From the NCBI GenBank assembly GCA_051294375.1, contig CM119270.1, positions 10,436,766 through 10,500,765 on the forward strand: 64,000 nt of DNA, given 5' to 3'. The notes below the pieces were generated by a model that was not told the DNA's origin, did no database searches, and was given only the letters and a program-made list of their open reading frames with translations. This DNA comes from Paraspadella gotoi. Taxonomy: Eukaryota > Animalia > Chaetognatha. Positions 1 to 64,000 of this stretch are shown here, in pieces (within the stretch, counting starts at the first letter, position 1; each line of letters starts with the position of its first letter). The position numbers were made by a program, and so were the translations under genes.

Positions 1-639
1 AGAAGAAGGTGAGAAAGAGGTAGGGGGTTTCAGTCGGTGAAATTTAAATTTGTCCATTTTTTTTCGAAAACAAAGTTGTTTTCGTCGCTGTTTCGTGCGA
101 GAAGTCGGATCTGAGCGATGGTTACGATTTTCGTTTCGGGTCATTTTTTTCAAAGAGTTTTTCAAATCCGTTTCGTGGATGATTTACCGTTTTTTTTGTG
201 TTTTACTTTGTTCCAGTCAGCTGAAGAAACATTTCAAAAGTCATTAGCAAACAGGAAATTTAAATAGACTAATATTTACTGCAGGTCAAGAAACTGCGGC
301 TTTACTAGATGACTGCGACGGCTTATTACCCTAACTACATTTGATAGTTACAGGGCGTAACAGTGTTACAACTGATGAACTCGGAAGGACAAAGTTACAA
401 TGAATTTATCACCATAACGAATCAACGCCACAACTAATAAAAACTCATGAGAAAAAACAACCCCACGAAATTCCTGCCAAAACCAATTCGCCTTCTGACG
501 TAATAACGCCACAAACGAGAGTCAGGATCATCACTTACTCTCACTTTCCGTAGCCTCACCCCGGCCATTCTTCGCCTTGGCATTGTCGTCGTCATCGTTG
601 TTGTCAAATGACGAATTAATCCTAGCTCGACCAGAAAGC

Positions 640-672
<33 letters not shown>

Positions 673-1384
673 TATTCGTCATTGTGACAACAACGATGAC
701 GACCGACAATGCCAAGGGCCGCAAGAATAGGCCGGCAGGTGAGGCTACGCAAAGTGTGACGAGTTAAAAGTGATGATCCTGACTCTCGTTTCTGTGGCCG
801 TTATTTACGTCAGCAAGGCGAATTGGTTTTGGGATCAGGAATTTGTGGGTTGGTTTTCTCCATGAGTTTTTATTAGTTGGTGTGGCGGCTTGATCCGTAT
901 ATGGGATGGATAAATTCATCTGTAACTTTGTCCTTCGACTTCATCAGTTGTGTAACACTGTTACGCCGCTGTTTTAACTATTTCCCAAAATGTAGTTAGG
1001 GGTTAAAGCCCCGTCGCAGTATCTAGTAAGGCCGCAGGTTTCTTGAGCTGCCAGTATTAATATTAGTTTAATTTTAAATTTCCTGTTGTGCTAATGAACT
1101 TTTTGAAATGTTTCTTCCACCTTGCTTCGACTCTGGCAAGCAAGTTAGTTTTAAAACACAAAAAAAACAGGGGTAAGTAAATCATTCACGAATACGGATT
1201 TGAAAAAACAACTTCTTTGAAAAAAAATGACCCCGAAACGAAAAAATCGTAACCATCGCTTCAGTTCCGGACTTCTCGCACGAAACAGCGTACGAAAACC
1301 AACTTTGTTTCGAAAACAAAAAATGGACAAATTTAAATGTTCACCGCTGAAAAACCCCCTACCTCTTTCTTCACCCCTTCTTCT
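1..1384. repeat. Large noisy inverted repeat (fold-back): arms 1-616 and 674-1384; probably a long-read chimera
   Basis: 1-60 (agaagaaggtgagaaagaggtagggggtttcagtcggtgaaatttaaatttgtcc) is the reverse complement of 1325-1384. Matching continues inward to gacgaat (610-616) / attcgtc (674-680). Differences are mostly 1-2 nt indels. Confidence 0.9.
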
Positions 1385-1933
1385 TCAACCTCTCCATCTC
1401 TTCCTCCCAGCTCACACAAACACACCACACAAACACACAAACACCCACACACGCAAAACACCAGAAAATCAATTTTCAATTCTGAGTCACGACAGTAAAT
1501 TTGTACTTGGTCTCAAAAACGACGTCGCCATCATCCGACGCGAGTCTTTTGTTTTCTGTTTCTCGGACGATTTTAATCGAATTCGGGGCGGAGGTGGGCG
1601 CGGCCTTCGCTTCTCGGGGAGAGCGAAACGGAGGTCTGCGTCACAAAAGTCCACCATGATTTTGCAATGTTCGTTTACTGTATTGGAGAATGGTCGATTT
1701 TAATTTTCTGTACTAAATCTGATTGTTATTTGCTGTTATTATTTTTTTGAATCCTCTTAAGCTCGCATCTGACCTCCCTTTTCCATGGGAAACCAAAAGT
1801 TTAATATTTTATTTTCATCATTTGCTGAAATCGTTAGTAAATTTTTTATGTTGTTGTTGTTGTCGTTTTTCGAGAGAGAGCGAGAGAGAGAGAGGAGATG
1901 AGAGAGAAAGAGAGAGAGGAGAGGAGATGAGAG

Positions 1934-1969
<36 letters not shown>

Positions 1970-3614
1970 AGGGAAAGGGGAAAGAGGGAAAGAGAAATTT
2001 GATGAAAATGGTTTAGGACGAAGTTAATTGGGACAAGGTAATTAAATAAAAAAAACTAGAACCAAAATCAGGAGTCACAGATAAAATGAAAAGGAGAGTA
2101 TTTTCTCATCGATCTCAAAGTTATTCGATCCCCGACCCCAAAAAATATCTCGCTACCAAGATTGGGGTGGAGGGAAGGGAGGAAGAGGAAAAGGGCCGGG
2201 GGAGCTAGAGACAGAGTCGGCATCAAACGCTGGGAGAAATGCGCATCTCGATCTGGGGTCATTTCAGAGGCCGAATCCAGGCCTGGGATGGGCCGACGTA
2301 CCGACAAAGGAATGGCAAGAGGGTGGAGGGGGGGAGCAATCGATAATTCGGTTGGGCTTTTGGATGAGGAGGGGCGACTGGGGTATTCGGGAGGGGGGTG
2401 TGTTTAAGGATGATTGGAGGTGGATCGAGTTGAGGACCAGGCGGCTTAGTTCGAACTTCGTTCAATTTTTAATTTATGCGTAAAAAAAAAATTGGTGAGG
2501 ATCGTTAAGATTATTTAAAATTTTCTAAACTACAGGCGGTTTAAAAAGAGGAGGGAAACTCCAAAATGAAAGAAAATGTTTTGGTTTAGAATGAGCGAGA
2601 AAATAGAAAGGAAGAGAAGAGATAAATAGAAAGAACGCAAAGAAAGAAATAATGAAATAAAAAAATGGAAAAGAAATCAAACGAAAGAAGAAACAAAATA
2701 AGAAAGAAAGAAAAGAAGAAAGAGAAAGAAAGAAAAAGAAAAGAAAGAAAATAAGAAAGAAAGAAAGAAGAAAGAAAAGAAAGAAAGAAAGAAAGAAAGA
2801 AAGAAACAAAATAAGAAAGAAAAAGAAGAGAAAGAAAAAGAAAAAAGCAATGGACAAGGAGAGAAAAATGTTCTCTGATCCGTTGAGGCATTCACGTGAT
2901 TTCGTGCCCCTTTTATCCTCGTAAACATGTCCAGCGAACGTGATTGACACAGATATTCGTGATGAGGATAAACATTCACGATGTCAGATTTTTGCCTCTC
3001 CAACTGTGCGGAGAATCTGGGAGAGTCGACAGATGATAAAGCAGTTGGAACGTACATATCGACAATATTATTTATAAAAGTGAAGTTGGCAAAATATCGT
3101 TATTATGCATGGTCATTGGTCAACCAAGCATTCGAGAAGAAAATTTTCGAGTATTTGTATGTATATTCTCATTAGGTCAAAGTTATTGCAAAGTTTTCGG
3201 TCAATATTTTTTTCCGAAGGTCGTTGAAAAGTATCGAGGCAAAGTCGAAACTTAGGGTTGAATATAAAAAGTAGACCGGTTTAAAATCTCTCTCGAGGAA
3301 AAAAAGACAAAGATTAAGATAAAACAGCAACAAATATTTAAAATATTGTTAAACGAAAAACTTATAATGAGAAAAAAATTTTTTTTTTGCTTTTATTTCT
3401 CTTTTCCTATTTTTTTTTCTCTCTTTTTTTTATCGCGATTTTGTGGTCAGAGGCTGGCGAGAACTCGCGCTCGCTAAACTGGCACAAGATGCTATTACCT
3501 TTTCTGACCTCCAACGCCAAGCGTTAGGCTGAAGTGGACGTGGGAGGGGCGGTTAACGTCTCTCTCTCTCACTCTCTCTCTCTCTCTTCTCTCTCTCTCT
3601 CCTCTCTCTTCTCT

Positions 3615-3664
<50 letters not shown>

Positions 3665-3858
3665 TTATATACGCTGATAGACGTGAGCCTGAAGACGATG
3701 AACGAACCCAATGTTCAAAAATAAACGCGACTTCGAACGAGCGAAAGTCGAGAAAAATGGTTTTGGTTTGCCTCATTTTTTTTAAGTAATAAAAAGTTTA
3801 AAAATCGAGGAGAAAAGAGGAATGGCCGCTGTCGATGAGGGAAGGAGGGAGGGAGGGG

Positions 3859-3932
<74 letters not shown>

Positions 3933-6901
3933 TGTCAGGNNNNNNNNNNNNNNNNNNNNNNNNNTGTACTTGAAAACGGGTTAATGATTCTCCAGTTAAA
4001 CTGAAAATTCGACGGAGATAAAAACAGACGACGACGAGGACGAAAACAACGACGACGACGACGGCGTAAAAAAGATGCGAATTTGTGTTTATGTCAGACT
4101 TTAAAATGTCTGTGGTCATATGGCAAAGCTGTTTAAACTGTTTAAACGTCAGTCTTTACATTTAGGAAGAAAATAATTTCCCTTTTTTATTTTTGTTGGA
4201 AATTCTTATAAATTCAATTCATAACGATATAATGGACGAATGGACACTTTAAATAATACTATTGTTAATAATGCTTTTTAATTCTCTTCGTAATTAATTT
4301 AAATTTAATCAAGTCTTAAGTTAGCAATCTCTTCTCTGACAACGTGACACAAGACAAGAGGCGTGACAGACTTCACCAATCGAATCCAGGTGAAGCTGAA
4401 TGCGACGCTCAGTGATCAGGCGACGAGAAAAATACGAAGTTAAATTAACTAAAATTTACTTCTTATAAATCATAACTACTTAAAGAACAAATAAACATGT
4501 CGGACGAGTTGAGTTGGTAACAAAACGACGCCGCTGGACGCCACGACGCCGAAAGTGGATAGACCGTAAACGAGACGTCTAACGAGTTCCGGTTTTGACG
4601 CTCGAATCGCGCCATTTATCAGATTCCGTCACTTTTTTTGAATTTAATTCGTAATTCCACTAAATCGAGACTGGGGGGAGAATTGAGCAGGACTTGAGAA
4701 ATCAAAAGAAGAAGGGAGAGGAGGAAGAGGAAGAGGAAAAAGAGACGCTTGGAATCGAACGACAAAATTCCCTCTGGCTCAGTTTGACCTTTGACTCTTC
4801 CCTCTCCCTCGCACTCCTCTTCTTCTTGCTTCTGCTTCATCTCCATCTCCCTCTCCCTCCTCTTTAAAAATCTATGTTTCCCTTCGCCTCGACTTTCATA
4901 ACCTACAACTGCCAAAGCTCAAGACGTTCTTAGCGTCACATTTTGACGGCAGCGGAGGGCGTCGTCGACGTCCGGTTACCCATTGACAGCACTGCAGTGG
5001 CACCGACCCGCCGATGCTCGCACCACGTCGCCACGCCTGCCAATCGCTATCCGACACAAAACCGTTAAATCTGACACCCACGCCCCGTCACAAAATTCCG
5101 CCACAGGACAGATGGCCCGAGCCGGCAACAGGAAGCACGAAATCAGACCGCAGCACACACAAGAACCACAACACCACCGACCCTCAGAGCATCCGCACGA
5201 GAGAGAGACGAGAGAGCACGAGAAGAGCCCAGGAGAGATGAAGAACAGCAGCCAGACCGAGATACGACCGTCGCAGTCACCATGAGCGAGAAAGTCTTTG
5301 GACCTCTATCCCAGACACCCTCCTGACGCCAGAAGCTCAACACCGTCCCGCGACCGTTGAACACGCCTGCGTATAAGGGGCCAGCGAGGCCGACTTACAA
5401 GAAAACCCGAACCATCAATCCATTATTATTACTTCCACAATCAAAGAAGTTCTCCCCGTCAGTCTGCCCTCCACTGCTCCGGCTCTGCTCTCTCTCCTCT
5501 CTCTCTCTCTCTCTACTCCTCTCTCTCCTCTCTCTACTCTCTCTCGTCTCCTCCTCTCTCTCTATCTCTCTCTCCTCTCTCATTTCCTATTTCGACGTCG
5601 CTGGCCTCTTTATCTTCGTAATAATATTTGAAAATTTACCCGCCCGACGATCCGATATGAACGCTTTTTATAAGCCGACGACGGCGACGACGTACGACGC
5701 ACGACGACTACCGACGACGACGGAAACGACGACGAAAAGGACCGACCGGCTGACGGACCCGGGGTTACTGTTTTGACCGGTCACCAGGAAGAGAGGGAGC
5801 CGAGAGAGAGCAGAATGAGACGAGGACCGAGAAGGAAGGACCGACTGGACGACGAGAGAGAGAGAGAGAGAGGAGAAAGGTGCGGGTCCGGGAGGGGAGG
5901 AGGGGAAGTGAAACAACGTCCTAAAAGATAAAACGCCGTAAACCTTTCGTGTAGGGCGATCCTGCTTTGAGGGCGCTCGGACGGGAAAAGAGGAGACCCC
6001 AACACATTTCATTCTTACTCCTTCGCTCATTTTTCTGTCCAATTCAAAAAAAATATTTTTGAGTGTTTCGCATTTTATAGTCGATTGCATTTCATACTGA
6101 TGTTAAATATTATTTTGGAAAAAAGACGTTAGAAACATGAGGTCGTATTTTGATTTCGTTGTTTTGTTGTCAAATTAAGTGGAGGGGGAAAAAGTCAATT
6201 GTGCGAATGTCGAAAAATTGTTTTCGAAGATTTATCGATTATGTTTTTTTCTTATTATTCTCAAAATAGCGAGGGATCAATAAAGAAGAAAGAGAGAAAA
6301 AAAGAGAGAAAACAGAGAGAGAGAGAGAGAGAGAGACACGAGAGAGAGAGAGAGAGAGAGAGTTTGGGCCATTTGTCTGGCTTCGCCCCGCAAAATGGCC
6401 ACCTCGTTTTGTTTCATCGTTCAATCGGAGCTACGGGCCTCGGGGGGCCAAACACAGTTTTCCTCTCTTCGACCCCTGCCTCTCTTGGTCCCTCTCTTTC
6501 TGTCTCCATCTCTATCCTCCCATTTTTTTTATTTATCTCTCAAAAACATCCCCTGCATTCTCCCTCCATTTAACCGTAATTCATCCTCTAAACATTTTCT
6601 TCTTTTTTTTCTTTCTTTTCTCTTTATTTCTCTAAATTTCTTTGTCCTTATTTCTACTTACATCTTTTTCAGTTTTTTTAATCTTTCATTTTTATTATTT
6701 GATATTTAGCATTTATTTAATTTTTCTTTCGTCTTTTAGTTGCTATTGTTGTTTTTAGTTAGCTTCTTGAATTTTTGTATTGTCAATATATTATTCTTGG
6801 TATTTCTTTAATTTTTTTTCTGGACTCGCGGTTTTCCATTGCCCAACCTTACTGCCCTGACCCTATAGAGACCCTTTCTCACATTCAGAGAGAGAAGAGG
6901 A

Positions 6902-6954
<53 letters not shown>

Positions 6955-7443
6955 TGGGAAAAAGGAGTCAGAACCTCTTAAAATAAATGGAAGTTTTGGT
7001 GCTTTTATTAACATGAACATGAACATGAGTAACGTCACACCAAATGTAACTAGTACATGTTCATTTGCTTTAAATTAAAATTTATCTAAATCATTAAACA
7101 ATTAAACTGAGGAAAGTGAAGTAGGTCGAGATCAATTGAAGTGAAGATCGGAGAATTGAAAGAGAGTGTGGACAACACCGATCGAAAATCCTCGGTGGTT
7201 TAGATACTTCGATCCCTGTGATTGACTGTGGTGCTCGGGAGAGGAGTGAAAGGGAGATGTGACTGGGGGTGAAAGGTGTTTGGTCGTTGGAGGGATAAAA
7301 GGATGAGCGGTTGAGTAGCGAAGATATACGACTGAGGGAGTTCAGGGAAGGCTGATCGGAAATAACGATTTTGTGAGAGAAAAAGGTGAATTCGATTGAT
7401 AAGTCAAATGGCAGTTTATAGAGAGACATCTAGGGCAACCTGG

Positions 7444-7510
<67 letters not shown>

Positions 7511-9144
7511 CTCCCCGCCAGGTATCTGTACAGTTTTTTTTTAATTCGAATAAAAGATCGAAAATGAAAACTCAGCTGGAAGTTATTCGGAGGTCGTTTG
7601 GGGAGGAGAACTCAACTTTTAAACATTTTTTTTCTGACAAAAAAAAACAAAAAAAATCTAAAAATTCGGAATAAAAAATATTTGAAAAGCATCAGTCAGG
7701 CGAACTGGACGAGCCCGAATTATCGTCGTAGATGTTCGGAAAAGATTTAGAGAAAAGAAAAAAAAACTGTTTGTAAGTATCGTTTTTAGATGAATATATA
7801 AAAAAAAGTTTTTTTTTTGGTCGAAGCCTCGGGATCGATCGCGGTCGGACGTCGTTGTCGTCCGACGTCATCGTCGTCGTCATCGTCGGTGGAAGCTCAA
7901 AGAAACAAACTCGTTAAAACGTCGGGAAAATTTGTATTAAAATTAGTTCGGAAAACAAAATATTTTAAAAATGGGGAGATAAAATCAAAGAGGGGGGGGA
8001 AGGTGAAAGCTCTTTTGGGACAGTTCACGATGCGTTTTTGATTGAGTTCTCACCGAAGAGGTTTTTTTGTTAGAGCGAAAAACGTTTAGAAAGGAAGTGA
8101 GATCAATGACCGTATTTTGGTCAGTGATTCGAGGTTCACGCCAGATGTCGGCTTGAGAAAAGAAAAAGGAAACCGACGCTTTTACCGACGCTTTCTTTTC
8201 TTAAAACCGCTCCCTTTCCACTCCATTCACATTAATTCACACTCAATAACGTAAATCGACGGCATCACGTCACAACCGCTGAGTTCACGACCGCCATTAA
8301 CGACGCGATCGCTTCAACCGACTGGATCGCTTTATTCAACGCGATAAACGAAAGCGATTTTGTCAGAAACGAATCAATTAGCAGTTTTCGTTCCTTCACC
8401 CCCATCGTTCATCGAGCTCTGTTCTCTCTCTCTCTCTCTCTCTCTNNNNNNNNNNNNNNNNNNNNNNNNNNNNNNNNNNNNNNNNNNNNNNNNNNNNNNN
8501 NNNNNNNNNNNNNNNNNNNNNNNNNNNNNNNNNNNNNNNNNNNNNNNNNNNNNNNNNNNNNNNNNNNNNNNNNNNNNNNNNNNNNNNNNNNNNNNNNNNN
8601 NNNNNNNNNNNNNNNNNNNNNNNNNNNNNNNNNNNNNNNNNNNNNNNNNNNNNNNNNNNNNNNNNNNNNNNNNNNNNNNNNNNNNNNCCGCGAGTCTCCA
8701 TCGAGAGCGACATCATAGCTTGAGAGGTTGGGGAGTGTTGTGGGATGGATTGATCAGTGATCAGTGATCACTCTCACGAGCGAAATGACGATAGATATCG
8801 AGAGTGACGACGTCGTTTCATCGTCACGCTTTTGTAATTTCACTTCCTTAACTTGTGAAAAAAAGTTTTTTTAAAGACATTTATTACATGATATTATGGG
8901 ATAAATAAAAGTAAAATTAGAATTTTATATTTAAAATGTAGCATATTATATATATATATAGCATATTATAGCATAGGATAGGCTTTTTGATTGTCTTTAA
9001 TTATCTATAATGTCTAAAACAAAATTTGTAATTTGTCATTTAATGCCTATTATTGGAGATCTCACCGGCCAACTAACGTTCACCCTAGGACCTTTTCTCT
9101 CTCTCCTCTACTCTCTCTCTCTTCTCTCTCTCTCCTCTCTCTCT

Positions 9145-9180
<36 letters not shown>

Positions 9181-9400
9181 TCAACAATCAAGAATCAATA
9201 TTGTTTTGGTTTTCATCGATTTCGCTGTTTATGAGGTCGTTGTTATTGTCTTCCATGCCCGGCCTGCGATAACGTCGGACCGAGATATAACATTTATCAT
9301 TTGGCTTCTTATGATCGCTCATTTTTAACTGAAAAATTTGGGAATTCCCTTTTCCAGATGGTAGGCAGTAGAAGAAACATCTGCACTTATTAGTAAATTC

Positions 9401-9438
9401 AATTACTAATTCATAAATTTATTTATGAATTAGTAATT
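9401..9438. repeat. Perfect palindrome, 18-bp arms with 2-nt loop
   Basis: aattactaattcataaat-tt-atttatgaattagtaatt. Confidence 0.9.
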
Positions 9439-9545
9439 ATTCATTCATTCATTCATTCATTCATTCATTCATTCATTCATTTATTCATTCATTCATTCAT
9501 TCATTCATTCATTCATTCATTCATTCATTCATTCATTCATTCATT
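9439..9545. repeat. (ATTC)n microsatellite
   Basis: Near-perfect tetranucleotide run. Confidence 0.95.
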
Positions 9546-9620
9546 TGACCATCCATTCATACATTGATTCATGGTAATCGTAATCAAAAGAGGGATATGG
9601 ATAGTCGAGAAACAGGAATC

Positions 9621-9726
9621 GACCAATCAGATTTGAAGAAGAGAAACTAATAGAGCAAACCTAACGCGACCCAGCGATCAATTCCAGCCAATCAGGGAAG
9701 TCGAAAAAAAATAACTGCCCAATCAG
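9621..9726 (+). promoter_or_regulatory. Cluster of three NF-Y-type CCAATCAG boxes (putative promoter)
   Basis: CCAATCAG at 9623, 9688 and 9719 (spacings 65 and 31 bp); no transcript evidence. Confidence 0.3.
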
Positions 9727-10022
9727 AGAAAATTGGAAATCGAAAGTTTTTTCTCGGCAGAAAGGTTTAATCGGAAAAACAATCGCAGTGGGCTAAGGAG
9801 CAGGATGTATGGCGAGGACGGAAATGATGACGAAGATGACGATGATAATCTCTATGACTACAAACGACTCAGAATTGTGATTAATACTAATTGTAATAAA
9901 ACGAACGAACGAGCGCGATACTATTTCACTAAAAGTATGCTTCAATGTGTAGCAAAAATTTTTGACGAATGGGGGCATGGCTAGCTATTAACTTGAAAGT
10001 TAAGAAAAAATGCACTTAGAAG

Positions 10023-10102
<80 letters not shown>

Positions 10103-10466
10103 CCCCTCTTCGAAGGATAAAAAAAGGGCCTCGAATTTTTGAAATAAACAGAGAAGACGGATTGAAGCGATGACAGAGCTGAGGGGTTGAGGGCGGGGAG
10201 GGGAGGGCGGTAAGTGGGGAAATAGAGAGAAGAGAGAGACGGAGTAACGAGGATAACGAAGGGGAAGGGCATCAGAGGTCGAGGGGTTTCGAAGTTCAGG
10301 GAAACGTCATTGAAAAAAATAATGAAAAGGGCGAACAGTATCTTTGTGTTGAGTAAACGAGAGAGAAGAGATGCAAAAAAAAATTGTTCGAATAAAAAAC
10401 TCTAAGAAATCAGAGAAATATAAACATTGTCGGATCTGCCTACGATAATTTAGCGGTAAGCAGCGA

Positions 10467-10610
10467 ACCAAATGATAAGTCATGATGGTCTGTGATCATC
10501 ACATATTACAACAGATCGTAACATAAAACCAAAAATTTACCAAATGATAAGTCATGATGGTCTGTGATCATCACATATTACAACAGATCGTAACATAAAA
10601 CCAAAAATTT
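10467..10610. repeat. Exact 2 x 72-bp tandem duplication next to a gap
   Basis: accaaatgataagtc...accaaaaattt at 10467-10538 and 10539-10610; the N gap starts at 10627. Confidence 0.9.
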
Positions 10611-11506
10611 ATGTACAGTCCTGTGCNNNNNNNNNNNNNNNNNNNNNNNNNAAAAAAAAAAAAAAAAAAAAAATCCGCCACTTTATTTCAGACTTTAAAA
10701 ATCACCCTATATTAGGACTAAGCTCTGACGAACAAAGCCCGAGGTTTTTTAATATATTCTTATACCGGCCAAGGTAGAATGATGGCAATATTGTTAATAT
10801 TAAGTTTTAAAAAAAATCCGACTATAAATATAGAAAATATTAACCAAAATCTTCAGAAAATTCACCCCTTCTTTGGAAGATTTTCGCGATAGAAGATTTT
10901 TCCCGAATCTGACTCCCGGTTGAAAACTCTTAGAATTCCGATCGTTAGCTTCTCTTTTACTTTTACTTTAAATAAAAATTTCACCAAAATGGACTAATTC
11001 ACTTTACCATGATCGTATCATATCAAAATAAACTAAAAAAAATGTAAAGAAAAATTTTGAGAGCCCTTCAAACACTTTGCCAAAGGATTCAAAAATTGGA
11101 CCTCATTTGTTGAACAGGAGATGAGAGTTGGAAAATTTTTCCATCCAGAAGCAGTCTATTTGTTCTGGCTTGTTTGATATCAATATGTTGATGATTTGAC
11201 AAGAGAAAAAAAATGCGAGCCCTTCAGATGCAACAGGATCGGAATCAAGTGTTTTTACATCGATATTTTACCAGAATTTTTACCAGGAGCGTTTATATTG
11301 TTTGGTAGTCAGATTTGAACAAAAATCTCCATTGAAAAAGTCTTCCTCGATCTCTAAGAACGACGTAGACTCCTACCTATATACTTGAATTTAAAAAGAA
11401 AATTTAAAAGTGATTTAAAGTTTATTGAAAGATAATAAGTTTGGCATAAATTTTATCAAAACTGAGCCTTCCGTTTAGGAGCAATATTTTTTTAAAATAA
11501 AGTACT

Positions 11507-11717
11507 TTTTTTTCGTTGTGTTTGTTTATGAGAAGAAGTTTTAAAATTATTTACAAATTACAACAACGATTGTTTTTTATTTCACATTAAAGCATTGAAC
11601 ATTGAAACATTTAAACTATTAACGCTGATGAAGGCTCGCAAAACAAGAGCCGAAACATGTACGTTTTAATGTGAAATAAAAAACGATCGTTGTTGTAAAT
11701 AATTTTCAAACTTTTTC
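11507..11717 (+). mobile_element. Short Penelope-like (PLE pLTR-derived) insertion with inverted tail and 12-bp TSD
   Basis: Flanking direct repeat aaataaagtact (11495-11506 and 11718-11729); ~50-bp inverted arms 11536-11591 and 11665-11713; hammerhead core between the arms. Confidence 0.7.
11621..11665 (+). ncRNA. Type-I minimal hammerhead ribozyme
   Basis: Stem I aacg (11621-24); CTGATGA (11625-31); a; stem II ggctc/gagcc (11633-37/11647-51); GAAA (11652-55); palindromic stem III acatgt; GTA cleavage triplet (11659-61); stem I' cgtt (11662-65). Confidence 0.85.
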
Positions 11718-12091
11718 AAATAAAGTACTATACCCCAAAGCTGAATGTAAAAAAATCTGATAGATTTAAGACTAATATTTTTTGCAATACTTGAAACAGA
11801 TTTAAAATTTTTAAAAATTACACTGAGCATCCAGAAAGATAGCTGGATAACTTGATTGCCCCAGATCCCTAAATAATAATTTTAAAGTCATTAAAACATA
11901 CGATGAAAAACAGGTCTATGATTCTGAAGCTTTTATACGGATTTTAAATGGGAGTGAAAAGAAATGATCAAATACTGTAACTAAATTATCTGATATAGCG
12001 ACTTCAGATTTTTAATTACAAATAATTAATAATTAATTAATACAGCTTGGATTTACATTTAATATAAAAATAAAAAAGCATAATCAAATAG

Positions 12092-12385
12092 TGAAATAGA
12101 TAGTTTGTTTTTTCCATTTTAACTCATTTCCCCTTGGACGATTCCATCGAAACTTTATTTCCTTCTCAATCACACATTTTCCTACACACATACAAAATTT
12201 GAAGTCAATCACCCTATTCACTCATGACTAATTGGCGTTGAAATAGTGAATTTTTTTTTCCATTTTAACTCATTTGCACTCAGACGATTCCAGCGAAACT
12301 CAATTTCCGGCTCAATCACACACTTTCCTACCCACACAAAATTTCATTCCAATCCATCCATCAAATCACGAATAATTGGTGTTTT
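12092..12385. repeat. Two diverged ~147-bp tandem units (central repeats of the HINE)
   Basis: tgaaatag...ttccattttaactcattt...gacgattcca..gaaact...ctcaatcacaca..ttccta...aaaattt...taattgg starts at both 12092 and 12239. Confidence 0.85.
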
Positions 12386-12426
12386 TTGCTAAGGTGGGAC
12401 GGACGGACAGACACAGACAGACAGAA

Positions 12427-12458
<32 letters not shown>

Positions 12459-13021
12459 GGACGGACATCTTTTTTTTTGCATAATTTATCATAATTGAAA
12501 TGTTCTGACATGATATAAGTGAATGCCCGACAAGATTGGGGGGGCGGACCGACGGACCGACAAAAAGAAGTATAGAGCCGGAATCTGCTGTAAGCAGATC
12601 CGGCTAAAAACTTCAAGTAAATGTGTAGAGAAGTTTCCGTCTCTCTACGCCGCTCCAACGCTCGGCCAAATACCGCAACCGACAAGTCATCCACTGACTC
12701 TATACTGTTAATAAATCCCGACGAAAAATGTAGAAGAAATCGAAGAGAAATCAAAATGTAATGTAAAAGAAATCCATCAATAATTCAATCAATAAATCCA
12801 GTATAGCCGGTGAAAATGCCAGTGTAAATGCCGTAGGAAAATGGTTAAAATATTGAGGGAAAATCGTCCAAGCGAGCGGAATCTATCTACTAAACTCGCG
12901 ATCCAAAGTCTGACTGAGGTTGAGCGGGAGAGAAGAGGAGAGAGCGAGAGAAATATCTCTGTATCTCTCGGTCCACAAACTATCTGTGGCCACTGGTTCT
13001 ACTTCAAAATGTGACTTTAGT

Positions 13022-13115
13022 ATTTTCCAATTAAACTCATTTCCACTTGCAGGATTTCATCACACACTTTTCTACCCACACACAAAATTTCATCTCATTC
13101 TATCCATCCAATTAT
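13022..13115 (-). mobile_element. Isolated fragment of the HINE 147-bp unit
   Basis: ttttccaattaaactcatttccact...tcacacacttttctacccacacacaaaatttcat...atccatcca matches 12256-12360. Confidence 0.7.
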
Positions 13116-13214
13116 GATTAAAAATGTGGAAAGAAATGAAACATTCTTTGAAATATTATACACTTCATTGATAGGGAAGCCAGGTACTCTGGGGGTGAAT
13201 AAACTGTGAGAGAG

Positions 13215-13291
13215 TCTTGATTGAAAGCTTGCAGGGACCTGCTATGTCATTATCTTGTATGAGTGATGGAGGCCTTAAACCACCAAAGCCT
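13215..13291 (+). repeat. Dispersed repeat fragment (inverted copy at 39366-39442)
   Basis: tcttgattgaaagcttgcagggacctgctatgtcattatcttgta...atggaggcct.aaacc.ccaaagcct is the reverse complement of 39366-39442 with a few substitutions. Confidence 0.85.
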
Positions 13292-13424
13292 TTGGACAAA
13301 GTCAGGGGAAAGATGTACCAATTTCATAATACTCAGGTCAAAGCGATTTGATTTAAGTGCAACGCAAGGTTACGTGAAATGATACAAGGAAACATTTTGT
13401 TTAATGTTAATGTTAATGTTTAAT

Positions 13425-13457
<33 letters not shown>

Positions 13458-13563
13458 GGAAAGTTTTCCAACACAGAGGTGAGAAAAAACAGTGGTCATT
13501 GGTGAGGACAGATTGAAGTTGAAGACAGCTAGGGTAAGTTTGTGAAAAGAAGTGAAAATGGTC

Positions 13564-13620
<57 letters not shown>

Positions 13621-13869
13621 AACAAAATTTTTCCTTTGAATCGACAAACGTAACGAAAGAGAAAGGAACATATCGCAGTGAAATGATACATAATTAACCA
13701 AGGGAAGTAAGCAAACTTTTGTTTCGCTGAAAGATTATAAATTTTCAGTGGACAACCATGTCTAAAGTTAGTTGTATACATTTAGTTCAACCGTCAAAAT
13801 GTTTCAAATTATTCTTTCGCGAGATTGATTAAATAAACGATTTTTGCTCTCTCTCTCTCTCTCTCTCCT

Positions 13870-13921
<52 letters not shown>

Positions 13922-14213
13922 CTCTCTTTCCTTCTCTTCTCTCCGCCCGTCTCTCCACTCGGTTTTGTTTTTGTTTTGCTTTTTTTTCATTCTCCTTCGC
14001 CTTTTGTTTCTTTCGTTGGGTGTTTTTTCGTAATTTATTCTCTCGGATATTTCGTTTCGTTTTAGCGACGAAGGCAATTTGTCATTGTGATGGTTTGTTT
14101 GTTGTTGAAGACCACACATGAGATAAAAAAAAGAGAGGGAAGAAAAGTATAAAAATCGAGGAAAGATAAAAAAAAAAGAAAACGTAATAAACATAGAAAG
14201 AAGAGAGGGTAGG

Positions 14214-14292
<79 letters not shown>

Positions 14293-15108
14293 GAGAGAGA
14301 AGGAAGAGGACGCAGAAGAGAGATTTGAGAGAGAGAAGTGCCCTCTTCTAGCTGGACCCACATGTAGCCCCGGTAGCCTTTGTTACTGTTTAATAGGTTG
14401 TTTTTTTAGTTCTGTTATATTTTTATAAAAAGATATAAAGCTTTATAAAAAACAAAGCAATTGTTATTTTCAAATTTAATTTTTTCAACGGGGGTCTGCA
14501 CCTACTGGTATATATATATATATATACTATGAAAATAATTACACATAATCTAAAGTCTATTTATTCAATCGATGTAAAAAAATGTAAAAAAGACTTCCAT
14601 TACGACGTCGAAAGAATCAACTGTGAAAAAAAGCGGGACATTCACAGCGTGTTTCTGGTCACGGAAAAAAGGGGAGGGAAGAACATAAACAAAAGGGAAG
14701 TGAATTATTTCATTGAAAATTTACGAGAATTTCTTTTTAATCGATGCTCTTTTTTTATATTAGTTCGATGCTGAGACGCAACGAAATAAAGGCCGCTCGT
14801 AAACTATCACTTTATACAAAAACTGATTTGCGTAAAAGTGAAACAAAAATAAAAGTCTTAGACTTAGTCTTATTTTATATTGTTGAACTCAAATTTAGAG
14901 CAGTACTTCTGTAAAGTTTAAAGAGTGGTATCATCCTATGAAATACGTATGATTAGCTTTTAAATTAAAATAATTTTATCAGTTCATTGAAGAATAACTC
15001 GCGTTGAAAATGTCAAAAGTGATACTCATTGTCAGTTTGTTTTATAATATCATTTTAAATTATATTTCTTTCTTGACCTTCTCGAAACACCCACTCACCA
15101 GGCATTGG

Positions 15109-15253
<145 letters not shown>

Positions 15254-16689
15254 AGCGTTACAGGAATATCGACTGCGACCTCGATTCCAGAGTGAAAAAA
15301 AGGGCACCTGATTTCTCTTCGAGCAGCGAAGTGAACTGAAGGAGTGTTAGGGTTGAAGAGTGGCGCGCCTGGCCAGGAGCGGTCCCAACTCCTAAAGAGA
15401 GAAAGGAGGGAAGAAGGAATCTCCGTGGCGGTGAATCGTTGAAAGGGTAAGCTCGTCTTTAAGTGGAACCTTTGAATGACGAGTTCTGAATGGAGTTAAA
15501 AATGATGAGTGAGGTCTGTCACCCTGCTGCAAAGATTTTGATGGGAAAAACGAAAAAATCCGGTTGTTGATGAAATCCGGAAAAGACAGAGGGAAAGATG
15601 GGATGCCGAACAATCAAAAGGGACGGTTATAGTTGGGTCCTCAGTCCTTGCTGGGTCAATGATTCTTGGGCAGAAGAAGAGTGAGAGAGAGAGACGGATT
15701 AAACGTTGCGACGGAAAAGGGAATGACGGGACCAACCACCTAAATTTCCTTCTACTTTATTTTTCAACGCTCTGAATAGTTTCTTTTTCCTGTCTCTTTC
15801 CCACCCCGTCTCTTTCTTTATCCTCCTTCCCTTCCTCCTCCTCCTCCCCCTCCTCCTCCTCCTCCTCCTCCGCTCGACAATTTATCACAAATCGCGATGA
15901 CGGTTTTTGGCGCCCGATCGTCTTCGACTTGGTGGGGGGAATCAGAGGGGGGCGGGGGACCCCGGGAGGTGGGGGAAAAAGAGAAATAGAGGGGGGCTAT
16001 TTATTTGGCAACTTGAAGGGGCATTTGGGGGATGGGGGAAAGTGGAGTGTATTATGATTTAAGGATGGTGGCTGGGGGCGAATGAAAAAGGTGGAAAGTG
16101 AGGACAGAATAATTAGATTATTGGAGGAAGAATTTAGAATTAAAAAGGCTTTCTCAGTGGAAAGAGGGTAAAGACATATTTGGGGATTGATCGATATGTA
16201 TCTGTAACTGGAGTAGGAATTTAAGGAAGGAAAGGAGTGGACGGCCCAGTTTATGTTGATCGTCTCGTCGGCAGACGATGGGAGACGTCGGGATTTTAAG
16301 TTGTAAACATAAAAAGTGATCGCCAGGACAGGCGGGTGGGGATTCGATGCGAAGCGACGGTGGAGAGAAAAGGAGTAAATCTGTGATATTCATTCGTCTA
16401 AAAAACGACTGTCATTTGACCGAACTCTGTTAAGCAAAGTCGTAAAAATATTGCACCTTATTTCAGAAAAAAAAAGGTGAAATTAATTGAAGTGAAGTGA
16501 CGAATAAACCGGAAATTGATCCGAAAAATTTTAGATGAACAAAGATCGACGTTTTGTCCCAAATAAAATAGACTTTACCAAAAAAAACCCAAAAACTAGA
16601 CCACCCAGACTTTGTGAAAAAAAAATTTGAAGAATCTAATTTTTTTTCCATTGTATTATTTCCTTTTTCTTTTCTACTTTTCGTTTTTC

Positions 16690-16784
16690 TCTTCTACCTC
16701 TCTCTTCTCTCTCTGTCTCTCTCTCCTCTCTCTCTTCTCTCTTTTCTCTCTACTCCTCTCTTTCTCTCTCTCTCTCTCTCTCTT

Positions 16785-16828
<44 letters not shown>

Positions 16829-16941
16829 CTCTCTTCTCTCCTCTTCTCTTCTCTCTCTCTTCTCTCTTCTTCTCTCTCTCTCCTCCTCTCTCTTTCTCTT
16901 CCTCTCCTCATCTCTTCCGTCTCTCTCTTCTCTCTCTCTCT

Positions 16942-16985
<44 letters not shown>

Positions 16986-17011
16986 CTCTTCTCTCTCTCC
17001 TCTCTCTCTCT
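16690..17011. repeat. Long interrupted (CT)n polypyrimidine tract
   Basis: ~320 bp made almost entirely of C and T. Confidence 0.95.
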
Positions 17012-19177
17012 TATTCGGCTCCAGAAAAACCTTTTGGCGTGCGGTTCCAATAGTAAATTCGCATCACGAAATTTCTGGACTCTTGGACACGAGGGAGCCG
17101 CGACTTTTGGGAAAGGGAATCACTGCAGATATTGAAGGGGTGAAGTGGGTGCCGCTGCTTTTCGCACGAAGAGAGAAGAGTAGAGAGAATTAGAGAATAG
17201 AGAGAGAGAGAGGAGAGTAGAGAGAGACGAGAGACGACAGAGAAGAGCAGCTCCTAGAGAGCGAGAGAGAGAAGAGCAGGCCTTTTTCTCTCAATAAAAA
17301 AAAAAAAAAAAACAAAAAATTGCACACACAACTTCTTACTTTCTCTGATACTCTTTGCCTAGCTGAGCAGTGCAATGAACGTCGGACCTTCCCATGAATC
17401 GATACAAAGACAAGTGCAAGGAATTCTGGACAATATCTGGACTCATACAATTGAGACCTGAATATAGTCGTAGATATAGTAGTAGAATATTGAGTAGATA
17501 CAAAAGAGACTATTTTTACTGGATGTGTCTTTTTATAACGTGGAAGTAAAATATTTAAATTTCATTTATCGCTTTTATGTTCTTTTTTAATTTTTTTAAA
17601 ATTTATTTTCCATAACTTTCTTTCAACTGCTTTTCTTTTTTCATCTTATCCCCGCCTTCTTTTTATTTCCTATCTTCTACTTTCTCTTGACATTTCTATT
17701 TTTCCCCTCTTTTCCTTTTATCCTCTCTTTCCACGCTCATCTTTCTCCTCTCCCTCTCTTTCCTTCTTTCCAAGGCGGAGCCAACGCGAAATGCCATTCG
17801 ACCAACGGGGCAAAAGGCTTAGGACCTTCCCCCTCGGAATTTATGAATATTATCCCCCCCGTCTTTTCTATTTTCCTCCCTTCCTCATCCTTCCTCCCTT
17901 TCCTCCATCCATCCCTTCATCCTCAATTCAAACTAACCCTTGTTCTTTCTAGAAATCTAACACGCGGTTGATAAGAGAGAGAAAAAGCTTCCGAAAAAGA
18001 AAATTCCTTCGCTTAAAAAAATCATGTTTAAAAATGGTAAGAAATAAAAAAAGAAAGAAAACTCCCCGTTGACTTTTTTTGTGTGTGTGAACGTAATTTT
18101 TGGCTTTTCTAATCAGAAAAAAGTTTTCTTATCACAAATGTCAAAAGTTTTCATTTTTTTTTGACAGGACTAAAAGTTCTAAGCTTTTAAGATAACTAAT
18201 AACGAATTTGGTTTTAAGACAAACCAAATTTCTAATTTTATTCGACAACCTCTCAATGAATTTCCTAACATATGTAGTCNNNNNNNNNNNNNNNNNNNNN
18301 NNNNNNNNNNNNNNNNNNNNNNNNNNNNNNNNNNNNNNNNNNNNNNNNNNNNNNNNNNNNNNNNNNNNNNNNNNNNNNNNNNNNNNNNNNNNNNNNNNNN
18401 NNNNNNNNNNNNNNNNNNNNNNNNNNNNNNNNNNNNNNNNNNNNNNNNNNNNNNNNNNNNNNNNNNNNNNNNNNNNNNNNNNNNNNNNNNNNNNNNNNNN
18501 NNNNNNNNNNNNNNNNNNNNNNNNNNNNNNNNNNNNNNNNNNNNNNNNNNNNNNNNNNNNNNNNNNNNNNNNNNNNNNNNNNNNNNNNNNNNNNNNNNNN
18601 NNNNNNNNNNNNNNNNNNNNNNNNNNNNNNNNNNNNNNNNNNNNNNNNNNNNNNNNNNNNNNNNNNNNNNNNNNNNNNNNNNNNNNNNNNNNNNNNNNNN
18701 NNNNNNNNNNNNNNNNNNNNNNACCTATGTACTATCTAGATATTACTTTAGGTAATAACGTTTTTTCTCAAATTCGTAAAGCAACGTCGATGTCAGCGGC
18801 AGCAGCGGCGCGGCGGCGCTGGCGGCGGCGGCAGCGTTTGAATTCTTATGAAGGCGGTTTTATGCTTTAATCCTCCTCTTAATATTAACACGCATCCTCC
18901 GGCAAGTGACTCCTTCATTCCATCATAATCTCTCTCTCTCTCTTCTCTCTCTTTTTTTCTCTCTCTCTCTTTCTCTTCTCTCTCTCTCTTTCTCTCTTTT
19001 CTCTCTCTCTCTTTTTCTCTCTCTTTTTTCTCTCTCTCTCTCTGCCCCCAATCCCACATATGATTTGCATTGCAAATATTCGGCGGATACGAGAGAATAA
19101 CACATCTCACCGCTTTTTGCTCTTTAACATTCTATATATATATATATATTCTATATATACCTTTAACATTCTATATA

Positions 19178-19209
19178 TAAAATACCTCATCTAAAGATGA
19201 GGTATTTTA
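19178..19209. repeat. Perfect palindrome, 15-bp arms with 2-nt loop
   Basis: taaaatacctcatct-aa-agatgaggtatttta. Confidence 0.9.
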
Positions 19210-19335
19210 AAAATGGTTTAGTACCTTAATAAGACAATATTTAAAATATATACTTAAATAATTCTATTAGTATTTCTATTCGGTTAATTTTTACATTACT
19301 GTCATTGTCCCACTTGTCGTTTTCTTAATTGTTTT

Positions 19336-19373
19336 CGTCATCATCGTCGTCATCGTCGTCATCTTCTTCTTCT

Positions 19374-19444
<71 letters not shown>
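19336..19444. repeat. (TCG)n microsatellite
   Basis: Long tcg run with tca/tct variants at its start. Confidence 0.95.
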
Positions 19445-19539
19445 TCCCTCCAGCCCTGATTCCTTTTGCATTTGTTTAGTTATGCATCCGCGTCATGTTC
19501 CAATGTTGTTTTGTTGTGATGTGACGTCGCCGCTTCCGC

Positions 19540-19570
<31 letters not shown>

Positions 19571-21606
19571 GCCAAACGCCGCCTGTCGACGCCAAAGCCG
19601 TCAGCCGACGAAGGGAGTTGGAGAATTAATTACGATTCGTGAAGAATAGATTTAGAGATGAAATTGGTCATGAAGAAATACAGTGTGAGGATTAGTAGTA
19701 AAACACTCAAAATTTAAACCCAATTTCAATTCTCTAAATAGTATAAAATGTCTGTCTTATCCTCAATTAAGCATTTTTATACAAATAATTTTCTCCCAAT
19801 GTCGTCTGACACTCCCTTTGCTTTTTTTGTTTTTTTTTCCTTTCATTTCTTTCCCCCGCCGCACGGAGCCGCCAACGTCGCGGCCGCCGCCGCCCACCGC
19901 TTTCGCCGCCCCTGTCATTTTTTCCTTGAAATTTTATGTAGAGCCTCACATGACTAATTCATAAGCCAGGAGGAGGAGGAGGAGGAGGAGGAGGAGGAAG
20001 TGGTGGATAAGGAGGAGGAGGAGGAAAAAGAGGATGAGGAACCGGGAGAGAAAAAGGAATTGACTTTCAAAGTGAATACTCGCTGTGACGCGCTATGAGG
20101 GAATTGCGTATTATGAAGTGGGGATGCAATTGTTTATGCCATTTTTTTTAGGAAAATCGGTACTAGAAATTGTATTTCGAAATGGGAGCTTTGGAAACCT
20201 TATTGTNNNNNNNNNNGCAACTTGGCTTGTTAGTTTTTTACGCGGAGCTATTACAACGATTTAGAAAATTGCTGAACGTAAATTTTTTTTATTTTAGAAT
20301 CAAAAGTTGATTTGTATTATGTACAACATATGTACCTTACAAACAAGCGATTCGTCTAAGAAACCACTAGAACTCTTAAAATCGGCTTAACGAATGAGAA
20401 AGAGAGAGAAAGAGAAAAAAACCTTTATTTCCTTTAATTGAAATTAGTTGCGGAGAGAGAGAATCATCCTGACGCCGCTTTATGCAAATTAGAAACAAAT
20501 TAGGCGCAGGTAAAAAACGAGGTAACGAGAGAATCGGCGGAAGGAAAGGAAGGAAATAGAAGGGAAAAAGAAAAAGGGAGGAGAGGAAAGAAAAAAAGAA
20601 ATTAAAGGGAGGAAAAGAAAAAAAGAAATTAACCGAAAGGAGGAAATGAAGGATATTAAAAAGAGAAAGTGAGATAGAAAGAAGGAGCGTAATTGAATAA
20701 AGAGGAAAATATACATAAATTTGTCGATAAATCCTGTATTGATTGACTTCCACTCATCAAACTAAATATTGTATTTAAAAATTAAAAAGTAATCAGAAAT
20801 TATCAATCGCGAAAGTACAAATTGCGAAACTCTCGGGAAAATTTTGACATTTTAGCTAGAAACTAATGCGATCACGAAACAGTTTAATAGCATCTGCGGC
20901 AATAAAGAGATCACATTTTTTAACTGGCACCAACTACTGCAGAGACTGCAGCTGTTTTAATTATTCGATTGGCAACTGGATTGATTGGAGCGATGAGGAA
21001 ATTTCCGACTCATCGCAGGGAAACTCGAGCGAAAAATCAAAGAAATTCGAGCCAAGGTGAGGGAAAGGGGGGAAGGGGGAAGGGAGGAAGGTAGAAAGGG
21101 GGAAGGGAGGAAGGTGAAAAGGGGGAAGGGGCGAAGGGGACTTGAGAGTGAGAGTGAGTCAGTGAGTCGATCGATCGTGATTAAGAAACCAAGACAGAGA
21201 AAAAAAAATTGTGACCATTGACCAACGGTAACAAGTAATTTTTTTTTGGAGACATTACTTTAATTTACAATTAATTGGCCCGAAATGGAACTTGATTGTA
21301 GAAGTAGTCGTATTTTTTGTTTTTGTTAGTTGGATGACATTGGAAGATGCGTATCAAAATAAATTTTATTGTAAAACCCTTTGAACGCAGATGAAAAAAA
21401 TCCTAAAAGAGGCGAAAATCTACAGAGAGAAAGACGTGGATAGAAAGAGAGTAAGAGCGTCAGGTCATCCAAGAAACCTCACAGTAAAAAGCAAAGAAAA
21501 GTGAAAAAGGATGGAAAGAAAGAAAATGTTCATGGGTGGAGTAGTAAGGAAAGGAAATCAAATCCTGCAGAAGTTGCCAATTAGTCAAGCAAAAGGCCAT
21601 ACCGTG

Positions 21607-21693
<87 letters not shown>

Positions 21694-22211
21694 GAGAAAG
21701 GCGCGAATGTTCAGGTAGATGTGAAGAATATTTACGAAGATAAGAGAAAGGTGCAGAAGAAAGGAAAGTAAGTATAGTAGATTAATAAAAACGAGAGTAT
21801 AACTTTAGAGTTGTTACATGTGTGAGAGGTGAGGTCGAAAGGCAAAATGCAACGCACCTTAGTTGATTATTAAGATGGTTAAAAGGATGACTGGCCGAAT
21901 AAAGTATCAGGGTGAAGCCCGTCTGGGGTGAAAAAAACGAACGGGTTCACCGGTGACTCTGGCTGCACGAGAGAGGTCCTCATCCCCAAGAGTGATTACG
22001 CGCGTAGGCGGCGTCACAGGCGAGGGCGGTGGCGGTGGCGGCGGCAGCAGCGGCGGCGGCAGCGGCGGCGTTGAGGCCTTCAGACTGATTACTTTTTTAC
22101 CTTTTAGACATGGAAATCATTATTGCGACTTTTCCTCCTTTTCTAATTCATTCGCGTCGCGAGGCGGAAAAAGCCTGCCTCTCTCTCTTTCTCTCTTTCT
22201 CTCTCTCTCTC

Positions 22212-22314
<103 letters not shown>

Positions 22315-23727
22315 GCGTTCGCGACAGCGGCGGCGACAGAATTTATTTCTCTCCTCAGACAAAAGGCTAAATCGCGAAAAAGGACGACGAAAGGCGGCGC
22401 GACGGCCGCTCGGTAAACAAACGAACAATGGACGAGGGTGAAAGCGGAGAAAGAGAAAGAGAGAGAGAGAGAAGGAAGAGGGAGAGAGAGAGAGAGAAAC
22501 AGAGAGGGGGGACGTAAAGAAAGAAACATCCGTAATGTTTGTTTATTTTCTTAGCAAAGCCAAGTTTTTTTTTATCCTTAATTTTGCAACGTGATTATCA
22601 AAGTGTGTTTGTATAAAAAATTAATCGCCTTTTTACTTCGCGTCTGTGACAGACAAGATCAAACAAGTCAGCGTCAGTTGGTTTTATCTGTTATCTTCAC
22701 CTTTTCAGTATTAATGTTATTGGGAAAGTTCTTTCTTTTCGTTGTGTTTTAGATAAATGAAAATATTAATGTTTAACCTTAGTATACATTATTTTATTAA
22801 AAATCGCCTGCTCTATTGAGATCTGGTGAAACATCGAAGCCTACAACTGAAGGCGGAATACAATGGCCGTGTAAACTGGGACGGTGTAAAGAGAGCATTG
22901 TGGCTCGGGCGACAAGAAATCACTGTGTGCTCGTCAGTTGATATGTTTTAGTCGCGAAAGGAAGCAAAGTAAATTGATAACCATTCATTCATTCTTTCTT
23001 TCTTTCTTTCTTTCTTTCTTTNNNNNNNNNNNNNNNNNNTTCTTTGTTTCTTTGTTTCTTTCTTTGTTTCTTTGTTTCTATCATTAAGTTTATGTTTATT
23101 AGTCAACCAATTATTGTCTTTCTGTGTCGATCGTTATGTCTCTTTTTAGCGGAAACTGTAGCTGTAATTGTAATTGTAATTGTAACTGTAGCTGTAGCTG
23201 TAATTGTGTAACTCACTTTTTCTTTTTTTTCTTTTGCTTCGATTGGCGACACGCTACACGCTACTCAACTACTCACAAGAAAGCGGTTCACACCCGTTGT
23301 CACGCTTACGGTTTCACTCTCTCCCCCGATTCACTCTCTATCCCTTTTTACTAAACAGGCGTCGAGCGTTTGATCCCCACGAGAAAACCTGAACGCCAAC
23401 AATGGAGAAGCGGGAGAAAAGGGAATTAAACAAAATTAAATAAAAACGAAAAATAATAAAAAAAATTGGAAAAATAAAAGAGAGCGAAAAAAAAGTCTCC
23501 GGGGATAAAATGAAAACCTCATCGAATTTTACGAGGGCGACTCGATGAACGGAGGCGGGTAGATGTGGAGGGGAAGTGGAGAGGGTGGAGATAGGGGGAT
23601 TGAGGGGGAAGTTGTGGTGGAGAGGCTCATGAGACAATTTCGAAGAAAGGGATGACAGGCAAATTGTTGTGAGAGTGCTGTTTCTTTTGAAATTAAAGTC
23701 ATTTACGACAACTCTGTTGTTGGTTTG

Positions 23728-24465
23728 AAAAACATAGATGGGACACNNNNNNNNNNNNNNNNNNNNNNNNNNNNNNNNNNNNNNNNNNNNNNNNNNNNNN
23801 NNNNNNNNNNNNNNNNNNNNNNNNNNNNNNNNNNNNNNNNNNNNNNNNNNNNNNNNNNNNNNNNNNNNNNNNNNNNNNNNNNNNNNNNNNNNNNNNNNNN
23901 NNNNNNNNNNNNNNNNNNNNNNNNNNNNNNNNNNNNNNNNNNNNNNNNNNNNNNNNNNNNNNNNNNNNNNNNNNNNNNNNNNNNNNNNNNNNCCAACGCT
24001 GTCACAACGGTCACCTCCACCGTGATCCCCAATGTCATCAATGTCGTCAGCCAATGTCCGCCGTCTCTACCTCCGCCTCTCGATTCCTTGACAACTCCTC
24101 TCATTACCATCGTCTTGTCTTCCACCAACGTCATTGCCTGCAATCGCAACAGACCACAACGCGGAAGCTAGAAACGATCCAACTTTATATCCAGATGCAA
24201 GAATATTTGAAGACAAAAAATCAATTTAATGTTAAACAACATTCAACAAACACCTGCACTGTTGCGAATCAAATCATCAAATCATCCGCCTTTCTGCGAC
24301 TTCACCTCTCTAATCCACTCGCTCTCACACTCACACTCACAACTCCCCTTTCATCCGATTTTAAATTCACTCGTCCCTCTTCCTCTCGTTCACCCAGTTT
24401 CGCATTCACATCCGACAAACGTTTCACGACCTCGTGTCACCATACTGTTGTTGAGTTTTTTATTG

Positions 24466-24496
<31 letters not shown>

Positions 24497-24585
24497 AAAA
24501 AGAGAAAAAAAAGAAAAAAAAAAAAAAAAAAAAAAAAAAACAAAAAAAAAGAAAAAAAAAAAGAAAAAAAAAAAAAAAGAAAAAA

Positions 24586-24621
<36 letters not shown>

Positions 24622-24711
24622 AAAAAAAAAAAAAACAATAAAAAAAAAAAAAAAAAAAAAAAAAACAAATAAAGAAAAAAACAAAAAAAAAAAAAAAAAA
24701 CAAATAAAAAA

Positions 24712-24749
<38 letters not shown>

Positions 24750-24796
24750 GAAAAAAAATAAAAAAAAAAAAAAAATAAAAAAAAATAAAACAGAAA

Positions 24797-24838
<42 letters not shown>

Positions 24839-24884
24839 AAAGAAGAAAAAAAAAAAAAAAAACATAGATGGGACACCCCCCCCC

Positions 24885-24978
<94 letters not shown>

Positions 24979-25568
24979 ATCGTTAGTGACTCTGCGTGAG
25001 AGGTTCCATTAACGCAACTTCGACGTGGAGTCAGATCGACCAGAATCTCGACTACTTTGCCCCCATCGCTCTGTCCACTTCCACCGACTTTGTCCATTGC
25101 TTCTTGCACTTCTTCTGGCGCTGTCACAACGGTCACTCCACCGTGATCCCCAATGTCATCAATGTCGTCAGCCAATGTCCGCCGTCTCTACCTCCGCCTC
25201 TCGATTCCTTCACAACTCCTCTCATTACATCGTCTTGTCTTCCACCAACGTCATTGCCTGCAATCGCAACAGACCACAACGCGGAAGCTAGAACGATCCA
25301 ACTTTATATCCAGATGCAAGAATATTTGAAGACAAAAAATCAATTTAATGTTAAACAACATTCAACAAACACCTGCACTGTTGCGAATCAAATCATCACG
25401 TACTTAATCTTTTTTCCGCCTTTCTGCGACTTCACCTCTCTAATCCACTCGCTCTCACACTCACACTCACAATCCCCTTTCATCCGATTTTAAATTCACT
25501 CGTCCTCTTCTCTCGTTCACCAGTTCGCATTCACATCCGACAAACGTTTCACGACCTCGTGTCACCAT
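23728..25568 (+). repeat. ~710-bp direct duplication (23728-24443 and 24858-25568) separated by a ~400-bp noisy poly(A) tract
   Basis: aaaaacatagatgggacac starts both copies; 23997-24443 is nearly identical to 25119-25568; copy 2 fills the 246-N gap of copy 1; A tract at 24466-24862. Confidence 0.9.
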
Positions 25569-25605
25569 CTCTTGTTTATGCAAACTCTCATCCACCTTCA
25601 CTCAC

Positions 25606-25697
<92 letters not shown>

Positions 25698-26705
25698 CCT
25701 TTTTGTACGTACCGACGAGAAAGACAGGTCTCGCGCAAAAGCTCTCTCTTCAATCGAATTTCCCTCCCCCACCCTTTATCGTCCTCACACCATAGACCTT
25801 CACCTCCTCCATCTCCATCTCACCCCCTCGCTCACCGATTCATCTCCCCCTTNNNNNNNNNNNNNNNNNNNNNNNNNCTTTCTCTCGCCGCCTTCCGGGT
25901 CATTCATCATTCCTCGTGACCGGCGCTTCCCCTTGACAGGCATTCCAATCGCCGAGGAAAAAAGAGGGAGTGAGGAAGAGGAAGAGAGAGAAAGAGTGAG
26001 AGGGAGAAAGGGAGAGAGAAGGAGAGTGAGACAGAAAAGAAGAGGGAAAAAGGGAGAGAAAGGGAGAGAGAGATAGGAAGAGAGCGATAGAGGANNNNNN
26101 NNNNNNNNNNNNNNNNNNNNNNNNNNNNNNNNNNNNNNNNNNNNNNNNNNNNNNNNNNNNNNNNNNNNNNNNNNNNNNNNNNNNNNNNNNNNNNNNNNNN
26201 NNNNNNNNNNNNNNNNNNNNNNNNNNNNNNNNNNNNNNNNNNNNNNNNNNNNNNNNTGGGATGTATGAGGAGGATAGAAATTGATCTCGAACGCGGGTTT
26301 AAAAAAAAGAAGGGAATGTCGGTGAATGTCGGCAAGAAATCGAGGCGAACGAGGATCTGTCGACGCTTTGTCGGCCGCGTTGTCCGCTAGAATTGTCGGC
26401 ATAATGTAGACTTGTAGAGTTGTCTCCGTCGGGGGAAAAAGTTGGCGATAAATATCGGGAAAATTGTCGGGTGAATGTTTCGGTGATTGTCGTGCCGTCA
26501 AGCGGTCGAGAGGGACGTGTTTCACTTCCAACCGTTTTTTCCCGCTTGTTATTCCTTTCTTTATCTCTTTCTATCTTTCGCTCTTTCTGTCTTTCTTTCT
26601 TATCGTCGTCCCCGTGTTTGTCTTTCCATTGTTAGCCTTTTGTTTATATGACCTTCAAGAAAATTGTATTTCGGCAGCGCGATAAACGCCGGTGATAAAC
26701 CCAAA

Positions 26706-26742
<37 letters not shown>

Positions 26743-26838
26743 NNNNNNNNNNNNNNNNNNNNNNNNNNNNNNNNNNNNNNNNNNNNNNNNNNNNNNNNNN
26801 NNNNNNNNNNNNNNNNNNNNNNNNNNNNNNNNNNNNNN

Positions 26839-26873
<35 letters not shown>

Positions 26874-28048
26874 TATTTGGAAGAAGTCTTTGTTTCTTTC
26901 GGCCCCATATTTTGAACGGCGGAAGTGGGTGTGTGGGCGTGGCAACGTTTTCGGGCAAATTACAGGATGGGAAAGGCAGACGACCGAGGTTTGATATTTT
27001 TAGCTGACAGACACAAATTGATAGAAAAAAAAATTCAAGAAGCTTTTAAAGAATTTTAAAATATTTTGCAGACAAATCAACTTCAAGTTCATAATTTTTA
27101 CCATGACAGGTTTTTCACCAACCAATTTATTTATTTTTCTGTATTTTCTGTATTTAAATTATTCCTCTACCAAATGATTTCAAATTTCCTCTCTTCCCCA
27201 CAGTATATTTCTCTCAACCCCTTTCGGCAACCGGATTTCCCCGTCGTCTGCGCTCTGAATGCGTCGCTGCTTCTCTTGCGAAGTCGAAAATCGATTCATT
27301 CGCTGTTTACCATATTTGGTGACGAGAGGAGATCGGCTTGGCTGAGTTTCGTCAAAGTTTCGAGAAATGGGGAGGGGGTTCCCGGGTATTGGGGATTTCG
27401 TTATTCATTTGAAAGGAAGGAAGGAGAGAGCGAGAAAGGGGAAGTTCTCACTTTTTCTTCCAACGCATTAAAGGGATCCATGCTTTTGATGTTTGTCCTG
27501 TTTGTCACAGAACGATGAAGATGACGGTTGACGGATTGTTTACAAACAACAATAACGACAACAGCAAACACAATGGCGTCAAAAAAACCTGAGAGAAAAA
27601 TTAGTAGAAATAAAAAAACATGATATAGTATGTTGGTATGATGATTGAAATCAGTGATAACCGATTCTATTTAATAATAAAATGGCCATCACAAATATAA
27701 CAACAGCTGAGATGAAGCAGAGAATGACAACGACCATCAAGTCAAAATACATCAACAAAAACGACGAAGCTGACGATGACGAAGCCGAAGACGACGAAGA
27801 CGACAACGACGACGACGACGACGAAGGGAAAGACATCGTTGATTCCAAGGAAGCCTCAAGTCTCCCGGAGAAAAAAAGAGTTAAACTTCTCGAGTTTAAT
27901 TCGCAGAAAATAAAATTGCAAATGAGGAACTGTTGTTGCCGCCTGTGGAAAATAAAGAGAAGGAAAATACGAAGGAAAAAAAAGAAGAAAAAGGGGAAAA
28001 ACTAAACTAAGAAGTCGACGCCATTTTCTTCCTTCTTCGAGATGCCTG

Positions 28049-28103
<55 letters not shown>

Positions 28104-28226
28104 CGTCTTAATTATTCGTCTTAAACTAATTAAATTACGAAGAGAAAGTCGAACCAGAGTACTAATGCCTTCGGGGAAAGGAATAAGGGAGCTCGGAGGA
28201 AAGAGAAAAGTGAGAGAGAGAGCGAA

Positions 28227-28317
<91 letters not shown>

Positions 28318-29713
28318 TAAGAATCAAGAAGGGAAGACGTGGTGCAGACGCCACATTGTCGAACGACCACCACCCATGACGACGATACAGGAAAATAATT
28401 AAATTCTTGTCTATTTATTCTATATTTTATTCTATAATTTAACATACTCCACAAGAATATTTGATAGAGATCTTGACTTTCTTACTAGAACAATCGGGTC
28501 AGCTCAGGATCTTGCTTGGTTCATTTACCTTTCAAAATCTCCATGATCTTTTCGTAATCTTAATATTTAACTTTAATCTATCATCGCTTAACAAAAAATC
28601 TTTGCGTAACTGAGGAAAATTCTTGTATAAAAGAATGTTCTTATCAAAACTTTGGTAGGCGGATTCAATATTTTCTCCGACCGCAACGCCAGGAATACAA
28701 ACAAACATTCAACGAAATCTGCGTCTCGTCTATCAGACGGAAATCCGAGAAACTAAAACAAATAAATGAAAACAAAAGAAGAAATAACTAAACAAAAAAT
28801 CAAAACAAATCAATGCAGCAAAACTCAACGCATGGGCCTTGATAATTTCCTTTATATGCGGACGTCTTTTGGAAAAAGTTATTATTCGGAGATTTCCTCG
28901 CTCCGTATTCAGTATATTGTTCAGACAATTCAAGATGCTCGGGCAAAATCTCGGTGAAATCTATCTAAAATCTATCAGGATAGCAATAATCTTTCTTCCA
29001 ACGTTGATACGGCAAAAGTCACGGAAACCTTAACGCTGCTCCGTTTTCCCATTTGTCGATCTCGTTCAAACATTTTTCTGATTCCAATCGGGACTAAAAA
29101 AAATTATTGTTCAAGTTGAAACATCAAAAAAATATTAAAATCCGAACTGAAAATAAAAAAGAAAAAAAAAGATAAAACGTTTTGTTGTTTAAACTTTCGT
29201 CGTCTTTAGTGCTGACATCGACGATATCTGTGACGACTATGACTCACACAACTTGTGATTTACTTCTCACTCTTCTTTTTGCCCATCACCTTAACCCTCG
29301 CTGCGTTTTCAATCTCACCGTCGTATCTGTTTCAGACATTGAAAAAAAAACAAAAACAAAAAACAAAAGAGCAGCCCTCCTCTCTTCTTTTTTCTTTTGT
29401 TGACGTGGATAATAAGAACTGTTTTATCTCCTCCGCTATCCTCGACTTCGTTAATGTCAAAATTTCTTTTTTTATTTCCCAAAAAAGAGTCAAGTTATGA
29501 GTTTATGATATTTTGCTCGTATTTACGATGACGATGACGACCCATTGTCACAATTTAACTTTTTTCCCTTAAAATTTAAAAAAAAATTTTTTTTTGTTCC
29601 CTCACGCTTTTTTACTTTTTTTGTGTGTTCACCCTTTTTTTTCTGAGCCCTATTGTGCTATGCTCTTCTTTTGTTATTTCCTCGTCCTTTCTCTTTCCGC
29701 AACCCTGGGTGCG

Positions 29714-29797
<84 letters not shown>

Positions 29798-29868
29798 TTT
29801 CACAACCCTCCGGGTCTGCTCCACCAACGTGTCTGGTGCCCATGCCCCGAAACTGTTTGCATTCAAAA

Positions 29869-29935
<67 letters not shown>

Positions 29936-30860
29936 CGCTCGAATTTTTGAATTTTGATACATGATTCCCTTCTCCTTTTTCTCCGGGACTGGATGCACGA
30001 CAACGAAGACGACGACGACGGAGAACGACGACGATTCTAAAGACAATTCACCTCCAGCTATTTTGAATCTTTTATATTTAAGAATAATCAGAATTAAGTT
30101 TTCTTCGCAAGTGACCTTGGAAAAACTACGATAAACTAAAATAAAAAAAACCCTTTTCTCCCTCTCTCTTTCTTTTCTTCTATCTTTCTTCCTTTTTCTC
30201 ATTAATGTCATCCTTTTACAAGGCGACGGACCGGCGCAACTGAACAATGACGTTACGTTGTTCCTTTGTCATCTCTCGCCAGACAACTCTTTTAGATGCT
30301 TGGCAAACAAAAGGTCAGAGAAACGAATTTGCGGGTTAGATTGAACGTATAGTTTAACAACAATATACACAGATGGCTGTTTAACAAGTATGCTAAAACT
30401 AAAAAATTGCCTCAAACCATTTGTCACAACTAAAATTAAAATTGGTCTTTTAACTAATTAATGAATCAAATGGGGAGTTGTTATTCTACAAAACATTTAA
30501 TACACATTACACAAATACTGCCAAACAAACACAAATTCATTGAAGTACATTTCAATTCCTTAAAATTAAAAAAAATAAATAAAAACTCCTTCAGTCTAAA
30601 CATTTCGGAATTAAAAACCCGTTATGATCCGAAGCGAGGGGACCGCTTATATTGAACGGTTCTGTCACTAACACATAACAATAATTACTGTCTCTTCACC
30701 GTAAAGGATCTCCTTGTTTATTCAGGATCTTTTTTCTCGATTAAGAGGCGGAGGAGATTTGGATTGGCTTCTGGCTTCTGGCTATTTACAGCTGTTCAAT
30801 AACAAATCATCGGACGCCGAAAAAAAATACCCTCTTGTGTTTCTTTGTTTTCTCTCAATT

Positions 30861-30987
<127 letters not shown>

Positions 30988-32026
30988 CCGAATTTTTCTT
31001 TTCACTCTCGACTTTCCAAAGTCGCCCTCCAGCTTCCCATCGGCGATGCCATTGGCGGGATCGTCTCATTTCCAGCCTTCAATTGGTTCGAATTCTCTTC
31101 AATTGGAGATTTGGGTTTTAATCCTTTTTTTATTCCTTTGAGGGTCATTCCAACGTGATAATCCCTCTATTCGGTACCGATAACGGAGACGACCTTAATT
31201 TTCTTATAATAATAAAAATTGCTTTCTTTAGATTGGCTTAATTGTTTATTTGATGGCGATTATCAAAATATGTTTTTGTTAGCGAATAAGAGGATTGGCT
31301 TTTTTTAAAAAAATGAAAGGAGCAGAATTAATAAGACACAAGTGAGTACAACAATATACAAAAGTTAGTTCAAACAATACAGATAAAGAAGCGATCTTGA
31401 CCCTGAATTTAGATAGGCTATATATATTATTTATTTTTTTATGAAAAAAGGTTTGAAAATCTCTAAAATATACTCTCCCTATGCTAAATTATTTAACTTT
31501 TTTAAACTTTTAGCTACAAAAAAAATCAACAACAATCGAATCGACTCTGAAGGAAACAACAACAACAACGACAAAAACCTGCCGATTCCCCCCCCCCAAA
31601 AAAAGGGAGCAGCCATCTGCCATCGATAGCGAAAGAGGTTCTCTCGCTTCGTTTTGATTAAACTAATGGCGTAATCGCCGAAGATACGATCGCGATAGGG
31701 AGAGCGAGAGATGAGATAGAGAGGGAGTCCCGAACCTTTTTTTTCTTCCTCGTGGCGTAAATCGATCGATTCTTCGTCGCTTAATTGACGCGTTTGACGT
31801 CGACTTCGTAATCGTCGTAATCGGCGTCAACGACGTAATCGATGTAACTCTCGTAATGGACGTAATTTGACGGCGCGGTCGACGTCATCCAACCTTAACG
31901 GAATCACTACAATGTAGCGGCCGTGTTTGGAACTCTGGCGAAGGGGAAAGCTTGTAGTTAAGCTTGTATCTAAGAGAAAACTGAACAATAAATATCTTCT
32001 TCCAAATACATTTTTACCCGTTTTGT

Positions 32027-32118
<92 letters not shown>

Positions 32119-32950
32119 CTCTTCCCCTCCGAAAATACCGAGTCTTATCGAAACGCCGCTAATTTTCTCTTTGGCAACAACGCAGCAACAAAGGAGAGAG
32201 AAGGCCTGAGTCGCTGAAAGAGAGAGTGGGTTGTTTTGGGGTTTTTGGTGGTTGTGGTTAGGGAGTGGTTTTGCGGGCTGGTGGAAGGTGGACTGTGGCT
32301 GAAAGGATGTGCAATAAATTTTTGTTTACATGTTCGACGGAATTTTACTTGAAATCAGATTCGAAGTTTTTTTACTTTATTACTTTTTTACTATATATAT
32401 ATACGTTTTGGGGAGACAACAACATAATTGTTGACCATAATCAACTTATTACCAACCCGTAACCGAGGTCATGTTAGTGACTATAATTGACCTTACCTTC
32501 GTATTATTGATTGTTTTCGTAGTTTTTGTTGTTGTCGCCTCAGTTTGCTACTTTCTATAGCTTTTTGATCAAATCCAAAACTGATACATTATCTAGTTAG
32601 GTGACCACCATTTCTCCCCTCCCCACGACACAGCCCATGACAACGTTCCTTGTCCAAAGTCGGTCCACCCTAATCCGTTCATTGGCTGCAAATGAACCTC
32701 AAAAGAATTTTTAATTTTCTCCCAAAGTTAAAATCGTTCGTTTTTTTTTCTTTTTCGTTTCTCCTCTTCTCTTGTTGTTTCTGGTTGTTTTTTTACGCGA
32801 ATCACAAATTAAATTCGTCGCTTAGCAACGCCGACCACGAGTGAGAGAAAGAGAGAGAGAGAGAAAGAATAAGATGAAGGGGAAAAGATAGACTGAGAGA
32901 GAGTGCGAGAGAATATGGTAGGTCACCATTATAAAAATTGTAATTCACTA

Positions 32951-33021
<71 letters not shown>

Positions 33022-33405
33022 GTAATTTCATTTTTTTCTCCCTTTCCATTCCTCCTCTTCCTTTATCGCTTCCTCCCTTTTCTTTCCTCCCCTTCCTCCA
33101 TTCCGTTCCTCCTTTTTTCTCTCTATTTTTTCCTCGTTGCTGTTAATGACGGATTCCGGATGAGGTTAATGAATGGCGGATGGAGGGAAGGAAAAAGATA
33201 AAACGTCACAGAGGAGGAAGAGGAGGAAGAAGAGGAAGAGGAGGAGCGTGGGGAAGTGAAGAATGCTGAAAAAAAAGAATGGAGGCACAAAGAAAAGAAA
33301 AAAAAAGAAAATAGGGAATGAAAAAAATGAGCAGAAGCTAAGAAGGTAATTAGCGGGGGTACAAGTTGAAATCTAAGGAAACGGGAAAGCAACAAGGAAG
33401 AAGTT

Positions 33406-33464
<59 letters not shown>

Positions 33465-35313
33465 ACAAATAAAGAGTACCCTAGAAGGTACATAAAAGCT
33501 ACTGTCGTTAAATGAACTGTCGAGCTTAAAATTAAGCTTAAAATTAATCCATCTTAATATTTAAATTAATTTGTAAAAGCTAATATTTTCCTATAATTCA
33601 TTTTGTGTGATTGCTGTTATTGTTTGCGGCGTCCGCGACGCGGCTTCGACGGCGCCATGGGCCGCGGAGACGGTTGTTCCGATACTAAAATGAGGAAACC
33701 TTATAACATACAATCAATCTCATAAGTATTTTTTTTTTCTCGTCTCATATTGTATTGGCCACATTTTCTATATACATTTCTAAAAATCCCGGAATTTCCG
33801 ACCGAGATTATCCCTTTCTTTATCCCCCTCCATCATCCTCCTCAAAATCTCCCCGCCCACCTTCACCCCCACCCACCACAACTCTCCACCACCCACCCAA
33901 ACGGGATCCTCCGCCTCGAAACTCTGCCCTCCGCCGCGACCTTCAGCGTCTTTCAAATGTACGCCAAAAACTCGGAATGACTCGCGATTCGTTGGCGTAA
34001 GACGTGGCGTGTAAGATTGGGCGAAACTGGAGTGGCGTAATTGAATGGTTTTAAAACCTCCCAGCCTTGAGTTAGTAAATAAGTGAACAATGCGCATTTA
34101 AGTTTTTTGTTTTTTAACTTTTTTCTAGTCAAGTCATTCTATCAATCTATGGTACGGAGATACGTACACGTCGAACAGTTTTTTTTTTTTCCTTGGAAGT
34201 ATTTTCCTTCCTCGTTTCCTTCAACTTTGTTTCCTTCTTATAATTTTCCCGTTCTTCGTTTCCCTCCTCTTTTCTCCCTTTCTTTCTCTCCCTTTTCCAA
34301 TATTCCAATCCAACTCTTCTGGTATCGATGGCGCAAATCTCTTGGCATTCCTCCTTTTTTTTCTTTTCCCTTCATTTTCTTTCCTCCCTCGCCTCCTTTT
34401 TCTCTCCACCATTACCTTGGCATTCTTCCTTACTTTTTTTTCCATTCGCTTCCGCAGCACCCTTGGAATTTTTTCCTTTTCCACCGAAAACTGCGGAAGA
34501 TGGAATTTGTGGTTGAACCCCTTTGTTTCGCTTTGTACTCTAAGACTTACCTTCTTCGTTTCTTCTTCCTCCTTAATTCTTCTACTCTCTATTTATCATT
34601 TTATGATATTGATACCAAAATAGTAAATAGACGAGATTTTGAGTCAAAAATCGGAGTTGAATTTATTAAAAGCAAAGAATTCTATCTACAAGAGAACAAT
34701 CGTTTTTCAAGCCAGAGAAAGGGATCCAAGACGTGAGATACAAGACGCCAATGGAACCATTGTTTCCATCTTTAATATGAAGATTTTCCATTTATTTAAT
34801 AAGAAGCGATTTTTCCCTTGACTTGGGACTGGTTATTTTAAGTAAGTAGTGATATGTTAATTAAATATTAATTAATGTTAAAAATTTTGTCCGTTTTCTT
34901 CCTTCCAACGGAATTTCTATGATATTTTCTCGTCTCCTTTCTCCCTTTTCTCCTTTCCTCAAGACCCAATCTTTCGACTTCCGTTTTATGAGTTTAATAT
35001 CTCCCCCTTTCCATTTTCCTCCCTCCACACCACCACCCCCCCCTCTCTGCCATCCTCCTTCTTCCAACTTCCACTTTATTGCTTTCTCATACTCGGTTTG
35101 CCCTCGCCTGACCTCGTGGGCGTTCCTGCGCCGGGCCTCACCCGTGCCAGCCGCCGTCCCCGCGACAAGGATTCCGCGCCGGGGGAGTGGGGGAGTTTAG
35201 GGTGGTGGTCGGGGTGGTGGATGGAGTGGTGGATGGGGTGGAGACAGGGTGGAGAAAAAAGGGGTCGGGTGAAGTCGAACGTCGCGATACTTAGTAATAA
35301 ACCCATGTTCCGA

Positions 35314-35350
<37 letters not shown>

Positions 35351-36053
35351 CTCTTCCCTTCTCTCTCTCTCTCTTCTCTCTCTCTCCCTCCTCATCCTTC
35401 CCCTTTTGCGTTCTCTCGCTATCTCTCTCTCTGTCCTCACTTCTAATTTCTCTCGGGGGGTGTTCTTTTGAACCCAGTTAAAACGAAAAAAGCTACAAGT
35501 GTGAACTTGGGTTGGATCCAGTTCTTCTTTTTAGTTCATCTTTGAATTTTTAGTCGTTGACAACCTTAAAAGCGTTTAAAATGAGGATAAGAAAAAACAT
35601 TAAAAACTATGATTGACTTTATTAAATTCTATTTTTCGGTATGCGTATTATAACTGCAGTCTTATTACATGACCTTTGTTAGTTTGTTCTTTCCTTTATA
35701 AGTCTTTGTAACCTTTAGTAGGCTGATTAGGGTATTAGTTATTATTTATTATTATTATTTGGTGTTTCCTTCTAATAGATTTTATTTTATGCCGATTCGA
35801 ATTTCCTCTCTTCAAGTCGTCCATTCGTAAAAAAATATACCTCTGTAAACATAGAAAAATTGCGATTATAATAAAAATAGCCAATTCGGAAGGATGCTCT
35901 AACAAATGATTCACCTCGACGATTCGTTCGACAAATACCGTTCCGGCGGTCTTTGCCTAAACTCGATACTCTTCCGTTCTCCATTCTCGATCTCATAGAA
36001 ATTGGCGTGCCCACTTCTGTTTGGTCGTGAATAAACGTTTCCTTCCATATCTC

Positions 36054-36086
<33 letters not shown>

Positions 36087-36461
36087 TCTNNNNNNNNNNN
36101 NNNNNNNNNNNNNNNNNNNNNNNNNNNNNNNNNNNNNNNNNNNNNNNNNNNNNNNNNNNNNNNNNNNNNNNNNNNNNNNNNNNNNNNNNNNNNNNNNNNN
36201 NNNNNNNNNNNNNNNNNNNNNNNNNNNNNNNNNNNCTCTCTCTCTCCCTCTCCCACTCCACCAGAGAGAGAGAAGAAAGTGGAATAGCTGGAATTGCAGC
36301 GAACCGCAATAAAGGATCGGGTCATTTCTAGGGCGGCTCAAGTAAGGCTGAACTTCAGCATTTGAGGTGGCGGCGGAGGAAAACATTGAAACACCTTGCA
36401 TTAGCCTTTTGTACCGGGCCACGGGCTGAGAGAGGGGGCTAGAAAGAGAGGAGGGAGAGAG

Positions 36462-36563
<102 letters not shown>

Positions 36564-38706
36564 AAGGTTTGGGCGCCATTTATTTCCAAATCAATTTGCT
36601 TTGTTTTGTCGGTCGCTGAGTTTCTGCTTAGTAATAAAAAATTATATTCAATTCTATTTGCCTGAATTAAACAATCATTAATTAATAAGATATCAAATGC
36701 TCCATAATGAATGAAAATTAAGAAAAAAAAAGCAAAAGAGATTTTATCTGCCTCTGTTCTTTTTACCTCCTCACTTCCCCTATACTCTTCCTCCCCTTCC
36801 CCTCCCTCTCACTTCCCTTATACTCTTCCTCCCCTTCCCCTCCCTCTCACTTCCCCTTCTTTCTCTTCTCTGGCGCCTGGATGCCTGGCCAGAGTCCTTC
36901 TCTCTCTTGTGCTTCTTTTCAAAGTTGTCAATGGTGTTTTGAATGATAAATCAGCGGAGATTCAGAGGCTGAGAGAGCAACTGCACAACAACAACGATAA
37001 AGACTCGAACCAATCACGACGAAAGCGACGAGCGTTGACGACGACGACGACGACGACGACGTCGACGACGGCGTCAACAACAACGAAAGCGACAATGTTA
37101 TGAATAAGATTAGAATAGGTCAGAATAAATAAAAACTAACTTGCTAATAGTTGCTAATAAAGAATTAACAGTTATCGCCAAAATTTCTAGATAAACATCC
37201 TAAAACTGAAACAGTACGTAATTGCAAAGGTTTGAGCTTTTCATCATCGTCCATTTGGCGAGTCGTAATCATTCGGCTAACAAAAGCACAACGACAACTC
37301 CTTTCATCCGAGAGAGAGAGANNNNNNNNNNNNNNNNNNNNNNNNNNNNNNNNNNNNNNNNNNNNNNNNNNNNNNNNNNNNNNNNNNNNNNNNNNNNNNN
37401 NNNNNNNNNNNNNNNNNNNNNNNNNNNNNNNNNNNNNNNNNNNNNNNNNNNNNNNNNNNNNNNNNNNNNNNNNNNNNNNNNNNNNNNNNNNNNNNNNNNN
37501 NNNNNNNNNNNNNNNNNNNNNNNNNNNNNNNNNNNNNNNNNNNNNNNNNNNNNNNNNNNNNNNNNNNNAGAGAGAGAGAGGGAGAAAGAGAGAGAGAGAG
37601 AGAACCTTTTTTTCTCAATGGTCATTCGATGAGAGTGATTTGGCAAAGGGCAGATAGAGGAAAGCGAGAAGGAAAAAATGAAAAAAGGAAAGAAAAAAGA
37701 GAAGAAGTGAGGAGTGAGAGAAAAGGGAGGCTTTATTGTGACAAAGAGATTTCGATATTAAAAATTAGGGAGTTTATATAGTAGTCTGAAAGTGGTAATC
37801 TTAAAAAAAAGGGAAAAAATAAGAAGAATAGGAAGATGTGAGCGTTTCTTTGACTGAGAAGGAAAGAAGTGATTGTTTTCATTTGGAGAGAATTAAGCGA
37901 AGATTCGTCAATCATATTTCGAATTCGAAGTCGCTTTGTACCTGAATTACTTTGGGTCGATCCAGAAAAGAAAGAATGAAGATAATAACAAAAAAACACT
38001 TTGAATAAGAAAAGAATAATCTTACGTATAATGAAAATCTGAGAATGAGAAAAGTTCTAAAGAAATATATAAAAATTATGGGAAGATAAAAAATAAAAAT
38101 ATTTTCTAACTTTCTTTGTTTAGCAACGAAGTTGTCAAATATTAAGAAATTGGTACAACTGTAGATCGAATCAAATATTATTTAAAGCCTTAACAAAGAA
38201 TTCCAAGATCTTTTGTTTTCTTCTCCAAAGTAGATGATTCACCAAGTACGCTCAGATGTCTCGAACGGATTTTACTTTTGTTATGATTGTTTTCTTTAAA
38301 CTGATTGTTATCTGATTACTTCAGACTGGTTTTCACTCTAAAGGAATAAATATGATCTACTGTTTATTCTTTCTCTCTCTATGTAAATAGTACATTTGAT
38401 AGAAGAGAAAAACTCAGATCACTTTACTGAAACAATTGGATAAAACATTTGTGCTTTCCCTGCGATATACCATACCTCAGTGTGGAGGACTCGATGTGCA
38501 ATCTTAAGCCACACTTGGTAAGCACGAACGCGAACCAAAGCCAACCTTCAACCAAGAACTGGAGCAACAACAATATCTTTTCCGAGGTAGATTGGATGTG
38601 AGAATTGGGATTAAGCGAATCCATCCAATCGCTGACAACAACCCTTTTCCCCTTTCTCCACTTACCCATCCTTCAATCAAAACGACGACCGCCGTCGACG
38701 AGCCAG

Positions 38707-39342
38707 ATGAGCGACGCCGACCACCGCTACCGCCTCCGCTCACACTCAGCGCGACACGGAGAGCCAGCGAACAGGGTACGACTTTACAGCTACCTTTCGG
38801 TTTCGGGCGATGGACACAGCGATCAGCTTCGACGTCGCCAACTTCGCCGACTGCGGCGCCAACATTCAAACTATCAGGCAAACGACGCCGTCATGGCAAC
38901 TTGGTGGCGGGCCACGGACAGAGGAGTTACGCGGCGAGAACGAGGAACTACGCGCGGCGCTGCCGCGGCAACTCGGCCCTCGGAGCGCGGCATCAAATCG
39001 GAAGCCGCGACTCCCCGAGTTCGACACAGGAACTATCGGATCTGATACGCAGAGTAGAGCGCCCGCCTACACTCGAGCGGGGATTTCGGCCGCCGAAATA
39101 GTAAATATTCGCCCACTTAGAATCTAAAGATCGCGGTGAAGGTTGAATCAGAAGATCAATCAATTCCTTTTCGGCGAGGCGACAGAGGCGGCTTGGAACC
39201 AGTTCCCTCTCTACTTACGAACGGAATCACGGCGATCTACCCTCGCAGGCTGCCCCAAGCTAGGCTTGCAACTCTACTCGATGCCCTGGACGCCGACGGT
39301 CTCAAACCTTCCAAGCTCCTCGCCAATCATTTAATAAATAAG
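38707..39342 (+). mobile_element. gag: Frameshifted Gypsy/Ty3-type LTR-retrotransposon gag fragment
   Basis: Joining frames gives MSDADHRYRLRS...EELRGENEELRAAL...KPRLPEFD...LIRRVER/AYTRAGIS...QARLATLLDALDADGLKPSKLL. This follows the LPEF...VE..F...GI...RL..LL......D.KPS.LL motif order I recall for invertebrate Gypsy gag N-termini. The segment is GC-rich against its flanks; no pol or LTR pair seen. Confidence 0.65.
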
Positions 39343-39365
39343 CTATCTCGCCCCAGTTTTTGGAC

Positions 39366-39442
39366 AGGCTTTGGCGGTTTTAGGCCTCCATTGCTATTAC
39401 AAGATAATGACATAGCATGTCCCTGTAAGCTTTCAATCAAGA
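39366..39442 (-). repeat. Dispersed repeat fragment (homologue of 13215-13291)
   Basis: Reverse-complement match to 13215-13291. Confidence 0.85.
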
Positions 39443-39904
39443 TATTAAGTTGATATTAAGTTGATTTTAAGTCAGACGGAGGGGTAGAGGAGTACGTAAG
39501 AGGAAGAAGAGGCAGAAGAGAAGGAGGAGGAGGAGGAGGTAGAGAAGGAAGAAGTTTAATCGAATTAAAGGAAAAAAAGAAAAAAAAAGAAAAGAAACGA
39601 AAAAAGGATAATCGATTTCGGAGACTGAAATTCGGTTTGACGATCATCATGTTGACCATCATCGTCGATGGCGTCGTCATCATCGTCATTTTTTTGTGAT
39701 AGTTACTATTATTTTTTGTAAAATCATGATTCTAACTTACTAATAATAGTTAGGAAAAAATGCTACAACAAATGGAAAAAAATTACAAAAGAAAGAAAGG
39801 TATAAAAGGAGAAAAATATTAAGAGAGAAAAAATACAAAAAGAAAGACAAAAAGACAAAAAATGAAATAAGAGAGAAAGAAATAAAAAAAAAGAAAGAAA
39901 AGGA

Positions 39905-39921
39905 AAAGAAAGAAAGAAAAA

Positions 39922-40005
<84 letters not shown>

Positions 40006-40030
40006 AAAAAAGATAGAAAGACAGAAAGAC

Positions 40031-40060
<30 letters not shown>
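39905..40060. repeat. (GAAA)n microsatellite
   Basis: Tetranucleotide run. Confidence 0.95.
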
Positions 40061-40062
<2 letters not shown>

Positions 40063-40157
40063 TGCCTCGGCGGAAGCGGCGTCTGTCGAAAAGAAGGAGG
40101 TTGGCGCCAGAGACGCCTCCCTATTGAAGCCTGTCATAACGATGCTCCTCTTCAAAA

Positions 40158-40216
<59 letters not shown>

Positions 40217-40331
40217 CTCTATCTCTTTTTTTTTTCCGTCCCGCATCATGGGAACGGTCGATGAGGGAATCATCCTTTTCGAATGGCAAGACCCACAAAA
40301 GGCATCAATCTTCTGATTGACGCTTTGAGAG

Positions 40332-40367
<36 letters not shown>

Positions 40368-40780
40368 AGAGGAGAGAGAGAAGAGAGGAGAGAGAGAGAG
40401 AGAGATGAAGGAGGAGAGAGAGAGACAGGCGGTCGCCAATATGCTAATGGATTAAGGAGGTCGTCTTTTTCAAAACCTCTGCCCCTTCCATTGTCGACGT
40501 CAAAAATCTTTGCGAGGATTTTTTTTCGGAAATAAAAAGAAAATATTTAAAAATTTTGCTGTTTTATTTTTGATTTTTTACATTAAACTGAATTAACGTA
40601 TTGTGCTCGATGTTCCGGTAATAGTTCATAAGTCATAAGCAAAAATTCGTATTTTTGTTGTAAAGAGTTTGCGAATGGCGCAGAGGAGGACGAAAATAAT
40701 GGGTCACAGAATGGCGCACCTTCAAGGCGCCGCGAGTGCTATTTTGCGGACGAGGTCGTCAGCAATGGTGGTGACGAAAA

Positions 40781-40820
<40 letters not shown>

Positions 40821-41344
40821 TCTCGATCAACGGCGCCATTGAAACGGTTTTTTCGGGTGAGGTTAGTTGGGACGTAAGGAGGGAAGGAAGGTGTATGAAA
40901 TGTAAATGGAGAAGGGGGAAGTGTGTTGGAGTGAAAGAGAACAGATTAGGCGCTGTCGTACATACAAAAATGAAGGAAGAAGACAATTTAGTAATAATTT
41001 TAAAATAAACAATTTTAATGATAATCATTATCTTTTTTTTCAAAAATTTCGATCCTGTTTTTTTGTTTTTGTTTTTTTTTGCTAAAAATCATCAAAAAAT
41101 CTCTTCTCTTTTAGCGACGGGCGGTCATTCCTCGGTCGTTCTCCTCTTTGTTCTTTGTTCCGTCTTTATACAATCAGATGATGGCTTTGTATACAAACAG
41201 ATGATCGCATCTCGCGCCTTCCTTTCAATGGCGCACACATTCCGCACAAAAAAGGCGTCTAGACAGAAAATGAGGCGAAATTCGCGGACTGAATAGAAAA
41301 TTTCTGAGATTGCGAGATCGAGAGAAAATTTTTGCCAGGGTCTC

Positions 41345-41497
41345 TTTTTTTAGTCGGATCTGCTTATCCCATATTCCGACTCTATAATTTACTTTGTCGG
41401 TCCATCGGTCCCACCCCAAAATCTTGTCGGTAAATTTTTTTTATCATATCAAAATATCAAATTATGATAAATTATGCAAAAAAAATGATATCCGTCC

Positions 41498-41531
<34 letters not shown>

Positions 41532-41705
41532 GTGTCTATCTGAAGGTCCGTCTCACCTTTTCATTAAATTCCAATTACTCGTGATTGGATGGATAGATTG
41601 GAATGACATTTTGTGTGTGGGTAGGAAAGTGTGTGATTGAGCTGGATATAAACTTTGATGGAATCGTGTGAGTGGAAATCAGTTTAAATGGAAAAAACAA
41701 AATTC
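41345..41705 (+). mobile_element. 5' part of a DINE-1-like HINE (same family as 10429-12610)
   Basis: T-run, then agtcggatctgc...attccgactctata hairpin, core (ctttgtcggtcc.tcggtcc...atcttgtcgg...aattatgataaattatgcaaaaaaaa), (GTCY)n at 41491-41530, then one 147-bp unit; collinear with the reverse complement of 12250-12610. Confidence 0.8.
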
Positions 41706-41712
41706 GGTTCCA

Positions 41713-42231
41713 TTGGGATTCCTCCTACACGGGATTCCTCCCAACAGGATTCCTCCCACGCGGAATTTCCTCCCACACGGGATTCTTCCCCAAGGGATTC
41801 CTCCCAATGGAATTGCTCCCACACGGGATTCCTCCCAAAGGAATTGCTCCTACTCGGGATTTATCCCAATGGAATTGCTCCCACATGGAATTCCTCCCAA
41901 AGGAATTCCTCCTACACGGGATTCTTCCCAATGGAATTGCTCCCACACGGGATTCCTCCCAATGGAATTGCTCCCACACGGGATTCCTCCCAAAGGAATT
42001 GCTCCCACGCGGGATTTCTCCCACACGGGGTTCCTCCCCACAGGATTCCTTCCCATAGAATTCCTCCCACGCGGGATTCCTCCCACGCGGGATTCCTCCC
42101 TCACGGGATTCCTCCCACGCGGGATTCCTCCCACACGGGATTCCTCCCACGCGGGATTCCTCCCACACTGAATTCCTCCCACACAGGATTCCTCCCACAC
42201 AGGATTCCTCCCATGCGGGATTCCTCCCACA
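41713..42231. repeat. ~15-16-bp minisatellite (gggattcctcccacac / ggaattgctcccacac), roughly 30 units
   Basis: Directly visible tandem units; the overlapping long ORFs are by-products. Confidence 0.95.
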
Positions 42232-42758
42232 CTCTTTCTCTCTCTCTCTTCTTTCCTACCTACCCCCTTCTTCATGCTTTCCCCCACTTCCTGCACGTTT
42301 CCAACCCTCACTCTGTGACATTATTTAATCAAGAGAGGTTAACCTTATTAATCGCGATCGGAGAAATGCGCAACGGATTCTGTGAGTCGCATTCTTGCGT
42401 CTCTATTTTTGATGAAGGGAGAAGAACGACAGACATAGTGAGAGAGANNNNNNNNNNNNNNNNNNNNNNNNNNNNNNNNNNNNNNNNNNNNNNNNNNNNN
42501 NNNNNNNNNNNNNNNNNNNNNNNNNNNNNNNNNNNNNNNNNNNNNNNNNNNNNNNNNNNNNNNNNNNNNNNNNNNNNNNNNNNNNNNNNNNNNNNNNNNN
42601 NNNNNNNNNNNNNNNAAAAATTAAGGTTTGGAATTAAGGTTTGTAATTAAATGTACTTCAGATATAGATAAAAGCTACCAACTGATTAAGACCTCATTTG
42701 AACACTTAATATTCAAGCAAGAGGGAGAGAGAGAGAAGAGAGAGAGAGAGAAGAGAGC

Positions 42759-42793
<35 letters not shown>

Positions 42794-43532
42794 ACTGAGA
42801 GTGAGGGTGGACGGAGAAGAGAAAAAAGAGACGCGAGAGATTTCAGCGCAAGATTTTTTGATTATCAAGAGTTGCAAAGAGTTCCCGCCCAGTTTTCACG
42901 GAAGAAACGACATTTTGCAACCTTCGAAGTGGAGCGATNNNNNNNNNNNNNNNNNNNNNNNNNNNNNNNNNNNNNNNNNNNNNNNNNNNNNNNNNNNNNN
43001 NNNNNNNNNNNNNNNNNNNNNNNNNNNNNNNNNNNNNNNNNNNNNNNNNNNNNNNNNNNNNNNNNNNNNNNNNNNNNNNNNNNNNNNNNNNNNNNNNNNN
43101 NNNNNNNNNNNNNNNNNNNNNNNNNNNNNNNNNNNNNNNNNNNNNNNNNNNNNNNNNNNNNNNNNNNNNNNNNNNNNNNNNNNNNNNNNNNNNNNNNNNN
43201 NNNNNNNNNNNNNNNNNNNNNNNNNNNNNNNNNNNNNNNNNNNNNNNNNNNNNNNNNNNNNNNNNNNNNNNNNNNNNNNNNNNNNNNNNNNNNNNNNNNN
43301 NNNNNNNNNNNNNNNNNNNNNNNNNNNNNNNNNNNNNNNNNNNNNNNNNNNNNNNNNNNNNNNNNNNNNNNNNNNNNNNNNNNNNNNNNNNNNNNNNNNN
43401 NNNNNNNNNNNNNNNNNNNNNNNNNNNNNNNNNNNNNNNNNNNNNNNNNNNNNNNNNNNNNNNNNNNNNNNNNNNNNNNNNNNNNNNNNNNNNNNNNNNN
43501 NNNNNNNNNNNNNNNNNNNNNNNNNNNNNNNN

Positions 43533-43565
<33 letters not shown>

Positions 43566-44795
43566 AGCTGACCATAAACGATGCCGTTGACTATCATGAC
43601 GAAGAAAATATCGACAAAGACGACGACGATCATGAAAACGACTTCGAAGACGACAACGACGAGGAAATACGAAATCGATGGTTATTGAGAAAGGCCTCTC
43701 GCTTTATTTGTTTTTCTATGAAAAGCTTTTGACTCTCATCCCCCGAGATCCCACGTGTTTGGCCGAGATAGGGACGGCTTTAGCTTCGATCCCTCCTCCG
43801 CGCGACGGATGTCTCCTCTCGCATTATCTTTATCCCTCATCTGTGTCCGCAACCTTTATCCCATCTATGACCTCAAATCTGTAGTCACCAACTCTCATTA
43901 CATGACGTCGGAAAACAAGTTTGACATTTACCAACTATTTAATTTACTCCAAAATGTACTTAAAACAGGATCAGACTTTAGTTTTTAGTCGCCTCCCCAA
44001 AATTACATCCCTTTACCATGACCCTTGTACTCATTCCACCCTAAACTATCCTACGCCACCCCAAACCACTCTATGCCACCCCACCTCACCCCAAACCCGA
44101 TTTACGACAATGTTAATTTGCTCACAAGTTCAACTGACGCCGTCGCAAGTTTCAGTCTTTCTCCTTGTTTGTTCTTTCCACCCAGATTATAATTATTTAA
44201 ATGCGGCTCAGAGGATCGCCTGAATTTGGATGTCGTTTGGATATGTACTTGTCTATTTTTCTATCTAATATTAGCTATCTATTTTATAAACTGGTCCAAA
44301 AATGTATTATGAAATAATGTTCAATGAAAGTGCATTTAAAATGTTGAACCGAGGCGGGACCCCGAAAGTCCAAATAAAGATGAGAAGAGTACTCTGCACT
44401 CCGGACATTCAAGCTGTCGTCTCGCGTTGCATCTCATTCGAAGATCGTTTCTCTTCGCAGAGAAGTAACGTTTTAACTTTCCCGCCAACCACACCACTCT
44501 TCCCCAACCCCCGCCCCCCTCTCCTCTTCTTAGAACAGGACGGTTTTACGCCCGGTCCTCCCAATTACATGGAATCAAGCGTGTAGGACACAAGGTGATG
44601 GGCATACGTCAACCTATCGCGCACGAGGACTCTGCGTGATTGCTTGAATATCTGTTGTAGACACTTAGTAAAGTTAAATTTAGAAATTTTACTACGCCTT
44701 ATATACATTGTTAAATGTCAAACTCTTAATTATAACATCTTATCGTTTTTTGTAGTGGTAGTATTTCATACCCCCACTACTCGCTCGAGGAATCA

Positions 44796-44868
44796 GCAGC
44801 ACCTATGGCGGCCCGAGGGTAGCACGAGCTCCTCCCAACCCAAAGGACTCGGGTTCGCGCCCTGCTGC
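44796..44868 (+). mobile_element. Possible tRNA-derived SINE head or tRNA pseudogene
   Basis: A-box-like tggcggcccgagggtag, T-arm/B-box-like cggg-ttcgcgc-cctg, and terminal gcagc/gctgc pairing over ~73 nt; the B box has a mismatch. Confidence 0.4.
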
Positions 44869-47255
44869 ATTCACCACAATAAAAAGCGGGACGGCGTTGT
44901 CTAACCACCTGTTAGTGTCGGACTACAGCCGTTCCGAAGTTCGGCCGTGTGCCAACAGAACGGTAAACTGCTCGCGCATCCCACTCTTTCATTTTCTTTC
45001 ACTACTGTCCCTCAATCTGATTCAAACTTCACCATCTTACTTACCTTTCCCTAAAATCTTTGAACTCTTTCTCTCTCTCTCTATTTGCTACTAAATCAAT
45101 TTTGCAGTTCACAGTATTGCACTGACGCAAAGAAAGAAATCCCTGGTTCAAAACATGTCTAATAGGGTGAAGTGATGAAAAGGTATGATCGATATGAACA
45201 ATGTTTTTTTGCTGCTTTATATATAATTAAAAATAATTAAGCCTTTTTTTTGTAATCTACATAACAGTATCATAAATGATATTTTTCTTTATAGTAATAT
45301 CTTTATAAAATCATAATTTTCAAAATCTATTATTTTTTAATTTTAAAAACCATTTCGCGGGAACTGAAAAAAAAATTGTAAAATATGTTTCATTATATTT
45401 ATAGGTTAAAGCTACGAAAAATGATTAAAACGTTTCATCATATATTAGTTTCTATTACTTTTTTTTCATTTTTGACGCAGAATACATTTAAATTTTTAAT
45501 AAAAATAAAGATATCATATAAAACTGTAAGAACTTCTGGTTCCAACGAGTACAGTAAATGCATTTTTTATAACTGTACTGATTCACTGTATTCATTTGTA
45601 AAGTGACAGTACGCTTGAGACACTCTGTATATATCTCTCTCTCTCGCCGCCCTAGTCGAGATCTTTTGTTTTTCTATTTCGATTCCCGCCCCTTGAGGTC
45701 GCAACGGCGGCGAAAGTCATTTGTTTCCCTTTTCGGCCGCCAGGATCGCTGGCGGCCGCCGCCACCGGCCGCTCTGCCGGTCGCCGAATCAAAAATTCAT
45801 TTCTTAATGGAAAATATCAAACAAGAAAAAGCAGAAGAGGATGAAGGAAAACGAGGGGGAGGAAAAAGGGAGGAAGACGAGAAAAATAAGACGAGACGAT
45901 ATTTCGGTTTGTCTGAGACAAATTGATTACATTTGTTTACTTGTTATTAATAGTCTATATAAAATTATATCTTTCCAAATTAGGAGAAAAATAGATGAAA
46001 GTTAAAACTATTCGAGTCATGCAGTGAATTATCATTTTTCATGAAATGTCAAAATGTCGTAATGTGATTATCCACAAAAATGAAGAGCAACATGATTGTT
46101 TACGAAGCAGGGTCAGGAAACACATGCTCTCTTGATCTGGCACACCGGTAAGCCTCGAGGTTGTGACCCGGAGATCGGGGTACCGCGAATGAGATCTCGA
46201 AAGACGAGATCTCCGAGTGACGAGCGGTCAGAAAATCCTCCAGGGATCGTTGGGGGGGACGAAATCGGGGAAAGGGGGGGGGGTGAAAAAAGTCATTAAA
46301 CGTTATCAAAATTTGATGGAGGTTTTTTCATCTCACTCATCGCGAAGCCGAGGAAAAGTCTTTTGGATGCAACCGGCTATGGAACCCGGCCGCTCCATTC
46401 CAAGCTCGGGTGAGAATCCCATCCGCTGACGTCGCCCGCACTCCACAGCAATTTTTTGACCCTGACGACGTCAGTGGACGTCATTCTCAACGCCTCCTCG
46501 GAACAGAATTCCCGGTTATTTCGGCTTCTTTGTCAAAAATTCATCGTCGACGTCAAAAGATCGTTTCTCAATTGGAGCCGTCAGAAGAATGGAGGTCGGA
46601 AGAAGGGGGGAGAGGGGGAAATGGGAGGGTGGTTGTGTTTGGGAAGTGGTGGTAGTTGAGATTGATGGAAGAGTAGATTGAAGAGAATAATAAGAAAACG
46701 ATTGTCGTGACTATGTAGTTGTCAATATCAATATTAATACAAACTTGTGTGTTTTTCGCTCGAATCTACCCATTAAAATCGTTAAAAAAGGTTTAGATTA
46801 CTTGTTAAATGTTATGGGTTAGTGTAGTGACCCTTGGATAGCACAGTGAGAGCGACTTGGTGATGGTGCTGGTGGTGATGGTTGTGAGAGCTTTTAACCA
46901 AGAAGGTTGTGAGAGAGTCACTCTCTCTTTCATGGCCATCGGTCACATAAACAGAGTGTGAAGGGGCAACGTCTCTCTCTCTNNNNNNNNNNNNNNNNNN
47001 NNNNNNNNNNNNNNNNNNNNNNNNNNNNNNNNNNNNNNNNNNNNNNNNNNNNNNNNNNNNNNNNNNNNNNNNNNNNNNNNNNNNNNNNNNNNNNNNNNNN
47101 NNNNNNNNNNNNNNNNNNNNNNNNNNNNNNNNNNNNNNNNNNNNNNNNTCTCTCTCTCTCTCCAGCCTATGAAGCAACCTTGGGGCGTTTTTTAAAAAAT
47201 GCATCGTTTTCCTTCGAACATCCTCAGTCGTCGTCGATCACCTGTTTCGGACGAG

Positions 47256-47335
47256 GAGATGAGATAAGTTGAGATGAGATGAGATGAGTTGAGTTGAGTT
47301 GAGTTGAGTTGAGTTGAGTTGAGTTGAGTTGAGTT
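47256..47335. repeat. (GAGAT)/(GAGTT)n pentanucleotide repeat
   Basis: Directly visible. Confidence 0.95.
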
Positions 47336-47521
47336 GCCTACATCCTTCCTCTTTCTTTTTCCTCATTTTCCTCTCCGCATAACCTTCAGCTTTATTTTCT
47401 TTCCTCCTTTCCTCCTGTTTTCTTCTCTCTTCCTCTCTTTTCATATCCGTCGCTCGTCGAAGTATAAAACTTCCATTTCACCTCCAAAACATCCGTCGGA
47501 AACTTCCGACCTTATTTTATC

Positions 47522-47559
<38 letters not shown>

Positions 47560-48639
47560 NNNNNNNNNNNNNNNNNNNNNNNNNNNNNNNNNNNNNNNNN
47601 NNNNNNNNNNNNNNNNNNNNNNNNNNNNNNNNNNNNNNNNNNNNNNNNNNNNNNNNNNNNNNNNNNNNNNNNNNNNNNNNNNNNNNNNNNNNNNNNNNNN
47701 NNNNNNNNNNNNNNNNNNNNNNNNNNNNNNNNNNNNNNNNNNNNNNNNNNNNNNNNNNNNNNNNNNNNNNNNNNNNNNNNNNNNNNNNNNNNNNNNNNNN
47801 NNNNNNNNNNNNNNNNNNNNNNNNNNNNGGGGGGGGAGCAGGAGTATCCTCTCTTTTATTGACTCACCAAAACAAACACTTTCGAGGGTATTCCCGTTGT
47901 CGCTAAAGTGAGTCCACGAAAATATAAAACTGTGATTGGAATAAGCTTTAAAAAAATCGAGTCAGTTAAGAGTCGAGAAAATATTTTTAAACCTACGAAA
48001 GAGTAAAGCGGGAATTCTTATTCTTACACTAACACGAATTAAGCGATAATGTTTGTTTTCGGCGAAAACTCTGTGCGTTTTAACATAAAACATTTTATAG
48101 CCGAATTTTTTTTTTAAGATTGCACTTGATCAAAAAAAAAGTTGCGTGTCGCTCGAAAGGACTGATGTCGTCTTCCCGATGAATGACTGAAGTGGTAGGG
48201 TGTTTCACCCAAATTTGAAAAGTTTTCAGATCTTAATTTACATCTAGGAAAATATGTTGGGAGGTAAAAAAATAAGATTGTACTACTTTTTGTCAAAATT
48301 GGTGCAACACCCTTAGTGCTACCCTCGCCTAAAGGATAAAAAAGCACACCTTGTGCACATTTTCGTCAATTGACTAAATCCTAATGAGCCAATCCACGTC
48401 CAAAGGATCTTATTAGTTGCCCCACCTTCTAAGGATGATGCAGTAAAAATTTCAGCTCTCTATAAGGACGAAGGCTTACACTTAAGCAGTTACTGTATGG
48501 TGGAGTATAGAGAACAATAAACTTCTTATCTATACCCTCATCAACTTATTTCTTCTCATTTCATTTTCTCTTACTAACAATCATCAGCAACATAATTTTA
48601 TTATTACATTTTAGTAAATATTTAGTTTTTCTAAATTTT

Positions 48640-51600
48640 TTCACTGTCGTGTACATTGCCTAAGTATTGATCCCTGTGTCTCTCTCTCTGCAGGTCTCTC
48701 CTCTCTTTTGTCTTAAACCCCCATCTTCACCAATTTCAAAATCATTTACTCTCTCTTTTCGCACTACTTCAACTGTCCTCCACATCTGACCACTATCCTT
48801 AGCTCAACTTCTCTTGTGGAAACTCTCTCTCTCTCTCTTTCTCATCTCTCTCTTCAAACTAATGTTTAAAAAAGTTCTTTTGGTCTATTGAATTCACTTG
48901 CTCGATGAACGACTGTACATTCAATAAAAATAGAATATTGCTCATTACTACGAATTTTTCGTGCTCATCTCTAAGCAGTAAATTATTCATAATCGATGTT
49001 CTGACATGGGACATTAGTGTGTGCCCGACAATATTGAGGGGGCGACGATGCGACGACAAAAGGATTATAGATCGGGATCTGCTGATAAGGCCAGATCCGA
49101 TAAAAACTGCATCATTTTCAGTTGTAGGTAAAAAGAAAAATTGCCGATGTTTGTAGTCCATTGCCAAGCTTCCGGTCACATTGCTGCTTGGATCAAAGGC
49201 AAAATCTGAGTGTCGACACCTGTTAATCGTATTAAGCACTTAAAATTATACTAGAAACTGAACAGGATTGTAAAATGTTCGACCTGCATAGTTAGGAAAA
49301 ACAAGTTGAGCAAACCAATGTCGGATTCTTGCCTACATAATAAGCCGGAATCTGCAATCAAAGCAATGCTAAATCCAATAAAAATTTTTAAAAATTTTTT
49401 TTAACTGGCCAGAAAAGAACCGATAGGTTTCCGCCATCACTGCACGGTTTCTCATCATTTCTCCTCATCCTCCTCCCCCCCTCCCGGAATCCAGGCCGAG
49501 TCCATGGGTTTAGGTGATATCACGCTCTTTCCTCTCTTTCTCTCCACCGTCCCTCTCCCGTTCAGTCTTGTTACCATTTTTTACCGCCAATAGCCGCTTA
49601 CATTATATTTTCCTTTCAACCATTTTCCCGTCTTTACTTACCTACGATTCAGCTCAACTTACCCGACCTTAGTAGAGTGGCGCCCATGCGTCGCTCGAAC
49701 CCCTTAACCACGAAAAACCCCGCTTGAGTCCTGCTCGTTACCCTCTAAACAAAAACAGAAAAACTTGGCCATAGAGACCCAAAAAAAAACAATAAACAAT
49801 CCCTACCCGTCTTTTTCTCTCACCACTTTTCTTCGGCTCCTCCGAATGTTTGCCGATCCTTGACTAGTTTGTCTGCCGACTGTCTACGGAAGGAGAGTAC
49901 ACTGTACATGACTCGGCAGATGAGGTGGAGTCCTTAGTAAGTTCTTAGTTTTTTTTAACGTTTGGAAATGTATTTTGTTTTGTTCCTCTTTTTGGTTTAC
50001 TAGGAAGAAAAGCTTTTTCGTTGTAGAATGTTTATATCAATGTACCGTTAATTTCACAGGTGTTCCCTTTATTTTGTGTTTTTTGAAACGACAGGGAAAT
50101 TTATAGGAAAGGTGAACAAACAGTAGGTCCAAAGAAGAGATGAAGGTCTGAAAAGGCATTGTCGATGAAGACGAAAAAAAATTTGGTGATTCTTCCAAAA
50201 TTAGTCCAAGGGCGGAAGAAAAAAGTAACCAGGGCGCAGAAAAAAAAATTAGTCCAAGGATGACGGCGAAAAAAAAAAATTCGCCAGGACGGAGAAAAGT
50301 AGTGGAGAAAAGAACCTGGGTCAGGGGAATTGTTTAATTGTTTTTTTGGGTCTCTATGCAAGGTTATTTGTCCTTGTTCTTGTTTTAGATGGGTAACGCA
50401 GCACAGACTCAAAGCGGGGTTGTTCGTGCGGTTAAGGGGTTCGAGGCGGACGGCATGGCGCCACTCAACTAAGGCGGGGTTAAAGTTCTGACCTGAAATC
50501 TAGGTAAGTAAAGACGGGGGAAAATGTGGGAAAAGGAAATATAATGTAAGCGGCTAATTGGCGGTTAAAAAAAAATGGTAACAGAGACTGAACGGGGAGC
50601 AGGGACGGTGAGAAGAAAGAGGGAAAACGTGAACTGAAAAACCTAACCCTGGACTCGAGCCTGGATCTCCGGGAGGAGGGGAGGAGGAGGTGATGAGGAG
50701 AAAATGATGAGGGAAACGGGTTGCATGATGGCGAAACCTATCGGTTCTTTCCTGGCAAGTTACAAAAAATAAATTTAAGACAAATATTGTGATTTACATT
50801 CTGATTACGCAGAATACGCTTAATTATCTGTAGGCAGATCCGACATTGTTTGCTCAAACTTGTTTTTCTAACTATGCAGGTCGAAAACATTTCTCTTCAC
50901 AATCCTTTCAGTTCTAGTATAATTTTAAGGCTTAATTACGACTCCAACAAGTGTCCGACAGATCAGTTTTGCTTTGAATCCACCACTCCGCACAATTGAC
51001 CACGGAAGTTGGGCATGGACTACAACATCGAATTTTTCTGTTTACCACAACTGAAAAATGATTGCCAGGTTTTTTTTAGTCGGATCTGACTGTATCAGCA
51101 GGATCCCGGACTCTATAACTCACTCTTGTCGGCCCCCTCCATCGGGGTCCGCCCCCCCCTCAAAATATCTTGTCGGGCTACACACTCTATGTCATGTCCA
51201 GAACCATCGAATTATGATATATTGCTTAGGAGAATGAAAACGAAAAATTTCGTATAATAAGCAATTTCTTATTCGTTTATTAATGATTACACGCTTCTTC
51301 CATAGCAAGTGGAATATCAATTAGACCAGCGAAAAATTTTCTTATTAAACATTAGTTTGATGCAGAGAGAGAGAAAGGAAAAACGAGGCAGATCGAGAGA
51401 GAAGTTTTCCAACAAAAGAATTGAGCCGATCAAGGCATAGCTGTGCGAGATGTGCAGGACCAGGTGAAAGTTAAGGGAAAGAATAGGAGAGGATAACATG
51501 ATTTTTTGAAATTGGTGTTGCGTGCAAAAGAAAAAGAGCGAGTCGAGACGGAGAGAGACGGAGACGGATAACAGGGGGGGACAATATCACAACAAAAACA

Positions 51601-51650
51601 AAAAAAATGCACGGTGTACAGGAAATAGGCAGATGTACATCACAGTGGGG
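48640..51650. repeat. Internal noisy inverted repeat, arms ~48640-49880 and ~50225-51650
   Basis: For example, 49661-49800 is the reverse complement of 50330-50480 and 48859-48910 of 51295-51357; differences are mostly indels. Confidence 0.85.
51070..51225 (+). mobile_element. HINE 5'-end fragment nested in the TIR element (mirror copy ~48975-49106)
   Basis: tttttagtcggatctg...gactctata...ttgtcgg...atcttgtcggg...attatgata is collinear with 41345-41477. Confidence 0.7.
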
Positions 51651-52937
51651 GAAAAGATCGTGCCCGTAGAGGCCCAAAGAATGATAGAATTCCCATATCG
51701 TATACAAATAAATATTGAAACATGGACTAATAGTCAAAGTATGAGTCAGTTAAGAGGTAGTATAGCCTCATTAGTTTTTCATTAAATACTAAAAGAAAAT
51801 GGTCACAAAAGAGCTGCATGCAGTGCATTTAATGATAGGTCCAATGAAAAATGTTAAGGTACTATAATCACTGTTGCATTTAGACGACTAACTCAATTAG
51901 TAATTGTCACAATTAACACCTGATAGATAAAAACTAGTAAAAAAAAACAGTGAATTATTACAGTAGTGATTTAGTTTTAGGTTTTGTACAGGAAATATCT
52001 CACCCAAGGATGTAGGCCACACTTTTATAAATAGGACACTTGGCTCTACGGTATGATAATTATAATTAAAAAACAAATATTTAGACAATGATTATTTTGA
52101 CGTTAAATGTTTAAAAGACTAATTTCTCTTATATCTATCCANNNNNNNNNNNNNNNNNNNNNNNNNTATCACACAGTAACTGCTGTAGTGTGAGCCTTCG
52201 TCATGAGAGAGAGCTGAAATTTTTACTGCATCATTCTTAAATGGTTGGGCAACTAATAAGATCCTTTGGACGTGGATTGGCTCATTAGGATTTAGTCAAT
52301 TGACGAAAATGTGCACAAGGTGTGCTTTTTTATCCTTTAGGCGAGGGTAGCACTAAGGGTGTTGCACCAATTTTTATAAAAAGTAGTACAATCTTATTTT
52401 TTTACCTCTCAACATATTTTCCTAGATGTAAATTAAGATCTGAAAACTTTTCAAATTTGGGTGAAACACCCTACTGAAGTGGTTTCCTAAACTCACCTTA
52501 CAACTGGTGCAGAAAATTGTTTAAGATTTTCTATGCCCGCTAGGTCGAGCGTTCCAGGCGTCGGCCGTCCTATAGAAAGTTTTAACGTGGGCTAACTGTA
52601 GAATCCAGCTTTCTCTTACTAAATCACGAGATTGGCGACAAATCTTGAAGATGCAGAATAAATGTTGAATTACTTGTATTTTCGTGAGGATAATTCATGA
52701 ACAATGTGGTTAAAACTGTGGGATAACAGAAACCCGTGAAAATTAAAGTTGCGGGCGGCTGATGTGATTTACAAAATAGTTTTTTTTTCGAATGATCCGT
52801 TTCTCTAATAAACGGGTAATACAAGCGACTAGACCGCGGTTAAGCTAAGGTCAAGTTAAAAGAATGACCGTCGAGGTAATATTTGTCAACTTGTAAATAA
52901 TAGAAGCAATAAGTGAAAATAGAATTATTCATAGAAC

Positions 52938-52995
52938 ACTTTATTAATAATCATAAACTTTATTAATAATCATAAACTTTATTAATAATCATAAA
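52938..52995. repeat. 3 x 19-bp tandem repeat
   Basis: actttattaataatcataa three times. Confidence 0.9.
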
Positions 52996-53205
52996 TTGCG
53001 TTTTAATCTAAGGCCTTTGCTTTTTTGCCCATCTACTGTAAGAATTTTATTTAAATACAAGACAGATTAAATGATTCAGTTATTCAGTAATTCTATTATT
53101 CTATTATTCTATTATCTATTATTAACTAAAATGTCTTAAAGTGTTTCTCAACACACACTTTGCGAAGTCTTTTCATAACTCGATGTTCCCCTATCTCTCT
53201 CATAC

Positions 53206-53279
<74 letters not shown>

Positions 53280-53512
53280 AAAGAATCACTCGAAATCACC
53301 ATCGGTCATAAAAAAAGTTCACTGAGTGAAGTGGGAAGCCACGTGAAAGTGATCACCTGAAATTTAATTTTCTTCCACTTTTCACGAGTTTAAGTTAGGC
53401 CAGCGATAAATCACGGGCATCTGGAGATGAATAGCGGATTAATCATTTCTTTGGGAAAACTACCGTCTTTGAGTTTGGGGGAATGGGGAGGAAAAGCGAG
53501 AGAGAAGAAGAG

Positions 53513-53581
<69 letters not shown>

Positions 53582-53716
53582 AGAGAGAGTAAAATGGAAA
53601 GAAGATGAAAAATGATGAAAAAATATTAAAATTTAAAAATAAGGGAAAAAGTGGATAAATGTCTTAAAATACTCATAAAAATACTATGTTGGAAATGATG
53701 CAGTTTAAAGGGGGTG

Positions 53717-53843
<127 letters not shown>

Positions 53844-54779
53844 ATGGAATCTTTGATCTCATATCAGAGTCGACCATCCTTCCCATAATGCCATTATTCG
53901 AGAAGCCTCCCTCCCCCGAAAGAATTCTCTTCTCGGATCAAGATCCTTTAGCTTTCCGATTGGCTGAAGGAAAAGTGGAAAATGAAGCTGATTGGTCGGC
54001 CAGTGGCACGGAAGTCTAGTGGCAATGTCCTTTTGGAACAAGAGAAAAATGAAACGAGAGAAAAGCAAGAAAGTGTCGGTGAAGGAAGAAGAATAAAAAT
54101 AAAAAAGTCTAATGTATTGTATTTCAAGACTCAAAACAAAAACAAACGCCAATAATGAAAAAAAAGTTTTTTTTACTGAATTACTTAACTAGCAGAACGA
54201 TGATATAAGAAAATAAGTTTCGGAAAAGTTCTTTAAAAAGCGATAAAAACAAGCCTTTTCACGTGATATCTTTCCCAAGAAAAATAATTTTCAAATATTA
54301 TTGACAATAACATTGTACATTTTTTTTTTAATTTTAAATCATGTAGCAGTAAAATTCATAACCGCAGTAAATCACGCTCAAACGTAACTCCTAAAAATCT
54401 ATGAAATTGAAGTTATAAGCAGCTTGCAAAACCGCTTGCCCACCTGATTCATTGCTTCCCTTTCACGTCGGCGCAAACACCGCCGCGACATACGGACTCC
54501 TGAGACGCTTTAATGATATTTTGTTCCAACAGGCATTTGATCATCATTTTCTTCATTTTCTTCATTTTCTTCATTTTCTCGGTTTTCTCCTTCATTTTCT
54601 TTAATGATCCCCCAAATGACGAGTCGAGGTTGCCACCCGCTGCCGCCGCCGCCGCCGACGCGCCGCCGCCGCCGCCGCCGCGCGACTAAGGAAAAATTTC
54701 ATTCTGGCAAAACCTCAAAAAAACGCGAAATGAGAAATGAAAGGATGGAGAGGGAGAGAGAAAAAGGCAAAAAGTAAGA

Positions 54780-54891
<112 letters not shown>

Positions 54892-55051
54892 AGAGAAAGA
54901 GAAGAGAGAGAGAGAGAGGAGAGAGGTGGGGAGAGTGAACACCGAAATGGAGGAAAAGAAAGACACAGGGAAAAAACAGGATAAAAACGGGATAAAATTA
55001 AAAAAGCGGTAATGGCGAACTGAAGCGGACGAGAATATGAAAATTAATTTT

Positions 55052-55095
<44 letters not shown>

Positions 55096-55263
55096 TCGCT
55101 CTCACACTCTCGCTCTCTCTCCGCGGGCTCCTTTACTCTGCTTACTCAGTCATTACTCGGCCTGCGTTGCGCATCTGGCAAAAGACATCAAAACCATTTT
55201 ATTTCTCACGATTTCTTTTTTTAAAATTTATTTCTCTTTTTTTCGCCATCTTTCTTTATCCTT

Positions 55264-55317
<54 letters not shown>

Positions 55318-55678
55318 TCTCTCTCTCTCTTCTCTTCTCTCTCTCTCTCTGTCTTTTTAATGCTTTCTTTTTATCCCATCATCCCTTTCGAGGAAAAATT
55401 GAAGCTTTGGCTTCTTGATGATGATGATGACGACGGAAGGTGGAAGAGTTAAGAGAATATCGCTGCTCTTTTGTTTCTTGTAAAAAAAAATGGTTGGGGG
55501 ACGAAATTAAAAAATAATTCCGACTTTTCAAATATTTAAAAAAAAATAACTGATATATATATATTTTTTCCTTTTAAATTTATGACAAATCTTTCTTCAT
55601 TTTAGTTTCTTCCCTTCATTTTCTTTCCTACGTTCCGTCTCAGTTTTTCTGGTCCCGAGGCAGATTGCTTCCTGGCAT

Positions 55679-55711
<33 letters not shown>

Positions 55712-55714
55712 CTC

Positions 55715-55772
<58 letters not shown>

Positions 55773-56621
55773 CCGAAAAGCACTTTTTTTTTGCAATTTC
55801 CCTTCGCAGCCTGCGATCTAATTGCAAAACGGTAATTGCCTCCGCAATGAGTCTATCGGACCCTCGTCTTGCCAACCGGCCCCTTACCTACTTCCCCGCT
55901 CCCACGAACTTTCTCACCCCAACTCAGTTCTTCCCGCGGTTTGCTGCGGTTCCAATTAAACTTACCTCGCGACGACTCACCCTCATCTATTTCATGTCTC
56001 TTCGCCTTAATATACTAATTTCAAACTAGTTTAAAATTTGCATCAATCCTCTATTTGCTCTTCTGTCCTATTCCACCCCTCCCCTTTCCTCATTCCACTC
56101 CATCTCTGTTTCACTCCTCCTTTGTCCCTCTCCCTCTCTCCATCCACAACTCCTCTCCACTTTCTTTGGCTCCTCTCTAAGGTTTTCTTGCATATTCAAC
56201 CGCGAATCCAATTCTAAGGAATACCTAAATTATTTCGCGGCGATGAACTTTTTTTTTCCTCATTTCCCTATTTTTCTTTGTTTTGTGTTTTTCTTTTTTG
56301 TTTCTTTTTTTTTTATCTTTGGTGTTTTTTGCTTCTTCTTTTCTTCTGTTTCTCTTTTGCTTCTTTTCGCCTTTTCGTTTTCTCTTGTTCACTACATTTT
56401 GTTTTCTTTGTCATTTGGTTTTTTCCCCTCCGAAGTATCTGCTTAACTTATTTCTTAAAAAAAATGTTAACAAATCCCTAAATGAATGAGAGTCAATATA
56501 ATCGAGTATAAATGTAAACGAGAAACGAAGAAAAGAGAAGTGAGTACGAGAGCGATGAAGAGTCAACAGAGATAATTTTTCTCTCCCTCTCCTCACTTTC
56601 TCCTGAATTTTGAATTTTCTT

Positions 56622-56709
<88 letters not shown>

Positions 56710-57524
56710 ATTTTTTTCTTGTCTCCCTCTCCTTTTTCCATTAGCTAATGAGAAGGAAAAATGAAGGAAACTAGAAATTCAGTCTCCTGGATGAAGCGAC
56801 GACGACGTCGACGACGATAACGATAACGACGACGACAACAACAACAACGACGTCTGCGATTCCGTCATTAAATACAACATGGATTCGCAGCTTTAAGAGT
56901 CACGTGACGACAATTTCCGCGATATCGAACTCAAAAAAAGAGGAATGATATTTAATCAAAGAGAAGTGCAGTATTTGTAATTAATTTTTCGTTTCAATGC
57001 GAAAAAAAATCAATCTTTTTTACTATTTATTATTCCATTTTTTAATTATAATTTTCATTATTTTTCATTTAGTTTTTAATATATATATATATTTAATTTT
57101 TCAATCATCAACCTCCACGTTGAGAATAAAATTTACAGCAACAACTACCAAAACGACGACAACGACAACGACAACGACAACGATGAAGAGGCCGAAATTA
57201 AAGACGAAATTTCAGAGGCAATTTGCGCCGTCGACAAGAAAACCCTTTTCACCTTAAAAATAAAAGAAAAGAAAAAAAGGGAAAAAAACTGAAAGGGAAT
57301 TTCGTCGTTGACATCTGCTTGATCTTTCAAACGCGCGGCCGCACCTGATCACTGCATCTCCGTTAAGCAAAGGCATCACGGCATCTGCAAAGTGAGATTT
57401 TCGACGCCCGAATCTTTATCCTAGATCCGGTTTAGTTAGAATCCGTTTCATTTTCTCTTTGCTTCCTGCGTTGATGGTTGAAAATGTTTCTTTTTTCTGA
57501 AATGGCTTTCTTCTCTTTTTTCTC

Positions 57525-57724
57525 GTACAATGTAGTTTATCTTTGCTTTTATTTCTTGATGCTATACAATTTTTCTCTCTTTATCTTTGCTTTTATTTGT
57601 TGATTCTATACAATTTTTCTCTCTTTATCTTTGCTTTTATTTGTTGATCCTATACAATTTTTCTCTCTTTATCTTTGCTTTTATTTGTTGATCCTATACA
57701 ATTTTTCTCTCTTTATCTTTGCTT
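57525..57724. repeat. 44-bp tandem repeat, ~4.5 copies
   Basis: tatacaatttttctctctttatctttgcttttatttgttgat(t/c)c at 57563, 57607, 57651 and 57695. Confidence 0.95.
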
Positions 57725-58676
57725 CTAACCTAAATAACAACGTTACACTACAGGTTATCTACTAACTCACATGGCTATCAGTTGCATGCTATAAACTTTC
57801 TCATGCAACTTAGTTGCACCTGCCTTGAATCTCCGCGCTACAGAACGTGATTATAAAGAGAAATAACTAAATTCGTTGTTTTACCATTAATTTGTTTATT
57901 CTTTTTTTTTTAGAATCAATACTTAATATTGCTTTCACGATGTATAAAAAGTAGAAAAAGGCGTTGATGTAACAATTCGGAAGTTTCATTGACGACGACG
58001 ACGACGACGACGACCATGACGACGACGACGACGACTGCTCGACGAAAAAAAATGAACAAAAGTTGTGACGACGACGACGACGACGACGACGAAAATGTTT
58101 CTCGTCAAATTAGCGGATCGAATTTCGAGAAAACAAAAGCGCAACTTAAGAGAACTCCAATTTAAAAAAAAATGTGGAGAGGGGAACGAAAAAAAAAAAA
58201 TAACCACACAACGAAAGTAAATTTAACAACAGTACTACTAAAAATTTTAACCATACTCACTCACCAATATAATATTTTTACTGTATTTTTTGTTTTCAGT
58301 AATTTTTTATTCTTTTAGCGTTTTACCGTCCTTTTTTGAATCATTACTGTTTTTGTTTTGTTTATGTTTTTTTTTAATTAAAAAATCTAATTACGACTAC
58401 GTTTAATGGGCAATTGACTAAATATAGTTGATTGCTAAATTGAATCGAATTCAAATTTGTAAATTTAATGATTTCAATTTTAAAAGATTATCGTCTCTAC
58501 TGATTACATTTTTTATTTAGGACAAAACAATCGGCTAATACATTTCCTATTGTGCAGACAGGATTCCTTCCAGAATTAATTTTCCGACTCTTTCTTACAA
58601 GGAAAAACGTCAATTCACCTCTTCGGTTATCGGATACAAATAAAAAAAAGCTTTCGCTTCAGAGTTAGTGTGTGCA

Positions 58677-58813
<137 letters not shown>

Positions 58814-59589
58814 GTCCTATGGGAGGCGTCCTAATTGAAATTGATTACACGTTGCCAAATGGTAGGATAATGACGGAAGCGCAGAAACTGAAAGCGCAGA
58901 GAGAGAAGCTTCGTTTATGTAAAGAGGGACAATGACGCCAAAGGACAAACGTTTTGAGAGATACGGACCTTTAATTTTTTTTAGTTAAAATTGGCGAGTT
59001 TGGAGGAATATCTTATAAAAAAAAGAAATTTACGGAGAGAAGAAACCCTATTTTTAGGTTATTGATATAAAAAAGACAATAGACAAAAGACAAAAGACGT
59101 TTTCCAATTTTGTTTTTACTGTTTTTGCTGTTAAGAAATATAGATCACAGATATTTGTTAAACCTCTCAGAGTTTTTGTGATTTCAGTGATTTAATAAGA
59201 ACTTGTCACTTTTACAATAACGTGATGAGATGAAAATAAAAATAAACTTCCATCAGTCTAAAAATAATCTGTTATTAACAAGTAATTCTAAAAATTTAGA
59301 ATCAATAAAATTTAATTTTTTTATTCTCCCTCGATTGCCCCAATTTGCTCGTCGACGGGATCTTCCATGCCCTTCTTTCAACTCCCCTCTCTTCCATTTC
59401 CCCCAGCGACCGATTCCATCCCTTGATTCCATCGCCCGACTTCCGCCGACGTCGTCTTCCTCTTTGAGAAGGAAGCGTCGCTTGGCTCTCACGGAAGACG
59501 TTGAGAGGAGTAGGCGGAAGAGGAGGAAGAGGAAGAAGAAGAGGAGGAAGAACAAAATGTCAGAGACAGCGAGACCGAGTGGGTGAGCG

Positions 59590-59687
<98 letters not shown>

Positions 59688-59940
59688 ACGTGGTTTCCTC
59701 CCTTTTCTCTCAGTCCGTTCCTCCCTTTTTTTCCGGTTCCTCTTCTGCCTTTTCCTTTTCGTCCGCCTCCGCTTCCTCCTCGTCTTTGGTCTTCCTCCAT
59801 CCTCCTCTTCCTCCTCCTCCTCTTTTTTCTTCCTCCTCGTTCTTAATCTCACCATGACGTCACTCAATGGGTTTTTGCTCGGACGACGTTGCCATGGCAT
59901 TTCCGTGATGGCAAGCTGACGCGCGCAAAGGATTTCTCGG

Positions 59941-60004
<64 letters not shown>

Positions 60005-60379
60005 TTCTCTTTCTCTTTCTGAGATGAGACAGTCTTTTTTGCTTTTGTTGTATAATTAGTGTACGAGTATTTAATAGAAAAAAAAATAGTTTTCACAATC
60101 CAAAATATTGCACTAGTCTAATCTTCTGTTTTTACCAAGAATAAGGAGTCGGTTCATCGAACGTGTCCTGCCCTCGGCCGTCAACACTAGGAAACAAAAG
60201 GACAGTTTAATTTTATGGGTCCGCATTGAATTGAAGACCGCGACAAAGAGATTATTGGCTGAGGAACTTTAGAATTTAGAAATAATTCAGTATATAAGGA
60301 ATATTTTAAATTGGTAAACATACAATACTGAAACAATTATTAAAAAAGCGACAGATCTTTATATCTATTTTTTTAATTC

Positions 60380-60381
60380 AT

Positions 60382-60476
<95 letters not shown>
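60380..60476. repeat. (ATTT)n microsatellite
   Basis: Perfect tetranucleotide run. Confidence 0.95.
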
Positions 60477-62854
60477 CAACACAATATAATACTTTTTTAT
60501 TAAAACTTTCGAATTTTAAAGTTAAATTTTGCAATATCTCCTCTCTTAGGACGAAGTCGATTGAAATCCAATTACAATCTGACTTGTCCGCGTTTTATGG
60601 GTCAGTGACAGGACTCGGCGTTGGAATCACAGTGACTGAGGTTTATCTTTATCCGGTTACTTTTATCATTTCTCTCTCTCTCTCTGTTCAATGTGACGCG
60701 ACTCACCAATCATTTTTTCGAACCAGAGTTCGCAACCTCACCCTTTTATCTCGTCCTTACCTTCCCCATCTCTCACCCAATATTCCCCATTTCCTTTGAT
60801 TCATTCCCCAACCGCCCCCTCAACAATCCTTCACAAGTCGCGCAAATCGTAGGGAATGGCGGTCAGAACGATGGCGGTCGCTCCACTGGCGTCTGGCGCC
60901 TGCTTGACCCGGTACTTTGATGTGATGGAATGCTGCTGGATGACTTACCTTCATTTCGTTTGCGGAAACCTTTTTGGCAGCGTCTCAATCGAATCTCCTC
61001 TCATTGCCGTAGCTCACTCTATCGACTTTCCTTGACAATTCACGATTTTTCTCTTTTTGTTTTGCCTTCTTCCGCGCCCTCTGTCGGTCACACATTAATT
61101 CTTTACCACACCACCCACGCCCCCCTACCGCGAACTCCGACGCATCTCCTCCGACAGAATGCAACGTCCCGCATCCTCCCTCGGCCGGAAAACCGGCGCG
61201 CCACCCGGCCGGCACCCGCCCGCTGGACGCTGCATCTGGCATGACTTAGACAAAACCATCAGTCTTCATCAGAAAAAGATTTTGTGACCAGCGTGAAGTT
61301 TTTTTCCACTTCTTTTCCTTTTCTCTTTCTTTTCAGTGGCTTCTCTTCCTTTTCTATTTTTTTTCTCTCTTTTGTTGGTTTCAAAGTTTTTCCCTTTGAA
61401 TTCCTTACACTTTATCAGTTTATGTTTCTTTCTACTTTCTTCATATATCTTTTTTTTTTCTTCCCTTTCTTTCTTACTTTTTCAACAGCGACTTTCGGAT
61501 CGGAGTTCCGCAGAAACTGCCTAACGTTTCTCCCTAAATTATCCTCCTAAAATCACAGTATAGATTTCAGGACTCAAGGAATGAACAAAACGAGATTTTA
61601 TCCCCTCTCTCTCTTCGCCCATCCCGTACGGACGTCGGCCAACCTTTCTTTTCTGTTATTTCCTTCGTGATCTGATTTTCGCGCGAGACATTCGCCGAAG
61701 TTCACCGGAGACTCCGTCGAAATTTACTCAAGATAAACAAAGATTTTGGTGGGTAAGAATTAATGCTTTCAAAAAGTTGCCAACTGGTTTCAGTGTCATG
61801 GCAGAGATTGAACCCGTTGTTGCCCTTTTTTAAACCTTTCCAAGGTTTTAGCTTGGAGTGGCCTCGTCCTCGACTCCGAACCGGAAATGAGGCTGCGTTT
61901 CGTATTCGTCATTTTTGTCTTTCGATTCTTGGAATCTTCAATCGCGCAGGATCCACCAGACAAATGCAAACTCGGTAATAGAGGCTGAGGATTGGAACAT
62001 ATATATCAAAAGCGACCCGTTTTGGCTTAAATTCTTAATTAAATGAGTTTTTTGGTTTAACGATGAGGCTAAAAGTTAGGAATTATGTTAGCGATTATGT
62101 TAGGGAATTAAGGTTAGAGATTACTCCTAGGGGATAGGCTTAGGTTAGGAATTACTATTAGAGATTTGAATTAAAAATTTATTAAAACTTTAGGGTAAGT
62201 GATAAAGAGATTTTTTCCCTTTGATTATGTTGCCGGTAAAAGAGTTTACTCCTTCACAGACACGGATTGTAAAGACTATTTTCGGTGCTGCGTCGGACCG
62301 AACGGTGAGCCTATCAACAGTGTGTTGTTGTTGGAGTATAACAAAATAAAATTAATTATATCTTCGTGTTAATAAACGAGGAAATCAATTACTTTTACTT
62401 GTTTACATATTTGTCGTTTCTTTCTGAAATAAAAATATTTGATGTTAAAATATCGTAAGGTGGACGTAAGGTTAAAATGGATGCGACAGAGCCGAGATTC
62501 GAGATGGCACGGCGACACGGCGCCGCGACGCTGAGTCTTTATTAAAAACACTTAGTTTCGCCGATGAAAACACTTTGTTTTGCCGTGGTTAGCTCAGTTT
62601 TTATTTCTCAGTAGTGTTTTTTTTCTAGCGAGCTTTTCTATGAAAATTTGCAAATTACTTGTTTCACTATTTTCTATTTTTATATTTTATGAAGGATTTA
62701 GTATTTAATCTTATTATTTAATCTTTTTAAGAATTCTTTTATCCCCGGGGTCGTGATTTAACTAGCTTTGCTAATTTAGCATTGTACCTGAAACAAATAG
62801 AGAGAAAAGTACATTAGTACACTTAATTTTATTATTAACTACTTTTAAATGACA

Positions 62855-63174
62855 GTTCTCTATACTCCATCACACAGTAACTGCTGTAGTGTGAGCCTTC
62901 ATCATGATAGAGTGCTGAAATTTTTATTGCATCATCCTTAGAAGGTAGGGCAACTAATAAGATCTTTTGGACGTGGATTGGCTCACTAGGATTCAGTCAA
63001 TTAACGAAAATGTGCCCAAGGTGTGCTTTTTTAACCTTTAGGCGAGGGTAGCACTAAGGGTGTTGCACCAATTTTGAAAAAAAGTAGTACAATCTTATTT
63101 TTTTACCTCCCAACATATTTTCCTAGATGTGAATTAATATCTGAAAACTTTTCAAATTTGGGTGAAACACCCTA
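62855..63174. mobile_element. Solo TIR of the 48196-52473 transposon family (right-end orientation)
   Basis: gttctctatactccatcacacagtaactg...ttcaaatttgggtgaaacacccta is highly similar to 52167-52473 and to the reverse complement of 48196-48515. Confidence 0.9.
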
Positions 63175-63213
63175 GCGCTCCAGGCCTTTCCCGTCAGGCG
63201 CTCCAGGCCAAGG

Positions 63214-63355
63214 ACCCTTTATTTTTCTGACTATTGTCAGAGTTTTTAACCACCTTTTTATTTTTCTGACTATTGTCAAATTTTTTAACCACCTTCTCAT
63301 TTTTCTGACTATTGTCAGAGTTTCTAACCACCTTTTTATTTTTCTGACTATTGTA
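63214..63355. repeat. 39-bp tandem repeat, ~3.6 copies, with internal hairpin tctgac-tatt-gtcaga
   Basis: atttttctgac at 63221, 63260, 63299 and 63338. Confidence 0.95.
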
Positions 63356-63417
63356 AGATGGAGTCTAGCTTTCAAGGAGGGACGTATGTGACTCCCCTGA
63401 TGCTCTGAACGCTCTTG

Positions 63418-63447
63418 CTTTTATAGCCCTCAATTTGGTCACGTGAC
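63418..63447 (-). promoter_or_regulatory. Putative Pol II core promoter: GTCACGTGAC E-box plus CTATAAAAG TATA box
   Basis: The minus strand reads gtcacgtgac-caaattgaggg-ctataaaag. Confidence 0.35.
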
Positions 63448-63459
63448 TAGATGAAGATC

Positions 63460-64000
63460 TTGCTTTCTTATATTTTGCTTTCTTAAAGAGCCAAAATTTT
63501 GCTTTCTAATTTGTTAAAATTATGCCCAAATAAGGAAATATTTAGCTTTTCCCAAAGCTAACATGCCTCTAAAATGCCCAAATAAGGTAATAGCTAGCTT
63601 TTCCAAAAGCTAACACCCTTTAAAAATGCCCAAATAAGGTAATATCTAGCTTTTCCCAAAGCTAACACGCTTTTAAAATACCCAAATAAGGTAATGTATA
63701 GCTTTTCCCAAAGCTAACACGCCTTTAAAATGCCCAAATAAGGAAATGTCTAGCTTTTCCATAAGCTAACACGCTTTTAAATTGCCCAAATAAGGAAATG
63801 TTTAGCTTTCCCTAAAGCTATATTTTGCTTTCCCAAAAGCTAACTTTTTGCTTTGAAGATACCCAAATAAAATGTTTAGCTCTCCCTAAAGCTAGATTTT
63901 GCTTTCCCAAAAGCTAATTTTGCTTTTCCAAAAGCTACTGTTGTTTTTAAAATTTCCTAATAAGGTCAATTTTGGCTTATTTAAAAGCTAATATGCGCAA
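63460..64000. repeat. 52-bp tandem array (~6 units) with ~20-bp sub-repeats, running off the window
   Basis: t(g/a)cccaaataagg at 63523, 63575, 63627, 63679, 63731 and 63783; each unit has a tagcttt..aaagcta-type dyad. Confidence 0.95.

What the first reader, a model, noticed from the sequence alone, without database searches (positions are those of the whole stretch)
11495..11729. Intact hammerhead ribozyme in a 210-bp Penelope-like micro-element nested in a Helentron
Seen: all catalytic-core residues (CUGAUGA, GAAA, GUA triplet), a 5-bp stem II, a palindromic ACAUGU stem III and a 4-bp stem I. These sit between ~50-bp inverted arms and are bounded by a 12-bp direct repeat (aaataaagtact). 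Knowledge: Penelope-like elements carry minimal type-I hammerheads with palindromic stem III that are thought to cleave as dimers, and their insertions often have an inverted tail. Inference: a tiny non-autonomous ribozyme retroelement (PLE pLTR or retrozyme-like). The right arm begins exactly at the end of stem I', so arm pairing would enclose the ribozyme in a hairpin and might modulate it. Being inside a HINE, it could also be spread by rolling-circle transposition.
Basis: partly seen in the sequence, partly recalled or inferred. Interest (0 to 1): 0.8.

Follow-up and report, generated by a model that had tools for sequence, protein, structure and literature searches.

The report
Two-armed Penelope insertion stump with hammerhead
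This 211-base insert carries a real hammerhead-ribozyme motif, but it is most likely an ordinary one-off stump of a Penelope-type jumping gene (a forward piece, a mirror-image piece, a one-sided tail and a duplicated target) that landed inside another repeat, and this copy is predicted to be inactive.

Summary
The motif is real: a minimal type I hammerhead at 11621-11665 with palindromic stem III and the extra nucleotide typical of Penelope-like element (PLE) ribozymes; 0 of 300 shuffles gave a strict match. Rfam does not detect it. The target duplication is real and empty-site homologues exist. The layout is the published PLE insertion signature: inverted 5'-truncated copy, one-sided 25-31-nt tail, 12(-18)-bp duplication. 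53 of 84 look-alike loci from metagenomes are two-armed too, 43 of them with a one-sided tail. Of about 100 contigs laid per run, only one covers the arm-ribozyme junction (X1, X2), so this is not a multicopy micro-element and was not spread by the HINE-like host. No partner ribozyme lies in the window and the arms are predicted to disrupt stem I: likely inert. No coding parent was found; cleavage is untested. One open lead: the inverted arm stops at about the cut site, followed by three imperfect copies of its last 8 bases. The scan noted this architecture before in many other genomes. Known kind, low interest.

The parts
11495..11506 (+). Left target-site duplication (12 bp exact; 11489-11506 if 18 bp with one mismatch)
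   Evidence: empty-site homologues
11507..11531 (-). One-sided AC-rich 'tail' ending in an A run (25 nt; 31 nt, 11507-11537, if the duplication is 18 bp)
   Evidence: a second contig covers about 11511-11545 in X1 and X2 and an X9 contig joins 11538 to 11665 on opposite strands
11532..11591 (-). Inverted, 5'-truncated copy of the sequence 3' of the ribozyme (inner end between 11591 and about 11594)
   Evidence: 50 of 53 identical plus a 7-nt indel
11594..11616 (+). Single-copy junction filler: three imperfect tandem copies of the arm's last 8 bases
   Evidence: 19 of 24 columns; 0 of 1000 shuffles; chosen after the fact; single contig
11621..11665 (+). Minimal type I hammerhead: stem I 4 bp, core, extra A 11632, stem II 5 bp, palindromic stem III 11655-11660, predicted cut after 11661
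11666..11717 (+). Forward 3' part of the pLTR-like unit (right arm); 11712-11717 fit both element and target
   Evidence: four sibling contigs align up to 11717 and stop
11718..11729 (+). Right target-site duplication
10384..12605 (-). Host HINE-like repeat: subTIRs 10431-10443 and 12590-12602 (12 of 13), hairpin 12576-12605, (GACA)n 12398-12467, 146-bp subrepeats; 25-N gap at 10627-10651
   Evidence: features from PMC4067079 passages
10713..11375 (.). Separate high-copy 663-bp element with 7-bp target duplication, also nested in the host repeat (not part of the finding)

Best explanation
The insert holds a minimal hammerhead motif between inverted arms and a duplicated target, and is most likely a one-off, doubly 5'-truncated insertion made by Penelope-type (RT plus GIY-YIG) machinery into an older HINE-like repeat. 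Shown: the motif, the arms, the one-sided tail, the duplication, empty-site homologues, many related ribozyme copies in the species and a single-copy junction. Inferred from published PLE biochemistry: the endonuclease nicked both strands of the AT-rich target about 12-18 bp apart; reverse transcription started at two sites 25-31 nt apart on pLTR RNA, once from each cut end; the copy started at the outer site (with tail) became the short inverted arm, the copy started at the inner site ran just past the ribozyme; the two truncated cDNAs were joined head to head with a short filler. In the parent, the ribozyme would cut as a dimer through its palindromic stem III. This copy has no partner in cis and its stem I is predicted to be out-competed, so it is likely inert. 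Whether the parent codes for its own RT or is a non-coding PLE derivative is open.
For: Ribozyme type: extra nucleotide between 9 and 10.1, G10.1-C11.1, short stem I, small palindromic helix III are the traits of PLE hammerheads (PMC4209133). Layout: inverted 5'-truncated copy, 30-40-bp tail on one end, 8-10-bp duplications are the described PLE signature (PMC8557442 passages; PMC3846280 passages); two RT start sites bracket the tail, both strands are cut, AT-rich targets (PMC11167929). Empty sites: X1 contigs join 11506 to 11736 and 11477 to 11712. Family: summed depth 40,000-50,000 over the ribozyme against 198 over the junction in X1, 5,700-7,300 against 11 in X2; listed differences within the ribozyme are loop II indels, two 2-nt gaps at the stem II/loop edge (11637-11638) and one G-C to G-U change, none in the core. 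Tail belongs to the family (extra contigs, the X9 joint, an X1 loose end that continues like the left arm). Look-alikes: 53 of 84 loci two-armed, 43 of 53 with the tail on one arm only, 14 of 53 with an exact repeat of 8 bp or more; stems I and II covary (94% of cells paired, 7 of 11 pairs with two-sided changes). Inertness: no second ribozyme in 64 kb; stem I pairing probability 0.005-0.03 in the whole insert against 0.28-0.50 locally.
Against: No PLE coding sequence was found: no Pfam hit in 44 of 47 candidate window frames scanned or in three frames of 10652-11493; among 102 of 541 candidate frames near the look-alike ribozymes only one RVT_1 hit (L010, about 1.7 kb away, opposite strand, not shown to be a PLE) and no GIY-YIG. 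No whole genome was held, so siblings were seen only as short contigs. The look-alike loci come from other organisms and were picked with a pattern taken from this motif. In those loci the two arms usually differ at the pair closing stem I (only 5 of 60 alike, recounted by hand), which does not fit both arms being copied from one RNA there and fits fixed palindromic units. Contig depth is not a copy number. The 25-nt tail is shorter than the published 30-40 bp unless the duplication is 18 bp.
Confidence: 0.85

Rival explanations
1. A fixed 211-bp non-autonomous micro-element (ribozyme between terminal arms) that is copied as a unit.
For: Compact, target duplication, arms. Look-alike loci in other organisms form 300-340-bp palindromes with a shared centre and arms that differ systematically, as fixed units would.
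Against: Junction 11580-11606 is covered by 1 of 99 contigs laid in X1 and 1 of 97 in X2; siblings align from about 11619 and have unlike sequence upstream (loose-end agreement 0.5-0.6). The arms are lopsided in the PLE manner.
Confidence: 0.07
2. A passenger amplified by rolling-circle transposition of the HINE-like host, with the arms acting as a switch on the ribozyme.
For: It lies between the subTIRs of a HINE-like repeat. The arms are predicted to lower stem I pairing.
Against: Host flanks are covered at 5,000-70,000 summed depth in X1, the insert's left part at 280-620; host contigs skip the insert. The same host also carries a second, unrelated insertion, so it is probably an old copy. 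Filler alone lowers stem I pairing to 0.03-0.08.
Confidence: 0.04
3. A chance hammerhead-like string inside a MITE-type inverted repeat.
For: No Rfam hit; 15 of 300 shuffles give a relaxed match; AT-rich DNA.
Against: 0 of 300 strict matches; the ribozyme is the deepest-covered part of the insert in four runs, with the core unchanged; covariation in the motif class.
Confidence: 0.02

Closest known systems
Minimal type I hammerheads in pLTRs of metazoan Penelope-like elements (Cervera and de la Pena 2014, PMC4209133; parts 1-2 of 4 read)
   Same: Extra nucleotide between 9 and 10.1, G10.1-C11.1, 4-bp stem I, small palindromic helix III, mostly single dispersed copies ascribed to truncated PLEs.
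   Different: Stem II is 5 bp (7-8 bp in S. mansoni, 6 bp in D. virilis); no coding parent found here; activity untested.
EN+ PLE insertion architecture: inverted 5'-truncated copy, one-sided tail, target duplication (PMC8557442 and PMC3846280 passages; PMC11167929 parts 1-2 of 4)
   Same: Head-to-head arms, tail on one arm only, AC-rich tail, AT-rich target, duplication.
   Different: Extremely short (no ORF left); tail 25-31 nt; duplication 12-18 bp against 8-10 bp in Adineta; tandem filler at the junction.
Animal non-LTR retrozymes (PMC7229834 passages; bioRxiv 10.64898/2026.07.22.740005 parts 1-2 of 5)
   Same: Non-coding, type I hammerhead, low GC, duplication longer than 4 bp; proposed to be PLE derivatives; dispersed monomers occur.
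   Different: No tandem units here, minimal rather than canonical ribozyme, inverted arm and tail; no circular RNA evidence.
HINE / DINE-1 non-autonomous Helentrons (PMC4067079 passages) - the host repeat
   Same: 13-bp subTIRs, 3 nt from one end and 47 nt from the other, inverted repeat nested in the 5' subTIR, microsatellite, central repeats, T-rich flanks.
   Different: 3' palindrome weak (-1.1 kcal/mol); assembly gap inside; no autonomous partner tested.

Membership tests
PLE minimal hammerhead | Full catalytic core with NUH triplet and stems I and II | tested here: met
PLE minimal hammerhead | Unpaired nucleotide between 9 and 10.1; G10.1-C11.1 pair | tested here: met
   A11632; G11633-C11651; criteria from PMC4209133
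PLE minimal hammerhead | Short palindromic helix III/loop 3 | tested here: met
   11655-11660; self-duplex -6.6 kcal/mol
PLE minimal hammerhead | Family with compensatory changes | tested here: met
   motif class: 7 of 11 pairs with two-sided changes, 85 sequences; in the host species only indirect
PLE minimal hammerhead | Self-cleavage as dimer | not testable with these tools
   no assay; the unconstrained cofold did not form the palindrome duplex
Rfam hammerhead families | Score at gathering threshold | tested here: not met
EN+ Penelope-like element insertion | Inverted 5'-truncated copy at the 5' end | tested here: met
EN+ Penelope-like element insertion | 30-40-bp tail on one end only | tested here: met
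   25 nt, or 31 nt with the 18-bp duplication; family-derived
EN+ Penelope-like element insertion | Target-site duplication with an empty site | tested here: met
   joints 11506-11736 and 11477-11712 in X1; probably paralogous sites, one side only 27 nt
EN+ Penelope-like element insertion | Parent with RT and GIY-YIG ORF | tested here: inconclusive
   none in the window or beside look-alikes; no genome to search
Non-LTR retrozyme | Tandem units each with a type I hammerhead | tested here: not met
   one ribozyme in the window; siblings elsewhere in the genome not tested
Non-LTR retrozyme | Linear and circular monomer RNA | not testable with these tools
   no listed holder on record as RNA
Multicopy non-autonomous unit | Same internal junction at many loci | tested here: not met
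   1 of 99 and 1 of 97 contigs
HINE (host) | subTIRs, nested 5' inverted repeat, microsatellite, T-rich flanks | tested here: met
HINE (host) | 3' palindrome; continuity of both ends; no target duplication | tested here: inconclusive
   weak hairpin, N gap at 10627-10651, no empty site examined

The most novel reading that the evidence does not exclude
The junction is a DNA record of ribozyme cleavage in the germ line followed by telomerase-like reiteration: the inverted cDNA ran off the 5' end of a hammerhead-cut RNA (arm ends at 11593-11594, opposite 11662-11663, allowing two transitions) and the PLE reverse transcriptase then re-copied the first 8 bases of that cut RNA three more times (11594-11616) before joining the forward copy.
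Probability: 0.15. Interest if true: 0.6.

Novelty: new member of a known kind. Interest (0 to 1): 0.22.

Why it matters
As it stands it is one more PLE stump, useful for annotating this genome: it marks a family of PLE-type hammerheads that Rfam misses, and warns that such arms-plus-ribozyme inserts are insertion by-products, not new micro-elements. It would matter more if the junction records a cut RNA end and repeated copying, because cleavage by these weak ribozymes in vivo is unproven (no reads ended at the cut site and uncut RNA was the main substrate in PMC11167929) and PLE RTs are the closest kin of telomerase. One copy cannot show that; a census of junctions could.

Tried and rejected
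No whole genome held, so no BLAST census. Rfam: no hammerhead hit. A YVDD string in a frame of 10653-11492 suggested a decayed RT; Pfam found nothing in the three + frames at E up to 1; rejected. Viral contigs: 0 matches to the pattern. I first read as showing that inverted arms of look-alike loci end at the cut site; that was an artefact of starting the alignment there. Unbounded, most arms run through the ribozyme and 3 of 57 end within -6..+5, one of them (L081) an extension failure: no pile-up; rejected for that set. Rows dropped: L019 and L064 (bacterial-looking chance hits) were left out; loci with under 250 bases upstream or 150 downstream and duplicate contexts were left out; (other than 41) L019 and L064 are still in the denominators. 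The covariance model contains the window's motif, so its 46-bit self match is no evidence; it served only to look for a second ribozyme. No RNA holder listed; X9 is only guessed to be RNA, so expression is untested. X5, X6 and X9 contigs do not cover the junction: a hole proves nothing, so polymorphism is not claimed. Whether the 11506-11736 contig is an allele or a paralogue could not be told. 6 of 10 listed runs were laid. Lunse et al. (dimer cleavage) is not held; known only through PMC6765202 passages. Seven paper searches listed no paper whose title or abstract start reports arms ending at the cut site or reiterated junctions; the library lacks most subscription papers and no supplements were read. 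A dimer-constrained fold crashed and was not obtained.

Full report
What is there. The window is repeat-rich animal-type DNA with no recognisable gene in the frames scanned. At 11621-11665 the + strand has a complete type I hammerhead: 4-bp stem I, CUGAUGA, an unpaired A at 11632, 5-bp stem II, GAAA, the palindrome ACAUGU and a GUA triplet with the cut predicted after 11661. It is the only descriptor match in 64 kb; 15, 2 and 0 of 300 shuffles gave a relaxed, a palindromic and a strict match. Rfam does not call it. Contigs from two samples of one study reproduce it without differences.

Anatomy. Between two exact 12-bp repeats (17 of 18 if extended) lie, from left to right: 25 bases found only on the left arm, an inverted copy of 11665-11717 (50 of 53 identical, one 7-nt indel), about 25 bases of filler, the ribozyme, and the forward 3' segment to 11717. 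Two X1 contigs cross the site without the insert (11506 to 11736; 11477 to 11712), so the repeat is a true target duplication in a repeated host; these are probably paralogous sites and one has only 27 bases on its short side. The second shows the host carrying the six bases 11712-11717 before a single repeat, while the left arm and a sibling carry a version with one difference, so these six bases fit both target and element; the duplication is 12 or 18 bp and the tail 25 or 31 nt.

Family in the species. Laid at 80% likeness on 11490-11750, 99, 97, 31 and 33 contigs of four runs pile on the ribozyme (summed depth 40,000-50,000 in X1, against 198 for the one contig over the junction; 5,700-7,300 against 11 in X2). 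The tool warns that this is no copy number; I infer only a family of the order of hundreds. Listed differences in the ribozyme are indels in or at the edge of loop II and one G-C to G-U change in stem II; none in the core. Siblings align from about 11619 to 11683-11717 and have unlike sequence upstream. An extra contig covers the tail in X1 and X2, and an X9 contig joins the tail segment to the ribozyme end on opposite strands, so the tail is element sequence. The arm-filler-ribozyme junction occurs once. That argues against a 210-bp unit that multiplies, and against spread by the host: host flanks are 25-350 times deeper than the junction.

Look-alikes elsewhere. A pattern fixing the core, the closing pairs and the palindrome found 109 loci (117 matches) in the third of metagenome contigs scanned. 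In 85 distinct sequences (84 plus the window; L019 and L064 left out) 94% of cells pair, 7 of 11 pairs change on both sides, and no shuffle reached the score, with the caveat that relatedness inflates this; slid structures score far lower. Of 84 loci with enough flank, 53 have head-to-head arms with a common outer end 45-85 nt past the cut site; in 43 of 53 a tail motif sits on one arm only (29 forward, 14 inverted), and 14 of 53 have an exact flanking repeat of 8 bp or more. L048 and L034 are near twins of the window's layout. No PLE coding frame was found beside them in the 102 of 541 frames scanned.

Comparison with print. The extra nucleotide, G10.1-C11.1 and a small palindromic helix III define PLE hammerheads, most of which are dispersed single copies; single motifs did not cleave, dimers weakly (PMC4209133, parts 1-2 of 4; review PMC6765202 passages). 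Inverted 5'-truncated copies, a 30-40-bp tail on one end and short duplications are the standard PLE layout (PMC8557442 passages; PMC3846280 passages). A purified PLE protein cuts both strands of AT-rich DNA and starts reverse transcription at two sites that bracket the tail; ribozyme cleavage needed the protein and was not required for insertion (PMC11167929, parts 1-2 of 4). Non-LTR retrozymes are tandem and proposed to derive from PLE pLTRs (PMC7229834 passages; bioRxiv 10.64898/2026.07.22.740005 parts 1-2 of 5). No supplements were read.

How it likely arose and works. Inferred: both cut target ends primed cDNA on pLTR RNA, from the outer and the inner start site; both copies stopped early and were joined head to head. 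This two-ended priming reading is also what several earlier notes of the scan propose for other genomes; I did not test it here, and the look-alike set gives a result against it for those families (arms alike at the stem I closing pair in only 5 of 60). Stem III cannot close as a monomer (2-nt loop), the palindrome can form a 6-bp duplex, and no partner lies in the window. Stem I pairing probability falls from 0.28-0.50 (ribozyme alone) to 0.03-0.08 with the filler and 0.005-0.03 with the left arm; the active secondary structure costs 2.6, 4.3 and 4.9 kcal/mol. So this copy is likely inert; these are predictions.

Host. 13-bp subTIRs (12 of 13) at 10431-10443 and 12590-12602, a hairpin at 12576-12605, (GACA)n and 146-bp subrepeats match HINE features; related ends occur elsewhere in the window. 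A 25-N gap inside and a weak 3' palindrome leave this short of proof.

The one odd feature. The inverted arm ends between +3 and about 0 of the cut site, and 11594-11616 matches three tandem copies of the arm's last 8 bases (19 of 24 columns; 0 of 1000 shuffles, 0 of 142 host 23-mers; top score among 900 element-derived units, with unrelated units only one point lower). Against reiteration on a cut RNA: unit and bounds were chosen after the fact; two units share a change that the template lacks, as DNA slippage would give; depth rises from 11607 and an X9 contig aligns from 11610, so part may be natural pLTR sequence; look-alike arms show no pile-up at the cut site. I give it 15%.

Verdict. 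Observation confirmed; interpretation partly supported; new member of a known kind; interest 0.22. The scan had noted this architecture on other DNA many times (449 findings hold the words); none in or near this window, and the seven notes returned for this genome concern twister ribozymes.

Noticed in passing
window 10713-11375: A separate 663-bp element with 5-bp inverted ends and a 7-bp target duplication (10706-10712, 11376-11382) is nested in the same host repeat. It is very abundant (summed depth 200,000-1,200,000 in X1 over 11000-11377; contigs of X9 and X10 end at 11375), also present in organism B, and has no Pfam match in its + frames. Unclassified.
   Followed up: partly
L001, L009, L025, L070, L102 and others (e.g. 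L025 about 290-730): Families of 300-340-bp palindromic, non-coding elements with a hammerhead in each arm, a shared hairpin centre and a one-sided tail. With the forward arm fixed at G-C for the pair closing stem I, the inverted arm has C-G in 22, C-C in 14, G-G in 11, G-C in 5 and other in 8 of 60 (recounted by hand because the script misregistered the G rows). This fits fixed units with two different arms and patchy arm-to-arm conversion, or arms from different RNAs; not both arms from one RNA.
   Followed up: partly
L081:301-1405; L002, L011, L028: Two-plus-two tandem hammerhead units in head-to-head palindrome (L081) and tandem pairs 74-118 bases apart: natural dimer candidates.
   Followed up: no
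window 10467-10611: Perfect 72-bp tandem duplication just before the 25-N gap; may be an assembly overlap.
   Followed up: no
window 41347-41705, 48981-49111, 49270-49345, 50820-50900, 51080-51110: Further HINE-like ends sharing the subTIR and hairpin; 48728-49851 and 50275-51517 are an inverted pair at 76% identity, 48187-48515 has two more copies at 93-95%.
   Followed up: partly
window 11660-11665 (sibling contigs): Many sibling ribozymes diverge right after 11660 with a C next (a GUC triplet) and other stem I sequences, so the species holds several hammerhead families (loose ends).
   Followed up: no
window 41715-42232: Degenerate 16/31-bp minisatellite abutting a truncated HINE-like end.
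   Followed up: no
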